Source of the DNA: Chlorobiota bacterium
GTDB lineage: Bacteria > Bacteroidota > Ignavibacteria > Kapaibacteriales > NICIL-2
DNA: 64,000 bases
Direction of reading: 5' to 3'
NCBI GenBank assembly: GCA_026415505.1
Contig: JAOAGY010000032.1
Location: 294,159 to 358,158, forward strand
In this document: piece by piece, positions 1 to 64,000 of the stretch
How the letters are laid out: every line of letters starts with the position of its first letter
Position numbering within the stretch: the first letter of the stretch is position 1
Program-made: the position numbers and the translations under genes
Notes under the pieces: generated by a model
Told to the model about the DNA's origin: nothing
The model's input: only the letters and a program-made list of their open reading frames with translations
The model's database searches: none

Positions 1-587
1 ATCCGCTCGACCAACATCGCCACATCGCACAAGCTGTCGCAACAGTTCAACTCGGTCGGACCGAGAGCGTTGACAGCGGCAGCAACGTCCGATGCTGCGG
101 ACTGATCACGGAAGTTCGAACACGCCTCGACAAGAGCGAACGAACGATCGCTTTTGCGACCATCGAAGATTACTCCGGTGTCGGCGAGGTCATCCTCTGG
201 AGTTCGGTCTATGAGCAGTGTGCCGACATCGTGCGTGATGGTGCGCTCGTCGTCGTCACCGGTAAAATCGAGCTTCGCGACGATACTGCCACGCCACGCA
301 TCGTCGCCGAAGAAGTCATCCCGATCGAGCGCGCCTACGAGCGCATCAAAACGATTCACGTGCGCCTTCCAGCCAATAGCGAGCCGAACATCCTCGACCG
401 CTTGTTCGAGAGCCGCGGCAGCAACGGTGGACGTGTGGACGTGATCGTAACGATATGCGACGGCAACGTCAATCGCTCGCGCTATGCCTTGCCCTCTTTC
501 GCGATGAGTTTGAACCGCCACACGATCGAACAAATCGCACAGCTCGTCGGCGAGGACAACGTTCGAATTTCGACAGCGACACTGTAG
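1..587 (+). CDS. dnaE: DNA polymerase III alpha subunit, C-terminal fragment (5' end lies outside the window)
   Basis: The open frame runs from the window edge to a stop at 585-587. The translation (...VVVTGKIELRDDTATPRIVAEEVIPIERAYERIK...) resembles the C-terminal OB-fold/tail region of DnaE. There is no start codon because the N-terminus is upstream of the window. Confidence 0.6.
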   Translation, partial: PLDQHRHIAQAVATVQLGRTESVDSGSNVRCCGLITEVRTRLDKSERTIAFATIEDYSGVGEVILWSSVYEQCADIVRDGALVVVTGKIELRDDTATPRIVAEEVIPIERAYERIKTIHVRLPANSEPNILDRLFESRGSNGGRVDVIVTICDGNVNRSRYALPSFAMSLNRHTIEQIAQLVGEDNVRISTATL

Positions 588-608
588 TACGACCTTCCTC
601 AATTTCTC

Positions 609-1079
609 ATGCAAACTGACGATACACCCACTGTCGCCAGTGCCGGCATCTGGACGCCGAAGACACCGAATTTCCGCTCGATCATCGAGCAGTGTCTGGA
701 GCGTCAGGAATTCATGAAGCACATCGGCTGCAAACTGACGACCATCGAACCCGGCTACGTCGAGGCACGAATCGTTCTCGATCGGCACCACCAGCAGCAC
801 AACGGTTTGGTTCACGGTGGCGTCATCGCAACGATCGCCGACGTTGTCGCCGGCTTTGCAGCGTACACACTCGTGGATGAAAATCAAACGACAGTGACAG
901 TCGACTTGATGCTGAGTTTCGTCGAAGCCGCGCGCGGCAGCGAACTACGTGCGAGCGGACGCGTGATCCGACACGGAGCCACAACGAGTTTCGCTCGTGC
1001 CGAAGTATATGCCGGCGACAGCAGCCAGCAGCTTGTTGCTATTGCACAAGCGACACTGGCGATACGGAACCTGTCGTAA
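609..1079 (+). CDS. PaaI-family hotdog-fold acyl-CoA thioesterase
   Basis: 156 aa. Carries the HGGV motif (NGLVHGGVIATIADVVAG) typical of PaaI/YbgC 4HBT-like thioesterases. Short intergenic gaps on both sides. Confidence 0.7.
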   Translation: MQTDDTPTVASAGIWTPKTPNFRSIIEQCLERQEFMKHIGCKLTTIEPGYVEARIVLDRHHQQHNGLVHGGVIATIADVVAGFAAYTLVDENQTTVTVDLMLSFVEAARGSELRASGRVIRHGATTSFARAEVYAGDSSQQLVAIAQATLAIRNLS

Positions 1080-1095
1080 CGACTGCTGATCGAGA

Positions 1096-3009
1096 ATGCG
1101 CAAAGCGATACCGGATTGGCTCGAAGCCGCATACGTTCAACCAGTGGAATTGCTCTCCGCCGATGGCGATTCACCGCTCGCTTCCCTTATCGCGCGCGCA
1201 GAAGCGGCGCTCTGTCTTTATCGCTACAGCGATGCACGGACACTGGCGACCGCAATCGCTGCGCATCCGGAGCGACTCGACGAGCGCTATCGGTGCATGT
1301 TGCTGTCACTGACTGCACGGCTACAATTTGCTGTCGGAAGATTTGACGACGCATTCCGCACTTTCGACGAAGCACGCAATTGTGCCGAGCAAAAGCCCGA
1401 ATTTCCTCTTCTGGCATTGCAGTGGGCAACCACTCTCGAGCGGAGCGCACACTATGCCGAGGCGCTCGACTATCTCAGCTCGGCTCTCCGAACGATCGAA
1501 TCTTCCGACGAAGTCGCACTCGCACTGATACGAACAGGCATTGCGAAAATCCAGGTCGTGCTCGGCTATCCGCAAACTGCCCTCGAGACGCTTCGGTACG
1601 ATACGATCGACGACTTCGAAAACACATTCGCGCGCGCACGACTTGCGATAGCAGCCGCCGATGCATTTCTTGCAATGAACGACATCGAACAGGCGATCGA
1701 GCTGCTCCAAGGCGTACAATCGCACACGAACAGTTTTCTCTCGAACGAACGCGAATTACTGTTGGCGACAGCGTATATCACGCGCAACGATTGGGACGAC
1801 GCCGGTTCGATCGCTGAAGCTGTTGCAATGCGATGCGAAGAGCAGCATCTGCCCTATCACGCAGCCCATGCACGGTTGCTCTACGGGCAGGTATTCGCCG
1901 AGAAAACGTCGCCGTATTACAGCCCCCCACTGGCAATCGAGCATTTCAAACGTGCGCTCGATCATATCGCCCCGATTTCTCGATCGGAGCTGGCTGGTCG
2001 CATCTACCGCCAAATCGCGACGATGTACCGAACGATCGGTCATCACGAAAAAGCACTGCAATACTTGCAGGCGTACCTCGAACACGTCGAGCGACTTCAC
2101 TCGCCTCGCACGATGCTCCGCATCAAACGCACCGAAATCGAAATCGCACGGCAGAACTTCGAAATCGAAAGAGCACAGCTACGAGAGCACCAGCATTCAC
2201 TCGAATCGAAGCTTCGCCGAGCCGAGCAAACGGTCGCACACGTCCGCGAGCAAATGGAAGAGCAAATCGCCTATCTCGGCACCGTCGCCCACGACTTGAA
2301 AAACCCGATCGCAGCAATTATGATGAGTGCCGCAATAATCGAACGCTACGGGCATAAACTCAGCAAAGCGGACCTGGACAAACACGTTTCGTCTATCAAG
2401 CAAACAGCCGAATGGATGAAGGAACTCGTGACTGGACTGCTCGATTTTGCTGCACTGACGACAGGCAAGATCAAACTCACCATCGAACCGGTCCACACCG
2501 CTCTATTGTTCGACGTGGTCATCGAAGCGTACAGACTGAAAGCACTCGCAAAATCACTGACGGTCATCAAAGAGTACAGCGACGACGACCTCTACGTACT
2601 CGCCGACAGCAAACGGCTTCAGGAATGCCTCGACAATCTCCTCTCGAACGCGATCAAGTATTCCCCGCTCGGTCGAAACATCTATTGCCGCATCGAACAG
2701 CATGGCGAGATGATCCGACTTTCGATCCGCGACGAAGGTCCTGGACTCTCCGAGGAAGAGCAACGGCGCCTCTTCCAGCAATTCAGCCGCGCCCGATCGC
2801 ACGATACGGGAAAAGAGGGTGGAACCGGTTTGGGCTTGAGCATTGTTCAGCGTTTCGTTCGAGCGATGAACGGCACTGTCGGCTGCGAGAGTTCGATCGG
2901 CAAAGGCAGCACGTTTTTCATCGAGCTGCCGCGAGCAATTCCTCCAACGAAAAATGGCTACCGGCACTCCGAGCAACCGGCACATTCGGCGCAGGCAAGT
3001 AAACCGTAA
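1096..3009 (+). CDS. Sensor histidine kinase with an N-terminal TPR-like domain, probably cytoplasmic (no obvious TM segment)
   Basis: 637 aa. H-box AHDLKNPIAAI. HATPase_c motifs N-box LLSNAIKYSP, DEGPGL and GTGLGLSIVQ. The N-terminal roughly 350 aa are helical TPR-like repeats. No response regulator gene is adjacent. Confidence 0.8.
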   Translation: MRKAIPDWLEAAYVQPVELLSADGDSPLASLIARAEAALCLYRYSDARTLATAIAAHPERLDERYRCMLLSLTARLQFAVGRFDDAFRTFDEARNCAEQKPEFPLLALQWATTLERSAHYAEALDYLSSALRTIESSDEVALALIRTGIAKIQVVLGYPQTALETLRYDTIDDFENTFARARLAIAAADAFLAMNDIEQAIELLQGVQSHTNSFLSNERELLLATAYITRNDWDDAGSIAEAVAMRCEEQHLPYHAAHARLLYGQVFAEKTSPYYSPPLAIEHFKRALDHIAPISRSELAGRIYRQIATMYRTIGHHEKALQYLQAYLEHVERLHSPRTMLRIKRTEIEIARQNFEIERAQLREHQHSLESKLRRAEQTVAHVREQMEEQIAYLGTVAHDLKNPIAAIMMSAAIIERYGHKLSKADLDKHVSSIKQTAEWMKELVTGLLDFAALTTGKIKLTIEPVHTALLFDVVIEAYRLKALAKSLTVIKEYSDDDLYVLADSKRLQECLDNLLSNAIKYSPLGRNIYCRIEQHGEMIRLSIRDEGPGLSEEEQRRLFQQFSRARSHDTGKEGGTGLGLSIVQRFVRAMNGTVGCESSIGKGSTFFIELPRAIPPTKNGYRHSEQPAHSAQASKP

Positions 3010-3109
3010 AATAGCCGTTCCCACCGTGCTCTGCGGCAAAGTACCCGCAACCGAACGTGCCGTAATTTCGCGGTTGCTGGCACTATTCGACACACACTGA
3101 ACGACCTTT

Positions 3110-3457
3110 ATGGCGCTTTACATCACTTCCGATTGCATCAATTGCGGTGCTTGCGAGCCGGAATGCCCGAACACAGCAATTTATGAGCCAGGTTCGACGT
3201 GGACATTGGCTGGTGTCGAATACACCGACTCGACCAGTCCCGGTGGCTTCAAACGCGACTTTTGGTCCGCCGAGTACTACTTCATCGTGCCCGATAAATG
3301 CACCGAGTGCGTCGGCTTTCACGACGAGCCGCAGTGCGCTGCCGTATGTCCTGTGGACTGCTGCTTGCCCGATCCGCTCAATCCTGAAACGCCTGAGCAG
3401 CTACAGGCAAAAGTCGCATATCTCGATTCTATCGATCCCAATCGCCGGCGCCTCTGA
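3110..3457 (+). CDS. Ferredoxin (4Fe-4S/7Fe type)
   Basis: 115 aa. Two cysteine clusters: CINCGACEPECP and CTECVGFHDEPQCAAVCP. Its stop overlaps the start of the next gene by 1 nt (TGATG). Confidence 0.8.
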   Translation: MALYITSDCINCGACEPECPNTAIYEPGSTWTLAGVEYTDSTSPGGFKRDFWSAEYYFIVPDKCTECVGFHDEPQCAAVCPVDCCLPDPLNPETPEQLQAKVAYLDSIDPNRRRL

Positions 3458-4986
3458 TGCCGATCGCATATCAAGGGGAAATCACGATTGTTCGCGGGCG
3501 CATAGCGGCTCTCGATCCGAAACCGGGAGCTGTTGTTCTTCGCCTCGATGGTCGGCGAGTCGAGTTTCCCGATGCATGGGCATTTCCAGGACTGGTCGAC
3601 GCACATGCGCACGTCGTTGGGCTCGGTCTTGCCCAACGCGAGGGCTACCTTCGGGGTGTCGCCTCGAAGGAAGAATGCATCGAACGTGTTCGATCGGCAC
3701 GAACGCAGCGTGGTGAGTGGATTGTTGCTCGTGGGTGGAATCACGAACTGTGGTCACCTCCAGCTTTGCCGTCGGCAGCCGATCTCGACTCGGCATTCCC
3801 CGATGTCCCAGTTGCACTCAAGCGAGTTGACGGTCATGCTTTGTGGGTGAATTCTCGCGCTCTCGAAATCGCAAGCATACATGCTGCGACGCCCGATCCC
3901 CCAGGTGGTGCGATTCTCCGCAGCGACGATGGTCAACCTACCGGCATTTTACTCGACACAGCGATGGAACTCGTCGAGCGTTTCATTCCTCCACCGTCAC
4001 TGGATGACATCGAGAGGGCAATTCTGATCGCGACCGAGCTATGCAGTCGAGCTGGGCTGACGGAAATTCACGACATGGACGTCGAACCGAGCCATTTACC
4101 GATCTTCACAACACTGGCGGAAAACGGTCGGCTTCACTGCCGCATTCTTTCGTGGGTCCGGGGACAGAACCAAGAGTGGCATACCGCTGGGGTTCTCCCG
4201 ACTGTCGGTGAATTGCATCGCGTCGTCGGGGTCAAGCTGTTTGCCGACGGCGCACTCGGCAGTCGCGGCGGAGCACTTCTCGTCGAACCGTACTCGGACG
4301 ATCCGACAACGAGCGGTCTTTTGCTGCTCGACCGCGAAACGATCGTCGCCCGCATCGAGCGAGCGCTCGACGACGGCTTCTCTTCCATCGCAGTCCACGC
4401 AATCGGCGATCGTGCGGTGCGGGTCGTGCTGGACGCGTTCGAAGAGATTCGCAGCCGCTATCCCCACTCCGACGATGTGCGCTTGCGAATCGAACACAGT
4501 CAAATCGTTCATCCCGACGATCTGTCGCGATACGTCAGCGCCGGTGCAATCGCTTCGGTGCAGCCGATTCACTGCACAAGCGATGCAGCGATGGCGCAGC
4601 GCCGGCTCGGAGATCGAACGCGCAATGCGTACCGCTGGCGTTCATTCCTCGATCATGGCGTCCTGCTCTGCGCCGGTTCTGATTTTCCCGTCGAATCGCA
4701 CGATCCACTGCTCGGTATCGAAGCATTCTGCCGACGCATCCCGCCTGGATTCGACACGGCGTGGCATCCTGACGAACGGCTCAGCCGCAGCGATGCACTC
4801 GATGCATACACGATCGGCGCACATCGCGCTGCCGATACGAGCTATCGCCGTGGACGAATCGCGGTCGGTTTGGATGCGGACATAACGATCGTCGATCGCG
4901 ACTTAGAGACCTGCCTGGACGACGAAATCACCGCCACACGTACATTTGCGACCGTCGTTGCCGGAACACTCTACCTGCACGAATGA
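3457..4986 (+). CDS. Amidohydrolase family protein (YtcJ-like, metal-dependent)
   Basis: 509 aa. N-terminal metal-binding HxH (VDAHAHVVGLG). Overall layout resembles the Amidohydro_3 family. Translationally coupled to the genes on either side. Confidence 0.75.
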   Translation: MPIAYQGEITIVRGRIAALDPKPGAVVLRLDGRRVEFPDAWAFPGLVDAHAHVVGLGLAQREGYLRGVASKEECIERVRSARTQRGEWIVARGWNHELWSPPALPSAADLDSAFPDVPVALKRVDGHALWVNSRALEIASIHAATPDPPGGAILRSDDGQPTGILLDTAMELVERFIPPPSLDDIERAILIATELCSRAGLTEIHDMDVEPSHLPIFTTLAENGRLHCRILSWVRGQNQEWHTAGVLPTVGELHRVVGVKLFADGALGSRGGALLVEPYSDDPTTSGLLLLDRETIVARIERALDDGFSSIAVHAIGDRAVRVVLDAFEEIRSRYPHSDDVRLRIEHSQIVHPDDLSRYVSAGAIASVQPIHCTSDAAMAQRRLGDRTRNAYRWRSFLDHGVLLCAGSDFPVESHDPLLGIEAFCRRIPPGFDTAWHPDERLSRSDALDAYTIGAHRAADTSYRRGRIAVGLDADITIVDRDLETCLDDEITATRTFATVVAGTLYLHE

Positions 4987-6173
4987 ACACCGAACGCCAG
5001 GAATGGTTCTACCGTTCTCACTACACCGACGAACGATACCATCGGCTGCGTCAATTGCTCGAGCAGCGGCTCGGTACACGCATCGAGTTTCGCATCATGG
5101 AAGCACCGGTGTTTCTCTCCGACGAGTTGCGCCGGTCAATCGCCGATGCAGCAATCGCTCTCGTCGAGCAGTGCACTGAGAAATCGTACCTTTCGCATGC
5201 AATCGAACGCGCTATTCCTCCGCGATATCGCATGCCGGATATTCCGCCACATCCGACGTGCGCCGTGGTGGATTTTGCGATTTCACAAGCCGATGGCGAG
5301 CTCGTGCCGCGTTTGATCGAGTTGCAAGGATTCCCCTCGCTCTTTGCGTATCAGCTATTTCTGACCGATGCGTATCACGACGCCTACGAGCTACGTGAGG
5401 AGTTTTCACCGTTTTTCGATCCGTCGCTCGATCGCAACGAATATCGCAGGATTTTGGAACGGTGGCTGATCGGGAACCATCACCCCGACAACACCGCACT
5501 GGTTGACTACAAACCGCTCGAGCAAAAAACCTATCCTGATTTCGCTGCCACAGAACTGCTCACTTGCATGGCACCGACCGACATTGGCGGCATCGTCGAA
5601 CGCGACGGATACCTTTTCCACGAACGCGGCGGAGCGTTGCAACCGCTCCGTCGGATTTACATGCGCGCAATAACCGACGAATTGGAAGAGCGCGGTGTCG
5701 AGGTGCCGTTTTCCTGGAACGATCCGCCGCACGTCGAGTGGGTCGTTCACCCGAATTGGTATTTCCTGATGAGCAAGTACTCGCTGCCGTACTTGCATCA
5801 TCCGACCGTGCCACGCGCGCTGTTTTGCGACACAATCGAACGTTTGCCCACCGATGTACGCTACGTGTTGAAGCCGCTTTTCGCATTCGCGGGAAAGGGT
5901 GTCAACGTCGAACCGACCGACGACGATTTGCGTGCACTCTCTCCCGACGAGCGCCGCAATTGGCTGGCGATGGAAAAGGTCGAGTACGCTCCTGCTTTGC
6001 CGACTCCCGAAGGGGCGAATTACGTCGAGGTACGGTGCATGGTGATTTGGGAAGAAGGAAGCCGCCCACGTCCGGCGATGTCGCTCGTGCGGACAGGTCG
6101 TTCGAAGCTGATGGGATCGCGCTATTTGACGCTACCGTGGACGGGCGCTTCGATTTGTTTTTTCGAGCAATAG
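4983..6173 (+). CDS. Hypothetical protein, possibly an ATP-grasp-like acid-amine ligase (circularly permuted or GspS/YgiC-like architecture). Low confidence on function.
   Basis: 396 aa. ATGA overlap with the upstream amidohydrolase. Near the C-terminus there is a K-loop-like segment (YVLKPLFAFAGKGVNVEP) reminiscent of the ATP-grasp B-domain. No other family signature recognised. Confidence 0.45.
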   Translation: MNTERQEWFYRSHYTDERYHRLRQLLEQRLGTRIEFRIMEAPVFLSDELRRSIADAAIALVEQCTEKSYLSHAIERAIPPRYRMPDIPPHPTCAVVDFAISQADGELVPRLIELQGFPSLFAYQLFLTDAYHDAYELREEFSPFFDPSLDRNEYRRILERWLIGNHHPDNTALVDYKPLEQKTYPDFAATELLTCMAPTDIGGIVERDGYLFHERGGALQPLRRIYMRAITDELEERGVEVPFSWNDPPHVEWVVHPNWYFLMSKYSLPYLHHPTVPRALFCDTIERLPTDVRYVLKPLFAFAGKGVNVEPTDDDLRALSPDERRNWLAMEKVEYAPALPTPEGANYVEVRCMVIWEEGSRPRPAMSLVRTGRSKLMGSRYLTLPWTGASICFFEQ

Positions 6174-6177
6174 CGGC

Positions 6178-8073
6178 TCACTCCAGGTAGGTGTAGCCGT
6201 ACAGCCCCGACCGATACATTGCCAGAAATTCCTTCCCTTCGTGGAGCGTGACCAAATTCTCTTTGACCGCTTGCATCACCCACGTCTCCATCGTGCGCAC
6301 AAGACGCTTGGCGGAGAACTGCACGTAGTCGAGCACGTCTTCGACCGTCTCGCCTTCGATGATTTGGTCGATCCAATAGCTGTCTTCGTCGCAGACGATG
6401 TGAACGGCGTTCGTATCGCCGAAGAGATTGTGCAAATCGCCGAGAATTTCTTGGTATGCGCCGACCAAGAACACACCGATGTAGTACGGCTCCCCTTCCC
6501 GCAAGTCGTGCACCGACAGATAAGGCATCGTTTCGCGAATGCCGATGAACCGATCGATGCGACCGTCGCTGTCGCAGGTGATGTCGTGAAGTGTCGCACG
6601 TCGCAACGGCTTTTCATTGAGCCGCTGCAGCGGCATGATCGGAAAGAGCTGATCGATAGCCCACGAATCGGGTAGCGACTGAAACAGCGAAAAGTTGCAG
6701 AAATACTTGTCGGCGAGCAGCTTCGGCAGCACGCGCAATTCATCGGGAATGTGCCGAAATTCTTGCGCGTAGCGATTGACCGTCGTCGCGATACTCCAGA
6801 ACAATCGCTCGACTTTCGCTCGCGATCGAAGGTCGAACAATCCGAGCGCAAACAGTTCGAGCGACTCCTCGCGAAGCTGGAGTGCATCGTGCCACACCTC
6901 CATGATCGTGCGCGGCGAAACGTTGTTGAGCAGTGTGTAGAGTTCGCGCACGATTTCGTGGTCGTTCGGCTCGATCGTGTGGAGTGTGTCGTCCCACAGC
7001 GGCGTCGTCGCCGTTTCCAGCACGTTGAACACCAACACCGAATGGTGTGCAGTCAATGCGCGTCCTGCTTCGGTGATGACGTGTGGATGCGGCAGTTGAT
7101 GCTTGTCGGCGGCATCGAGGAGCGTAGCAATCGCGTCGTTGGCGTATTCTTGAATCGAGTAGTTGATGCTGCTTGCCAGCGTCGTCCGCGAGCCGTCATA
7201 ATCCACGCCCAAGCCACCGCCGATGTCCACGTATTCGATGGCACAACCGAGCCGGTGCAATTGCACGTAGAATTGAGCGACCTCGCGCAGCCCCGCTTTG
7301 ATTTTGCGGATGTTGGTGATTTGCGAGCCGAGATGGAAGTGAATCAATTTCAGCCAGGAAAGAATTCCCTCCTGTCGCGCCAGCTCGACCGCTTCCAGCA
7401 GTTCGCTCGCATTGAGACCGAATTTGCTTTGATCGCCGCCGGATTCCTCCCACTTGCCGCTGCCGCTTGCCGCCAGTCGTATGCGAATACCGACGTTCGG
7501 CACGACATTGAGCCGCCGCGCAATGTGAACGATGAGCTTCAGTTCGTTGAGTTTTTCGACGACGAGGAAAATTTTTTTGCCCATTTTGTGTGCCAGCAGC
7601 GCCAGCTCGATGAAGTCTTCGTCCTTGTAGCCATTGCAGATGATGAGTGCTTCGGGATTGTCCATGATGGGCAAAACGGCATGCAACTCCGGCTTGGAGC
7701 CAGCTTCCAAGCCGATGTTGAACTTCTTGCCGTAGCGGACGATTTCCTCGACGACCGGACGCTGCTGGTTGACCTTGATCGGGTAAACGTTGTAGTACTT
7801 GCCGTTGTAGCCGTACTCGGCGCGCGCGCGTTCGAAGCAGCCACTGATTTTCTCGATGCGATGATCGAGGATGTTCGGAAAACGCAAAAGCACTGGCGGA
7901 TTGATGTCCTTGAGCGCCAGTTCGTCCATCAACTCGCGAATGTCTATTGCCGGTCCGTTGTCCTTTCGCGGACGAACGACGACGTTGCCCTTTTCGTTGA
8001 TGCCGAAATAGCCGATACCCCAGCCGGCGATGTTGTAAAGTTCAGCCGAATCCTCGACACGCCACGTTCTCAC
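6178..8073 (-). CDS. speA: Biosynthetic arginine decarboxylase
   Basis: 631 aa. N-terminus MRTWRVEDSAELYNIAGWGIGYF and PLP-fold core (NVYPIKVNQQRPVVEEI...) match SpeA. The length is typical. Confidence 0.9.
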   Translation of the reverse strand: MRTWRVEDSAELYNIAGWGIGYFGINEKGNVVVRPRKDNGPAIDIRELMDELALKDINPPVLLRFPNILDHRIEKISGCFERARAEYGYNGKYYNVYPIKVNQQRPVVEEIVRYGKKFNIGLEAGSKPELHAVLPIMDNPEALIICNGYKDEDFIELALLAHKMGKKIFLVVEKLNELKLIVHIARRLNVVPNVGIRIRLAASGSGKWEESGGDQSKFGLNASELLEAVELARQEGILSWLKLIHFHLGSQITNIRKIKAGLREVAQFYVQLHRLGCAIEYVDIGGGLGVDYDGSRTTLASSINYSIQEYANDAIATLLDAADKHQLPHPHVITEAGRALTAHHSVLVFNVLETATTPLWDDTLHTIEPNDHEIVRELYTLLNNVSPRTIMEVWHDALQLREESLELFALGLFDLRSRAKVERLFWSIATTVNRYAQEFRHIPDELRVLPKLLADKYFCNFSLFQSLPDSWAIDQLFPIMPLQRLNEKPLRRATLHDITCDSDGRIDRFIGIRETMPYLSVHDLREGEPYYIGVFLVGAYQEILGDLHNLFGDTNAVHIVCDEDSYWIDQIIEGETVEDVLDYVQFSAKRLVRTMETWVMQAVKENLVTLHEGKEFLAMYRSGLYGYTYLE

Positions 8074-8100
8074 GCCTTGCCCTACCTCCGACGAATGTGA

Positions 8101-9879
8101 TCAATGAACAACAATGAGCGGAAGCACCGTCGCCGACGAATCGCTTTCGATGCGCACGAAATAGGCGCCCGACGGCAACGCGCTGCATTCGATGGGAATC
8201 ACTCGTATCGAACCGGCGACAGTTCCATCGGCGTACAGTGCAAGCGCCTTTCCTGTCGCGTCGAGCAACGTTGCGCGGAGCCGAACCGGTGCGAGCGCTT
8301 CGACTTCGATGAACGCACGATCGCTCGCAGGATTCGGACCGATGCGCACTGGCTGTCGAGCAGTTTCACCGACGCTGGCGAGCACGTCCGACAAACGGAT
8401 GCGTACCGTCACCGGAAGATGGTCGCTGACAGTCGTGGTATAGCTCGACAAAAACGCATTCGGTGCTTCGAGGTACGTTCGATGAATCGCGCCGAAAAGC
8501 TCGTTCGAAACGATGATGTGATCGAGCATTCGCGCATTGACTGTCGAACCGATGTACGATCGCAGACCCAGCTCGCTCATCGGTTTGGTCAGAACGCGCC
8601 AATTGGCTGTATCCTCGATGAAGACCGCATAGGGCGTCGGATTTGGCGTTACGACCGACGAGGTCACATCGTCGTTGAAATCACCCAGCACGATGACCGG
8701 ATCGTTGGCGTAAAACGTGTTCAGGTAGTCGTGAAACGTTTCGGCATCCGTCTTGCGACGCTGCCAGTCGTCTTGCGCTGTCGTCGAATCGCCGGTCGCT
8801 TTTGCATGGATGTTGAAGAGCAGAATTTTTCGTTCGACGCCACCGACGGTGCATCGCGCCGTCATGCGAAACGGGAAACGCCCGCTCGCCCAGGCTTGCG
8901 AGCCGCCGTTGACGGCAAGCCCCGACTCGACGACCGCTGCTGTCGCATTGTTGACCAGGTACGCCATCTTCTGCTGTTGCTCGATCGGCGCGAGCAACCC
9001 GGTGTACGAACCTTGCACCGATCCGGCGAGACTATCGAGGACCGATGCAGTGACGACTTCTTGGAATGCGTAGATGTCCGACCGCATCGAATCGAGCGCC
9101 ATGCGAACGCTGTTGAACTGACGCTGCTTGTTCGATACACCGAGCGTCGTATCGGTCGAGCCGAACCACAGAAGATTCCACGTCGTCACATCGAGCGTCG
9201 CATCTTTCGGTACCGTGTCACGCTCGATGGTCGAAGCGACGTCCGTCGCAAAGCGCGGCAGGAGCTGATACGTCCCGCGAAACTGCGAGATGACACCGAC
9301 GACGTCGATCCGCCCGGTCGGGATCGGCAAACTGTTGCGCGCGATTTCCGTGTTCGCATCCACTCGCACCTGAAGCTGATCGCCAGCGGCACTGCGAACG
9401 TTGTAATTGCGATCGCCTTGGAATACGCCTGTTTCGACAAATTCGACGTTCCGCACACGAACGAGCATCCCTTCGAGCGCCTCGCCGATCGATGGAATCG
9501 AGCTTGTTCGCGGCGTCGGCTCGACGCGTGGAACAGGAATGACTTGAAAGGCGACCTGTCCGGTAATTTCGGCTAAACCTGTCCCGGATTGCCCGGTCGT
9601 TTGACCGAATTCCGTGAGAGTGCCGCCGAGAATTTCGACCGAATCGCCGATTTGCACACCCATTCTGAACGCACTGTTGAAGACGGCGATCCCGCCGGTG
9701 GCATCTTGGATGTAGCTGGTGTTGCGAAATTGATCGGCTACGGTAACCCGCCCGGCGATTCGCTCACCAGCGCGGATCGAATCACCGAAAGGACGTTGCT
9801 TGAATTGTGCAATGGTGATGTACGTCTGCGACCATGCCGTCGCTGCTACGAGAACGAGTGCGAATAGAAAGTGTTTCAT
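8101..9879 (-). CDS. Secreted endonuclease/exonuclease/phosphatase (EEP) family protein with an N-terminal beta-rich binding domain and a T9SS C-terminal sorting domain
   Basis: 592 aa. Signal peptide MKHFLFALVLVAATAWSQ. EEP core motifs (TWNLLWFG..., LGDFNDD, SDHLPV). C-terminal roughly 80 aa has a T9SS type-A sorting-domain pattern (...GAYFVRIESDSSATVLPLIVVH). Confidence 0.75.
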   Translation of the reverse strand: MKHFLFALVLVAATAWSQTYITIAQFKQRPFGDSIRAGERIAGRVTVADQFRNTSYIQDATGGIAVFNSAFRMGVQIGDSVEILGGTLTEFGQTTGQSGTGLAEITGQVAFQVIPVPRVEPTPRTSSIPSIGEALEGMLVRVRNVEFVETGVFQGDRNYNVRSAAGDQLQVRVDANTEIARNSLPIPTGRIDVVGVISQFRGTYQLLPRFATDVASTIERDTVPKDATLDVTTWNLLWFGSTDTTLGVSNKQRQFNSVRMALDSMRSDIYAFQEVVTASVLDSLAGSVQGSYTGLLAPIEQQQKMAYLVNNATAAVVESGLAVNGGSQAWASGRFPFRMTARCTVGGVERKILLFNIHAKATGDSTTAQDDWQRRKTDAETFHDYLNTFYANDPVIVLGDFNDDVTSSVVTPNPTPYAVFIEDTANWRVLTKPMSELGLRSYIGSTVNARMLDHIIVSNELFGAIHRTYLEAPNAFLSSYTTTVSDHLPVTVRIRLSDVLASVGETARQPVRIGPNPASDRAFIEVEALAPVRLRATLLDATGKALALYADGTVAGSIRVIPIECSALPSGAYFVRIESDSSATVLPLIVVH

Positions 9880-9901
9880 CGAAGGACGCCTTTTTTGTGA
9901 A

Positions 9902-10591
9902 TCATTGAACTTCTCGGAGAAACCAGCGCTGCTCTACGCTCGCGCCGATGCGGACATCGTGCACGAAAAGGTAGTAGCATTTACCGCGTTCCAAAACTAC
10001 GGTGCTATCGGTACCGATCGGTATGTTGCGATCGGCATCGAGCACGCGAAGACGAACGTTGCCGGCATCGAGTGGCACCAGCGGCAAGATCGTCTGCGCA
10101 TCCACGATGGGCAACGCCAGCGGTGCGTCGTTGGCTTCGACGGTGACGAACGTTTCTTCCGACGCATTGACGATCTTGATCGCGGCGCGGTCGGCAAAGG
10201 GACTTTGCGTCGTATCCACGATCGGTCGGAGAAAGTCGGTGATCGTTGCTCCACGAACGACGATCGTGTACGACTGCCCATCAGCCATGACGTACCGCTG
10301 CGAGGCAATACGGACAGGCGTTGTATCGGTTGTGCTGTAGGCTTCGAGAAGCACGTACGTGCCGGACGGCACCGAAATCGGTTCGCTGAATTGCCCCACA
10401 TCGAGCGACCGAACGACATCGGCACTATCGGCGACGATACGGAGCGGTCCGGTTTTCGTTTGTGCGTTGAACACTCGCACGTAGGCAGTTCCACCGGTGA
10501 AGGTGACGACGCCATCGGTGCAGCCGACAAGCACTGTGGCAACGACTGCGAGTGTCAGAAGGTAACGCGGAGTCCGACTTGCATGCGCCAT
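9902..10591 (-). CDS. DUF4397-like lipoprotein
   Basis: Start trimmed to the internal Met (MAHASRTPRYLLTLAVVATVLVGC, a lipobox-like LVGC) because the full ORF would run deep into the receptor gene. Repetitive beta-strand segments resemble DUF4397. Overlaps the 3' end of the upstream TonB-dependent receptor by about 37 nt. Confidence 0.55.
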   Translation of the reverse strand: MAHASRTPRYLLTLAVVATVLVGCTDGVVTFTGGTAYVRVFNAQTKTGPLRIVADSADVVRSLDVGQFSEPISVPSGTYVLLEAYSTTDTTPVRIASQRYVMADGQSYTIVVRGATITDFLRPIVDTTQSPFADRAAIKIVNASEETFVTVEANDAPLALPIVDAQTILPLVPLDAGNVRLRVLDADRNIPIGTDSTVVLERGKCYYLFVHDVRIGASVEQRWFLREVQ

Positions 10592-13500
10592 CGTGAAAAG
10601 AACGAATCGGTGTCGTAGATACCAGGCTTGCCGTTCGAATTCGTCGGCGACGAATACGAAATACGCAAACGCCCTTGCGCATCGAATGGTGTATTCGTCG
10701 TCGGATCGTTGACGAGTGTGATGAGGCGATAGCTTTGGAAGTTGACGTACTGTTGCAGCCCCCACGAGCTGTTGAGCAAATTGAGCACGTTCTGCACATC
10801 GACCGTCAGCTCCAGCCGCGTTCCACCGAGCGAGGGGAGTTGCTGCACGAATCGAACGTCGAGTTGATGAATCCACGGCTCGCGCATCGAATTGCGTGGG
10901 AGCACCTGCCCGCGGTACCGCCGCAGGACGCTATTGGCTTCGATGAAATCCATCAGTTGTTTCCAAATCTGATCGGCTGTTCGCAAATCGACACCGCCCG
11001 GCGGGACGACCACAATTCGCGTTCCGTAATCTTCCGGTCGGGGGACGTAGATGAGGTCGTTGTACGTCAGCAGATCGCCGTTGTAGTCGCCGATGTATGT
11101 GAAGCTGTAGGGTCTGCCTGAATTGCCAGTGTAAAAGATTCCAAGTGTCGTTGTGAGATTTTCGATGAGTCGCGTGCGGTAGAACAGGCTGATCGTGATT
11201 CGATGCGGCACGTCGAAGTTCGAGCGACCGAGTGTCGCACGGTTCGGATCGGTTGCGTCGGTGTTTTGCCAATTCGAGAGCGCTGTCGCTGCGGTCGCAT
11301 CCGCCAAGTCGTAGGTTGCCGAATAGACATACGACACTGTCCCGCTCAAACCGCGCAGGATGGGATTGTTTTCCTGAAGCGATAGCGAAAGCATGCCGCT
11401 GTACTGATAGCCTTCGTTACGACTGGCTAAGAGGATGACTTGCGTGAATTCGGGTGCGGCGTTCGAGTCGGTCCGTCCCGCCGGCGAACGCGCATACATG
11501 GGACGACCATCGAGCGGCGAAAACGGCATCGCCAGCGAGCGTCGCAAGTTGATATTGCGGAATTCAACCGTGTTGAGCATTTGCCCGTACATCAGCTCGC
11601 TCGTCAGGCGGAGCCACGGCTGTAGCTGCACGTCCACACCGAGCGTCGAACGCCACACTTGCGGAAAGCGGAAGTTCGGATCGGTCACATTGATTTGGGT
11701 CGTCGCGATCGGCTGACCGGGGAAACCTGGATCGCCCGGCTTCGGCGGATTGAAGGGATCGAGCGTCACTCGAAGCGGCACATTCGGCGAGTCCAGTCGC
11801 ATCAGCAGTGGCGCATTGGCATCGTTGTCGCGACCGATGCTGACGCGATAGAGGTCGACGCCTGTGTTGCTGTACTGGTTCGAAAGCCACACAGCCGGCA
11901 CCCGACCGCTGAAGATGCCCGTACCGCCGCGAATCTGAATCGTGCGATCGCCGGTAACGTCGTAGTTGAAGCCGACGCGTGGTGCCCACAGCGGACGCGC
12001 ATCGGGCAAGCGGCTTGTCCGCAAACCTGCGGGGATTTCCTGGTAGTAGCGCTTGAGCGTGTCGGGCAATGCTGCATAGACGCGCGCCAGCGAATCGAAC
12101 CGTGCCGCAAACGCGGGGTTGTCGTAGGGACGGTCGAAGTAAACCGGCACATCCGCACGCAGTCCGAACGTCACGCGCAATTGCGAGGTAACGTTCCATT
12201 CATCCATCGCGTAGATGCCGCCTTGCATCATTCCCCACCGAGCCCGCGGCTGCCGATCGCCGCCCGTTGCGCTCAGATTGGCGTAGCTGACCTGGTAAAA
12301 ACTCGGTGTTCGGTCGCGCAGTGCTTGGACGTCGCGAAATGTGTAGCTGCCGAAAAAGTCGGGGATGAAAAGGTTGTTGAAGCGATACAACTCGTTGTGC
12401 GTACCGATCGTGACGGTGTGGTCGCCGAGAAAAATCGAAAAGTCGTTGGTGATTGCCAGTTGCGATTGATCGAGCGCGTTGGCTTGGGAATTCCGCTCGG
12501 GACCAAAGACGACCTGGTCTGCTCCGAGCATGACTTTGACTTGCGGAAACGGATCGGCACGCAAGACGCGCTCGTCGTTGGTTTGCGTCCACGCAATGCG
12601 GAATTCGTTCGACATGTTCTCGCCCCAAATCGAATTCCATTGCAGCACCGTCGAATTATTGATGCTGCGGAATTCGTTCCACTGACTCGACAGCGAGAAC
12701 ACCTGCCGTGTGCGCAGCACGTTCCGATCCTGGAAAGCGTTGGTGTAGTTGTGGCGGAGTTGCAGCTTGTGGCGATCGGAGATGTTCCAATCGAAGCGAG
12801 CGATGATGTTGAACGTGTTGTTGCGCGAGACGAACAAATCGGCGGTGCCTGGATCGTAGCCGTACACCTCGCGGACCGTGCGAACGATGTCGTCGAGTTC
12901 GGCTTTGCTGTGCGGGAAATTGTTGAGCGCAGCAGGATTGTTCAGCGCGATTTCGAGCGGACGATTGCGGAGCCGCGTTTCGGTCGTTACGTGGAAAAAC
13001 AACCGATCCCGGACGATGGGACCACCAAGGCGCGCTCCGAACTGCGCATCGCTGAACTGGGCGTATGGCTGCCGGAGCGCATCCGGACTCGGTCCGACCA
13101 GGAGCTGATTCCGACCGAAGACGAACGCCGATCCTCTGAACGTATTCGTTCCACCGCGCGTGACGGCATTGATCAGTCCGCCGGTGAAACCGCTTTGGCG
13201 TATGTCGTAGGGCGAGATGTTCACCTGCAGTTCTTCGATCGCATCGAGCGAGAGAAGATTCGCATTGGCTTGGCTGCCCGCGGTTCCTGCTTGACCGAGA
13301 CCGAAAATGTCGTTGGCGATCGCCCCGTCGATCTGAATGTTGTTGTAGCGAGAATTCGAGCCGAGTATGCTGATGCCTTGCAAGCCGTCGTCGGCACCGA
13401 ACGCGGTTGTTTGTGTCGCATACGGATTGACCCGTGCGATGTCCGACAGTGAGCGATTGATTGCGGGCAGTGACGCGATCTCGTCGGACGACACCGTTCC

Positions 13501-13956
13501 TCCGCTTCCCATTTTCGTCGGCGAAAACGTCCGGTCGCGTTGACCGGTCACGACGACGTCCTGCTTGCGCATCTCCACCGACGACAGTGCAAAACTGACA
13601 CGCGACTCTTGACCCAATTCGACGTACACGTCGGTGACCGTATCCGGCACGAACCCGACATACGACGCCCGCACGCGATACGGACCGCCGACACGCACAC
13701 CACGAATCGAGAATCGTCCGTTCTTTTGCGACGTCGTGCCGTACCGAGTACCGGTCGGAAGATGTTCGGCGACGACGGTTGCACCATAGAGCGGCTCGCC
13801 CGTGCGGCGGTCGGTCACCGTTCCTCCGATCGAGCCGGTCGTGACGCCTTGGCTATAGGCATCGATCGAAGCGAGAACCAGCACAATCGCGCTGGAAACG
13901 AGCAGAGAACGTAGCGTTGTCGTCAACCTTTCCTTTCGCGCAAGACTGTTCAGCAC
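10555..13956 (-). CDS. TonB-dependent receptor with an N-terminal carboxypeptidase-regulatory-like domain and a plug domain
   Basis: N-terminal CarbopepD_reg-like region (GGTVTDRRTGEPLYGATVV...RVGGPYRVRASYVGF), then a TonB plug (VVVTGQRDRTF...SDEIASLP), then a long beta-barrel ending in the terminal ...RVTF. The start is uncertain: GTG at 13956 is chosen for signal-peptide spacing, with a TTG at 13926 and an ATG at 14022 as alternatives. The ORF's maximal extent to 14217 is unlikely. Confidence 0.85.
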   Translation of the reverse strand: MLNSLARKERLTTTLRSLLVSSAIVLVLASIDAYSQGVTTGSIGGTVTDRRTGEPLYGATVVAEHLPTGTRYGTTSQKNGRFSIRGVRVGGPYRVRASYVGFVPDTVTDVYVELGQESRVSFALSSVEMRKQDVVVTGQRDRTFSPTKMGSGGTVSSDEIASLPAINRSLSDIARVNPYATQTTAFGADDGLQGISILGSNSRYNNIQIDGAIANDIFGLGQAGTAGSQANANLLSLDAIEELQVNISPYDIRQSGFTGGLINAVTRGGTNTFRGSAFVFGRNQLLVGPSPDALRQPYAQFSDAQFGARLGGPIVRDRLFFHVTTETRLRNRPLEIALNNPAALNNFPHSKAELDDIVRTVREVYGYDPGTADLFVSRNNTFNIIARFDWNISDRHKLQLRHNYTNAFQDRNVLRTRQVFSLSSQWNEFRSINNSTVLQWNSIWGENMSNEFRIAWTQTNDERVLRADPFPQVKVMLGADQVVFGPERNSQANALDQSQLAITNDFSIFLGDHTVTIGTHNELYRFNNLFIPDFFGSYTFRDVQALRDRTPSFYQVSYANLSATGGDRQPRARWGMMQGGIYAMDEWNVTSQLRVTFGLRADVPVYFDRPYDNPAFAARFDSLARVYAALPDTLKRYYQEIPAGLRTSRLPDARPLWAPRVGFNYDVTGDRTIQIRGGTGIFSGRVPAVWLSNQYSNTGVDLYRVSIGRDNDANAPLLMRLDSPNVPLRVTLDPFNPPKPGDPGFPGQPIATTQINVTDPNFRFPQVWRSTLGVDVQLQPWLRLTSELMYGQMLNTVEFRNINLRRSLAMPFSPLDGRPMYARSPAGRTDSNAAPEFTQVILLASRNEGYQYSGMLSLSLQENNPILRGLSGTVSYVYSATYDLADATAATALSNWQNTDATDPNRATLGRSNFDVPHRITISLFYRTRLIENLTTTLGIFYTGNSGRPYSFTYIGDYNGDLLTYNDLIYVPRPEDYGTRIVVVPPGGVDLRTADQIWKQLMDFIEANSVLRRYRGQVLPRNSMREPWIHQLDVRFVQQLPSLGGTRLELTVDVQNVLNLLNSSWGLQQYVNFQSYRLITLVNDPTTNTPFDAQGRLRISYSSPTNSNGKPGIYDTDSFFSRWRMQVGLRVTF

Positions 13957-14101
13957 TGCAAAGTTAGCGATGGCAAAACATCCGAGATCGTAACGAATAG
14001 GAAAACAGCGCCGATGACACATTTTGACCTCGGTCCGAAATACCTTGCAACCTGCTGCGCGGCTGTTCGTAAATGCAGCCGGACACCATCGGCATCGAAC
14101 G

Positions 14102-14488
14102 ATGATCGTCACCGACCAGCGACCGACACCTCGGCAATATATCGCCCTGTGCCGGCGAAGTGGCTTGCATCGTCCCACCGACGAGGCACGCATCGCCCGA
14201 ATGATCGCCGAAGCCAATCTTGTGCGAACCGTGTGGAACGGCGATACACTCGTCGCGTTGCTTCGCGCGTGGACCGATTGGGTGTACGTCTGTTACCTTG
14301 CCGACATCATGGTGGCAGCCGAGTACCAGCGCAGTGGAATCGGACGATTGCTCGTCGCCGATCTTCGCGCTCGGCTCGGCGATCGCGTTCAGCTTGTCGC
14401 CGTTGCAGCTCCGACTGCCAGCGGCTTTTACGAAAGCATCGGCTTCGAAAAATCCGATCGGACGTACATTCTTCGCAGGAAACAATGA
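14102..14488 (+). CDS. GNAT family N-acetyltransferase
   Basis: 128 aa from the internal Met. Acetyl-CoA binding motif QRSGIGRLLV. Divergent from the receptor gene. Confidence 0.7.
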   Translation: MIVTDQRPTPRQYIALCRRSGLHRPTDEARIARMIAEANLVRTVWNGDTLVALLRAWTDWVYVCYLADIMVAAEYQRSGIGRLLVADLRARLGDRVQLVAVAAPTASGFYESIGFEKSDRTYILRRKQ

Positions 14489-14670
14489 TGCGCTTCCGAA
14501 CGACTCTCGGTGTCGCACTCGTGTTCATCGGTATTGGATTGCTCGGTTATCTCTGCGTCGCGCTGCTGCCGTTCGAGCATCCCGTGCGAATCACCGTTCA
14601 AGCACTCGCGAGCGCAGCGATTGGCATCGCAGGAATGCTCCTTTGGGCGGCATGGCGGAAGATGCGGTAG
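14485..14670 (+). CDS. Small membrane protein (61 aa, two predicted TM helices), hypothetical
   Basis: ATGA overlap with the GNAT stop. Translation MMRFRTTLGVALVFIGIGLLGYLCVALLPFEHPVRITVQALASAAIGIAGMLLWAAWRKMR is strongly hydrophobic. Sits between the GNAT and YitT genes. Confidence 0.4.
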   Translation: MMRFRTTLGVALVFIGIGLLGYLCVALLPFEHPVRITVQALASAAIGIAGMLLWAAWRKMR

Positions 14671-14718
14671 CGCTGATTGCTGTACCTTTGCGGGATAGCG
14701 ACCTCGGTGCTGTGTCGA

Positions 14719-15588
14719 ATGAAACGCTCGCGAACTGCTACCATCGTGTACGAAAGCGTGTTGCTCGCAGCCGGCGTCACTTCGGCGACGATCGGGCTGC
14801 GCGGATTTTTGTTGCCCGTCGGATTCATCGATGGCGGCGTGACGGGAACATCGCTTTTGCTGACAGAATTGACCGACACTCCCCTGTCGGTGTGGATCGT
14901 CGCCATCAACGCTCCTTTCATCGCTTTGGCATACCGCAATCAAGGCGCGCAGTTCGCACTGCGAACGCTCGTTGCGATCGTGCTGCTGGCGGTCACGGTA
15001 GCAGTCTTGCCGCTGGAGGTCGTCACGCGCGACAAATTTCTCGGCGCGATCTTCGGTGGTATTTTCTTGGGTGCTGGCATCGGGCTTGCGATTCGCGGTG
15101 GCGCTGTGCTCGATGGCACCGAAATTCTGGCGATCCTGGTCAGTCGCCACACGATCCTGAGCATCGGGGACGTGATTTTGATTTTCAACATCGTGCTGTT
15201 CAGCGTCGCAGCGTTCGTGTTGTCGGTCGAAGTGGCGCTCTACGCGATCATCACCTACGCCGTTGCATCGAAGACTGTGGACTTCATCGTGGACGGCATC
15301 GAAGAGTACATCGCCGTCATCATCGTCTCCGAGCGGAGCGATGAGATTCGTCGTGCAATCATCAGCAAACTCGGCAGCGGCTGTACGATTTTCGACGGCA
15401 AACGCGGATTTGCGCTCGAACAAGGCGATCTCCGCAACGCCGCTATACTTTTCAGCGTCATCACGCGACTGGAAGTGACGCGCTTTTTGGGCGTCGTCCG
15501 TGGGATCGATCCCGATGCGTTCGTCGTGATGATGACCGCAAAAGACCTCCGCGGCGGTTGGGTCAAAAAGCGCCCGCTCAAGCATTGA
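14719..15588 (+). CDS. YitT family membrane protein (DUF161/DUF2179)
   Basis: Multi-TM N-terminal domain followed by a C-terminal DUF2179-like domain (…ISKLGSGCTIFDGKRGF…VVMMTAKDL). Start set at Met15 (MKRSRTATIV). Confidence 0.75.
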   Translation: MKRSRTATIVYESVLLAAGVTSATIGLRGFLLPVGFIDGGVTGTSLLLTELTDTPLSVWIVAINAPFIALAYRNQGAQFALRTLVAIVLLAVTVAVLPLEVVTRDKFLGAIFGGIFLGAGIGLAIRGGAVLDGTEILAILVSRHTILSIGDVILIFNIVLFSVAAFVLSVEVALYAIITYAVASKTVDFIVDGIEEYIAVIIVSERSDEIRRAIISKLGSGCTIFDGKRGFALEQGDLRNAAILFSVITRLEVTRFLGVVRGIDPDAFVVMMTAKDLRGGWVKKRPLKH

Positions 15589-15658
15589 TCGCACCTCTGC
15601 CTCCATCGTGCCGCGGTATCTTCGCGGGAAGTTTCACTCCGCTCTCGACAATACTGTC

Positions 15659-16807
15659 ATGCCGATGGGTTTTGCAACGAAGGCGATTCACGTTGGACAA
15701 GAGCCCGATCCTCTCACCGGTAGCGTGACCGTACCGCTCTATCAAACCTCGACGTTCGCGCAAGAAGCGATCGGCAAACACAAAGGCTACGAATACGCGC
15801 GCACCCAAAATCCGACGCGCTCAGCGTGGGAACGCAACATGGCTGCACTCGAAGACGGCACCGATGCGATCTCGTTCGCCAGTGGCATGGCTGCCATCGA
15901 TGCGATCGCGCGATTGTTCGATGCCGGCGATCACGTTCTGCTCGCCGAAGACATGTACGGCGGCACTTTCCGCTTGTTCGACACCGTGCTTTCCCGGCAT
16001 GGGCTTCGCTTCGACACCGTGGACATGCGCGATCTCGACGCTGTCCGACGCGCGCTCCGACTCGATACGAAGCTTCTGCTGACCGAGACACCGACCAACC
16101 CGCTGATGACGATCAGCGACATCGCAGCACTGGCTGAAATCGCTCACTCGTCGGGTGCTCTGCTGGCTGTGGACAATACGTTCGCCTCGCCGTACTTTCA
16201 GCGACCGCTTCAACTCGGCGCCGACATCGTCGTGCACTCGGCGACGAAATACTTGGGCGGTCATTCGGATTTGGTGCACGGTGTGGTCGTCGTGCGATCC
16301 GAAGAGCTTGCCGAGCGCTTGCATTTCATTCAAAACGCCGTCGGTGCCGTGCCGGGTCCGTTCGATTGTTGGCTGCTACTGCGATCGGTCAAAACGCTCG
16401 CTCTGCGCATGGAACAACATCAGCGCAATGCACTGGCGATCGCTCAGTTGTGCAGCAGCCATCCTGCCGTCGAGCGCGTGTACTATCCGGGGTTGCCCTC
16501 GCATCCGCAGCACGAGCTCGCTGCACGCCAGATGAGCGGATTTTCCGGTATGGTCTCGATCGAACTCGGCTCGCGACAAAAAGCCGACCGCTTCATCGCT
16601 GGACTGCGCATCGTCACACTCGCCGAATCGCTCGGTGGCGTCGAGTCGCTCGTCTGTCACCCGGCGACGATGACACACGCCAGCATCCCGGAAGAGGTAC
16701 GACTGGCGCGTGGCATCACCGATGGTCTGGTACGGCTGAGCATCGGCATCGAAGATTCCGCAGACCTTGTCGAGGACGTTCGCGATGCACTCGACAACTG
16801 CCGATAA
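15659..16807 (+). CDS. Cys/Met-metabolism PLP-dependent enzyme (cystathionine gamma-synthase / gamma-lyase family)
   Basis: PLP-lysine motif HSATKYLGGHSD. Conserved N-terminus ...ATKAIHVGQEPDPLTGSVTVPLYQTSTF. Length about 382 aa. Confidence 0.85.
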   Translation: MPMGFATKAIHVGQEPDPLTGSVTVPLYQTSTFAQEAIGKHKGYEYARTQNPTRSAWERNMAALEDGTDAISFASGMAAIDAIARLFDAGDHVLLAEDMYGGTFRLFDTVLSRHGLRFDTVDMRDLDAVRRALRLDTKLLLTETPTNPLMTISDIAALAEIAHSSGALLAVDNTFASPYFQRPLQLGADIVVHSATKYLGGHSDLVHGVVVVRSEELAERLHFIQNAVGAVPGPFDCWLLLRSVKTLALRMEQHQRNALAIAQLCSSHPAVERVYYPGLPSHPQHELAARQMSGFSGMVSIELGSRQKADRFIAGLRIVTLAESLGGVESLVCHPATMTHASIPEEVRLARGITDGLVRLSIGIEDSADLVEDVRDALDNCR

Positions 16808-16814
16808 TCCGCGC

Positions 16815-17477
16815 ATGCTCGCCATCGAAACGAGCGGTTCGGTGTGCAGCATCGCTCTCTGCATCGCCGAACGGCTCGTCGCCGAGTACACGGTCGAGGA
16901 ACCGAACGTGCACGATCGCCTGCTTGCGGTATCGGTCGAACGACTTCTTGCCGACACCGGCACATCTCCGGATAATATCGATGCCGTCGCTGTTTCCGCT
17001 GGTCCGGGCTCGTTCACTGGTTTACGAATCGGGCTCGCTTTTGCCAAGGGTCTTTGCTTCGGAAGCAGCACTCGTCTGGTTCTTGTACCGACACTCGAAG
17101 CATGTGCATTCGCGGCAGTTCCGATCGCAGCTCACCTTCACGAATGCGACATCGCTGCAATCGCTCGATCGCGCGACACGGTGTATTTCGTCCAGCACTT
17201 CTCGTGCGAAGGCGATCCGTTGACCGAACCGATGCTGCTCGATCGCAGCGACATCGCCCCACGCATCTCCCCACGAACGATCGTGTGTGGACCGGGTGCG
17301 CTCGATTTCCACGGCGGCATACGCATTCCAGGCTTGCTGCGGCTTTCGGCGCGGTTCGTCGCGCGGCGTGGACTGCAGATGCTCCGCAACGGTATCGTCG
17401 CCGATCCGGCGACCGCAGCGCCGTTGTACATCGAGGAGTTCGTACCGAAAGCACCTGTTCGCCACATCGCAACCTGA
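16815..17477 (+). CDS. tsaB: tRNA threonylcarbamoyladenosine biosynthesis protein TsaB
   Basis: N-terminus MLAIETSGSVCSIAL and ...AVSAGPGSFTGLRIGLAFAKG are typical of YeaZ/TsaB. About 220 aa. Confidence 0.75.
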   Translation: MLAIETSGSVCSIALCIAERLVAEYTVEEPNVHDRLLAVSVERLLADTGTSPDNIDAVAVSAGPGSFTGLRIGLAFAKGLCFGSSTRLVLVPTLEACAFAAVPIAAHLHECDIAAIARSRDTVYFVQHFSCEGDPLTEPMLLDRSDIAPRISPRTIVCGPGALDFHGGIRIPGLLRLSARFVARRGLQMLRNGIVADPATAAPLYIEEFVPKAPVRHIAT

Positions 17478-17547
17478 CATCTGCGGTATCTTCGCGCGTA
17501 CCTTCGACGGTCACCGACCGAGTTCTACCACGTTGCACGTGCCACCG

Positions 17548-18846
17548 ATGATCGAACGCTACACGCGTCCGCAAATGGGCGCAATCTGGAGCGACGAAAA
17601 CAAGTTCAGCATCTGGCTGGAAATCGAGCTGCTCGCCGTCGAAGCACACGTTCAGCTCGGCGTCGTACCGCAATCGGACTACGAGGAGCTTCGCGCGAAA
17701 GCACGCTTTTCCGTCGAGCGCATCGCCGAGATCGAGCGCACGACCAAGCACGACGTCATCGCATTCCTGACGTGCGTCGCTGAAAACGTCGGCTCGCCGG
17801 CGTCGCGATGGCTCCACATGGGCATGACCAGCAGCGACGTTCTCGACACGTGCTTGGCAGTTCAACTCAAGCAAGCGGGCGAGCTGTTGCTCGACGATTT
17901 GGAAAAGCTTCGTACTGCACTCGCACAGAAAGCCATCGAACACCGCTCGACGATCTGCGTCGGACGGACGCACGGTGTCCACGCCGAGCCGATGGTTTTC
18001 GGGCTGAAATTTTTGCTATACCACGAAGAGTGCAAGCGCAACATCGAGCGCATGCGCCGTGCCATCGAGACGATCGCCGTCGGCAAACTCAGCGGAGCGA
18101 TCGGCACGTTCGAGCATCTCGATCCCCGCGTCGAAGAATACGTGTGTGCCAAGCTCGGCTTGCGTCCCGACCCCATCACGACGCAGGTGATCCAGCGCGA
18201 TCGTCACGCGGAGTTTTTCACGACGCTCGCGATCGTCGCCAGCTCGCTCGAAAAAATCGCGCTCGAAGTGCGTCATCTTCAGCGCACGGAAGTTCGCGAA
18301 GCCGAAGAGCGCTTCACCGCCGGACAGAAAGGCTCCTCGGCAATGCCGCACAAACGCAATCCGATCGTCAGCGAGCGCATTTGCGGCTTGGCTCGATTGC
18401 TCCGCAGCAACGCACTGGCGGCGCTCGAAAACAATGCGCTCTGGCACGAACGCGACATCTCGCACAGCAGCGTCGAGCGTGTCATCTGTCCTGACTCGAC
18501 GATCGCGCTCGACTACATGCTCGCGCTGACGACCGAACTGGTCGAAACGCTCGTCGTCTATCCCGATCGCATGCTCGAAACCATCGAGCGCTCGCACGGC
18601 GTGATTTACTCGCAGGCTGTGTTGCTGGAGCTCGTTCGCAAAGGGATGACGCGCGAGGATGCATACGCCGTCGTGCAAGCGGCAGCGATGCGTTCGTGGG
18701 AGTCGGGACACCATTTGCGCACGACACTGGCTGACGATCCGACTGTCCGTCGCTATCTCGACGACCGCGAACTCGACGAAATTTTCCGCGGCGAACGATC
18801 ATTGACCAACATTCCCTACCTCTACAAGCGATGCGGCTTCGACTGA
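17548..18846 (+). CDS. purB: Adenylosuccinate lyase
   Basis: 432 aa from MIERYTRPQMGAIWSDENKF. Fumarate-lyase signature GSSAMPHKRNP. The ORF-track N-terminal extension is rejected because it overlaps tsaB. Confidence 0.9.
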   Translation: MIERYTRPQMGAIWSDENKFSIWLEIELLAVEAHVQLGVVPQSDYEELRAKARFSVERIAEIERTTKHDVIAFLTCVAENVGSPASRWLHMGMTSSDVLDTCLAVQLKQAGELLLDDLEKLRTALAQKAIEHRSTICVGRTHGVHAEPMVFGLKFLLYHEECKRNIERMRRAIETIAVGKLSGAIGTFEHLDPRVEEYVCAKLGLRPDPITTQVIQRDRHAEFFTTLAIVASSLEKIALEVRHLQRTEVREAEERFTAGQKGSSAMPHKRNPIVSERICGLARLLRSNALAALENNALWHERDISHSSVERVICPDSTIALDYMLALTTELVETLVVYPDRMLETIERSHGVIYSQAVLLELVRKGMTREDAYAVVQAAAMRSWESGHHLRTTLADDPTVRRYLDDRELDEIFRGERSLTNIPYLYKRCGFD

Positions 18847-20060
18847 GCATTCTTCTGGGTGCTATTGCACCGCTCGTGCTCGCTGCACAGGAAAGCGAGC
18901 TCCCGAAAATCACCCGCAAGTGGCGCTTGCCGGGCGACGTCAACGCGCATCAACCTGTCGTCGCACCGGTGCTATCGCCCGATGGCAACATCCTGTACTT
19001 TTCGCGCAAGTACTATCCGGGCAACACGGGCGGTTCGAGCGACCCCGACGACATTTGGTACGTCCGACGCACCAGCGATTCGACCTGGGGAACGGCATAT
19101 CGCCTCGACGCACTGAACACACCCAATAGCGACGTACTCTTCGGTTTTGCTGCCGATGGGAAAACCGCTCTGGTCCAGCGCGGCAGCGGCGGCGGAGAAA
19201 CAGAACAATTCGTCCTCGCTCGCGAAAGCAATGGCTCGTGGACGTTCGAACCGATCACGATCGAAGGCTACACGAACCGCTCCAGCTACTACTACGCCTT
19301 CATGACGCCCGACATGCGAACGCTGATCCTCTCGCTCGAAGGTCCCGACAGCCGTGGCGGACTCGATCTCTACGTCTCGCATCGCATCGGCGAAACGCTC
19401 ACATGGTCGGTGCCGAAAAATCTCGGTTCGACGGTGAATTCATCCGGTATGGAATCGTCGCCCTATTTAGCGCGCGACGGACGCACGCTGTACTACGCCT
19501 CGAGCGGTTTCGGCTCGAACGGCAAGTACGACATCTACATGGCGCGGCGGCTCGACGATACATGGGAGCATTGGTCAGAGCCTGTTCGACTTCCCCCGCC
19601 GATCAACACCGACGAGATGGATCTCTGCTGGTGGCTTTTTCCGACCGGCGACACTGCCGTGTACATCTCGACCGACAACGGCGTCCGGCGAATGGGGATT
19701 TACTTAGCTACGCTCGAAAAGCAGTACCAGCCGTTACCACTGCGTTCGTGGCAGGTTCGATTCGCGTACAACAGTGCCGCTCTTCCAGCGCAAGCACTCC
19801 CCGATAGCATCGTCGCGCTTCTTCGCAAGGCACGCCGCATCGAACTTGCCGGACACACCGACTCGGTCGGCACCGACGAGTACAACATGCGCCTGTCGCG
19901 AGCGCGGGCAGAGGCAGTGCGCGGCGCATTGATCCGACGCGGCATTGCATCCGATCGCATCGCGCTTTCAGCCTACGGTCGCTCGCGCCCCATCGCGCCG
20001 AACGATACCGATGCTGGTCGTGCGCTCAATCGCCGTGTGGAGATCGAGTGGGAAGAGTGA
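18831..20060 (+). CDS. OmpA-family outer-membrane protein with N-terminal TolB-like (PD40) beta-propeller repeats
   Basis: Signal peptide MRLRLSILLGAIAPLVLAAQ. PD40-like repeats. C-terminal OmpA/MotB peptidoglycan-binding domain (…IELAGHTDSVGTDEYNMRLSRARAEAVR…NRRVEIE). Confidence 0.75.
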   Translation: MRLRLSILLGAIAPLVLAAQESELPKITRKWRLPGDVNAHQPVVAPVLSPDGNILYFSRKYYPGNTGGSSDPDDIWYVRRTSDSTWGTAYRLDALNTPNSDVLFGFAADGKTALVQRGSGGGETEQFVLARESNGSWTFEPITIEGYTNRSSYYYAFMTPDMRTLILSLEGPDSRGGLDLYVSHRIGETLTWSVPKNLGSTVNSSGMESSPYLARDGRTLYYASSGFGSNGKYDIYMARRLDDTWEHWSEPVRLPPPINTDEMDLCWWLFPTGDTAVYISTDNGVRRMGIYLATLEKQYQPLPLRSWQVRFAYNSAALPAQALPDSIVALLRKARRIELAGHTDSVGTDEYNMRLSRARAEAVRGALIRRGIASDRIALSAYGRSRPIAPNDTDAGRALNRRVEIEWEE

Positions 20061-21696
20061 CGGCATGCATCGCACCGAACACCGCATCCGATGCATCCGT
20101 CGTCATGATCGGCTCTGATAGTTCTTCCGGTGAAGTTTCGCCCATCGCACAATACGCCTCGGCAAGGTGATAGCGGAACAGCTCGTCGAACACTCGGCGG
20201 AACGCCGCGCGATGCTCATCGCCGAACCACCAGAACCAGTCGCTCCCTTCCGCAGTGAGCAAATGGCGATACGCTCGCTGGCGCGCGTCGCTTTCGAGCT
20301 GCGCCGAGCGCTCGTCGAAGATGCTGCGTGCATCGCGCAAGATACTCCATGCACGACGATCTTCCGGATGACCGATCCAAATTCGAAAACTGCCGCCGAT
20401 CCACGAACCGGCTGCAATGTGGTCGAGCGTCAGTGTGTCGCCATCGGCGAGCGCTTGCTCGGCGACCTGACCGAACGTGACAGTTTCGAATTCTTCGCTT
20501 TCGGAAAGTAGCCCGTAGAGCGCACGCAGAAACGGCTCTCCGTTGCGCTCGTAGTATTCCCAGCAATTTTCGCCGTCGAGAATCACAGGCACGACTGCGC
20601 GACTGAGAAACGCTTCTCCCTCGTGTGCGGTGATTTGGGCACGAATGCGGCGCAAACGCTCGGCGAAGTCGGCTGCTGCCTCGCGAGGATTCCACTGGCT
20701 GTACTCGAATCCGATCGCGTCGCTGAGCGCCGCATCGCGAAACAGCACGACGATCCGCTGACCGTTTCGCTGCCAGACGAGCGGCTGGTAACACTGCGTC
20801 GGGCGCAGATCGCTGCGTGTTTTCAGCAGCACCGCGCTATCGCTGGCAGTCCACTGCAGACCGCATTCTGCGAGCACTGCGAGCGCATCGTCGCTGATGC
20901 TGCCTTCGCTGAGCCACATGCCGCGCGGAACGATGCCGAAATATCGCTGCATCGCATCGAGTGCGCGCCGGACATGTTCGACGGCATCCTGACGCCACCG
21001 AAACGGCGGATCGAGCGGTTCAAGGTCCGGATCGGATTCTCTCACTGCATCGCTCGAACACACCAGCGGCAGAATGGGATGGTAATACGGCGAGGTCGAA
21101 AGTTCGGCGTGACCGTCGGCGACAAGTCCGCGAAGTCGCTCGAACACTGCCACGAGCAGACCACGTTCGAGCGCAACGAGACGCTCGCGGTCGTCGTCGG
21201 TGAAATCACGTCCACGAGCGAGCATCCCTGTCACTGGCTGCACTCGTCGAGCTGTCTCGCCGAGCCATGCCAGCCGCATCCACACTTGCACGTCGAGCCA
21301 CTCCTGGCGGGTCCAACGCTCGGTCGCACCAGCCGCTGCATCCTCTTTCAGTTGCCTGTACCGCACGAACGGTTCGATCATGCGCGCAGCGTTGCCGACG
21401 AATGCCCACTGCAAAAGCTTCCGCCGATCGGCATCGCTGAGCGCATCCGGTGCAATCGCCGAGAGCACGCCGCATTCGTCCTGCACCTGTCCTTGCCGAT
21501 AGCCGTCGAGCTGCTCAGCCAGGATCGGTGTGACGTTGTACGTAACGCGGAGCAATGGGAAGTCGCGATGAATCGCCGGAAGCTCGGCGTAATCTTTCGT
21601 CGCGTGTAACCGTGTCCACGGCAACACAGCACGGTCGCCGATGCGATAATCGGGCTGATGAAAATGCCACAGCAGCGCTACGCGTAAGCGATTCAT
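20026..21696 (-). CDS. Glycoside hydrolase family 57 protein (alpha-amylase / 4-alpha-glucanotransferase-like)
   Basis: N-terminus MNRLRVALLWHFHQPDYR carries the GH57 hallmark HQP. 556 aa. Its 3' end overlaps the convergent OmpA-family gene by about 35 nt. Confidence 0.8.
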   Translation of the reverse strand: MNRLRVALLWHFHQPDYRIGDRAVLPWTRLHATKDYAELPAIHRDFPLLRVTYNVTPILAEQLDGYRQGQVQDECGVLSAIAPDALSDADRRKLLQWAFVGNAARMIEPFVRYRQLKEDAAAGATERWTRQEWLDVQVWMRLAWLGETARRVQPVTGMLARGRDFTDDDRERLVALERGLLVAVFERLRGLVADGHAELSTSPYYHPILPLVCSSDAVRESDPDLEPLDPPFRWRQDAVEHVRRALDAMQRYFGIVPRGMWLSEGSISDDALAVLAECGLQWTASDSAVLLKTRSDLRPTQCYQPLVWQRNGQRIVVLFRDAALSDAIGFEYSQWNPREAAADFAERLRRIRAQITAHEGEAFLSRAVVPVILDGENCWEYYERNGEPFLRALYGLLSESEEFETVTFGQVAEQALADGDTLTLDHIAAGSWIGGSFRIWIGHPEDRRAWSILRDARSIFDERSAQLESDARQRAYRHLLTAEGSDWFWWFGDEHRAAFRRVFDELFRYHLAEAYCAMGETSPEELSEPIMTTDASDAVFGAMHAVTLPTRSPHGD

Positions 21697-23663
21697 CGGA
21701 CGACGGAAAACGATACGCGATGCACTGTGCCACCGATCGTTGCGACGACGTAATATGTGCCTGTCGCGAAATGCTCGGTCGAGAGTGCTGCAACGCGTGC
21801 AGGCTCGACGATCGCAGCACGAGCCCCTCGTGCATCGTAAATCTCGATCGGACCGTCCGGCATTCGATCGAGCTCGATCCAGAGCGTGCCTGTCGCGGGA
21901 ATCGGATAGACCGCAAGCGGCTGTCGGTCGGGATGCGATTCGGCACTACTGACGACCGGAGCCGATGCCAACAGCACCAGCGCCCGAACCGAACGTCCTG
22001 CATTGACTGCAACCGACGTAAACGTTCCGAGCGAATCGAACACGAACGTATCGTCGCCGCTGCCGATCATGACGACCCGGTGCGACGTATCGCCACTGCC
22101 GATGAAGCTCAGCTCCAGCGGCAGCGTCGTGTACACGCCGAACGAATCGGGTTGCACTTGGCGAATGCGTACTGCAGCTTTCCAGCCGTGTTGCGATGGC
22201 GAGCGCAACGCTTCGATAGCGACGATGGGCCAACCTTTGCCGCGAATCCACTCGGCAAAAAAGCGCCGAACGAATTCTCCCCGACCGCTGACGTCGCCGA
22301 GTGTTCGCTCGAGAGTGTCGATCGAAACGTTCGCATAGCGATAGCGCTGCAGGAGCTCTCGGCACCACGCAAAATACACGCTGTCGCCCACCGCCCATCG
22401 CAGCATGCCGAGCACGGCGGCGCCTTTTTCGTAGATCACGTGCGGATAATTCGACGACGGCGGGGTGCGGTCGAAATCGTACATCGTCAAGATGCCCTCG
22501 AACGACGGATTGCCAGGCTTGGCGTACTGGTTCAGGTAGGCTGCTATTTTCCGCTGTTGCTCGGCAAGGTATGCGCTGTAGCCGCCGAGCTGTTCGCGCC
22601 AGAGCGATTCGCAGAACGTCGCGAAACTTTCGTTGAACCATGCATCGCGGAAATCCAGCGGCGTAGTGCAATCGCCGAACCACTGATGCGCCAGTTCGTG
22701 CGCAGCCACGAGGTTGACCGTATCGCCACTGCGTGCGAGCGACGTCGGGAAAGAAATCATCGTCTGGTGTTCCATCGCGCCTTTCTGCGTCATCGCGTAG
22801 CCGACTTTTTCGAAGGGATACGCCCCGAAACGCTGCTCGAAAGCACGCACCATGCGCGGAAGCAGTCGAAAGCTCCGCGACGTTGCTGCTGAATCGGCGC
22901 GACGAGCATAGAGAACGATCGGAACGTCGAGCGAGGTCGTGTCGCGAATGACGCTCAAAACCGATGAGGGAAACGCCGCAAACGTCAGCAGGTACGTCGC
23001 GGCAGGATAAACCGACCGGAAACGATACACCCGCCAGGAGCCACTGTCGAGCGGTGGCAGCTCCTCACCGCCCGCCGCGACGACATACGACGACGGCACA
23101 CGGAACGCCAGCGAGAACGTCGCTTTGTCGCTCGGATGATCGTAGCACGCAAGCCAGTGCTGCGTTGCCGACACGTAGTTGTTGTAGAACCCGACGCCGA
23201 GCGCATAGACGATACTCCCTTCGCGTTGCACACCGCCCCACGAGTAGCCGTTATAGGGCGGCTCGCCGGTCATCGTCCCGCGATAGGCGATCCGCAGCAC
23301 GACAGTATCGCCTTGGCGATGTGATGGCAACGCCGGCACCGCGTAGTGGAAGGTCGGATCGCTCGGCTGTCCTCTGACGAACCATTCGACCGGTATGGTG
23401 TCGCCCGCCTGCACATAGGCGACACCAGCGACCTGCAACGAACGCAAGTGGAAACGCACAGTATCCGGTGCGCGACGCCAGCGGAGTATCCACGTGCAGG
23501 AACTTTCGCCGAGGATCGGTTGCGGAAGCGAGTCCAGTGCGAGCGATGCATCGTAGTGCAAAACGTCGAACGATTGTTCGACGTAGCGCGTCGGCGAGGG
23601 AATCTCCTGAGCGCTCGCGACAACGAGCCAGCCGAAAACACCTACGATTGCAGCGATGATCAT
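21693..23663 (-). CDS. M1 family aminopeptidase with a T9SS C-terminal sorting domain
   Basis: Zinc motif HELAHQWFGD...E. Signal peptide from the internal Met (MIIAAIVGVFGWLVVASAQ). C-terminal roughly 80 aa are a T9SS-like sorting domain (…GTYYVVATIGGTVHRVSFSVVR). ATGA overlaps on both sides. Confidence 0.85.
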   Translation of the reverse strand: MIIAAIVGVFGWLVVASAQEIPSPTRYVEQSFDVLHYDASLALDSLPQPILGESSCTWILRWRRAPDTVRFHLRSLQVAGVAYVQAGDTIPVEWFVRGQPSDPTFHYAVPALPSHRQGDTVVLRIAYRGTMTGEPPYNGYSWGGVQREGSIVYALGVGFYNNYVSATQHWLACYDHPSDKATFSLAFRVPSSYVVAAGGEELPPLDSGSWRVYRFRSVYPAATYLLTFAAFPSSVLSVIRDTTSLDVPIVLYARRADSAATSRSFRLLPRMVRAFEQRFGAYPFEKVGYAMTQKGAMEHQTMISFPTSLARSGDTVNLVAAHELAHQWFGDCTTPLDFRDAWFNESFATFCESLWREQLGGYSAYLAEQQRKIAAYLNQYAKPGNPSFEGILTMYDFDRTPPSSNYPHVIYEKGAAVLGMLRWAVGDSVYFAWCRELLQRYRYANVSIDTLERTLGDVSGRGEFVRRFFAEWIRGKGWPIVAIEALRSPSQHGWKAAVRIRQVQPDSFGVYTTLPLELSFIGSGDTSHRVVMIGSGDDTFVFDSLGTFTSVAVNAGRSVRALVLLASAPVVSSAESHPDRQPLAVYPIPATGTLWIELDRMPDGPIEIYDARGARAAIVEPARVAALSTEHFATGTYYVVATIGGTVHRVSFSVVR

Positions 23664-24412
23664 CGGTCGTTCAGCATTCGAACACGGACTTGCCACTGCG
23701 CAAAATACTGCATCCACAGCGAGCGGCAAATCGTCGCGTCGGCAACGAGCAACAGTGCACCGATCGAACCGGCGAGCACGATACCGCTCCGTAGCGCAAC
23801 GACCGTGAAAAACGCGATCACACTGACCCCGACTGCATGCGACATGCGATGGACGCTGCTGCTGGTGCGAAGCGGCAACATCGCTACGAAGCTGACCAGG
23901 AACCACCCGACGAAATTCACCAGCGGAACGCCGTAGTAGAACCCCGCTTGATCCCACACCCACAACGTCATCGGTCCGATCGCCACGGGGTCAACGAGCA
24001 GGTCGTAGAGCATCATTGCCAGCGCTCCGATTGCGCGTGCAATCCAACGACGCTCGGTCAGCAGCGTTGCCCACGTCCAAGCATACGCCAAGAGAACGAG
24101 CCACGCTGCGACCATCACCAGCGGTACACCAGCGATCGCCAGTCCGAGTGTGTCGGTGTAGTGGTAGTGTCCGAACGGCACACCAGTCGCCACGCCGATG
24201 ATCTCGCTTGCAAAGCCGATAAGAGCACCGACGAGCAGCCGCAGAAACTGAGGATGCCGATGCACGACGATCACGCCTGCTGCAATCCACAGAAACAGCA
24301 TTTCGCCGTACCGGCGCAGTACTCCGACATCGCTTTCTGCAGCGCTTGTAAGCGCTCCGCCGACCAGGAGAACAACGAACAACCCGACCAGCAGCCTACG
24401 CACTCCGTTCAT
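23660..24412 (-). CDS. cruF: Carotenoid biosynthesis membrane protein (DUF422 / CruF-like carotenoid 1',2'-hydratase family)
   Basis: About 250 aa polytopic membrane protein inside the carotenoid operon. Sequence resembles the Caroten_synth/DUF422 family, which includes CruF. Start set at the internal Met (MNGVRRLLVGLFVVLL). Confidence 0.6.
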   Translation of the reverse strand: MNGVRRLLVGLFVVLLVGGALTSAAESDVGVLRRYGEMLFLWIAAGVIVVHRHPQFLRLLVGALIGFASEIIGVATGVPFGHYHYTDTLGLAIAGVPLVMVAAWLVLLAYAWTWATLLTERRWIARAIGALAMMLYDLLVDPVAIGPMTLWVWDQAGFYYGVPLVNFVGWFLVSFVAMLPLRTSSSVHRMSHAVGVSVIAFFTVVALRSGIVLAGSIGALLLVADATICRSLWMQYFAQWQVRVRMLNDR

Positions 24413-25871
24413 ACCGCTCGATGAGCTCGTACACCAACTTCGACGAAAGCACCACCATCGGCGTACCGCCACCGGGATGCGTACTGCCACCGACGTAGTA
24501 CAACCCCCGCACACAACGATCGCGCATCGGCGGTCGAAGGAATGCCGTGCGATACGAATGCGACGCCCATCCGTAGATCGAGCCACCCGGCATTGCGTAA
24601 TCGCGCTCGAATCGTTCCGGCGTCCATACCGAGCGCACGACGATATCGCTTTCGGCGATCGCGATACCGCGCCGTTCCAACACGCCAGCGATGCGCTCCC
24701 AGATCATCGGGATTGCATCCTCCCAACGCCGCGATTCGACAGCAGGAGCATTCGCCATCACGAAAAGCGTTTCTCCCCCTGGCGGTGCGACTGTGGGATC
24801 GGTTTTGCTGGTGACGTTGAGATAGACGGTCGGTTCGGTGGGAAATTCCGCCCGCTCGAACAACTGCTCGAACTCCCGCCGATAGTCGCTCGAAAAGGCG
24901 ATCGTGTGATGAAAAACGTCCGGCGGCAGCCGACGGCGTAAGCCGAGCAAAAACACCACGCCCGACATCGAGCGCTGGTAGAATCGCCGCCGCCGTGGCA
25001 GATCGAGCAGCGCATCGGCAGTCGTCGCATCGCCGTTGAACACCACCACATCGGCATCGAACATGTCTCCGCCAGAGAGCCGCACTCCACGGACGCGCCC
25101 GCTGCTGTGCACAATCTTTTCGACCGTTGCATTCGTCAGGATGCGCACTCCTCGCTCGCGCAAAGCACCGACGATCGTTTCGACGATGCCGTACAAACCG
25201 CCCTCGACGTACCATCCGCCGTGGGCGAACTCCAAGTACGGAATCACCAGCAACGTCGCGGGCGAACGATACGGCGATGACCCCACGTAGGTCGGATAGC
25301 GCTCGAAAATCTGCCGCAAATACGGACTCGAAAGATGACGCTCGACGGTCGCGGCATAATTGCCCCACGCATTCCGCAACGGCAGCCAATGCAACGATCG
25401 AACAAGCGAGAAAATCTGGTTCGGCTCGGGCAGTTCGGTCGGCACCGACTGGAAAAACGTTCGCGTCGAAAGTTCGAAAAGGTCGGCTGCAGTAGCCATC
25501 AGCTTCCAGTAGCCCTTTCCGCCGTCGGCTTCGTAGCGTTCGAGCATCGCCGCGATCGACGGGAGCGGACCCGGATATTCGATGCGTTCGCCGTCGGCGA
25601 AGCGGTACTGTGTCAGTGGCTGGAGCCTGCGAAAAACCAAATGCTGCCGAGAAACGCCGCAACGATCGAGCAAATCGGTAAAAACATGCGGCAGCGTGAT
25701 AAGCGACGGTCCCGTATCGAAGCGAAATCCGTCGGCAGCAAAAAGGTTCATCTTTCCGCCCGGCGAGCTGCTGCGCTCCAGTAGCGTCACGTTCCAGTCG
25801 TCGCTGGCTGCCCGCAAGGCGAGCGACAATCCTCCGAGACCGGCACCGACGACGATCATGCGCTTTTTCAT
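24396..25871 (-). CDS. CrtI-family carotenoid desaturase (CrtD-like, possibly a 3',4'-desaturase)
   Basis: FAD-binding N-terminus MKKRMIVVGAGLGGLSLA and GPSLI motif. About 491 aa. It is the second CrtI paralog in the operon. Confidence 0.8.
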   Translation of the reverse strand: MKKRMIVVGAGLGGLSLALRAASDDWNVTLLERSSSPGGKMNLFAADGFRFDTGPSLITLPHVFTDLLDRCGVSRQHLVFRRLQPLTQYRFADGERIEYPGPLPSIAAMLERYEADGGKGYWKLMATAADLFELSTRTFFQSVPTELPEPNQIFSLVRSLHWLPLRNAWGNYAATVERHLSSPYLRQIFERYPTYVGSSPYRSPATLLVIPYLEFAHGGWYVEGGLYGIVETIVGALRERGVRILTNATVEKIVHSSGRVRGVRLSGGDMFDADVVVFNGDATTADALLDLPRRRRFYQRSMSGVVFLLGLRRRLPPDVFHHTIAFSSDYRREFEQLFERAEFPTEPTVYLNVTSKTDPTVAPPGGETLFVMANAPAVESRRWEDAIPMIWERIAGVLERRGIAIAESDIVVRSVWTPERFERDYAMPGGSIYGWASHSYRTAFLRPPMRDRCVRGLYYVGGSTHPGGGTPMVVLSSKLVYELIERYERSA

Positions 25872-26986
25872 CGTAGCACCTTTCGAGGCAATTCCACACG
25901 ATAGCGACGTTGTTTCCACTCGACACCGCTCCCAAAGCGCCAGCGCCACAGCGATGCCAAACCGACGCCGATCAAAAACAGCTCTGCCACTGGATGCAGC
26001 AACACCGACCACGCTGCGTGTCGAAATCGAAGCGCCAAAACGAGACGTGCAACTCCGACTGCACCGGCTGCGATCGCAACGGGAACGGTCGGCGAAACCA
26101 GCAGCTTCACCAGCGGCATCGTAAAGACGACCGCATGCAATCCGAGGACGATCGGAAAGAGCCACTTTCGACGGAAGCCGGGATAGAAATTTTTTTGGAA
26201 ACCGCGCCAGATTTCCCCGATCGAACGATACATCCGCACGCGGGCGATGCTACTGCCGTCGCAGCAGAGCGCTCGCTCGCCGCTGGACCGCCATTGCCGC
26301 GCCAATGCAGTATCCTCGAAAAGCTCGCGGCGAACACAAGCATGCCCTCCGATGCGGAAGTACGTCTGACGATCGCACAGCAAGCACGAGCCGTGCGCCA
26401 GAGCGTATCGTGGGTGTTGCCAGTAGAGCTGCATCGGCGATGGGTAGAGCGTCATCACGTAAAAGTTCAGCATCGGCATCAAGACACGTTCGGCAAGCGA
26501 GCGCATCTCGATGGCAGGCCACGCCGAAAGCAGCGTCGCGCCGTGCTTCTGCGCCGTTGCGATCAACTGCTCGATCGCATTGGGTTGCAATCGTGTGTCG
26601 GCGTCGAGAAAGAGCATCCACCGATGCTGCGCGGCACAAGCCAGGCGGTAACACGCATGCGGTTTGCCGTACCAGCCGTCGGGCAGCGGCACAGTCTCGA
26701 GCACTCGCACTCGCCGATCGCGCTGTGCCCAGACTGTCGCGATCTGTCGGGTTCCGTCGCTCGATTGATCGTCGTAAACGAGAACCTCGGCGACGATACT
26801 GCCCTGCGCGACGACGCTGGCGATGCAGCCGCCGAGAACCTGCTCTTCGTTTCGTGCCGGTATCAAGACACTGACTCCGTCTTGGCTGCCACGTGCGGCT
26901 GCAACCGGACGCAGAAACGTCAATGCGTTGACGGTCGCAATACAGCAAAACGACAGTGCAAGCACAGCGATCGCCCACTCGATCAT
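25868..26986 (-). CDS. Family 2 glycosyltransferase (carotenoid glycosyltransferase CruC/CrtQ-like by context)
   Basis: GT-A fold motifs (VSVLIPARNEE..., YDDQSSDGT, LFLDADT). C-terminal TM helices. Located between carotenoid desaturases. Confidence 0.7.
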   Translation of the reverse strand: MIEWAIAVLALSFCCIATVNALTFLRPVAAARGSQDGVSVLIPARNEEQVLGGCIASVVAQGSIVAEVLVYDDQSSDGTRQIATVWAQRDRRVRVLETVPLPDGWYGKPHACYRLACAAQHRWMLFLDADTRLQPNAIEQLIATAQKHGATLLSAWPAIEMRSLAERVLMPMLNFYVMTLYPSPMQLYWQHPRYALAHGSCLLCDRQTYFRIGGHACVRRELFEDTALARQWRSSGERALCCDGSSIARVRMYRSIGEIWRGFQKNFYPGFRRKWLFPIVLGLHAVVFTMPLVKLLVSPTVPVAIAAGAVGVARLVLALRFRHAAWSVLLHPVAELFLIGVGLASLWRWRFGSGVEWKQRRYRVELPRKVLR

Positions 26987-27717
26987 GCTGCATCGAACAC
27001 GATCGGTGCGACTTTTTCCGGTGCTTCGTCGAGCAACAGGTGTCCAGCACCTGCGATGCAGAACACATCAGCGCGCTGTAGCGTGCGTTGCCACGTCGGT
27101 ATCGAACGCCGCACGGCTCGGAACGTCCGCTCGCCGTACACCAACGCCACCGGAACGTTCACGTTGCGGTATCGTTCGGGTCCGGGCAATCGTGCCAGTG
27201 CTTTGAGATATGCGCGCGTGGACTGTGCGCTTTTATCGGCGAACGACGCCATCAGGTCGGATCGCTCGGTTCGACGCATGCGAAGAGCAGCGTTGACGAT
27301 CCGCCGCCCCAACGACGAATCGAACGTCAGGCGATAGGCAATGGAACCGATCGGTTCGCTCGTAAAAAAGCGGAAATACCACGGCATGTAGGCGAAGAGA
27401 TCGAGTGCAACGATACGCACAATGTGCTGCGGCACGAGCAACGCCACTTCGAGCGCCAGAACTGCACCGCTGCACGAGCCGACGATGACGACATCGCTCG
27501 CCAACGTCTCGACGATTGTCGCAAGCGATTCTGCCACACATTCGATGCTGAATCGTTCGATCATCGGCGAGGAACCGTAGCCCGGCAAATCGGGCGCAAG
27601 CAAGCGCCACGTGTTCGGTACGAACGGACGTAGCGGTGCGAACGTTCGATGGTCGCCGCCCCAGCCGTGCAGCCCGAAAGCGATCTGCGACCCGCTACCG
27701 TACTCGACGACGTGCAT
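26983..27717 (-). CDS. Alpha/beta-hydrolase-fold protein with a G-S-C-S-G nucleophile box (Cys at the nucleophile position). Candidate acyltransferase or esterase of the carotenoid operon.
   Basis: 245 aa from the internal Met MHVVEYGSGSQIAFGLHGWGG. Nucleophile-elbow sequence IVGSCSGAVLA. C-terminal GAGHLLLDEAP (probable catalytic His). The ORF-track N-terminal extension overlaps crtI and is rejected. Confidence 0.65.
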   Translation of the reverse strand: MHVVEYGSGSQIAFGLHGWGGDHRTFAPLRPFVPNTWRLLAPDLPGYGSSPMIERFSIECVAESLATIVETLASDVVIVGSCSGAVLALEVALLVPQHIVRIVALDLFAYMPWYFRFFTSEPIGSIAYRLTFDSSLGRRIVNAALRMRRTERSDLMASFADKSAQSTRAYLKALARLPGPERYRNVNVPVALVYGERTFRAVRRSIPTWQRTLQRADVFCIAGAGHLLLDEAPEKVAPIVFDAA

Positions 27718-29173
27718 CGGCGGCGACTTCTTGTGCAACCATTTTCCCGCCGAGAACGACCATCGGCAGTCCTGTTCCCGGTGTCGTGCTGGCGCCGACG
27801 TAGTACAGCCCTGCGATGCGTGGATCACGATTCGGCGGACGTAGCGGACCGATGTTCCAAAGCGTGTGCGACAGCCCAAATGCCGAACCATCGTACAAGC
27901 CGAATTCTGCTTGCCATTCGAGCGGTGTCCAGACATGTTCGACGGCAATATCGCTCGGCGACAGTTCCACACCGTGGAGCCGGAGTCTTTGCAACACTTC
28001 GTTGCGTGCACGGTCGGTCGCTCGCTGCCAATCGAAGCTGTTGCCCGCACCGCTGAGTGTTGGCGACGGTACGAGGACGAACATCGTGCTGCATCCGGTC
28101 GGTGCGGCACTGCTATCGGTTCGCGATGGCATGCAGACGTAAAACGGCAAATCCTCCGGCAGTCTGGAACGAAGCTGACGATAGGCAGTGCGCGGATCGT
28201 CGGGCAAAAAGATGCAGTGATGATGCAAACACTCGACGACACGGCTGATGCCCCAGTAGAACGTGATCACGCCCGGTGTCATCGTCCAGCGGCGCCGCAC
28301 GGGGCGCGTGCCTTGTACCATCTGCTGCGTCGTCGGCACGTCCACGTTCGACACGATCGCATCGGCTGTAACGGTGGTGCCATCGTCGAGCTGTACCGCC
28401 TGCGCACGACCGTTTGTCACGACGATCGAACGCACAGGACGCTTGCAGAAAATGCGGACACCGATTTCTTCCGCTCTGCGGCGGATTGCTTCGACCAGCG
28501 CATAAATGCCACCGCGCGGATACCACAAGCCGTAGTACAGCTCTCCGAACGGCAGTATGCTGAACGTTCCCGGCAAGCTGTACGGCGATCCACCCAAGTA
28601 CATCGCATACGAACCGAGCGCTGCACGAATGCGGTCGGAACGGAAAAACCGTGCTAACTCCGCATCGAGCGAACGATGCAAGCCGAGTCGCAGCAACGGG
28701 CGTTTCGGCGCCGGTCCGATCCATGCGGCGATCGTGCGGGCATTCGACAAAACCAAGTGATCGAAGAGAAAGCGAAAGCGCTCGGCGTTGGTGGCAAGAA
28801 AAGCTGCGAGCTTGGCGTGAGCTGTCGGTTCGAACTGTTCGAACTGGTGCGCCAAGCGCTCGAAGTCCGAACCGAGCTGCAATCTGCTCCCGTCACGCCA
28901 GTAGAACTCGACCGATGGATCGAGCGGCAGAAGTTCGACGTAGTCCCGCAACGCCGCACCCGCAGCGGCAAAGAGCTGTTCGAACACCCACGGATAGTTG
29001 ATGAGCGACGGTCCCGTATCGAAGCGAAATTCGTCGCGCTCGATGCGATTGGCACGACCGCCGACTTGCGTGTTCTTTTCGTACACGTCGACATCGAAGC
29101 CCATCGCGCGAAGATGGATCGCAGCACTCAATCCGCCCAGTCCTGCGCCGACGATGACGACATGCTTGCTCAT
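27695..29173 (-). CDS. crtI: Phytoene desaturase
   Basis: FAD-binding N-terminus MSKHVVIVGAGLGGLSAAIHL. GPSL motif. About 492 aa. ATGA overlap with the crtB stop. Confidence 0.85.
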   Translation of the reverse strand: MSKHVVIVGAGLGGLSAAIHLRAMGFDVDVYEKNTQVGGRANRIERDEFRFDTGPSLINYPWVFEQLFAAAGAALRDYVELLPLDPSVEFYWRDGSRLQLGSDFERLAHQFEQFEPTAHAKLAAFLATNAERFRFLFDHLVLSNARTIAAWIGPAPKRPLLRLGLHRSLDAELARFFRSDRIRAALGSYAMYLGGSPYSLPGTFSILPFGELYYGLWYPRGGIYALVEAIRRRAEEIGVRIFCKRPVRSIVVTNGRAQAVQLDDGTTVTADAIVSNVDVPTTQQMVQGTRPVRRRWTMTPGVITFYWGISRVVECLHHHCIFLPDDPRTAYRQLRSRLPEDLPFYVCMPSRTDSSAAPTGCSTMFVLVPSPTLSGAGNSFDWQRATDRARNEVLQRLRLHGVELSPSDIAVEHVWTPLEWQAEFGLYDGSAFGLSHTLWNIGPLRPPNRDPRIAGLYYVGASTTPGTGLPMVVLGGKMVAQEVAADARRRVR

Positions 29174-30222
29174 TTGCCGTACTCGGGAGTGATCAGCGAT
29201 AGCGGCACGACCCAATACTTCGATGGCGGCAGACATGCGAACTTTCGCCTCCACGGTACACTCGCGCGTCGCTGGGGATCGCGTTGGTGTTCGAGCATCG
29301 TCGTCAGCTCGCCGTACACCGCGATGCATGCCGAAATAGCCGGTACGCACGACGGATCGAACGCGTCGAGATGCTTTTGCGCATCGCGGTAGTAGTCCCA
29401 CGCGATTTGTGCGTACCTGCCGATGACGTAATCGGTCGCACGCCGATCGGTGCCCGCGAGAAACTCGTCGTATGCCACACCGGCTTCGCGGAGCAACTGC
29501 TGCGGAACGTAACAGCGTCGCCGATGGTGATCCTCTCGGAAGTCGCGAAGGAAGTTCGTCAGTTGCAATGCGATTCCCAGCGAGCGCGCGGACTGAAGCG
29601 CCTCGGTAATCGAACGTCCCGGCGCAGTGCCGTAAACGTAGGTCAAAAAGTAGCCGACGACAATCGCACTGCCATAGACGTAGCCTTCGATGAGGTCATC
29701 GAACGTTTCGAACGGCATCGGAGCAATGTCGAATTCCATGGCATCGAGGAACGCGTGATAATGCTCGGCGGGAATGCCGTTGCGACGCACGACATCGGCG
29801 AATCCTGCGACGATCGGATGGCAACCTGCACGCACGCTTTCCACCAACGACGCGCACGCGATCGCTCGGTCGTAGTCGCCGCGCCACCGACGGAGAACGC
29901 GACGCTTGTCGCCATCCTGCAACGGAAAGGTATCGACCACTTCGTCCGGATAGCGCACCGCAGCGTAGATCGTTTCGACGTCGCGGCGCTTGGCACGCGG
30001 CAGAAAGCGTGTGACAATGAAAAAACTCGTGCTGTAGCGACGCAACACACGCCACGCCGCATCGGCAATGATGCGGCGTGCTTCGTCGTCGGTCGCGGCA
30101 CGATTGCAGCGCTCGATGAGCCGCTCGGAAAATCGTTGCCACTGTCGGAGCGACCAACTGGCTGATGGCACAGGCACACGTTCATCGGTTCGACCGCTGC
30201 TGCAAACGCAGCGAGCAGTCAT
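29170..30222 (-). CDS. crtB: Phytoene synthase (squalene/phytoene synthase family)
   Basis: 350 aa. Isoprenoid-synthase fold with aspartate-rich regions (…YAAVRYPDEVVD…, …FLRDFREDHHRRRCYVP…). Head of the carotenoid gene string. Confidence 0.85.
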   Translation of the reverse strand: MTARCVCSSGRTDERVPVPSASWSLRQWQRFSERLIERCNRAATDDEARRIIADAAWRVLRRYSTSFFIVTRFLPRAKRRDVETIYAAVRYPDEVVDTFPLQDGDKRRVLRRWRGDYDRAIACASLVESVRAGCHPIVAGFADVVRRNGIPAEHYHAFLDAMEFDIAPMPFETFDDLIEGYVYGSAIVVGYFLTYVYGTAPGRSITEALQSARSLGIALQLTNFLRDFREDHHRRRCYVPQQLLREAGVAYDEFLAGTDRRATDYVIGRYAQIAWDYYRDAQKHLDAFDPSCVPAISACIAVYGELTTMLEHQRDPQRRASVPWRRKFACLPPSKYWVVPLSLITPEYGK

Positions 30223-30231
30223 CGAGTTCCC

Positions 30232-35405
<5,174 letters not shown>

Positions 35406-35410
35406 TCACT

Positions 35411-35908
35411 ATGCACGAAGCGACACTCGTCGTCGCGGGCGGAAGCATTCCACGCGCGGAACGATACGCAGCGATCCTCCGAGCAGTCGAGCATCTGGTA
35501 CCGTCCGGCACCGATCGTATCGCAGCGATGGCAAACGTCGCGAGCCTGCTCTACCACAGCATGCCGAACCTCAATTGGTGCGGTTTTTATCGCACGTTCG
35601 GCGATCGCCTCGTGGTCGGACCGTTTCACGGAAAGCCTGCCTGCATCGAGATACCGATCGGACGGGGCGTGTGCGGACGTGCAGCCCTGCTCCGGCGAGC
35701 GATCGTCGTCGAAGACGTCACGACGTTCCCCGACCACATTGCATGCGATCCGCAATCGCGTTCGGAGATCGTTGTGCCTCTCGTCGAAGGCGATGCGGTG
35801 ATCGGTGTGCTCGATCTCGATTCACCGATCGCTGGGCGATTCGACGACGAAGACGCCGAGTTTCTCGGTCGCATCGCTGCAACGATAGTCGAACGTACCG
35901 GCTCATGA
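35411..35908 (+). CDS. GAF domain protein (free methionine-R-sulfoxide reductase / YebR-like)
   Basis: 165 aa. GAF-like core (…WCGFYRTFGDRLVVGPFHGKPACIEIPIGRGVCG…). Confidence 0.7.
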   Translation: MHEATLVVAGGSIPRAERYAAILRAVEHLVPSGTDRIAAMANVASLLYHSMPNLNWCGFYRTFGDRLVVGPFHGKPACIEIPIGRGVCGRAALLRRAIVVEDVTTFPDHIACDPQSRSEIVVPLVEGDAVIGVLDLDSPIAGRFDDEDAEFLGRIAATIVERTGS

Positions 35909-35911
35909 GCG

Positions 35912-37570
35912 ATGGTCCTGCGGGTGCTCGTGTGTGTTGCAACGTGTGCGGCTACTGTCGTTGCGCAGGTGGTCATCAACGAAATGCAGCCGGTGCCACC
36001 GACCGGCGAACCGGAGTGGGTCGAGCTGTACAATCCCAGCGATAGCGACGTCACTCTGACGAACCTTTACCTCTACGATCGTACCTCGCGCGCATCGCTT
36101 GCGGGCGTGACAGTGCCGGCGCGAGGTTTTGCCGTGCTCACACGCGATACGGACGATTTGAAGCTCCTGCGCCGGATTCCACCCATCGCTCGGTTGTACC
36201 AAGTGACTCTGCCCTCGCTCAACAACACGACCGAGAGTTTGTTCATTGCCACACGGGACACGGTCGTGCTCGATTCGGTCTATTACGACATGCGTTGGGG
36301 CGTTCGTGGGCGAACGCTCGAGCGCATCGAGGCGCAACGCCCAGGTTACCTTCGAGACAACATCGCCGCGTGTATCGCTCCGGATTCGGCAACGTGTGGC
36401 TACGACAATTCGGTCAGTCTCGTCGAGCGCGACATGCGGGTACAGTCGGTGCGCGTGGATTCGGCACTCGTCGTCACTGTCCGAGTCGCAAATCGCGGGC
36501 GCACAGCACTTGCAGCGTTCGACGTTCGACTGCAACTGCGACGCCCGCGGTCTGCCGACTGGATCGAAGTGGGACAAATGTCGTTCGAGCAACTTCCACC
36601 TGCAGCGACATCCGAACGAAGCGTTGCACTTTCGAGCTTTCCGGCATTTGCGCATGCCGGCTACGGGCAGTACCTGCTCCGAGCACTTGCTGACCTCGGC
36701 GACGACCGTGCATGGAACGACACCGCTGAAACGCTCATGTTCATTCCGCTGCCGCGCGGAAGCATCGCCATCAACGAGATCATGTACGATCCTCTCGACA
36801 GTCGGAGCGAATACGTAGAGCTTGCCAATGTCACCGACGACACACTCGACATCGGCGGTTTGTCGGTGGGCGATGCAGTGCCGCCGAAATCGGTTTTGCC
36901 GAATTTGAGATTACTTCCTGGTGGATTTGCTGTCGTCGCACTCGACACCGGCATCTGGAACACGTTCCCTGAACTCCGGGGCGACGATCGCTGCATCGTC
37001 ATCAACGCTTCGTGGACGCTCGGCAATTCAGGCGATGCCGTCGTGATAGCCAATCCTGGCGGTAGCATTCTCGACTCGCTTGCCTACGAGTCGTCGTGGC
37101 ATTTCTGGGGCATCAAAGACACCAAGGGACGGTCGCTCGAGAAACTGCGTCCCGATCTTCCGTCTGCCGATTCGCGAGCATGGAGTACTTCGACCGATCG
37201 ACGAGGCGGAACACCTGCGGCACCGAACAGCATCGTTCCGCGCGACACCTCACGTGCAGAGCTATCGGCGACACCGAATCCGTTTTCACCATGGAGTACC
37301 GATCAGCGACTACTGCAAACGACAATCACATACCGTTTGCCGTGGTCCAGCGCACGTGTGACGCTGCGGATTTTCGATGCCGAAGGGCTTCCGGTTCGCC
37401 AGCTCGCCAATGGGCAGTACTCGGGCAGCGATGGGGTCGTGCTCTGGGATGGACGCAACGATGCTGGCTTTGCGGTCGGTGCAGGAGTTTATGTGCTGCT
37501 GCTCGAAGCGACCGATGCACGCTCGAGCGAAAGCATCCGTCAGACCATACCGATCGTCGTGGGACGGTGA
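35912..37570 (+). CDS. Secreted protein with two lamin-tail (LTD) domains and a T9SS/FlgD-Ig-like C-terminal sorting domain
   Basis: Signal peptide MVLRVLVCVATCAATVVAQ. LTD signatures VVINEMQP...PEWVELYN and IAINEIMYDP...EYVELAN. C-terminus ...GQYSGSDGVVLWDGRNDAGFAVGAGVYVLLLEA... is typical of the T9SS type-A sorting domain. Confidence 0.65.
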   Translation: MVLRVLVCVATCAATVVAQVVINEMQPVPPTGEPEWVELYNPSDSDVTLTNLYLYDRTSRASLAGVTVPARGFAVLTRDTDDLKLLRRIPPIARLYQVTLPSLNNTTESLFIATRDTVVLDSVYYDMRWGVRGRTLERIEAQRPGYLRDNIAACIAPDSATCGYDNSVSLVERDMRVQSVRVDSALVVTVRVANRGRTALAAFDVRLQLRRPRSADWIEVGQMSFEQLPPAATSERSVALSSFPAFAHAGYGQYLLRALADLGDDRAWNDTAETLMFIPLPRGSIAINEIMYDPLDSRSEYVELANVTDDTLDIGGLSVGDAVPPKSVLPNLRLLPGGFAVVALDTGIWNTFPELRGDDRCIVINASWTLGNSGDAVVIANPGGSILDSLAYESSWHFWGIKDTKGRSLEKLRPDLPSADSRAWSTSTDRRGGTPAAPNSIVPRDTSRAELSATPNPFSPWSTDQRLLQTTITYRLPWSSARVTLRIFDAEGLPVRQLANGQYSGSDGVVLWDGRNDAGFAVGAGVYVLLLEATDARSSESIRQTIPIVVGR

Positions 37571-37571
37571 A

Positions 37572-39908
37572 TCAACGCCCCGGGAGAACGATCAACGGAT
37601 ACGTAACAGTACGATTGCCGCTGGACCGAATCACGAGCATGTAAAAACCAGCGGCAACATCGCTCATATCGAGGGTCGTTCGCCCGATGCAGTCGTAGCG
37701 ACCAACGACACTACCCGTTACCGAATACAGTACCGCTTCGACTGCATCTGTAGTGGGCAGCCGAAGTTCCGACTCGACGACAAGTCCATAACTGGCTTTC
37801 GTCGCTTTTGCTTCCTCTTCGACACGAGAGATACCGGTTATTTCGATGCGAAGTATTACACCGTAATCGTCACTGCACCAAATCGTGCCGTCGGGCGATT
37901 TGTCGCAACTTATCCTACTCAGTGGCACACCTCTGGGTCGAGGTACAGGATACCAGCTCTTGCCACCATCGCCAGTGTAGATGAAACCAGAAGCGACATA
38001 GCCTGCCGACAGGGTGTTGATCCGTGGTGCCATTATCACACACCGAGAGGCATCTGCAAGTGTCAAACTGTATTGCTGCGCAGTCGGAATGTAGAGCCAG
38101 AATCCCACTAACTGGCGTGACCATGTCCATCCGCCGTCCGTAGTCAATAAAAGCCACAATTGGAGCGTATCGGGATTGTAAACCTGACGACGGATGCAGA
38201 CACCTATGACTTTGTCCGATACGGCATCGAAGGCAACTACTGTTTCATTTTTTTCATTTTCATTGTACGACAATGGAATTGTCGTCAGCTTACGCCACGT
38301 GATCCCGGAATCAACCGAAGAGTAAATGACGCCGCTTGCCTCGTCGGTACATAAAAGGGTATTGCCTGCACGCACGATACGCAGAGGAGCGAGTATCTCC
38401 AAAGTATCGTGTCGGCGCCACGATTGTCCTCCATCAGTGGAAATCCAGTAGTAAAATGATTTCGGTGAGCTACCACCATACGCACCAACACCGATGATGA
38501 CTCCAGGCGAAGCACTCAGGAGTTGTGTCAATATCCCCATATCGCTCGGTGGATCGGGAAGTGGTTGCCATGACTTTCCTCCGTCGCTGGTTCGGAAAAA
38601 CCGCATCGTCGGCGATACGCCACGGTGCTGGTAGAAAATACCGTTGGAGCGATCGGTGAATACAACGATCGTTGACCTGGCAACTGTATCGATCGGTATG
38701 CTTTGGAACCATGTCGTTCCTCTATCGTCGGTTTTCAATGCTACTGAGCCTAATCCCCACGCGACCACTGTACTATCGTCTATCGCTTGAATGCCGGTCA
38801 ACGTTTCTGTGCTGGGGATCACTTTTTCCCATGCGTTGCCGGGGCGTTTTCGGTAAACGCTTCCACGCTGTGTCGCAAACCACAACGTACCGTCCTTCCC
38901 TGCCGTCGCATGATACGCAATCGATCCAGTTGCTCTCCAGGTATAATCAATGAGTGCATTGGGGAGCCATTCGGGGAACCAAGTTTTTCCGCCATCAGTG
39001 GTCGTCATTACCGGTGGTGTTGTGTTTTGGTATCCACCGAAGAAATTCGCACCGCTGACAAAACCACGAGCCGAATCCAACCAGATGATGTTCTGCTTGT
39101 AGCAGTAGGGATATTCCTCTCCGAATTCAGCGATCAAGTCCCACGATCGTCCCCGATCGGTACTACGAAGCAAGGCTCCTCCCTCGGCATACCAAATGCT
39201 ACTATCCGAACTCTGGAAGAAGCGCTGCAGCATAAAGTCGTACATGCTGAATTGTGGTATTCGACGCGGTGGAGTCAGTGCTTGTTGCCACGTATCTCCT
39301 CCGTCACTGGTGAAGTAGATCCGATAGGTCGAATCCATCGGACTGAGGAGAACAACACCTTCTTGTCGTGAGAAAAAATGGAGGATAATCGGTCTTGTTC
39401 CGAGAGTACTGCGGGTGATCGTTTGCCAGCTTTTTCCTCGATCGGACGAGTGGAAAAGCAAGAATCCATCATTTTCTCCCTGAGCCGCAGCGAACCAGTT
39501 CTCTGAATCGAGAGCAAACAACGCAGTTACTTCTGTTGCACTATCGATGGTCATCGGACCGACGATCGAATCGCCGCGGAGCAACCAGACTCTCCTCGGG
39601 TACGAAGCAATGATCGTATCGTATGTACTTGTACCTATACCTTGAACATTATAGAACAATCCTCCGAGAGTGTCGGGATAAGAGAATCGCAATCGCACCC
39701 ACGTTTTCCCGCCATCGGTCGTGCGGAACGCATCGTTGCACAGTGATAGGACATTTAGTGAATCGCGCGCTAAAATCGGACCTCCGGTGTTGCCAGGGAA
39801 TGGCGGATTGACACGTTCTACTCTGATATCCGATCCCTGCGCAAGCAAAAGTGCCGCCCCAAACGCTGCTGCAACAGCGATACATAGTGGCATCCGAAAC
39901 AGCAGCAT
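37572..39908 (-). CDS. BNR/Asp-box repeat protein (about 14 repeats, probably two beta-propellers, GH74/sortilin-like) with a T9SS C-terminal sorting domain, in a low-GC island
   Basis: 778 aa. Signal peptide. Repeated S/T-x-D-G-G-x-T/S-W motifs (TDGGKTW, SDRGKSW, TDGGDTW, ...). C-terminal sorting domain (…GFYMLVIRSSGNRTVTYPLIVLPGR). GC is visibly lower than in neighbouring genes. Confidence 0.75.
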   Translation of the reverse strand: MLLFRMPLCIAVAAAFGAALLLAQGSDIRVERVNPPFPGNTGGPILARDSLNVLSLCNDAFRTTDGGKTWVRLRFSYPDTLGGLFYNVQGIGTSTYDTIIASYPRRVWLLRGDSIVGPMTIDSATEVTALFALDSENWFAAAQGENDGFLLFHSSDRGKSWQTITRSTLGTRPIILHFFSRQEGVVLLSPMDSTYRIYFTSDGGDTWQQALTPPRRIPQFSMYDFMLQRFFQSSDSSIWYAEGGALLRSTDRGRSWDLIAEFGEEYPYCYKQNIIWLDSARGFVSGANFFGGYQNTTPPVMTTTDGGKTWFPEWLPNALIDYTWRATGSIAYHATAGKDGTLWFATQRGSVYRKRPGNAWEKVIPSTETLTGIQAIDDSTVVAWGLGSVALKTDDRGTTWFQSIPIDTVARSTIVVFTDRSNGIFYQHRGVSPTMRFFRTSDGGKSWQPLPDPPSDMGILTQLLSASPGVIIGVGAYGGSSPKSFYYWISTDGGQSWRRHDTLEILAPLRIVRAGNTLLCTDEASGVIYSSVDSGITWRKLTTIPLSYNENEKNETVVAFDAVSDKVIGVCIRRQVYNPDTLQLWLLLTTDGGWTWSRQLVGFWLYIPTAQQYSLTLADASRCVIMAPRINTLSAGYVASGFIYTGDGGKSWYPVPRPRGVPLSRISCDKSPDGTIWCSDDYGVILRIEITGISRVEEEAKATKASYGLVVESELRLPTTDAVEAVLYSVTGSVVGRYDCIGRTTLDMSDVAAGFYMLVIRSSGNRTVTYPLIVLPGR

Positions 39909-39912
39909 AGTC

Positions 39913-40503
39913 TCAATTACAAACGACTCGACATTCAGGGTTCGGGTCGCAGTTGTACGTGCTACCAGGCTGGCATTGGCTTAACTGTCGACCAAACTTT
40001 TGTACTCTACGGCGTCCGTTTTCATAACAGACACGCCAATTCTGAATACAACACGTACCAGTCGGACACGGTAAATCGACTGGACCTTGCATAAAAGGAA
40101 CATCGTTACAGCGAGCAAAGCATGTCGAAAAACGCACTGTGATCGACCAATCGCATGAGTCCTGTGGTATTTTTTGACACGTATCCAACGGCAGAGGAGC
40201 ATCGGTCAGCAGAGACTGTACGATAATATCGTAGAGATCAGGTGTAAGTGGCGGAGGATTGCAACCTGTGCCAAGATATTGCACTGCATCGATTGCAATC
40301 ACCGAGCAGTCCAGTTGACCGTTGCAGATGAGTATTGAGAATGCAACTCGCAGTGTACATGGAGGTGCGATGATCATGTTCTCGTAGGTACTGTATTGCA
40401 TCCACATGCAACTATCGGGTGGCGGGCATGGTGCTTGCGCTTGGGCGAGCAACGGAGAAAGTACAAGCGCGAAGAGAAACTGTAATCGTCCGAGTAGTTT
40501 CAT
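39913..40503 (-). CDS. Secreted cysteine-rich protein (18 Cys in about 172 mature residues), no recognised family
   Basis: 196 aa. Signal peptide MKLLGRLQFLFALVLSPLLAQAQA. Cys and Pro rich. A strong AGGAGG Shine-Dalgarno sequence lies 9 nt upstream. Low GC. Lies 5 nt upstream of the BNR gene on the same strand. Confidence 0.6.
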   Translation of the reverse strand: MKLLGRLQFLFALVLSPLLAQAQAPCPPPDSCMWMQYSTYENMIIAPPCTLRVAFSILICNGQLDCSVIAIDAVQYLGTGCNPPPLTPDLYDIIVQSLLTDAPLPLDTCQKIPQDSCDWSITVRFSTCFARCNDVPFMQGPVDLPCPTGTCCIQNWRVCYENGRRRVQKFGRQLSQCQPGSTYNCDPNPECRVVCN

Positions 40504-40512
40504 CAGCTTTTT

Positions 40513-40552
40513 CCTCCTCAGGTAGTTTTACGTGCTGACACTTGTAAATATA
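40513..40552 (-). promoter_or_regulatory. Ribosome-binding site (GAGGAGG, 40513-40519) and an upstream AT-rich -10/-7-like element (TATATTT, 40546-40552) for the island operon
   Basis: Read on the minus strand: ...TATGCGTATATTTACAAGTG...CCTGAGGAGGAAAAAGCTGATG. A consensus Shine-Dalgarno sequence is unusual relative to other gene starts in this window. Confidence 0.35.
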
Positions 40553-40561
40553 CGCATAGTT

Positions 40562-40601
40562 TTCGTAAAAACCATAACGCATCTAACAGCACAATGCGCA
40601 G
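40562..40601 (-). terminator. Possible weak intrinsic terminator downstream of ribE
   Basis: Minus-strand GCGCATtgtgctgttagATGCGT followed by TATGGTTTTTAC. The imperfect 5-6 bp stem is followed by a T-run. Weak. Confidence 0.2.
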
Positions 40602-40694
40602 GCACAGTGAAAGCTTCAACATACGTTGCGAAAGTGCCCCGTGTAGCTGTTTGGCAGTATCGATTGGAAAAATGTTCCGTCGAGAACTCTTGTC

Positions 40695-41285
40695 TCACCT
40701 CGCCCGCAGCAATCCTTCGACGTATTTGGCGATGATGTCGAATTCGAGATTGACATCGTCGCCGACATGGCGGAACTGCAGCGTTGTCTGCTGCCACGTA
40801 TGCGGAATAATTGCAACCATGAAGCGATTGCTGTCGGCTCGCGCAACTGTCAGACTGATGCCATCGAGCGCGATCGAACCGAGTGGCACGACGTAGCGCA
40901 TTTTTTCTGACGGACATTCGACCCACACCTGCCGTTCTGTGCCCGAGTGTTCCAGCATGACGATACGCCCGATCGCTTCGACATGCCCGGTGACGATGTG
41001 CCCGCCGAGTCGTGTCGTCGGTCGCACGGCACGTTCGAGATTGACGCCATCGCCGACAGCAAGCCGACCGAGCGTCGTTTTGCGCAGCGTTTCTTCGACG
41101 GCGATCACACGGAACCAATCGCTGCCCCGCTCGACGACCGTTTGACACACGCCTTGCACCGCGATCGAATCGCCGATTGCAAGATCGTCCAACACTTTCG
41201 ATGCCCCGATTGTCAGCCGCCGAGAGCCGCTGCTATCGGCGATATCTCGAATGGTGCCGATTTCCTCGATCAATCCGGTAAACAT
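40695..41285 (-). CDS. ribE: Riboflavin synthase (alpha chain)
   Basis: 196 aa from MFTGLIEEIGTI. Two lumazine-binding repeats (…GDSIAVQGVCQTV…, …GSIALDGISLTV…). Confidence 0.85.
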   Translation of the reverse strand: MFTGLIEEIGTIRDIADSSGSRRLTIGASKVLDDLAIGDSIAVQGVCQTVVERGSDWFRVIAVEETLRKTTLGRLAVGDGVNLERAVRPTTRLGGHIVTGHVEAIGRIVMLEHSGTERQVWVECPSEKMRYVVPLGSIALDGISLTVARADSNRFMVAIIPHTWQQTTLQFRHVGDDVNLEFDIIAKYVEGLLRAR

Positions 41286-41327
41286 TGTGCGGTGTAATTT
41301 GGGCGTTGAACATACGCAGCCGTACCG

Positions 41328-44300
41328 ATGGCATATATCCTCGCCAACACTGCAGCATCGCGCCTTCTCGGCACCGTCGAACGTTTCATGAGCGCCGATG
41401 GTTTCGATGGAATCGACTTTCTCGAAGAACACTTCTCGACGTTCCCACCGGAACCGCTCTGCTACGTCGTTCCGACCGGTCGTCGCGTGCGGTGGCTCGT
41501 GCGCGAAATTAGTCGGCGCGTCTTCGAACGGACCGAGCGCCCGTTGGTCGGCTTCCAGCCGTTCAACCTTGCCAAACTCGCGGCATCGCTCCACGCGCGG
41601 TTATATCCCGACGACACAGCATTGCCGCTTTCGGACTCGCTACGCATGGCGCTGTTCGAGCGCGCTATCGAACAGCTCGCCGACGACGGACGTTTGCCCT
41701 TTTATGCCCCCAACGGAAAACCATCGTGGAGCATCATCGAACGACTCGCCAGCGTCGTCACTGGTTTGCGCGAAGACGGTATCACGCCGAACGATCTTCG
41801 CCGCGATTTGGAGCAGAGCGACGATCCTCTGGCGCTCGACCGCCATCGCCTTGCCGACGTGCTGGCTATTTACGAACGCTACATCGAGCTGCTCGGCGAT
41901 CGCTACCACGACGAAACAGCTCTGCTGGAGCGTACAGCCGATGCTCTGCTCGCCGGCAGGGAGATTACACATCCGCCGATCATCATCGAAGGCTTTTCGG
42001 AGTTTCGGCTCCCCGAGCTGCGTATGCTCGGCGCATTGGCAGTCGCACGAGTTCCCGTCTGCATCGTGCTCGCCTACTCGCCGGTCAATGGTCCGCTCTT
42101 CGGCAACCTCGACGAAACATTCGAACGGCTTGTGCAACTCGGTTACACGGCACGCTCGTTCGATCCCGCAAGCAACGATGGCACGCCGATCTGGCATCGC
42201 CCGCGGACTGCCTATCTGCGACGGTGGCTTTTCAACACCGAGCAAGAAATCCGCAACGCGGAATTCAACGATCAGCTCACCATACTCGGCTGCACCAATC
42301 GGCTCGAAGAAGTTACGCTCATCGCCAAGTACGTCAAACATTGCATCGTCGAACGCCGTATCGAGCCGCACCGCATCTGCGTCGCCATGCGCGATCCGGA
42401 GCAATATGCCGGATTGTTTCGCGAGTTGTTCGCCGTGCACGGCATACCGGCAAACATCAGCGATCGTTTTCGGCTCGATCGCTCGCCGGTAACGGTTTCG
42501 GTGATGTCAGTCCTCGAACTGATCGTTCGCGGATGGCGACGCGAGGACGTCCATCGGACACTGTCGAATCCGCTCATACGCTGCATGCGCCCGGATGGCT
42601 CGCCGCTCGATGCAGCGACGATCAATGCGGTGGCGGAACGTCAGCGCATCAGCGGTGGACATGCGCAAGGTGGAGCACGTGGCTGGATCGAGCGTCTCCG
42701 CCGCGGTTTGGAGTACGCGCAGAATTATCTCGAACTGCTGCGCTCGCAGCCGTACACCGATCCGCTCGATCTCCGCGAAGCAGAACAGGACGTCGAGCAA
42801 CTCAAACGCGCACTCGGCGACATCGAACACTTGATCAAAGTGCTGCCATCGCACGAACGCCGCATGACGACGTCGGAATTCTGCGCTTTCGTCCGAGATG
42901 GCATCCTCGATCGTTTCGGCATTGCAGCGAGCGTCGAAGAAGCTGCCGTACTGTCGTGGAAACTCGACAAGCGCACGCTCGACGACATCGCGCTCGCCGA
43001 AGTACTCGAACAGCAAACCAGAGCCTATGCTGCATTGCTCGACGTGCTCACCGAAATCGAGTACGCATGGAACGATCGCAGCGCTCGTCCGTTGCAGGAA
43101 CACGTCGAGCTTCTGGCGACGATGCTGCGCGCCGAGCGTTACCAAATCGCCGAAAAGCCATCGTACGGCGTCACCGTCACCTCGATCGAGCAAACACGCG
43201 GCATTCCATACGATGTGTACGTGCTCTGTGGGATGGTGGACGGAGAATTTCCTCGTGCGTATTCGACGGAGCACTTTCTCGGCAAAGAGCTGCCGCAAAG
43301 CGAGGAACGACACATTCGCGCCGAACGCATTCAGTTCTACGAAGCACTGACGAACAACCCTGCAGCGCTCGAACGCGGCTCGTGGCGGATGCTCATCACG
43401 TATCCGCGCTTGACGACCAGCGGAGAGCAACTTGTGCGGTCGTCGTTTGTGGACAAGCTGCTCAAGATCACGACGCTCGCCGAGCGATGTTTTCTCTCGC
43501 ACGAACTTGCCGCACACGCAAGCCAACACGACGGTTTGCCATCGGAATTATCCTGGATGCTCACGATCACCTCGCCCGAAGAGCGCCAGCGCATCGAACC
43601 AGCCGAAAGCGACCGGCAATGGGAACCCATCGCCGATGTCCAGCTCGATCGCGAGGCATTGCAGCGTATCGCTCCGCTGACAGTCCACCCGTACTCGGCA
43701 GCCGAGTTGGAGCAGTATGCACGGTGTCCGTACCAGTACTTTGCGCAGCGCATTCTGCAATTGCGTGAGCCGACGACCTACGATTTAGCGCTCGGCAATC
43801 TCGAAAGCGGAGCACTCTTTCACCGGATACTGTATCGCTTCTATCGAACCTTGCTCGATCGCGAGGGCAAGCCCGATGCAAGCGGTCTGCGTACCGTGAG
43901 TCTCCAGCCAAGCCGTCGCGACGAATACTGGTCGCTGCTGCTCGATTGCGCACGTTCCGAGCTGGAGCGATTGCGCCACAGTCATCCGCTTTTCGCGCTC
44001 GAATGCGAACTGATACTCGGCACCGACGAGCGACGCGGAATGTTAGCCGAGTGGCTCGATCGCGAGCTCGAACGATTCGATCAAGGTTGGGAATACGAAC
44101 CAGCGCTGCTGGAAACTGCATTCGGCATGCCGAGCAAAACGCCCGATGCACTCGAAGAGCCGATCGCTTTGACGCCGACGCTGTCGATTCGCGGAAAGAT
44201 CGACCGTATCGAGATCGCTCGACGCATCCAGCGTCTGCACGTCGTCGTTGCCGATTACAAGCTCACCAGTCCCGGCTCGAACAATACGGCGATTTCCGAA

Positions 44301-44711
44301 GGGACGGCATTCCAGATGCCCTTCTACATGCTCGCGGCACGTTCGATTCTGCAGAAACGATACGGCGTCGATCCTGTGCTCGATGGAGGCGTGTACTACA
44401 TCCTGCGCCCCAAAGACCGCGACGCCATACCTGTCGCGATGCCTGTCTCGGCAAACGGTTTGGCGAACCAGTTCTCGCGACATCGTGCGAAAGTGCTCGA
44501 CAGCCGCGAGCAGTTGGACGAACTACTCCGCACGTCCATCGAGCATGCCGAGCGCATCGTTGCCGCCATTGGTAGCGGGGCATTCCCGGTTGCACCAACG
44601 AGCAATCAAGTCTGCGAGCAGTGCGCCTTCGACAGTGTCTGCCGAATCAGGCAACTCCACGACGAGGGACTGCTCGACACCAGCACCAGCAGCGACGACA
44701 GCGACCAATGA
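41328..44711 (+). CDS. AddB-like PD-(D/E)XK nuclease family protein (degenerate N-terminal helicase-like region; C-terminal RecB-type nuclease with a 4-Cys Fe-S motif)
   Basis: 1127 aa. No intact Walker A. C-terminal nuclease motifs (…HVVVADYKLTSP… DYK; C...CEQCAFDSVC). Overall size and layout match the AddB/RexB subunit of AddAB. Confidence 0.65.
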   Translation: MAYILANTAASRLLGTVERFMSADGFDGIDFLEEHFSTFPPEPLCYVVPTGRRVRWLVREISRRVFERTERPLVGFQPFNLAKLAASLHARLYPDDTALPLSDSLRMALFERAIEQLADDGRLPFYAPNGKPSWSIIERLASVVTGLREDGITPNDLRRDLEQSDDPLALDRHRLADVLAIYERYIELLGDRYHDETALLERTADALLAGREITHPPIIIEGFSEFRLPELRMLGALAVARVPVCIVLAYSPVNGPLFGNLDETFERLVQLGYTARSFDPASNDGTPIWHRPRTAYLRRWLFNTEQEIRNAEFNDQLTILGCTNRLEEVTLIAKYVKHCIVERRIEPHRICVAMRDPEQYAGLFRELFAVHGIPANISDRFRLDRSPVTVSVMSVLELIVRGWRREDVHRTLSNPLIRCMRPDGSPLDAATINAVAERQRISGGHAQGGARGWIERLRRGLEYAQNYLELLRSQPYTDPLDLREAEQDVEQLKRALGDIEHLIKVLPSHERRMTTSEFCAFVRDGILDRFGIAASVEEAAVLSWKLDKRTLDDIALAEVLEQQTRAYAALLDVLTEIEYAWNDRSARPLQEHVELLATMLRAERYQIAEKPSYGVTVTSIEQTRGIPYDVYVLCGMVDGEFPRAYSTEHFLGKELPQSEERHIRAERIQFYEALTNNPAALERGSWRMLITYPRLTTSGEQLVRSSFVDKLLKITTLAERCFLSHELAAHASQHDGLPSELSWMLTITSPEERQRIEPAESDRQWEPIADVQLDREALQRIAPLTVHPYSAAELEQYARCPYQYFAQRILQLREPTTYDLALGNLESGALFHRILYRFYRTLLDREGKPDASGLRTVSLQPSRRDEYWSLLLDCARSELERLRHSHPLFALECELILGTDERRGMLAEWLDRELERFDQGWEYEPALLETAFGMPSKTPDALEEPIALTPTLSIRGKIDRIEIARRIQRLHVVVADYKLTSPGSNNTAISEGTAFQMPFYMLAARSILQKRYGVDPVLDGGVYYILRPKDRDAIPVAMPVSANGLANQFSRHRAKVLDSREQLDELLRTSIEHAERIVAAIGSGAFPVAPTSNQVCEQCAFDSVCRIRQLHDEGLLDTSTSSDDSDQ

Positions 44712-44781
44712 GCGGCGTTTCTGCGGTAGGCACCGGCACGCTCTATTTTTGCGGCACGCGTTACATCCGGTTCACTGTGGC

Positions 44782-45291
44782 ATGTCACTACAGGTTGCGC
44801 TGTTTTTCCTGTTCGGTATCGGTGCGATCGCAACGGCGATAGGAACGATCACGCGACGCAATCCGGTCGCTGCTGCGGTCAATTTGATCGCGCACTTTTT
44901 CATGCTCGCCGGTCTCTACCTCACGCTCGAAGCACAACTGCTTGCGGTGCTTCAAATTCTCGTCTATGCCGGCGCAATCATGGTGCTGGTCGTGTTCGTG
45001 ATCATGCTTCTCAACTTGGGCGACGACCGAGCGCTCCGCGAGCAGTTCACGGTGCGAAAAGTCGTCGGTGTCGTGCTGGCTGCAATGTTCATGCTCCAAG
45101 TCGGCGTGTTGATCAATGCGCAGCCGACAGGTGCGACGTCGCTCGCGCCGACGGCAGCATCGCTCGGCACCGCCGAGAGCATCGGACAGGCACTGTTCAC
45201 GCAGTACCTTTTCCCCTTCGAGGCGATTTCATTGCTGCTCCTGGCTGCGCTGGTGGGAGCAATCATCTTGGCAAAACGCAAAGTCGAATAA
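44782..45291 (+). CDS. nuoJ: NADH-quinone oxidoreductase subunit J
   Basis: 169 aa. Five-TM pattern with [22 protein letters not shown], typical of NuoJ/ND6. Confidence 0.8.
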
Positions 45292-45304
45292 CCTGGCAAT
45301 TCCG

Positions 45305-45619
45305 ATGAATCTGCAGAGCATTCCACTCGATTGGTACTTGATCGTCGCAGCGGTTCTGTTCACAATCGGCGTCGTCGGTGTCGTCACACGGCGCAATGCT
45401 ATCGTCGTCTTCATGGCGATCGAGATGATGCTCAATTCGGTGAACTTGGTGTTCGTCAGCTTTGCGCAGTTCCTCGGCGACATTGCCGGACAAATCTTCG
45501 TGCTCTTTGTGATGGCAGTCGCTGCAGGGGAAGCTGCTATCGGGCTTGCAATCGTGCTGGCGCTGTTTCGCAACAAGCGCACCGTGTACGTCGACGAGGT
45601 AAACGTCCTCAAATGGTGA
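45305..45619 (+). CDS. nuoK: NADH-quinone oxidoreductase subunit K
   Basis: 104 aa. [48 protein letters not shown] is typical of NuoK/ND4L. Confidence 0.85.
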
Positions 45620-45661
45620 CACGAGACACCGCAATCACGGCGGTGTATCGAGCAGAGGTAA

Positions 45662-46050
45662 GATGCCGAAACAAGTTCGGCATGACTACAGAGAGAACCG
45701 TCACCCTGAACTCGTTTCAGGGTCCCGCCGCATTCCTTGTCACCCTGAACTCGTTTCAGGGTCTCGTCCCCATGTGCAGGAGATGCCGAAACAAGTTCGG
45801 CATGACTACAGAGAGAATCGTCACCCTGAACTCGTTTCAGGGTCCCGTCTCCACGTGCAGGAGATGCCGAAACAAGTTCGGCATGACTACAGAGAGAACC
45901 GTCACCCTGAACTCGTTTCAGGGTCTCGTCCCCACGTGCAAGAGATGCCGAAACAAGTTCGGCATGACGTAAGCGGAATGTCACCCTGAACTTGTTTCAG
46001 GGTCTTTCCCCCGACGTGCAAGAGATGCCCAACCAAGTTCGGCATGACGA
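45662..46050. repeat. Tandem array (about 4.5 copies) of an 80-81 bp composite unit containing two distinct perfect 8-bp-stem hairpins
   Basis: Hairpin A is ATGCCGAAacaagTTCGGCAT, starting near 45662, 45782, 45863, 45944 and 46024 (the last copy degenerate). Hairpin B is ACCCTGAActcgtTTCAGGGT, starting near 45700, 45739, 45820, 45901 and 45980. Intervening segments are conserved (tacagagagaaccgt; tcgtccccacgtgcagg), so these are not unique spacers. Confidence 0.85.
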
Positions 46051-46209
46051 GCACAGCCACTAAATCCATTCGATTCAGCGCTGATTTCATAACTTGCATC
46101 CCGCACTGACACGCAGCATTTCCGCTACTGCCTGCATTCAGTGACACCGATCGGCTGCCCCGCCGCAGATGCAGGCGGTGGAATCGTATCCATTCGGAGT
46201 ACCTTCGCT

Positions 46210-47836
<1,627 letters not shown>

Positions 47837-47862
<26 letters not shown>

Positions 47863-48316
47863 TTTGCTGCTGGCTGTCGTCAGTGCCGGTGCGCAACAAC
47901 GGGATAGCATCGTGCATTTCTTTGCGCTTCCGCTGGACACCAGCATCGCAATGCCTGCGCCGGCAATCGAGCGCCTGGATTCTTCGGGCATCGCCATCAT
48001 CGACATCGCATACGGTAAAGGCGAGCTGTCCGATCCGCGTCGCATGCACTACGTTCGATTTCTGATCAGCAAAGCTTCGACGCTGGAGTACGCATACACC
48101 GAGTTCGCCGGCAATCGTGTGTTCGCCTTCGTTCCCGACTCGACGAACGTTTTTCCAGGCTTCCGCTACGCACTGCGCGGCATGCGTGTCGGCGGGCGAC
48201 GACGTGCGATCGTTCCCCCCGAACTCGCATACGGGAGCAAAGGACGCGCAGCATATGGCATCGGTCCGAACGAAACGCTGCTGTTGGATTTGGAACTCCT
48301 CAAGCTCGACCCATGA
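47837..48316 (+). CDS. FKBP-type peptidyl-prolyl cis-trans isomerase, secreted/periplasmic
   Basis: Signal peptide MRWIVLASSLLLAVVSAGAQ. FKBP-like C-terminus (…GMRVGGRRRAIVPPELAYGSKG…NETLLLDLELLKL). Overlaps the pyrG 3' end by about 26 nt. An alternative start exists at 47828. Confidence 0.65.
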
Positions 48317-49590
48317 TCACCAACATCGCCCTCTACGAGCATCCGTCGCATATCGAGTCGCTCTACCCCTTTTCGGTTTTGCATTTGCCGTGGGAACTGC
48401 GCTACGGTGCGATGACCATCGTCGAAGCGTGGCAAAAATTCAGCGGTGCATCGCTGCTGGCGTGCTACGGACGCCCGTCTCATATCGCATCGTTCTACGC
48501 GCGTTTTCCTCAGCACCGCATGCAGCAATTCGGCGTCGGTCGTGTTTTGGCTGTATCGAGCAAGCTGCTACCGACCAAGCACACGATCGCGCAAATTGCC
48601 GGCGCAGACTCGACCCGTCCGCTCGTCTTCAGCGCCGGCGGTGACATCGTCGCGGTCTGCATGGCGATCGAGAACTGGATCGAAGGCGCACCAAGCGCGT
48701 GGCAGGACCTCGAACGCCTCGCTCGCGACGAACAGTGGCAGATCGTCGAGCTCGACAGCCCACGACTTTTGCAGTACAGTTGGGAGCTTCTCGATGCATC
48801 GGCTGAAGCTATCGCCGAGCAATTCCAACTCGTCGCTGATTCGACGATTCACCACGCCGATTTTCTCAATGCGCATGTCGTCGCGCTCGCTGCCGATGCG
48901 ATCGCCGTGGGTGAAGAATCCTCGATCGCGCCGCTCGTAGTGCTCGATGCATCGCGCGGTCCGATCATCATCGGCAGCAACGTCACGATCATGCCGCATG
49001 CCACCATCATCGGACCGTGTGCCATCGGTGACCATTCGACCGTCAAGGTCGGTGCGAAAATTTATCCGGGAACGGTGATCGGTCGCTGGTGCAAAGTCGG
49101 TGGCGAGGTCGAGTCCTCGATTTTCCACGACTTCTCGAACAAACAGCACGATGGCTTCGTCGGTCACAGCATCATCGGCGAATGGGTCAATCTCGGCGCC
49201 GACACGAACACCAGCAATCTGAAAAACACCTATCGCCCGATTTCGGTGGAGATGCCGTCTGGACGAATTCCGACGGGACGAACGTTTTTGGGTCTTCTGT
49301 GCGGCGATCACACGAAAGCAGGCATCGACACGATGTTTTCGACGGGGACAGTCGTCGGGATTTGCTCGAACATATTCGGCGCGGGATACACACCGACCTT
49401 CATCCCATCGTTTACGTGGGGCGCTATCGAATCGAGCAAACTTTATGCAATCGAAACAGCGCTCGACACTGCGCGACGTGCAATGGCGCGACGACAGCGG
49501 AAACTACTCCCTGAAGAAGAGGCGCTCATCAGAGCAGAATTCGAGCGTGTTGCGGCACGCAACACCGCAGCACTTGACGTCCGGAACTGA
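48313..49590 (+). CDS. Putative sugar nucleotidyltransferase-like protein with a C-terminal left-handed beta-helix (hexapeptide repeat) domain
   Basis: 425 aa. The C-terminal half has hexapeptide-like repeats (…IIGSNVTIMPHATIIGPCAIGDHSTVKVGAKIYPGTVIGRWCKVGGEV…). The N-terminal part shows only weak similarity. Confidence 0.5.
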   Translation: MITNIALYEHPSHIESLYPFSVLHLPWELRYGAMTIVEAWQKFSGASLLACYGRPSHIASFYARFPQHRMQQFGVGRVLAVSSKLLPTKHTIAQIAGADSTRPLVFSAGGDIVAVCMAIENWIEGAPSAWQDLERLARDEQWQIVELDSPRLLQYSWELLDASAEAIAEQFQLVADSTIHHADFLNAHVVALAADAIAVGEESSIAPLVVLDASRGPIIIGSNVTIMPHATIIGPCAIGDHSTVKVGAKIYPGTVIGRWCKVGGEVESSIFHDFSNKQHDGFVGHSIIGEWVNLGADTNTSNLKNTYRPISVEMPSGRIPTGRTFLGLLCGDHTKAGIDTMFSTGTVVGICSNIFGAGYTPTFIPSFTWGAIESSKLYAIETALDTARRAMARRQRKLLPEEEALIRAEFERVAARNTAALDVRN

Positions 49591-49601
49591 TCACGCGAGC
49601 G

Positions 49602-51536
49602 CTACTTTCGCTGCAGAAGCAGATCGATGCGATCGCTTGCTTCTTCGACGAACGTTTCTGCGCCCGGAAAACCGACCTCTTTGAACTGCACGACTCCGTT
49701 GCGATCGATGTAGAATTTCGTCGGAATACCCGTCACACCGAAGCCTGAGACGACTTCGTCCCTTGTGTCGAGCACGACCGGGAACGTGTAGTCGGGATTG
49801 TTGGCGAGAAACTTTTTGACATGTGCGGTTCGGTCATCGACACGTTCCCAACAGTTGACCAGCAGAATTTCGACGTCGGGGTTGTTGCGGTACTTTTCGT
49901 AGAGTTTCTGCATGTAGGGCATCGAGACGCGGCACGGTCCGCACCATGTCGCCCAAAAGTCGAGAACAACGACCTTCCCTTTCAGTTCGCGAAGGCTCCG
50001 TTTCTTTCCGTCGAGCGTCACCAGCTCGGCATCGCCGAAGAGGAATGTGCTGCCATCGTTGCGTCGCATTTGCATGTCGAGCAGTGCTTGATTGAGCATT
50101 TCTTGGCGGAGCCGGCGCAACTTCGCTGCGCGAGCCTGCTGGCGGAGTTTGCGGTATTCGGCATTGACCAGTGCCGTATCGCTCGACGACTGCAGAAAGC
50201 GCATCACCGTTTGACCGATCGCTCGTCCGGTGGCGATTGCACGTCGTGCGACATCGAGCGACTCTTCGCGCCGCCCAGCGCTCATGAGTGCTTCACTTTG
50301 ATGTTCGAGCATGTCGCCACTGGCGAAGGGTCCCAGTACTCGTTCGCATGTTTTGAATGCTTCGATCGCTTCGTCGGTCTTGCCCATGCGATAGAGCACG
50401 TATCCCCAGGTGTCGTGGCAAATACCTCGCAGTTCGCGTTGCTGCCAGCGATACTCGCACGCGGCTTGCCAGCGCGGTTTGCGGTCGAGCTGTTCGAACT
50501 CGAGCGCGCGAACAGCCCACTCGATGTATTGCTGCGCGAGCTTGAGCAGCGAATCCTGGCGAACCATCGTCACAGCGAGCATGTTGAGCAGCTCCGGCGG
50601 CGGCGACGTCGTCACACCGGGCGGTACAGGATACGAATTGACCGTTTGAATGGCAGCATCGCCGTTGCCCTGCTGAAGGTAGAACCCGACCAGATCGGTG
50701 TACATTTTCACTGCCATCGGCGAGGACGGAAAGCGCTCGGCAAAACGACGTATGCGGTCGCGAAATTCTTCTGGCGTGCGTGCTGCAGCGCAATAGTTCC
50801 GCTCGACTTCTTCGGCTAAATCGCTTGTCGGGAAGCGTTCGGCAAAGCTGCGTTCGAGCTGATCGGCTTCGGCATCGCGTCCGAGGAGTCGCAGTGCACG
50901 ACTCCTGCTCCGAACGTGCATTTCATTGGTCGAGTCCCAGGCAAGTTCGAGCAAGCGTTCGAGCGTTCGTTCCAGCTCGCTGCGCTCGATTTCCTTCCGA
51001 TCGAAACGAACGCCGACATAGGCGAATTTCGTCGGAAGGTGCTCGGGATCGTTCTCGATCGAATTCTTCAGCAAATCGTATGCACGATCGAGGTCCGGGC
51101 GACGCGAAACAGTCGCCGACGCGCCACTTCCCAAATACGAAAGTGCAGAACGGAAATAGGCGCCCGCTACCGGACGCGAACCGTCCCACACGAGTGCATC
51201 CCAAAATTGTCCGCCATTGTCGTCGTACTCCCGCCCGCTGACGATGCGAAACAGCAGAAAGACCGCATCGGCAGGGACTGCGCCGAGCGTCCCGCGGTAC
51301 GTAGTGCCTTTCCGCTGGAGTCGAACATCGAGCGCTGTCGGATAGAATCGCCGATCGTCGAACGCATACACGACGACCCACACCGAATCCGGCTCGCTGA
51401 AGTACTCAGGATCGGTTTTGTAGGTGAAGGCTATCGGCGCGTTCCGCTGCGGTTTGGCAGGCTCCCATTCCAATTCGCCTGCAACGACGGACGCAGCGCA
51501 TACCGCCATTGTAGCAATCGTCAGCAATCGGATCAT
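49602..51536 (-). CDS. TlpA-like thiol-disulfide oxidoreductase (C-terminal thioredoxin fold, WCGPC) fused to a large N-terminal helical/TPR-like domain; secreted
   Basis: 644 aa. Signal peptide MIRLLTIATMAVCAASVVAG. C-terminal VVVLDFWATWCGPCR. ATGA-type overlap with the rnc stop. Confidence 0.7.
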   Translation of the reverse strand: MIRLLTIATMAVCAASVVAGELEWEPAKPQRNAPIAFTYKTDPEYFSEPDSVWVVVYAFDDRRFYPTALDVRLQRKGTTYRGTLGAVPADAVFLLFRIVSGREYDDNGGQFWDALVWDGSRPVAGAYFRSALSYLGSGASATVSRRPDLDRAYDLLKNSIENDPEHLPTKFAYVGVRFDRKEIERSELERTLERLLELAWDSTNEMHVRSRSRALRLLGRDAEADQLERSFAERFPTSDLAEEVERNYCAAARTPEEFRDRIRRFAERFPSSPMAVKMYTDLVGFYLQQGNGDAAIQTVNSYPVPPGVTTSPPPELLNMLAVTMVRQDSLLKLAQQYIEWAVRALEFEQLDRKPRWQAACEYRWQQRELRGICHDTWGYVLYRMGKTDEAIEAFKTCERVLGPFASGDMLEHQSEALMSAGRREESLDVARRAIATGRAIGQTVMRFLQSSSDTALVNAEYRKLRQQARAAKLRRLRQEMLNQALLDMQMRRNDGSTFLFGDAELVTLDGKKRSLRELKGKVVVLDFWATWCGPCRVSMPYMQKLYEKYRNNPDVEILLVNCWERVDDRTAHVKKFLANNPDYTFPVVLDTRDEVVSGFGVTGIPTKFYIDRNGVVQFKEVGFPGAETFVEEASDRIDLLLQRK

Positions 51537-52393
51537 CGCAGAAATTCCTCTGGATCGGTGGTCGGAGTAGAGCGACTCTGGAGATATTCCAGCGCCTGGC
51601 GTGCGGCATTTTGCTCGGCTTCTTTTTTGCTTCGACCGGTGCCGATGCCGACGCTCGTGCTACCGACGTACACGGCAACGGTGAATTGCTTCTCATGATC
51701 GGGTCCGCGCTCCTCGACGACTTGGTAGCGCGGTGCACCATGACCGCGCGCTTGGACATGTTCGAGCAACAAACTTTTGAAATTCGTGTCGTGCATGACG
51801 CGCTCTTCGAGCATGAGCGGCAGCAAGCGCTCTTCGATGAATCGTCGTGCTTGCTCGAAACCGTGATCGAGATACACCGCTGCGATCAACGCCTCGATAG
51901 CATCGGCGAGTACCGAGTCGTTTCCTTTCGCCAGAGCGGTGGCAGCGCTGTAACTCATGAGCATGAAGCGTTCGAGTTGCAACTTCCGTGCGCAGATCGC
52001 CAGCGATTTCTTGTTGACCAGCCACGAGCGCATTTTGGTCAACTCTCCTTCGGCGACGTCTTCGTTGTGGTGGAACAGGTATTCGGCGATGACCATCCCC
52101 AGTATGGCATCGCCCAAGAATTCGAGCCGCTCGTTCGACTGCACCGCAGGATCGTTTTTCACTTGCAGGTACGAGCGATGCGTGAGGGCTTCTTCGTAGA
52201 GATACGCCTGCCGAATATCGACACCGAGCACGCTTTCCAGCTCGACACGACGCTGCCCGACGATATGTTCGACCGGGCGCCGCGACTTGCGGCGGAGCGT
52301 TTCCATTCGCCGAACCGCGAATCGAACGAGCCCGTTGTAGAGATTACGGACGATGTCCGATACTGGCGTTTCCGATGGACGAAACGAACGCAT
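51533..52393 (-). CDS. rnc: Ribonuclease III
   Basis: RNase III signature ERLEFLGDA. C-terminal dsRBD (…GPDHEKQFTVAVYVG…GTGRSKKEAEQNAARQALE). The true start may be the internal Met30. Confidence 0.85.
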   Translation of the reverse strand: MRSFRPSETPVSDIVRNLYNGLVRFAVRRMETLRRKSRRPVEHIVGQRRVELESVLGVDIRQAYLYEEALTHRSYLQVKNDPAVQSNERLEFLGDAILGMVIAEYLFHHNEDVAEGELTKMRSWLVNKKSLAICARKLQLERFMLMSYSAATALAKGNDSVLADAIEALIAAVYLDHGFEQARRFIEERLLPLMLEERVMHDTNFKSLLLEHVQARGHGAPRYQVVEERGPDHEKQFTVAVYVGSTSVGIGTGRSKKEAEQNAARQALEYLQSRSTPTTDPEEFLR

Positions 52394-52396
52394 AGG

Positions 52397-53644
52397 TCAA
52401 TTTTCGAATCTGCGGAAACAGAGCGTGACGTTGTGCCCGCCGAAGCCGAAGGAATTGCTCAATGCAGCATCGAAGCTGCGTCGTTGCGGCACGTTCGGGA
52501 CGTAGTCGAGGTCGCATTCCGGATCGGGCGTGGTGTAGTTGATCGTCGGTGGGCAGATTTGGTGGTAAAGCGCCAGCACGGTCACGATCGCTTCGACAGC
52601 GCCGGCAGCACCAAGAAGGTGTCCCGTCATGGATTTGGTGGAGCTGACCGCGAGCCGATAGGCATGATCGCCGAAGACTGTCTTGATCGCTTCGGTTTCG
52701 TTCTTGTCGTTGTAGGGCGTCGAGGTGCCGTGCGCATTGATGTAGCCGATGTCTTCGGGCGACAATCCTGCGTCGTCGAGACACAGACGCATCGAACGAA
52801 CTGCACCCTCTCCGCCCGGTGGCGGTGCGGTGATGTGATACGCATCGTCGGTCAAGCCGAAGCCGGCGAGCTCGGCATAAATGCGTGCGTTTCGCCGCAC
52901 AGCGTGTTCGAGCGATTCGAGCACGAGCGCACCGCCGCCTTCTCCCATCACGAAACCATCGCGCTCGGCATCGAACGGACGGCTGGCTTTCTCCGGCTGC
53001 TCGTTGCGCGTCGAAAGCGCTTTCATCGCGTTGAATCCACCGATCCCCATCGGACAGATGACAGCTTCGCTCCCCCCGACGATCATCACGTCTGCACAGC
53101 CGCGTTCGATGAGCATTGCTCCATCGGCGATGGCATGGGCACTGGTCGCGCACGCACTGACGGTGCCGTAATTGGGACCGCGGAATTTCCAGCGAATCGC
53201 GATGTGACCGGCAGCGATGTCCGAGATGAGCATCGGAATGAAAAACGGCGAGATGCGATCGGGCTTGCCACCGTGTTGATAGAGCAGCTCTTGTTGGCGA
53301 TGGTACGTCCACATGCCGCCGATGCCGCTACCGAAGACGACACCGACACGGTCGCCGTCGAGCTGTCCATCGAGCAAACCGGCGTCGTCGAGCGCCATCG
53401 CAACCGACGATATCGCATACTGCGTGAAGAGGTCCATCCGCTGGACGTCTTTCCGACTCATGTGGAGAAGCGGATCGTATCCCTTGACCTCGCAGGCGAA
53501 ACGCGTTTCATAGTCCGATGCATCGAATTTCGTGATCGGTCCAGCGCCGCTTTTGCCTGCGAGCATATTCTCCCACATTTCTGCGACGGAATTGCCGACG
53601 GGAGTGACCGCTCCCATGCCGGTTACAACGATACGCTTGCGCAT
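52397..53644 (-). CDS. fabF: 3-oxoacyl-ACP synthase II
   Basis: 415 aa from MRKRIVVTGMGAVTP. Active-site Cys region GPNYGTVSACATSAHAI. HxH/His motifs present. Confidence 0.9.
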   Translation of the reverse strand: MRKRIVVTGMGAVTPVGNSVAEMWENMLAGKSGAGPITKFDASDYETRFACEVKGYDPLLHMSRKDVQRMDLFTQYAISSVAMALDDAGLLDGQLDGDRVGVVFGSGIGGMWTYHRQQELLYQHGGKPDRISPFFIPMLISDIAAGHIAIRWKFRGPNYGTVSACATSAHAIADGAMLIERGCADVMIVGGSEAVICPMGIGGFNAMKALSTRNEQPEKASRPFDAERDGFVMGEGGGALVLESLEHAVRRNARIYAELAGFGLTDDAYHITAPPPGGEGAVRSMRLCLDDAGLSPEDIGYINAHGTSTPYNDKNETEAIKTVFGDHAYRLAVSSTKSMTGHLLGAAGAVEAIVTVLALYHQICPPTINYTTPDPECDLDYVPNVPQRRSFDAALSNSFGFGGHNVTLCFRRFEN

Positions 53645-53737
53645 CAGTGGCACCACCACAGTGAAACAGCACGCGCCGGTACGTGCAACGTAACCGCGCG
53701 ACACGCACCGGCGTGCGATTCGACGTCAGCGGACCGA

Positions 53738-53983
53738 TTACGATTCAGCACCGACTTTCGATTCGAGGTAACTGATCGCATCCCCGACGGTCTGGATTTT
53801 CTCGGCGTCGCTGTCTTCGATCGTGATATTGAAGGCGCGCTCGAATTCCATGATCAGTTCGACCGTATCGAGCGAATCTGCCCCCAAATCCTTCGTGAAC
53901 GACGCTGTCGGCGTTACCTGACTTTCTTCGACGCCGAGCTTGTTGACAATGATTTCCTTGACCTTATCAGCGACTGCTGACAT
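53738..53983 (-). CDS. acpP: Acyl carrier protein
   Basis: 81 aa from [12 protein letters not shown]. Phosphopantetheine attachment motif DLGADSLD. Confidence 0.9.
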
Positions 53984-54035
53984 AGCGCAAACCTCGGATG
54001 AAGGTGAAACAAAAAAACTGATACTCTCGGCGCCG

Positions 54036-54788
54036 TCATGGCAGCATAACCATCCCACCATCGACGGCGATCGTTTGCCCAGTTATGTAGCGTGCGTCTT
54101 CCGATAGCAAAAATGCAACAACAGCAGCGACATCGTCGCCGGTACCGGCACGACCGAGCGGTACCGATTGCAGCAAGGCTTGACGTTGCTGGTCGGTGAG
54201 CTTGCCGGTCATGTCGGTTTCGATGTATCCCGGCGCAATGCAGTTGACCAAGATATTGCGTGACGCAAGCTCACGAGCGGCGGATTTGGTGAACGCAATG
54301 ACACCGGCTTTCGAGGCTGCGTAGTTGGCTTGCCCTGCGTTACCCGTAATGCCGACCACCGAGCTGATGTTGACGATTCGCCCCTGCCGTTGCGCGAGCA
54401 TCGGTCGCAGTACTGCTTTGGTCATCGTGAACACACTGCGGAGGTTGGTTGCGATGACCTCGTCCCAGTCGCTTTCGCTCATTCGCAAAAGCAAAGTATC
54501 GCGCGTAATGCCGGCGTTGTTGACCAGCCCGTCGATGCGAGACGATTCGGCGAGCACCGTTTCGACGAATCGCTGACACGCTGCGCCGTCGCGAACGTCG
54601 AGCTGGTGAAAACGAACCGAAAATCCGGCTGCAGTCAACTCGGCAGCTATGGCATCGGCAGAGGCTGACGAGGCGTTGTACGTTGCATGAACCGTCGCGC
54701 CCTCGTGAGCAAGACGACGGATAATCGCTTCGCCGATTCCACGCGATCCACCGGTTACAATGACGACACTTCCTTCGAGTTTACTCAT
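54036..54788 (-). CDS. fabG: 3-oxoacyl-ACP reductase
   Basis: 250 aa from [22 protein letters not shown] catalytic YxxxK (YAASKAG). Confidence 0.9.
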
Positions 54789-55726
54789 GGCTGAATCATG
54801 TGACGATTGTTTACAACGTCGTTGTACGTATCCATCCCAACGACCTCGACGTCTTTTCCGAGAGTTCGACGTACCAAGCCTTGCAGAACATTTTTCGGTC
54901 CGATCTCGACGAAACGCAGGATACCGTTTTCGTGCATCGAACGGAGAATGCTCGTCCAACGGACCGGCGAGGTGAGCTGCTCGATGAGAAGCGAGCGAAT
55001 TTCTTCGACCGATTCCGTCGGCAAGCCGGTAGCATTCATGTACACAGGAAAGCGCGGCTGATTCATATGCGTTGCACGGATGGCAGCCGCCAATTCGTCG
55101 CGTGCCGATGCCATGAGCGGCGAGTGAAACGCACCACTGACGGGAAGCTCCGTCACCATACGTGCCCCAGCTTCTTTGAAACGCGGCAGAAGAGCCAACA
55201 CTGCATCGCGATCGCCGCTGACGACGATCTGTCCCGGCGAGTTGTAGTTGGCTGCGACGACCGTTCCCTGTGCATCGCGGCATATCGCTTCGACCGTTTC
55301 GTCGTCGAGTCCGATCACCGCTGCCATTGCACCAGGACGCTCGATCCCTGCTCGATACATCAGCTCTCCTCGCAGCGAAACCAAACGCAAGGCATCGTCG
55401 AACGACAGCACACCGGCTGCGTAGAGCGCCGTGTATTCACCGAGCGAATGCCCTGCTACGGCTGCACAAACGTACTCCCCTACTGCCGCCAAGACAGCAG
55501 CTTCGTGCACGAACAGCGCAGGCTGTGTGTATCGTGTTTGGCGAAGAGTTTCTTCGGGACCTTCGAAACAAAATGCCGAAAGCTTGTAGCCGACGATTGC
55601 ATCGGCACGATCGAACACTCCACAAGCGGCAGCGCTGGCGTCGTAGAGCGATCGTCCCATGCCGACGTACTGAGAGCCTTGTCCGCTGAACAGGAGTGCA
55701 GTTTTTGTGGATTGTGATTGTGCCAT
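54785..55726 (-). CDS. fabD: Malonyl-CoA:ACP transacylase
   Basis: 313 aa. N-terminus LLFSGQGSQYVGMG and active site GHSLGEY. Confidence 0.9.
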   Translation of the reverse strand: MAQSQSTKTALLFSGQGSQYVGMGRSLYDASAAACGVFDRADAIVGYKLSAFCFEGPEETLRQTRYTQPALFVHEAAVLAAVGEYVCAAVAGHSLGEYTALYAAGVLSFDDALRLVSLRGELMYRAGIERPGAMAAVIGLDDETVEAICRDAQGTVVAANYNSPGQIVVSGDRDAVLALLPRFKEAGARMVTELPVSGAFHSPLMASARDELAAAIRATHMNQPRFPVYMNATGLPTESVEEIRSLLIEQLTSPVRWTSILRSMHENGILRFVEIGPKNVLQGLVRRTLGKDVEVVGMDTYNDVVNNRHMIQP

Positions 55727-55735
55727 AACAGTGTT

Positions 55736-56743
55736 CTACGATTGTTCGCGATCGATCCGCGGAAGCGACCATCGCAACCAGAGGCTGCCCCAGGTGTAGC
55801 CAGCGCCGAAACTGGCAAGGATGAGATTGTCGCCCGGCGCGAGTTTGCCGGAACTGTACAGTTCGGACAGACAAATCGGTATCGTCGCTGCTGTCGTGTT
55901 CCCGTAGCGATCGATGTTGATCATCACTTTGTCTTTGGTCAAGCCCATGCGTCGCGCTGTGGCATCGATGATTCGCAGGTTCGCCTGGTGCGGCACGAGC
56001 CATGCGATGTCGTCGGCAGTGAGGTTGTTTCGCTCCATGATCGCCGCCGAGACTTCCGCCATCCCGACCACTGCAGCTTTGAACACGGTTTGCCCGTCTT
56101 GGAAAACGAAGTGTTCTTTTGCAGCGACTGTTTCGTGCGATGGCGGACGCAAGCTTCCTCCTGCTGGCATGTAGAGGTAACGTCCGCCCTCACCGTCCAT
56201 GCGAATGATCGCATCCTGAACGCCGAGCGCATCGTCGGTCGTTGGCTCGACCAGTACGACACCGGCACCGTCGCCGAAGAGAACGCACGTGGCGCGGTCT
56301 TCGAAGTTGACGATCGAGCTCATTTTGTCGGCGCCGCAGAGCAGGACGTTTCGTGCACCGCCCGATTCGACGAGCTTTGCAGCGACCCACAAACCGTAAA
56401 CGAATCCCGAACAGGCGGCGTTCAAATCGAATCCCCATGCGTTGACCGCGCCGAGTTTGCGCTGAACGTTGGCTGCCGTCGAGGGGAAAAATTGGTCCGG
56501 CGTCACCGTGCAGACGATGATGCAATCGATGTCGGTCGGCTCGATTCCCCGCTGCTGGAGTACCTTCTGCGCAGCCGGCACGATCATATCGGACGTACCG
56601 CCTTGGCGCAAGAAGCGGCGTTCGACGATACCGGTTCGTTCGCGAATCCACTCGTCGCTGGTGTCGAGGAAACTGGCGAACCAGTTGTTGTCGAAAACGT
56701 CCGGCGGTACGTAATGCGCGACTGCGCTAATGTGCGCTTTCAT
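55736..56743 (-). CDS. fabH: 3-oxoacyl-ACP synthase III
   Basis: 335 aa from MKAHISAVAHYVPP. Active-site Cys AACSGFVYGL. HQAN and N..G motifs present. Confidence 0.9.
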   Translation of the reverse strand: MKAHISAVAHYVPPDVFDNNWFASFLDTSDEWIRERTGIVERRFLRQGGTSDMIVPAAQKVLQQRGIEPTDIDCIIVCTVTPDQFFPSTAANVQRKLGAVNAWGFDLNAACSGFVYGLWVAAKLVESGGARNVLLCGADKMSSIVNFEDRATCVLFGDGAGVVLVEPTTDDALGVQDAIIRMDGEGGRYLYMPAGGSLRPPSHETVAAKEHFVFQDGQTVFKAAVVGMAEVSAAIMERNNLTADDIAWLVPHQANLRIIDATARRMGLTKDKVMINIDRYGNTTAATIPICLSELYSSGKLAPGDNLILASFGAGYTWGSLWLRWSLPRIDREQS

Positions 56744-57786
56744 GCCTGTTCGAGTGTCGGTGAAGAATGTGCCGATGCAAGCGATTCCTCGATGCGCTCG
56801 TTGAGCCGAATACGGTGCATCTCCCACGCGCGGATGATCATGTTCGCGATCGCCAGTGGTGTGGATTTGCCATGACCGATGATGACGATACCGCGAACGC
56901 CGAGCAGAGGTACGCCGCCGTACTTCTGGTAGTCGAAATCGGCGAGCATTCGCCGCAACACCGGCGCGACGAGCGCGACTGCGAGCTTCGACAAAAGACT
57001 ACGCTCGCTGTACCGCAGTAGTACTGCTTTCAGCATCGGCATAATGCTCTCGGCGAACTTGAGAACGACGTTGCCCGTGAACCCATCGCAGACGACGACA
57101 TCGGCTTTGCCACCGAAAATGTCGCGCCCTTCGACGTTGCCGATGAAGTTGACACCGTTGCGGGCAAGAAGCTGATGTGCTTGTCGAACGACGTCGGTGC
57201 CTTTCGTCGGTTCCTCGCCGATGTTGAGCAAACCGACCCGTGGACGCTCGATCCCACCGACGAGCTCCGCGTAGAGACTGCCCATCACGGCGAACTCGTA
57301 GAGAAACTGCGGCTTGACCTCGGCATTGGCGCCAACGTCGAGAACAAGGCACGGACGGCTACCGGCGGTCGGGAAAAACGCACCGATGGTCGGTCGCGCG
57401 ACACCACGGATTCGACCGAGCAGCAACGTCGCAGCCGAGAGCACCGCACCGGTATTGCCTGCGGAAATGAATGCATCGGCATTTCCGCTGCGGAGCACCT
57501 CCAATCCTTTGATCAAGGACGAATCCGGCTTGGTACGCACGACACTTGCCGGATCGTCGTGCATTGTGACGACATCGGATGCATCCGTAATGGTTATCGT
57601 CGAAGGTGGATCGGACGTGCGTTGCAAGGCGGCGCTGATGCGCGTGCGATCGCCGACGAGCTCGATCGTGTGCTCGACGTTGCGTGCAGCGAGCATGCGG
57701 CTGGCATGAACAGCACCGGCAACCTCGCTTTCTGGAGCAGTGTCGCCCCCCATGGCATCGAGCACGATTCGGAAAACCTCACCCAC
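56740..57786 (-). CDS. plsX: Phosphate acyltransferase PlsX
   Basis: There is no in-frame ATG before the conserved IVLDAMGGD N-terminal motif, so a GTG start at 57786 (V in SVGEV) is inferred. The rest is the PlsX core (…VVVCDGFTGNVVLK…). The ORF-track extension to 58065 would overlap rpmF. Confidence 0.8.
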   Translation of the reverse strand: MGEVFRIVLDAMGGDTAPESEVAGAVHASRMLAARNVEHTIELVGDRTRISAALQRTSDPPSTITITDASDVVTMHDDPASVVRTKPDSSLIKGLEVLRSGNADAFISAGNTGAVLSAATLLLGRIRGVARPTIGAFFPTAGSRPCLVLDVGANAEVKPQFLYEFAVMGSLYAELVGGIERPRVGLLNIGEEPTKGTDVVRQAHQLLARNGVNFIGNVEGRDIFGGKADVVVCDGFTGNVVLKFAESIMPMLKAVLLRYSERSLLSKLAVALVAPVLRRMLADFDYQKYGGVPLLGVRGIVIIGHGKSTPLAIANMIIRAWEMHRIRLNERIEESLASAHSSPTLEQA

Positions 57787-57815
57787 CGATCGGCGCGGAC
57801 GTGGTGAGAACTCGG

Positions 57816-57992
57816 TTAGGAGACTTGGAGAATTTTGCGACCGTTGTAGTAGCCGCACTCGGTGCACACCGCATGCGACAATTTCGGCGAGCCGCAGTTC
57901 GGACACGTCGAGCTGGTGTGCGGCACTGCTTTGTAGTGCGTGCGTCGCTTGTCGCGGCGCGATTTCGAGTGACGTCGTTTCGGATTCGGCAT
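57816..57992 (-). CDS. rpmF: 50S ribosomal protein L32
   Basis: Absent from the ORF track because it is below the length cutoff. The minus-strand translation is MPNPKRRHSKSRRDKRRTHYKAVPHTSSTCPNCGSPKLSHAVCTECGYYNGRKILQVS. Conserved position between yceD and plsX. Confidence 0.8.
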   Translation of the reverse strand: MPNPKRRHSKSRRDKRRTHYKAVPHTSSTCPNCGSPKLSHAVCTECGYYNGRKILQVS

Positions 57993-58022
57993 CGTATTGA
58001 CTCGAACAGTGTGTGACAGTCG

Positions 58023-58571
58023 TTAGCGTTCGTTGTGATTGCGAAGCTGTTCCAGCGCGCTCCACGGATTGGTTCGATGTTCGGCGCTGTCATCGTGAAC
58101 ATGCGCAGTATCGCCGAGCACCGTTCGCGCATATTCAGCGAAGGTCATGTGACGAAACTGCGGCGCGACACGCTTGATCGGTAACCGAACGGACAATTCT
58201 TCGGCGACATCGGCTGTGATGTCCACGAACGTATCGTCCTCGCGCAACAACCGCAGCGCGTAGGGATCGTTTTCGATGCGTTGCCGCTGATTCGGCTGCC
58301 GCAAGTACAGCTCGGTGTCTTGCACGTACGACAGCGCGAACTCGGCTTCGATTGGTTCATCGAACGGTTCGAGGGAGTAGTCGCACGTCAACCGCGCTGT
58401 TCCTCGAACCACGAGCTGGAGCACGAATTTCTTGCCCGTCTTGTGCAAAACGCCGCTGACTGAGACATCGCCGATGAACTCCGGGAAGATACCCTCGACC
58501 TCGGTCGCTTCGACGACCATCGCGATGGCATGTTCACCATTGGAAAGACCGTTGATCGGGACGCGAACCAT
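58023..58571 (-). CDS. yceD: YceD/DUF177 family protein (ribosome-associated; precedes rpmF)
   Basis: 182 aa, acidic. Conserved synteny yceD-rpmF-plsX-fabHDG-acpP-fabF-rnc. Confidence 0.75.
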   Translation of the reverse strand: MVRVPINGLSNGEHAIAMVVEATEVEGIFPEFIGDVSVSGVLHKTGKKFVLQLVVRGTARLTCDYSLEPFDEPIEAEFALSYVQDTELYLRQPNQRQRIENDPYALRLLREDDTFVDITADVAEELSVRLPIKRVAPQFRHMTFAEYARTVLGDTAHVHDDSAEHRTNPWSALEQLRNHNER

Positions 58572-58644
58572 TGTTCATCGGCTGAGCGTTAGTTGCGACC
58601 GAAAATCGCGTTGCAAATATACGGCGTATCCTGCGCCGAGCTGT

Positions 58645-60345
58645 TTACTTGCAGTCGAGCTGTTTGAGGTTTTTCCGTGCGACGTCGAGCGACGAATTCA
58701 AGCGAAGCGCCTCGCGGTAGTACTTGCATGCATTGTCCCGATCGCCGATTCCCTGATAGCCGACCGCTAAATACAATGCCGCTTCGGCACGATCGGGATC
58801 GGCTTTGAACCATTCTTGCGCCGTCGCTTTCAGCTCGTCGAACTGTTTGCCCTCGAGCAAGTACTGGCAATAGAGCGTGTAGAGCAAACTTCGATCCGAA
58901 GCTGTCTTGGCTTTTGTGACTCCCCGGCGCAACACTGCAAGCACCTCGTCCATTTTCGCTCCGCTCGACTTGAGTGCAGCCGCCAACAAGCGATAGGTGA
59001 ACACGATGTTCGAATCGAGTGCCAGCGATCGTTGGAGCGATGCGATAGCATCGGCTGGACGATTGGCGGAAAACTGCGCGGCACCCATGAGGGCATAAAT
59101 CCTGGCTGCGTTGGTATCCTGACAGTTGTTCAAATATCGCTGATAAAGCGTTATCGCGTCGTCGTACTGCTGACGAGTACGGTACAACTCAGCCAGGCGA
59201 TACATCGTCAAGCATCGCGACGAATCCTTATCGACAGCATCACGCAGGACTGAGACGGCATTGGTCGTATCGCCCGAGAGAATCAGCGAATAGCCATAGC
59301 GTTCCCGATCGAGCGTGTTGTCGAGGAGCGACGGCTGTTCGGTCGCCAGCGTGCGAAATTGAGCGGCTGCATCGGCGTAACGTTTTCGGTCGAAGTAGCA
59401 GCGGGCGAGCAACAGTCGAGCTTTTGCACGAACCGAGTCAATGTTCTCGATCGCAAAGCGCAAGTATTGTTCAGCATTCTCGCAGTCGCCGATGCGTTCG
59501 AAGGATTGCGCTGCATACCACCGCGCTATCGTCGCATTCGGCGCGTCAGGTCTGAGCTGCACGTACTTGCTCAGCGAGCGCGCAGCATCGGAAAAGCGAC
59601 TGGCATAGAAAAAGATTTTGCCCTGTTCGAAGTAGGCACGTGCATACGTCGAATCGCGCTTGATGATTTCCGCCCACTCCTGCAGCGAACGCGAGTAGTA
59701 CTCGTTCGCGAGTGCATTGTCGACGACCTCGGCATTACCGAGCCGGAAGTACACGAGCGCTAATTTTTCGCGTGCATCGAGATTGTTCGGATCGAGCTTG
59801 AGAGCTTGTTCGTAGTTGTCTTTCGCCAGCAGATACACGCGTTGGGAAAAGTACAAATCCCCGAGCGCCAAGAAGCCATCGGGTATGCTTTTGTCCATCT
59901 CGCGCGCCTTGGTGATTTCCAGTTCGGCAGCACGAATGGAGTCGGCAGCGAGCAGCGCTTGACCGTACGCCAGGCGCAAGTACACGTTCTTCGGATTCGA
60001 TCGAAGCGCGCGCTGCAACACTTCGAGCGCTTGTTTGTGCTCGCCGGACTGGCTCAATGCACGTGCATACCGACGCACAGCATCCACGTTGTCGCGGTCT
60101 TTTTGGTAGGCTCGCTGGTAATACGATAGCGCTTTCGAGGGGTTTTCGAGCTGAGTGAAAATATCGCCGGCGAGCAAGAGCGCGTCGAGATTCGATGGTT
60201 CGCGCTGAAGGTATGCTTCGATCGCCGCGGCAGCGTCGGTGTAGCGTTTTTCCTCGAAAAGCTGCTTTGCCCGATCGAAATCGTCTGCGATTAGCGGCGC
60301 ACAAATCAAAAGCAATGCCCAAGCGGCACGAGCGATCGTTCGCAT
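58645..60345 (-). CDS. Tetratricopeptide (TPR) repeat protein, secreted
   Basis: 566 aa from the internal Met (MRTIARAAWALLLICAPLIA). Regular 34-aa TPR-like repeats throughout. Confidence 0.7.
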   Translation of the reverse strand: MRTIARAAWALLLICAPLIADDFDRAKQLFEEKRYTDAAAAIEAYLQREPSNLDALLLAGDIFTQLENPSKALSYYQRAYQKDRDNVDAVRRYARALSQSGEHKQALEVLQRALRSNPKNVYLRLAYGQALLAADSIRAAELEITKAREMDKSIPDGFLALGDLYFSQRVYLLAKDNYEQALKLDPNNLDAREKLALVYFRLGNAEVVDNALANEYYSRSLQEWAEIIKRDSTYARAYFEQGKIFFYASRFSDAARSLSKYVQLRPDAPNATIARWYAAQSFERIGDCENAEQYLRFAIENIDSVRAKARLLLARCYFDRKRYADAAAQFRTLATEQPSLLDNTLDRERYGYSLILSGDTTNAVSVLRDAVDKDSSRCLTMYRLAELYRTRQQYDDAITLYQRYLNNCQDTNAARIYALMGAAQFSANRPADAIASLQRSLALDSNIVFTYRLLAAALKSSGAKMDEVLAVLRRGVTKAKTASDRSLLYTLYCQYLLEGKQFDELKATAQEWFKADPDRAEAALYLAVGYQGIGDRDNACKYYREALRLNSSLDVARKNLKQLDCK

Positions 60346-60352
60346 CACGTGG

Positions 60353-61243
60353 CTATTCTTGTTCGACAAGTTGGAATCGAGCGTAAGCGGGTACGACTCC
60401 CGCCTCGAGCATCGCACGTTGTGGCTGGGGTTCGTGCGCAATGCTCGAAACGACGCCGAAAGGAAAATTACGTGCTGTTTCCAGAAGGTAGCCGTAAATC
60501 GGCACACGGAATGGGTAGCGCTCCTTGACGATCGTTGCCGGGTGCGGAGCAATGGCGATACGATCGCCGGTTGCTGTGTCCCGCACGACGATCCGCAGCG
60601 CACGAAGTTGCAGACTATCCTTCCAACGATTGAATTGCGACAGCAGCACAATACCGATGTCAGCACGCCGCTCGGCAAGAAGACGGAAAACATCTTCTCC
60701 CACCGGAGTGCTTATGCCACGCAAACGAATGCCGCTGACGAACGAAGCAAGATTTGCCGTCACCGACGATGACGGATACGGAATCGCCCATCGGTACGAC
60801 GAAAGGCTCGTTGTTTTGCCCTCGATCGTATTGCGCAAAACCGCTTCGTCAACCGTATCGAGCTGCAAGGATCTCGGCACTGCAAAAACGAGCGCATCGG
60901 TTGCGATCGGCAGCCGTTTGTGCGGCTCGATCGAATACGCACGGAGCAACGAATCTTCCTGCGGCAAGTAATCGCGTGCGATAAATGCCGCGCGAACCGT
61001 ACCGGCAAGCAGTCGCTGCATCGCTTCGGCTGCCGATAGCGTGTCGAGCTCGATCGTAGCCTGCTCGTGATGCGATCGGAACCACTCGATTTGCGGACCG
61101 ATGAGTGCGACGATTTCTCTATCGCATGCAATACGCGCCGTGCCACGAAAGAGCGTTTCTCCCCCTTGCTGCTGCTGATCGCAGGCTACAAAGAGCGGCA
61201 GCAATATCGCTACTGCAACGACGTTAGCCAGCGCTCTCTTCAT
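60353..61243 (-). CDS. Periplasmic substrate-binding (PBP/PstS-like) lipoprotein
   Basis: Start at internal Met17 with the lipobox-like LPLFVAC. Type-2 periplasmic-binding-fold-like sequence. Sits in the position conserved downstream of tonB in Bacteroidota-type exbB-exbD-tonB clusters. Confidence 0.55.
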   Translation of the reverse strand: MKRALANVVAVAILLPLFVACDQQQQGGETLFRGTARIACDREIVALIGPQIEWFRSHHEQATIELDTLSAAEAMQRLLAGTVRAAFIARDYLPQEDSLLRAYSIEPHKRLPIATDALVFAVPRSLQLDTVDEAVLRNTIEGKTTSLSSYRWAIPYPSSSVTANLASFVSGIRLRGISTPVGEDVFRLLAERRADIGIVLLSQFNRWKDSLQLRALRIVVRDTATGDRIAIAPHPATIVKERYPFRVPIYGYLLETARNFPFGVVSSIAHEPQPQRAMLEAGVVPAYARFQLVEQE

Positions 61244-61442
61244 CCTCAGTGGCGGGTCGGTTGCGAAACAACAGGTACAAACGCACACCACCGAACAAAA
61301 TCGCCAGTACGCCGAACAATCGAATCGTATCGTCCCGACCGAAGAGTAAAAGCACTATTCCCGCCACTATGATCGCTCCCCGCACCAATCCGGTCACGAG
61401 CAGCATCGGCGTCCATGCAGTTTTGCGCTGAGGTGTGTCCAA
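61224..61442 (-). CDS. Small hypothetical membrane protein (72 aa)
   Basis: Two predicted hydrophobic helices (…MLLVTGLVRGAIIVAGIVLLLF…VLAILFGGVRLYLLF…). Lies between tonB and the PBP gene. Coding status uncertain. Confidence 0.35.
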   Translation of the reverse strand: MDTPQRKTAWTPMLLVTGLVRGAIIVAGIVLLLFGRDDTIRLFGVLAILFGGVRLYLLFRNRPATEDEESAG

Positions 61443-61457
61443 TGTCCCGCATGTCCG

Positions 61458-62234
61458 TTACTTGATCTTGAAGATGATCGGGATGGTCACCCACACGTCG
61501 ATGGGGTTGCCGTTTTGGATCGCCGGTGTGAACGTCGTCGCCAGCACAGCCTTGAGCGCAGCGTCGTTGAGCATTTCGCTCGGCGAATCGGCGACGAATG
61601 CACGCTTTGGCTTGCCGTCTTTGCCGACGAGAACTTTCACGACGACTTTCCCTTCGATACCGGCGCGGCGCGCAATTTCGGGATACTGAACGCGGCGCTG
61701 CAAGTCGGCGTAGTCGAATTCCGGTTCTTTTTCGACGAACACGAACTCATCGGGATCGGGCTCTTGCTCTTTTTGCACGCGGGCATCCGGCGCGATAATG
61801 GTCCCGTCGCCGATGCCGAATCCACCCATATCGACGCCTTCACCACCTTTCGACGTCGCACGCGCGACATCTTCGACGTTAGCGAAATCTTTTGCGTCCG
61901 GCGAGAGCAACGTTTCAGGAACAGGCACCGGATTGCCAGCGACCGTCGGCGGTCCGCCAGCGATGGCAACATTCGTTGGTGGCGGAGGCGCTACTTCCGG
62001 TTGATTCGCTGGTGGAGGCGGTAGGTCGGAAAGTTTGATGCGAACGACAGGAATTTTCGGTTTGAGTGCCAGCGCGCGTTCGTGAAGGTAATTGTACACG
62101 AAAAAGCCGAGAAAGAGCAACAACAAAAGCAGCAACGCAATTCCGAACGCCCGGTAGGTGTATCGCCGGATCCACTCCTTCAGTTCGAAAGCGCCGTAGG
62201 TGCGTTGCGGCACTGTGACTGTGGCAATTGTCAT
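61458..62234 (-). CDS. tonB: Energy transducer TonB
   Basis: N-terminal TM anchor, a Pro-rich spacer (PPPPANQPEVAPPPPT) and a C-terminal TonB domain (…GIEGKVVVKVLVGKDGKP…). Confidence 0.8.
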   Translation of the reverse strand: MTIATVTVPQRTYGAFELKEWIRRYTYRAFGIALLLLLLLFLGFFVYNYLHERALALKPKIPVVRIKLSDLPPPPANQPEVAPPPPTNVAIAGGPPTVAGNPVPVPETLLSPDAKDFANVEDVARATSKGGEGVDMGGFGIGDGTIIAPDARVQKEQEPDPDEFVFVEKEPEFDYADLQRRVQYPEIARRAGIEGKVVVKVLVGKDGKPKRAFVADSPSEMLNDAALKAVLATTFTPAIQNGNPIDVWVTIPIIFKIK

Positions 62235-62236
62235 CG

Positions 62237-62794
62237 CTATAGCCCTTTGAGTTTTTCGACTTCTTCTGGGCTGAGCTTGACGAACGCGAACTTTCGTTCA
62301 CGTTTGAGACCTTCCGCTTGCAATTGACGAATGATCTCGGCTTCAGCTTGATTGAGAATGTCGAGAACCTGAACGACCGCGCCGTACGGTGCATCGGGAG
62401 ACGGTTTGAACGCCGTGATGAGTTTGTTTTTACGCAGCAAGTTCAGCTCGACTGCTTTCGCGCGCAGTTGGCTGTACTCGATCGGTTGTGGATCGTCGGC
62501 GCCCATGCTGAAAAAGAGCTTACCGTCTCCGCGTACATAGAGCGTAAAAAGGTTCGCTTGGTTGACTTCGACGTTTTCCTCGACTTCCTTCGGCACGCTG
62601 ATCTCCATCACTTGCGGTGTGACCATCGTGGTCGTGTACATGAAGAACGTCAGCAGCAAGAACACGATGTCCACCATCGGCGTCATGTCGATGCGGAATC
62701 CGACGCGTTTTTTCTTTTTGCGTTTGCTGTGCTTTTTACCTCGTCGCTGCCGTTCGGGGAGTTCTAAACCGCCACCGCCGCCTGCCATGTGCAC
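62237..62794 (-). CDS. exbD: Biopolymer transport protein ExbD/TolR (copy 2)
   Basis: 185 aa. Motif IDMTPMVDIVFLLLTFFM at the TM helix. Confidence 0.85.
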   Translation of the reverse strand: MHMAGGGGGLELPERQRRGKKHSKRKKKKRVGFRIDMTPMVDIVFLLLTFFMYTTTMVTPQVMEISVPKEVEENVEVNQANLFTLYVRGDGKLFFSMGADDPQPIEYSQLRAKAVELNLLRKNKLITAFKPSPDAPYGAVVQVLDILNQAEAEIIRQLQAEGLKRERKFAFVKLSPEEVEKLKGL

Positions 62795-62816
62795 GTGTTA
62801 GGATGAGTTCGACAAA

Positions 62817-63320
62817 TCACTGGCGTTTTTCCGTCACGAAGTTGAACGCAGTCGCGTTGTTTTTGCGAAGGACGTCGATGGCATCCTCGATCCATTTGTA
62901 GCGGATACGACGATCGCCATCGATAGCGAATCGTGTACGAGGACCGGTGATACGCGTCTGCATGATGAGCTGATCGAGCAAATCGAGCCCGACTTTGAGC
63001 TGCGGTTTGCGCTGCTCCGGTGTGAAGTTGAGATTGTCGTACACCTGCCGCCGCTGAATCTCGTTGATGATCGTGTAGTAGTAGCTCGTGTCGCCACTGA
63101 GCGTGTCGATGCCGACCTTGATGATCGCGAGGTCTTTGTCGGGGAGTTTCGACGTGTCCGCCGAGGCATACGGTCGCTTGATGACGAACTTTTGCTCGGC
63201 TTCGGCTTCGCTCTTGAATTTGGCGGTGAACATGAAAAACGTCAGCAAAAGAAACGTCACGTCCACCATCGGCGTCATGTCGATGACAAAACCGAGCCGC
63301 TTTTTCTTGATCTTGGGCAT
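62817..63320 (-). CDS. exbD: Biopolymer transport protein ExbD/TolR (copy 1)
   Basis: 167 aa. Motif IDMTPMVDVTFLLLTFFM. Confidence 0.85.
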   Translation of the reverse strand: MPKIKKKRLGFVIDMTPMVDVTFLLLTFFMFTAKFKSEAEAEQKFVIKRPYASADTSKLPDKDLAIIKVGIDTLSGDTSYYYTIINEIQRRQVYDNLNFTPEQRKPQLKVGLDLLDQLIMQTRITGPRTRFAIDGDRRIRYKWIEDAIDVLRKNNATAFNFVTEKRQ

Positions 63321-63341
63321 GGTCGAGTGTCTCGACGGTGA

Positions 63342-63992
63342 TTAGGCGACTTCTTTGACGCGAACGGTCAGCAATTCCATCATCGAGAGAATCGCCTCGT
63401 CGATCATGTACACGAAGTTGTCCACGCGCGTGGTGAAGAAGTTGAATGCCACGATCGAGATGATAGCCGCCGCCAATCCACCGGCGGTGTTGTACAGCGC
63501 CTCCGAAATACCGATCGAGAGCTGTTGGGCAGAAACCGTTCCGCCAGATTCACCGAGTGCACGGAATGCGCGGATCATCCCGACGGTCGTACCCAGCAGT
63601 CCGATCATCGTCGAGATCGAAGCGAGCGTCGAGAGAATGACGAGATTTTTCTCGAGCAGGGGAATTTCAAGGTTCGTCGCTTCGTCGACAGCACGCTGAA
63701 CTTCGCTGAGCTTCTTTTCGGCATCGTACTCGGGATCGTTTTCGACCTGCTTGAAGCGCTCCAATCCCGCTCGAAGGATGTTCGCGACCGAGCCACGCTG
63801 CTTGTCGCATTCGGCGATCGCATCGTCGATCTTGCCTTCGCCGATCAGCTCGATGCATCGCTTGATGAAGAGCGCGACGTCACCGGTTCCACGTGCTTTG
63901 TTGATCGAAAGCATGCGCTCGATCGAAAACGTGATTGCAAGCAGCAAGCACGCAAGCAACAGACCGACCAGCGGACCGCCCGTGTAAATCAT
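63342..63992 (-). CDS. exbB: MotA/TolQ/ExbB proton-channel family protein
   Basis: 216 aa. Three TM helices and a conserved C-terminal region (…ISEALYNTAGGLAAAIISIVAFNFF…). The start lies at the window edge, so the N-terminus could extend beyond 64000. Confidence 0.85.
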   Translation of the reverse strand: MIYTGGPLVGLLLACLLLAITFSIERMLSINKARGTGDVALFIKRCIELIGEGKIDDAIAECDKQRGSVANILRAGLERFKQVENDPEYDAEKKLSEVQRAVDEATNLEIPLLEKNLVILSTLASISTMIGLLGTTVGMIRAFRALGESGGTVSAQQLSIGISEALYNTAGGLAAAIISIVAFNFFTTRVDNFVYMIDEAILSMMELLTVRVKEVA

Positions 63993-64000
63993 TCCGAGCG

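What the first reader, a model, noticed from the sequence alone, without database searches (positions are those of the whole stretch)
39913..40503. Secreted 18-cysteine protein of unknown family leading the island operon
Its cysteine spacing (CPPPDSC, LICNGQLDC, TGTCC, CDPNPEC, VVCN) suggests a multi-disulfide extracellular fold. I recognise no known domain. It could be a novel bacteriocin/toxin-like peptide, an adhesin module, or an inhibitor or partner of the downstream BNR propeller protein.
Basis: partly seen in the sequence, partly recalled or inferred. Interest (0 to 1): 0.55.

Follow-up and report, generated by a model that had tools for sequence, protein, structure and literature searches.

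The report
Orphan cysteine-rich protein beside propeller gene
A real, exported, 18-cysteine protein with no detectable relatives in any characterised family is carried, with a large secreted beta-propeller protein, on a 3.1-kb island that only some strains of a hot-spring Chlorobi bacterium have. The two most likely work as a pair, but what they do is unknown.

Summary
Window 39913-40503 (-) encodes a 196-aa protein with a Sec signal peptide, a strong ribosome-binding site and 18 cysteines.

An exhaustive search of 1.84 billion protein clusters found only two other lineages, at 43% and 27% identity. They share 14 cysteine positions; the window protein has four more.

In the window and in a Bacteroidota MAG the gene sits directly upstream of orthologous tandem Asp-box (BNR) propellers with near-threshold T9SS sorting tails. 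These two genes are the only ones the two loci share.

In the window the pair forms a 3,113-bp low-GC island (37579-40691). Strains about 97.7% identical lack it, and there ribE abuts the LTD gene.

About 60 more distant propeller loci have no such partner.

Best reading (confidence about 0.45): a disulfide-locked periplasmic or cell-surface binding partner of the propeller. Function is not shown.

The family looks new. Interest is moderate.

The parts
39913..40503 (-). CDS of the 196-aa, 18-Cys exported protein (orphan family). The mature part is about residues 23-196.
   Evidence: ORF and Cys count. Homologues P0001 (99%), P0002 (43%) and P0003 (27%). No family or fold match.
40438..40503 (-). 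Codons 1-22, a Sec-type (SPase I) signal peptide, MKLLGRLQFLFALVLSPLLAQA. It has no lipobox and no twin-arginine motif.
   Evidence: Read directly from the sequence; hydropathy. Both homologues also start with signal peptides once the start of P0002 is corrected (the 187-aa form P0022).
40513..40519 (-). Shine-Dalgarno-like GAGGAGG, 9 nt upstream of the ATG.
   Evidence: Only 3 of 37 crude gene starts in the window have such a motif.
40504..40691 (-). 188-nt upstream region (44% GC) that belongs to the island. It presumably carries the cassette's own promoter, which was not identified.
   Evidence: Junction mapping. GC. The sigma-70 consensus scan found nothing convincing here.
37572..39908 (-). 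Partner gene: a 778-aa (773 aa in GenBank, MCX8051672.1) signal-peptide-bearing tandem Asp-box/BNR beta-propeller with 11 Asp-boxes.
   Evidence: Pfam Sortilin-Vps10, BNR and PSII_BNR. Asp-box count. Ortholog in L005, 26% identity over 522 aa, E 4e-41. Closest solved proteins are GH74 xyloglucanase and Ycf48, only at repeat level.
37575..37760 (-). C-terminal ~60 residues of the propeller protein: a probable T9SS type A sorting domain.
   Evidence: TIGR04183 scores 22.5 bits (cut-off 23, E 8e-5) on the isolated C-terminus. The L005 ortholog scores 20.6 bits.
37579..40691 (.). The strain-variable 3,113-bp two-gene island. In island-less strains a 20-nt spacer lies between the ribE stop and the LTD-gene stop.
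   Evidence: Island-less contigs L070, L071, L072, L075 and L077. BLAST break points 40692 and 37578 at 97.6-97.8% flank identity. Junction alignment.

Best explanation
Shown:
- The gene encodes a real Sec-exported protein of an orphan family.
- Every known member has an even number of cysteines in the mature core domain: 14 shared positions, plus 4 extra in this hot-spring strain.
- There is no CxxC, CxxCH, lipobox or twin-arginine motif.
- It travels as a two-gene unit with a tandem Asp-box beta-propeller that carries a probable T9SS sorting tail. In this species the unit is an accessory, probably horizontally acquired, island.

Inferred:
- After export the protein is oxidised in the periplasm into a compact beta-sheet-plus-helix domain locked by 7-9 disulfides.
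- It binds the co-expressed propeller protein as a non-catalytic accessory partner. It could be a stabilising or ligand-shaping subunit, like the cysteine-rich 10CC modules that pack against the Vps10 propeller. It could instead be a periplasmic guard that holds the propeller until T9SS export.
- In the window, the 4-nt gap and the absence of a ribosome-binding site before the propeller gene suggest its translation is coupled to the cysteine-rich ORF.
- The two extra disulfides are read as thermostabilisation.
For: Real and conserved:
- Three lineages at 99%, 43% and 27% identity have aligned Cys.
- The only invariant charged residues are D72 and R165, and there is no invariant His, Ser or Glu. 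This argues for a binding or structural role rather than catalysis.

Exported: signal peptides in all three lineages.

Pairing:
- The gene sits directly upstream of orthologous propellers in the window and in the Bacteroidota MAG JAIBAE01, plus a second sample of that MAG's lineage.
- tblastn of all 14 L005 genes against the 64-kb window matches only these two genes.
- The third lineage is followed 63 nt later by an ORF that starts with a signal peptide.

Unit of gain or loss: the 3,113-bp island holds exactly these two genes and is absent from strains about 97.7% identical.

Foreign composition.

Specificity:
- Four closer propeller-homologue contexts have no cysteine-rich homologue.
- Nor do 56 metagenomic propeller loci; the best local hmmsearch E-value is about 1.

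Tight spacing with no Shine-Dalgarno motif before the propeller gene.

Hot-spring origin of island-carrying contigs: (PMC6421429).

Precedent for a cysteine-rich module contacting an Asp-box propeller: PMC2716378.
Against: - No physical interaction was tested; no co-folding was possible.
- Synteny rests on only two fully informative lineages.
- In the Bacteroidota lineage a GC-rich hairpin plus T-run (CCCTGCTCC-AAACTTT-GGAGCAGGG-ATTTTTTTT) separates the two genes. They may therefore be transcribed separately or at different levels.
- The cysteine-rich protein is much better conserved than the propeller (43% against 26-27% identity). That is unexpected for a tightly co-evolving interface.
- The structural model is only mid-confidence (pLDDT 61.6).
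- The T9SS tail of the propeller is just under the curated cut-off.
- There are no expression data.
Confidence: 0.45

Rival explanations
1. It is an independent secreted effector, such as a disulfide-stabilised toxin, bacteriocin-like protein or adhesin. It merely shares an accessory island with the propeller gene.
For: - It is strain-variable, horizontally acquired, small and exported, which is typical of competition or niche factors.
- A terminator-like hairpin separates it from the propeller gene in L005.
- It evolves at a different rate from the propeller (43% against 27% identity).
Against: - The island has no immunity, ABC-transporter, maturation or lysis gene; it holds only two genes.
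- With no T9SS tail, nothing would carry it across the outer membrane.
- PADLOC and PHROGs searches were negative.
- The pairing with an orthologous propeller is kept across phyla while every other neighbour differs.
Confidence: 0.2
2. It is specifically a periplasmic inhibitor or immunity-like guard. It would neutralise a hydrolytic Asp-box propeller (glycosidase-like) inside the producer until the enzyme is exported by the T9SS. Operon-encoded periplasmic inhibitors of secreted hydrolases are the analogue.
For: - It has a signal peptide but no sorting tail, so it should stay in the periplasm, whereas the partner has a probable T9SS tail.
- It is encoded first, with a strong ribosome-binding site.
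- Most characterised Asp-box propellers are glycosidases (PMC2716378).
- The best solved match of the partner is a GH74 xyloglucanase, E 7e-5 at repeat level.
Against: - There is no evidence that the propeller is an enzyme. About 60 related propellers lack any such partner.
- The fold hits are insignificant.
- This is a special case of the best explanation and cannot be separated from it with the present data.
Confidence: 0.18
3. It is a metal- or redox-cofactor-binding periplasmic protein (metallothionein-like, Fe-S or quinone-bearing). One model would be the disulfide-rich light subunit of methylamine dehydrogenase, which sits on a propeller heavy subunit.
For: - Cysteine makes up 9% of residues.
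- The architecture of a small Cys-rich protein plus a propeller recalls MauA/MauB and QhpC/QhpB (from my own knowledge).
Against: - It has a Sec signal, not a Tat signal.
- No two Cys are spaced as CxxC, and there is no CxxCH (positions).
- There is no Pfam hit to the methylamine dehydrogenase light-chain family or to any other.
- No Trp is conserved across the three lineages.
- The island holds no maturation genes (radical SAM, MauG-like).
- Even Cys counts in all members fit disulfides.
Confidence: 0.07
4. It is a spurious ORF, or a non-translated remnant.
For: - The GenBank annotation of this MAG gives consecutive protein accessions to the LTD, BNR, ribE and AddB genes. It skips this ORF.
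- There are no expression data.
Against: - The reading frame is full-length and the Cys pattern is conserved at 27-43% identity in two other phylum-level lineages.
- It has a signal peptide and a strong Shine-Dalgarno motif.
- JGI and Logan gene callers call it.
- Between two Bacteroidota samples the gene has 1 synonymous and 0 non-synonymous differences.
Confidence: 0.02

Closest known systems
10CC-a/10CC-b cysteine-rich modules of the Vps10 domain (sortilin family; Pfam Sortilin_C)
   Same: - A compact disulfide-rich module (10 conserved Cys) is associated with an Asp-box beta-propeller and packs against it. An Arg of 10CC-b contacts an Asp-box (PMC2716378).
- The partner here hits the Pfam Sortilin-Vps10 propeller model.
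   Different: - There is no sequence match to Sortilin_C.
- It is a separate polypeptide encoded upstream, not a C-terminal fusion.
- It has 14-18 Cys rather than 10.
- The partner looks like a tandem propeller of about 670 residues, not a 10-bladed one.
- The context is bacterial and T9SS-related.
Light (beta) subunit of methylamine/aromatic amine dehydrogenase, MauA, bound to the propeller heavy subunit MauB
   Same: A small protein of about 130 aa, cross-linked by six disulfides, functions only in complex with a beta-propeller subunit encoded in the same cluster (from my own knowledge).
   Different: - No Pfam hit.
- Sec rather than Tat signal.
- No conserved Trp pair for TTQ.
- No mau accessory genes.
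- The partner is an Asp-box tandem propeller with a T9SS tail.
Operon-encoded periplasmic inhibitors of secreted hydrolases (for example Inh/AprI of serralysin-type proteases; Ivy and PliC/MliC lysozyme inhibitors)
   Same: A small Sec-exported protein is encoded next to, or acts on, a secreted enzyme and is retained in the periplasm (from my own knowledge).
   Different: - There is no homology.
- The partner's enzymatic nature is unproven.
- Those inhibitors have few or no disulfides.
GH74 xyloglucanases and Ycf48/HCF136 (for the partner gene only)
   Same: - The partner has Asp-box repeats and its size fits two 7-bladed propellers.
- Weak profile hits to 2CN3 (E 7e-5) and Ycf48 (E 3e-4).
   Different: - The similarity is confined to repeat motifs.
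- phmmer against PDB finds nothing.
- NCBIfam scores are far below the cut-offs.
- No catalytic residues could be assessed.

Membership tests
Vps10-domain 10CC module (Pfam Sortilin_C) | Sequence match to the family profile | tested here: not met
   Pfam scans at E up to 1 returned no family for the window protein and none for the corrected L005 homologue. P0003 gave only an irrelevant 12.8-bit hit.
Vps10-domain 10CC module (Pfam Sortilin_C) | Ten conserved cysteines, fused C-terminally to the propeller | tested here: not met
   There are 14 shared Cys positions (18 in the window). The protein is a separate polypeptide encoded upstream of the propeller.
Vps10-domain 10CC module (Pfam Sortilin_C) | Packs against the side of an Asp-box propeller | not testable with these tools
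Methylamine dehydrogenase light chain (MauA) | Family profile match, Tat signal, Trp pair forming TTQ, mau maturation genes nearby | tested here: not met
   No Pfam hit. The N-terminus has no twin-arginine motif. No Trp is invariant in the 3-lineage alignment. The island holds only two genes.
T9SS cargo (type A/B C-terminal sorting domain), applied to the cysteine-rich protein itself | C-terminal sorting domain of about 70-80 aa (TIGR04183 / PF18962) | tested here: not met
   No hit. The protein ends 1 residue after the last conserved Cys (VVCN*). The 48-aa tail of P0003 also has no hit.
T9SS cargo, applied to the partner propeller | C-terminal sorting domain | tested here: inconclusive
   TIGR04183 scores 22.5 bits (window) and 20.6 bits (L005) against a cut-off of 23, with E 8e-5 and 3e-4 on the isolated C-termini.
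Bacterial lipoprotein | Lipobox [LVI][ASTVI][GAS]C at the end of the signal peptide | tested here: not met
   The sequences before the first Cys are ...AQAQAPC...YLKAQC and ...AEAHIHC. None fits the lipobox.
Bacteriocin / polymorphic toxin or defence system | Match to known toxin or defence profiles, with adjacent immunity, transporter or maturation genes | tested here: not met
   PADLOC gave 0 hits. PHROGs gave only E about 0.015 hits to unknown-function families for the two homologues. The island contains only the two genes.
Knottins and other small cystine-knot mini-proteins | A domain of about 30-50 aa with 3 disulfides in knotted topology, and matches to the family profiles | tested here: not met
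   The mature domain is about 174 aa and is predicted as one beta-sheet-plus-helix unit. There are no Pfam hits. Disulfide connectivity itself could not be determined.
c-type cytochrome / zinc-ribbon / thioredoxin-like redox proteins | CxxCH or paired CxxC motifs | tested here: not met
   The Cys spacings are 6, 17, 11, 6, 15, 28, 8, 11, 4, 14, 5, 1, 7, 18, 8, 6 and 4. No pair is spaced as CxxC.

The most novel reading that the evidence does not exclude
The cysteine-rich protein is a new disulfide-locked fold. It forms an obligate heteromer with a tandem Asp-box propeller. This would be a bacterial, split, mobile analogue of 'propeller plus cysteine-rich module' receptors such as the Vps10 domain. 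Because it lacks a sorting tail, it might reach the cell surface by riding on the tail-bearing propeller through the type IX secretion system, which transports folded cargo.
Probability: 0.15. Interest if true: 0.7.

Novelty: categorically new. Interest (0 to 1): 0.42.

Why it matters
- If the pairing is physical, it would define a new two-component secreted module in the FCB superphylum. It would also give a first handle on the function of the very abundant, uncharacterised BNR/Ycf48-like T9SS propellers of Bacteroidota, Ignavibacteria and Chlorobi.
- A CTD-less partner would test whether the T9SS can export hetero-complexes.
- The protein is a candidate new disulfide-rich fold from a hot-spring organism. 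It has a natural 14-Cys versus 18-Cys comparison for studying disulfide-based thermostabilisation.
- Natural island-plus and island-minus strains about 97.7% identical make the phenotype tractable in principle.
- The 'new' label applies to protein family and fold. No new mechanism has been demonstrated, and orphan exported proteins are common, so the practical importance is moderate.

Tried and rejected
- Pfam, NCBIfam, PADLOC and PHROGs on the protein and both homologues gave nothing meaningful.
- PDB sequence search by phmmer and by a 3-sequence profile, at E up to 10, gave 0 hits.
- The word-indexed search of 5.8 billion proteins, with the single sequence and with the profile, found only the same three clusters.
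- Exhaustive phmmer of 1.84 billion representatives found 3 proteins.
- A pattern scan of GTDB genomes only re-found the JAIBAE01 MAG. A pattern scan of metagenome contigs with the cysteine-rich profile found nothing.
- Single-sequence AlphaFold was useless (pLDDT 41.5). The 4-sequence run gave pLDDT 61.6 and pTM 0.63.
- Internal duplication: a pairwise hint links PCPPPDSCMWMQYSTYEN and PCPTGTCCIQNWRVCYEN (E 0.01). hhalign of the N-half against the C-half did not support it (probability 0.5%).
- I looked for analogous, non-homologous cysteine-rich small ORFs next to 60 other propeller genes. Only out-of-frame artefacts turned up.
- No flanking direct or inverted repeats, tRNA or integrase mark the island. 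Repeat family D1 is just the Asp-box codons.
- Rfam found nothing in the window.
- The sigma-70 promoter and terminator scan found nothing above shuffle expectation near the gene.
- A literature search for such a pairing found 0 papers.

Full report
**1. The observation**

Window 39913-40503 (minus strand) is an ATG-to-TGA ORF of 196 codons.

The N-terminus, MKLLGRLQFLFALVLSPLLAQA|QAPC, is a classical Sec/SPase I signal: a basic n-region, a hydrophobic core (11-residue hydropathy 2.56) and an AxA site. It has no lipobox and no twin-arginine motif.

GAGGAGG lies 9 nt upstream of the ATG. Only 3 of 37 crude gene starts in the window carry such a motif, so this gene's initiation signal is unusually strong for its host.

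The Cys spacings contain no CxxC or CxxCH.

**2. It is a real gene of a very rare family**

- The word-indexed search found only a 99% identical copy (P0001).
- Exhaustive phmmer over 1.84 billion cluster representatives found two more lineages:
  - P0002, 43% identity, E 1.9e-32, from the Bacteroidota MAG JAIBAE01.
  - P0003, 27% identity, E 5e-4, from an ENA metagenome.
- A profile search added nothing. Pattern scans of GTDB genomes and JGI metagenomes also added nothing.
- The annotated P0002 is N-terminally truncated. The 187-aa form (P0022), starting MVKFLLVLSFMLFVQTTYLKA|QC, exists in another sample and restores a signal peptide. P0003 also has one.
- In the alignment, 11 Cys are in invariant columns and 3 more lie within one or two positions. 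That gives a 14-Cys core.
- The window protein has four extra Cys: C66, C109, C132 and C185.
- Counts are even in each mature core domain (18, 14, 14). P0003 has one further Cys in its C-terminal tail. With Sec export, this fits 7 disulfides in the core and 9 in this strain.
- The only invariant charged residues are D72 and R165, which argues against a conventional catalytic site.
- Between two samples of the Bacteroidota lineage the gene differs by one synonymous change only.

**3. No family or fold assignment**

- Pfam, NCBIfam, PADLOC and PHROGs gave nothing meaningful.
- PDB sequence and profile searches at E up to 10 gave nothing.
- Single-sequence AlphaFold failed (pLDDT 41.5).
- With the 4-sequence alignment the model reached pLDDT 61.6 and pTM 0.63. 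It shows three long antiparallel strands, a helix, a short strand and a long C-terminal hairpin.
- Fold searches found no significant match:
  - Foldseek against PDB: best E 0.12, TM below 0.25.
  - Foldseek against BFVD: best E 0.025.
- The AlphaFold-database libraries were not available.
- The 'new fold' statement is therefore provisional and rests on a mid-confidence model.

**4. Context: a two-gene, strain-variable island**

The next gene, 37572-39908 (-), starts 4 nt after the stop codon, or 19 nt if the GenBank start is used. No ribosome-binding site precedes it.

It encodes a 778-aa signal-peptide protein with 11 Asp-box motifs. It hits Pfam Sortilin-Vps10, BNR and PSII_BNR. Its C-terminus scores 22.5 bits on the T9SS type A sorting-domain model, against a cut-off of 23. 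The nearest solved proteins are a GH74 xyloglucanase and Ycf48, only at repeat level. Size and repeat count fit a tandem propeller (PMC2716378).

The window belongs to a Chlorobi/Chlorobiota MAG (AddB = MCX8051674.1). Protein accessions MCX8051671 (LTD)..672 (propeller)..673 (ribE) and ..674 (AddB) are consecutive. The exact 196-aa sequence is not in the collection. So the cysteine-rich ORF appears to be unannotated in GenBank.

Contigs of strains whose ribE protein falls in the same 90%-identity cluster show ribE followed after 31 nt by the LTD gene, with no island (L070, L071, L072, L075, L077). BLAST of L070 against the window gives 97.6-97.8% identity on both flanks, with break points at 40692 and 37578. 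Window 37579-40691 (3,113 bp) replaces a 20-nt spacer. The propeller gene even takes its last codon and stop from the conserved flank.

Three Logan contigs end 3 nt after the ribE stop, at the left junction. Two come from samples that also yield island-carrying contigs (SRR27730020 and SRR27730024). This suggests that both variants co-occur.

The island is 49-52% GC (GC3 0.45-0.52), in a genome of 58-60% GC (GC3 about 0.65-0.70). That favours acquisition from a lower-GC donor.

No flanking repeats or mobility genes were found.

Island-carrying contigs L001 and L002 come from IMG metagenome 3300017461, Obsidian Pool hot-spring sediment in Yellowstone (PMC6421429).

**5. The pairing is conserved and specific**

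- In JAIBAE01 (GC 40%) the homologue is followed 60 nt later by a 735-aa propeller. That propeller is collinear with the window's from the N-terminus: 26% identity over 522 residues, E 4e-41. Its C-terminus scores 20.6 bits on the same T9SS model.
- The same arrangement recurs in an independent sample (L013).
- tblastn of all 14 genes of that 20-kb locus against the 64-kb window matches only these two genes.
- The third lineage sits on a 1-kb contig. The next ORF begins with a signal peptide and then the contig ends.
- Four contexts of the next-closest propeller homologues have no homologue of the cysteine-rich protein. Those homologues are at 22-28% identity, with database E of 1e-17 or worse.
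- Nor do 56 metagenomic propeller loci; the best local hmmsearch E is about 1, and there is no plausible analogous Cys-rich ORF.
- One counterpoint: JAIBAE01 has a GC-rich hairpin followed by a T-run between the two genes. Strict co-transcription is therefore not universal.

**6. Interpretation**

Shown:
- an exported, conserved orphan protein with an even Cys count in each mature core domain;
- co-inheritance and co-mobility with one particular tandem Asp-box propeller that probably uses the T9SS;
- accessory status within the species.

Inferred:
- periplasmic oxidation to a 7-9-disulfide domain;
- binding to the propeller as a non-catalytic partner, either a stabilising or specificity subunit, or a periplasmic guard or inhibitor;
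- translational coupling in this strain;
- the two extra disulfides as thermoadaptation.

I put about 0.45 on the partner model, including its inhibitor variant. I put about 0.2 on an independent effector. Smaller weights go to cofactor binding and to a spurious ORF.

**7. Comparison with known systems**

The closest functional analogies are:
- the 10CC modules of Vps10 domains;
- the disulfide-rich light subunit of methylamine dehydrogenase on its propeller heavy subunit;
- operon-encoded periplasmic inhibitors.

Every membership feature that could be tested was not met (see the membership table). These are 'works like' leads only.

**8. Verdict**

Its 'unknown family' and 'partner of the BNR protein' ideas survive testing. 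The bacteriocin and adhesin ideas do not gain support.

As a protein family it lies outside everything searchable here. It is an orphan with three known lineages and no functional data, so interest is moderate (0.42).

Noticed in passing
window 37579-40691, against L070 4757-4776: The two-gene island is a precise presence/absence polymorphism. Strains about 97.7% identical carry a 20-nt spacer (TGCGATGGTAATCCTGCCAC) instead. The propeller gene's last codon and stop (CGT TGA) lie in the conserved flank, 1 nt from the convergent LTD gene's stop.
   Followed up: yes
window 39913-40503: The GenBank record of this MAG seems not to annotate the cysteine-rich ORF. Its neighbours have consecutive accessions (MCX8051671-674), and the exact sequence is absent from the collection. 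JGI and Logan gene callers do call it.
   Followed up: partly
window 40513-40519 (-): The strong Shine-Dalgarno motif GAGGAGG is unusual here. Only 3 of 37 crude gene starts in the window have a comparable motif, which fits foreign origin or high expression. The crude start calls may be imprecise.
   Followed up: partly
window 45739-46048: A tandem array of an 81-nt unit (3.8 copies, 91% matches) contains two short hairpins per unit. It lies between a NADH-dehydrogenase-subunit-like gene and the CTP synthase gene. In the ORF list it produces spurious repeat-encoded ORFs on both strands, such as 45229-45984 (-), 45331-45972 (+) and 45663-45989 (+). It has no Rfam match.
   Followed up: no
L005 10511-10570 (identical in L013): An intrinsic-terminator-like hairpin plus T-run (CCCTGCTCC-AAACTTT-GGAGCAGGG-ATTTTTTTT) lies between the cysteine-rich gene and the propeller gene in the Bacteroidota lineage. 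In the window the gap is only 4 nt.
   Followed up: partly
window protein residues 25-42, 112-119 and 145-162: There are short similar motifs: PCPPPDSCMWMQYSTYEN / PCPTGTCCIQNWRVCYEN, and PPDSCMW / PQDSCDW. They hint at repeated hairpin units, but the profile comparison of the two halves is not significant.
   Followed up: yes
L001/L002 (IMG 3300017461); L003/L004 with L073/L076 (SRR27730020, SRR27730024); L074 (SRR27730021): Island-carrying contigs come from Obsidian Pool hot-spring sediment, Yellowstone. In SRR27730020 and SRR27730024, which also yield island-carrying contigs, ribE contigs break 3 nt after the ribE stop, at the island junction. A third ribE contig (L074, SRR27730021) breaks there too. 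This suggests that island-plus and island-minus strains coexist.
   Followed up: partly
window 35912-37570 (+): The neighbouring 552-aa protein has two lamin-tail domains plus a FlgD-Ig-like C-terminal domain, which may be another T9SS-type cargo. It is conserved in both island-plus and island-minus strains.
   Followed up: no

Follow-up and report, generated by a model that had tools for sequence, protein, structure and literature searches.

A strain-variable array of alternating hairpins in the nuoK-pyrG spacer of a Chlorobiota bacterium matches CGTC-tagged palindromic repeats

The spacer between nuoK and pyrG in the genome of a Chlorobiota bacterium contains a real, well-formed array of ten hairpins. 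By the published rules for these repeats and by one shared peptide, the hairpins match the CGTC-2 type of the CGTC-tagged REP superfamily. We think it probable that the array is a BIME-like tandem cluster of CGTC-2 elements, that is, of Ssn-class single-stranded DNA (ssDNA) hairpins, and that it is resized by slippage or unequal recombination. The repeat family itself has been published, and to this the present analysis adds, incrementally, the clustered organisation and a suggestive link to particular Ssn clades. Here, “the window” refers to the whole stretch of 64,000 nucleotides (64 kb) that was analysed, and positions are numbered from its first nucleotide.

Anatomy of the array

The spacer is 590 bp long (45620-46209) and separates two co-directional genes, nuoK (45305-45619, + strand) and the CTP synthase gene pyrG (46210-47862, + strand), both assigned from the Pfam matches of identical or near-identical products. 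Tandem Repeats Finder reports 3.8 copies of an 81-bp period with 91% matches at 45739-46048. Once the leading A-B part is added to this call, the full array covers 45659-46049 (no strand assigned), and its onset is 40 nt past the nuoK stop. It is composed of five hairpins of type A and five of type B in the order A-B-B-A-B-A-B-A-B-A', all with 8-bp stems and 5-nt loops, and the repeat unit is an 81-bp A+B heterodimer. In pattern searches, hairpin A (ATGCCGAAACAAGTTCGGCAT) has exact copies at 45663, 45783, 45864 and 45945 and a copy with two mismatches at 46025, while hairpin B (ACCCTGAACTCGTTTCAGGGT) is exact at 45703, 45742, 45823 and 45904 and has one mismatch at 45983. All matches to both patterns are on the + strand between 45663 and 46045, and the searches found no copy of A or B outside the array within the 64-kb window; the chance expectation for such matches is 0.00 (100 dinucleotide shuffles). 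Nine of the 19 perfect 8-bp hairpins in the window fall in 45600-46100. Repeat finder and pattern searches thus agree on the 81-bp tandem array that a first-pass annotation had described in this spacer.

Written on the tagged strand, each element consists of a four-base tag, the two stem arms with the loop between them, and a short tail. On the - strand, A1 (45659-45687) reads AGTC-ATGCCGAA-CTTGT-TTCGGCAT-CTTA, and A2 (45779-45807) and A3 (45860-45888) both read AGTC-ATGCCGAA-CTTGT-TTCGGCAT-CTCC. A4 (45941-45969, - strand) is CGTC-ATGCCGAA-CTTGT-TTCGGCAT-CTCT, and the degenerate A5 (46021-46049, - strand; CGTC-ATGCCGAA-CTTGG-TTGGGCAT-CTCT), the A' of the array, has one stem mismatch and one loop change. 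On the + strand, B1 (45699-45727) and B3 (45819-45847) share the sequence CGTC-ACCCTGAA-CTCGT-TTCAGGGT-CCCG, and B4 (45900-45928) reads CGTC-ACCCTGAA-CTCGT-TTCAGGGT-CTCG. The remaining two carry the tag TGTC, with B2 (45738-45766, + strand) as TGTC-ACCCTGAA-CTCGT-TTCAGGGT-CTCG and B5 (45979-46007, + strand) as TGTC-ACCCTGAA-CTTGT-TTCAGGGT-CTTT. The B-B duplication noticed earlier at the start of the array is genuine: B2 is oriented like B1 and starts 39 nt after it, and this beginning is kept in all related strains. The last copy had likewise been called degenerate. This holds for the last A, with its two mismatches, but not for the last B, whose CTTGT loop (versus CTCGT in the other B elements) is the family consensus and not a sign of decay.

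A and B as one element in two orientations

The two hairpins, which had been taken to be different, turn out to be the same element: A is 77% complementary to B (repeat finder), and B is an inverted A with compensatory stem changes. All ten elements fit a common frame on the tagged strand, consisting of [A/C/T]GTC, A-NNCYGAA, CTYGT, TTCRGNN-T and C in that order, and A and B differ at three stem positions, in a compensatory manner (ATGCC versus ACCCT). The tagged orientation is on the + strand for B and on the - strand for A. Since the two are the same element inverted, each DNA strand carries five tagged-orientation copies (five B on +, five A on -).

Among the B elements the tag is CGTC in three and TGTC in two, and among the A elements it is CGTC in two and AGTC in three. 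The first stem pair is A-T in all ten, and the second is T-A in A and C-G in B. The first base of the tail is C in 10/10 elements, and the tails begin CCC, CTC or CTT, compared with the consensus CCA; the CCA tail is present in family copies from GC-rich hosts. In eight of the ten elements the palindrome is perfect and the tag intact. When folded as ssDNA, each element forms one hairpin (-7.9 kcal/mol for A1 and -7.2 kcal/mol for B1), in which the GTC tag and the C right after the palindrome are unpaired. Neither dimer type folds into one long hairpin; each forms two local hairpins whose tags are unpaired.

Copy number among close strains

Six metagenome contigs encode a NuoK identical to that of the window, and their array lengths differ. 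At the DNA level, nuoK and pyrG on these contigs share 97-98% identity with the window genes, and identity is 93-98% over the unique spacer sequence. Comparison of this spacer among relatives, one of the checks proposed with the first-pass annotation, shows that the array is shared and comprises 1.5, 2.5 or 4.5 A+B units per strain. The corresponding spacers are 345 bp long (A-B-B-A), 424 bp long (one further A+B unit) and, in the window, 590 bp long (three further units). As these lengths occur in near-identical strains, the array is a variable-number tandem repeat that changes in steps of one 81-bp heterodimer. In one strain (L002), several of the array elements are point-mutated. A strain-variable array of this kind could serve as a typing marker for the uncultured population.

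No second copy of the family occurs in the six related contigs. In a protein search with the array-encoded peptide, in which arrays of ORF length are detectable, the 81-bp composite unit with these linkers was seen only at nuoK-pyrG; the matches are spurious ORFs at this locus in two of the six related contigs. That the composite unit was seen nowhere else fits local amplification and gives no evidence of mobility.

Relation to published CGTC-tagged and GTAG REPs

CGTC-tagged REPs were described by Di Nocera, De Gregorio and Rocco in 2013 (BMC Genomics 14:522; PMC3733652). In these repeats an unpaired CGTC or TGTC tag (or CCTC) precedes an 8-9 bp stem that begins with A-T pairs, followed by a 4-5 nt loop and a short tail with the consensus CCA. 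Within this superfamily, an 8-bp stem combined with a 5-nt loop defines CGTC-2, whose copy number is in the tens per genome. The repeats are extragenic, located mainly between unidirectional or convergent ORFs near 3' ends, and are mostly inverted heterodimers, with clusters and tail-to-tail dimers being rare. Hosts were found in the Alphaproteobacteria, Chlorobi, Bacteroidetes, Spirochaetes and Thermotogae. No transposase was associated with the repeats, and no tyrosine-transposase gene was flanked by them; the authors also argued that many REPs are transcribed, and proposed that the CGTC families are possibly heading to extinction (PMC3733652).

The window array has the attributes of CGTC-2, i.e., the unpaired CGTC/TGTC tag, the 8-bp stem with an A-T first pair, the 5-nt loop, the short unpaired tail starting with C, the extragenic site at a gene 3' end, and heterodimers with different stems. 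Hosts shared between the published repeats and the family described below are sphingomonads, Gramella/Christiangramia, Sulfurovum, spirochaetes and Chlorobi/Bacteroidetes. Hairpin B translates as RHPELVSGS, and a Sulfurovum CGTC-2 element in the published supplement encodes RHSELVSGS (PMC3733652), giving the common signature RH[S/P]ELVSGS. We consider that the hairpins match CGTC-2 on these grounds. Of the candidate roles first put forward for the array, a REP/BIME-like palindromic family is the one that is borne out, with a hairpin of the CGTC-tagged REP type and with alternating orientation and conserved linkers that are BIME-like.

The window differs from the published CGTC-2 repeats in being a ten-element cluster with alternating head-to-head and tail-to-tail junctions, in having CYC/CTT rather than CCA tails, and in having three A copies tagged AGTC. 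Because clusters and tail-to-tail dimers are rare among CGTC repeats (PMC3733652), the organisation in the window is atypical. The lack of a second copy in 64 kb is uninformative, since CGTC-2 has only tens of copies per genome. Rfam gave no match, either at the gathering threshold over the whole window or at E<=10 over the spacer, where only noise (e.g., mir-266) appeared, and literature searches by repeat-encoded peptide words or DNA words returned nothing relevant.

The layout is the same as that of E. coli BIME-2, where Y and Z2 units alternate: two palindrome variants occur in tandem, in alternating orientation and with fixed linkers. As in the E. coli BIME-2 and REPIN/RAYT systems, copy number varies between strains and the sites are extragenic and downstream of genes. 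In contrast to these systems, the tag of the array is GTC rather than GTAG, and no Y1 transposase association was seen in neighbour clustering. GTAG REPs are also lineage-specific, whereas the hairpin sequence of the array is conserved across phyla.

Distribution of the hairpin family

Viral contigs were scanned with the core GAAACAAGTTC-N4-TGAC, and full 8-bp palindromes were counted among the core matches. At least 103 core matches extend to true 8-bp palindromes, and the distribution is clearly bimodal among the matches listed, which sets true elements apart from chance hits. A genome scan with one stringent consensus gave at least 120 stretches carrying at least 185 hairpins. The hosts among the matches listed are Sphingomonadales, many Bacteroidota, Ignavibacteria, Treponema, Melainabacteria, Patescibacteria, Nitrospirota, Nitrospinota, Elusimicrobia, Sulfurovaceae, Firmicutes and one Nanoarchaeota MAG, which widens the known CGTC-2 host range to Patescibacteria, Melainabacteria, Elusimicrobia, Nitrospirota and other groups. 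As the hairpin recurs in viral contigs and in genomes of many phyla, a pure local slippage artefact is rejected. Six genomes are matched twice among the 120 stretches listed, which softly suggests many family copies per genome, and one contig has copies about 15 kb apart (L125/L329); the dispersal seen here is that in genomes other than the one the window comes from.

The G at position -1 (on the tagged strand, the C that follows the palindrome) was not imposed by the pattern and is present in 176 of the 185 hairpins listed. Free stem positions 2 and 3 are Watson-Crick paired in 156 of 161 (109 expected) and 153 of 161 cases (68 expected), respectively, among the matches listed, with three pair types at position 3. 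Intergenic sites account for 149 of the 185 hairpins listed (about 80% extragenic), in loci that are 87% coding, and most exceptions among the matches listed are at the edges of crude ORF calls. The 185 hairpins listed include 35 in convergent and 7 in divergent gaps, and the orientation relative to transcription is sense in 28 and antisense in 42 of the matches listed. Inverted doublets with outward-facing tags predominate among the matches listed, often with extra complementary flanks. Units of the ATGCC and ACCCT types alternate in the window, and pairings of this kind also occur at loci in viral contigs and genomes. When the neighbours of the 185 hairpins listed were clustered, no family other than housekeeping genes recurred at three or more loci.

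Alternating tandem arrays are also found in an Ignavibacterium MAG (L166, 1449-1680, period 82) and, as a large array with a period of about 145 bp, in a Melioribacteraceae MAG (L245, 150-870); neither is located at nuoK-pyrG. When the linkers of the window unit are compared with those of the L166 unit, neither orientation scores higher than the other, and the hairpins account for the scores. From these two arrays, the clustered organisation may be typical of Ignavibacteria-like genomes. A different higher-order arrangement is present in a Cryomorphaceae MAG (L187, 3880-4560), where each of four family hairpins, all in one orientation, is located inside a longer composite repeat (160-310 nt) with GGGATCGGGGATCGG-like motifs. 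A Nanoarchaeota MAG (L145, 2672-2740) has a canonical element together with an inverted partner that is degenerate and a hairpin of a second type; the presence of this element on an archaeal-binned contig could be due to horizontal transfer or to a binning error. Singletons between co-directional genes (L127-L246 among the matches listed) have the tagged CGTC form on the sense strand in 22 cases and on the antisense strand in 9, a bias that could relate to lagging-strand template exposure or to an RNA role. For annotation purposes, the family explains a conspicuous repeat and its spurious ORFs (peptides RHPELVSGS and CRNKFGMT), and a compact 27-nt consensus is available for masking it.

Ssn nucleases as candidate partners

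Neisseria dRS3/NTS repeats (CGTCATTCCCGCGMAVGCGGGAATCYRG) are bound by SsnA as ssDNA only (Chenal et al. 2025, Nat Commun 16:2388; PMC11893778); these repeats are CGTC-1. The nuclease SsnA consists of a single GIY-YIG domain and is 94 aa long; its cut falls a few nucleotides 5' of the motif, and RNA is not a substrate. Binding relies most on the C that follows the palindrome, and cutting on the three nucleotides that precede it. The ssn genes are typically flanked by the motif, and SsnA is encoded in 81% of genomes with more than 200 Ssn-related motifs (PMC11893778).

The conserved unpaired bases of the array family, GTC before and C after the palindrome, coincide with the SsnA determinants in 10/10 window elements. 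As in the NTS and NTSvar motifs (CGTCA...TC), CGTCA is followed by a palindrome, TC and a tail. The published Ssn system is also similar in that Ssn-like genes are located between hairpin copies (L222, L247, L248, L294, L318) and that the hairpins form clusters around genes. The stem and loop are different, i.e., YGAA-CTYGT-TTCR in the window family versus TTCCCGCG-MAV-CGCGGGAA in NTS. The published string HGTCWYN(0-2)YYVSBRHN(0-5)WNVSBRGN(0-2)RNCYNB has no match in the window on either strand; it misses A, B and two common variants, while the NTS control matches. Because this string misses GAA-CTYGT-TTC hairpins, surveys based on it would not count the family.

In the genome scan, a small GIY-YIG protein, recognised by Pfam PF01541 only, is encoded in 4 of the 120 hairpin loci listed. 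In one of these arrangements (L222), a hairpin doublet ends 4 nt before the GIY-YIG ATG and a single hairpin is located about 20 nt past the stop; elsewhere, a canonical copy is located about 20 nt upstream of the gene start (L164), or variant copies that share the stem are found on either side of the gene (L133). The loci that pair the hairpin family with a small GIY-YIG gene are L222, L164, L133, L247, L248, L262, L283, L294, L301, L318, L322 and L329. Among 80 metagenome loci encoding relatives of these proteins, 67 have a GTC-tagged perfect hairpin within 300 nt of the gene, and since most of these hairpins are canonical NTS, the relatives belong to the Ssn family. The hairpin family of the array itself is found near the Ssn homolog in 8 of the 80 loci, on both sides in four of them, including the two closest relatives of the L222 protein. 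Its density in the metagenome loci is 0.43/kb within 300 nt of Ssn homologs versus 0.012/kb beyond, a difference of about 35-fold. In a neighbour-joining tree, all nine homologs flanked by the family fall in two clades. At L318, where the GC content is 38.6% versus 58.1% in the window, arrays of ATGCC and ACCCT stems, the two types seen in the window, are found on either side of the ssn gene.

One homolog shares 71% identity with the L222 protein and has NTS-type hairpins, not the family of the array, at its flanks, so specificity may be loose, or the pairing partly coincidental. A protein search of viral contigs seeded with clade 2 gave mostly NTS-associated homologs, with the hairpin family at one of 35 loci; the contig of that locus also carries hairpin copies about 15 kb away. 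With only one such locus, the search does not strengthen the sub-family pairing. Neither the 64-kb window nor any of the six related contigs has a GIY-YIG ORF. Overall, these sequence comparisons make the general link between Ssn and CGTC repeats solid and are suggestive of a pairing of the hairpin sub-family with particular Ssn clades. We infer that the sub-family would be cut by the neighbouring Ssn homologs, and that the organism of the window may encode an Ssn.

A further-reaching proposal is that GAA-CTYGT-TTC (CGTC-2) is the cognate substrate of the two Ssn clades, missed by the published motif, and forms a cross-phylum GIY-YIG counterpart of REP/RAYT. We put this forward tentatively, as plausible and still somewhat doubtful. 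If it is true, alternating arrays would expose cleavable sites on both strands when the locus is single-stranded, and such arrays would be hotspots for changes in copy number and might also act as barriers against incoming ssDNA. The comparisons give in-silico evidence for a link between CGTC-2, which had no known mobilising or processing enzyme in 2013, and the Ssn nucleases; should this be confirmed, the Ssn clades concerned would become candidate sources of new ssDNA-cutting specificities.

Two other arrangements were noticed near Ssn homologs. In four viral contigs (L339, L355, L357, L358), a further CGTC-tagged hairpin type occurs within 300 nt of the homolog and has a 10-bp GC-rich stem with the same CTTGT/CTTGA loop (e.g., CGTCATGCCCGGCCTTGTGCCGGGCATCCA). 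In Lacinutrix venerupis (L207, about 1940-2050), the homolog is preceded by another CGTC-tagged long inverted repeat, CGTCACTGCGAGGCACGAAGCA...TGCTTCGTTCCTCGCAATGAC.

Proposed origin of the array and alternative explanations

In the explanation that we favour, Ssn-class elements would have been seeded at the nuoK 3' end as an A/B heterodimer, and the array would then have expanded and contracted in 81-bp steps via replication slippage or unequal recombination between units. When the locus is single-stranded, each element would fold alone, with the GTC tag and the following C unpaired. Hairpins of this class would be the recognition sites of small GIY-YIG Ssn nucleases, which would bind ssDNA only and nick it a few nucleotides 5' of the tag. 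An effect on nuoK or pyrG expression, for example through RNA hairpins in a 3' UTR, would be secondary, if there is any.

Alternatively, the elements might be genuine CGTC-2 copies in a lineage without an active partner nuclease, so that the array would be a neutral, decaying remnant whose length changes by 81-bp slippage only. Such a relic would agree with the lack of an ssn gene and of any other copy in the 64 kb and related contigs, with the confinement of the composite unit to nuoK-pyrG, with the degenerate last A and the several point-mutated elements of strain L002, and with the suggestion that CGTC families may be disappearing (PMC3733652). However, 8/10 elements are perfect palindromes with intact tags despite 2-3% coding divergence between strains, the absent second copy says little for a family with tens of copies per genome (PMC3733652), and most genomes rich in Ssn-related motifs do encode SsnA (81%; PMC11893778). 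On balance, we regard a relic as somewhat unlikely. The array might also be transcribed with nuoJK or pyrG, and the main role of its hairpins might then be to stabilise a 3' UTR, to act as an attenuator or to form an array of structured small RNAs. Folding of both strands, which had also been proposed as a check, shows that the spacer folds far better than shuffled sequences (z = -5.3 and -6.7). The preference for gene 3' ends (35 convergent versus 7 divergent gaps) and the mild strand bias of singletons between co-directional genes (22:9), both among the matches listed, are in line with a role in RNA, as is the argument that many REPs are transcribed (PMC3733652). Even so, this role is unlikely: family members occur in both orientations to transcription (28 sense and 42 antisense among the matches listed) and alternate strictly in the window, the spacer has no Rfam match even at E<=10, scans for promoter-like and terminator-like sites found none in it, and the bases that are conserved and unpaired coincide with the determinants of an ssDNA nuclease, with SsnA being inactive on RNA (PMC11893778). 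The small-RNA array suggested at first has gained no support from these orientations or from Rfam.

The conserved linkers and alternating orientation of the array resemble BIME-2, and the array might be a set of protein-binding sites on duplex DNA with a role in chromosome organisation. Binding of gyrase, IHF or nucleoid proteins is among the published roles of E. coli BIMEs. We consider a function of this kind in the window to be very improbable, because the near-perfect covariation of the stems, which is compensatory, argues for pairing within one strand and not for contacts of a dimeric protein with the duplex. The asymmetric tag and tail are also conserved, and the unpaired conserved bases match ssDNA-nuclease determinants, so the earlier idea of a protein-binding site array gained no support. 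Mobilisation of the hairpins by an IS200/IS605-type Y1 (HUH) transposase, as for GTAG REPs, is the kind of process that head-to-head doublets with extended complementary flanks would bring to mind, since they look like REPINs. It is nevertheless hardly credible here: the tag is GTC (GTC-A) and not GTAG, the small GIY-YIG proteins are the only recurrent neighbour family in the neighbour clustering of the 120 loci listed, and no tyrosine-transposase gene is flanked by CGTC repeats (PMC3733652).

Two further assignments, a CRISPR array and an intrinsic terminator, had been dismissed in the first-pass annotation, and we reject both as well. For CRISPR, the repeats alternate in orientation and the linkers are conserved; for a terminator, there is no T-tract, and a terminator scan finds nothing in the spacer.

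Other features of the locus

A GC-rich inverted repeat (ACACCGC-AATCACG-GCGGTGT, 45629-45649) is located 10 nt past the nuoK stop and upstream of A1; it lacks a T-tract and is kept in all related strains. The nuoJ-nuoK pair (44781-45619; 3596-4433 in the related contig L001) is isolated, with an AddB-like nuclease gene on one side, pyrG on the other and no further nuo genes adjoining. The 160 nt between the array and the start of pyrG (46050-46209) are 93-94% identical between strains and join in long-range pairing in the RNA fold, and this segment may be a pyrG leader.
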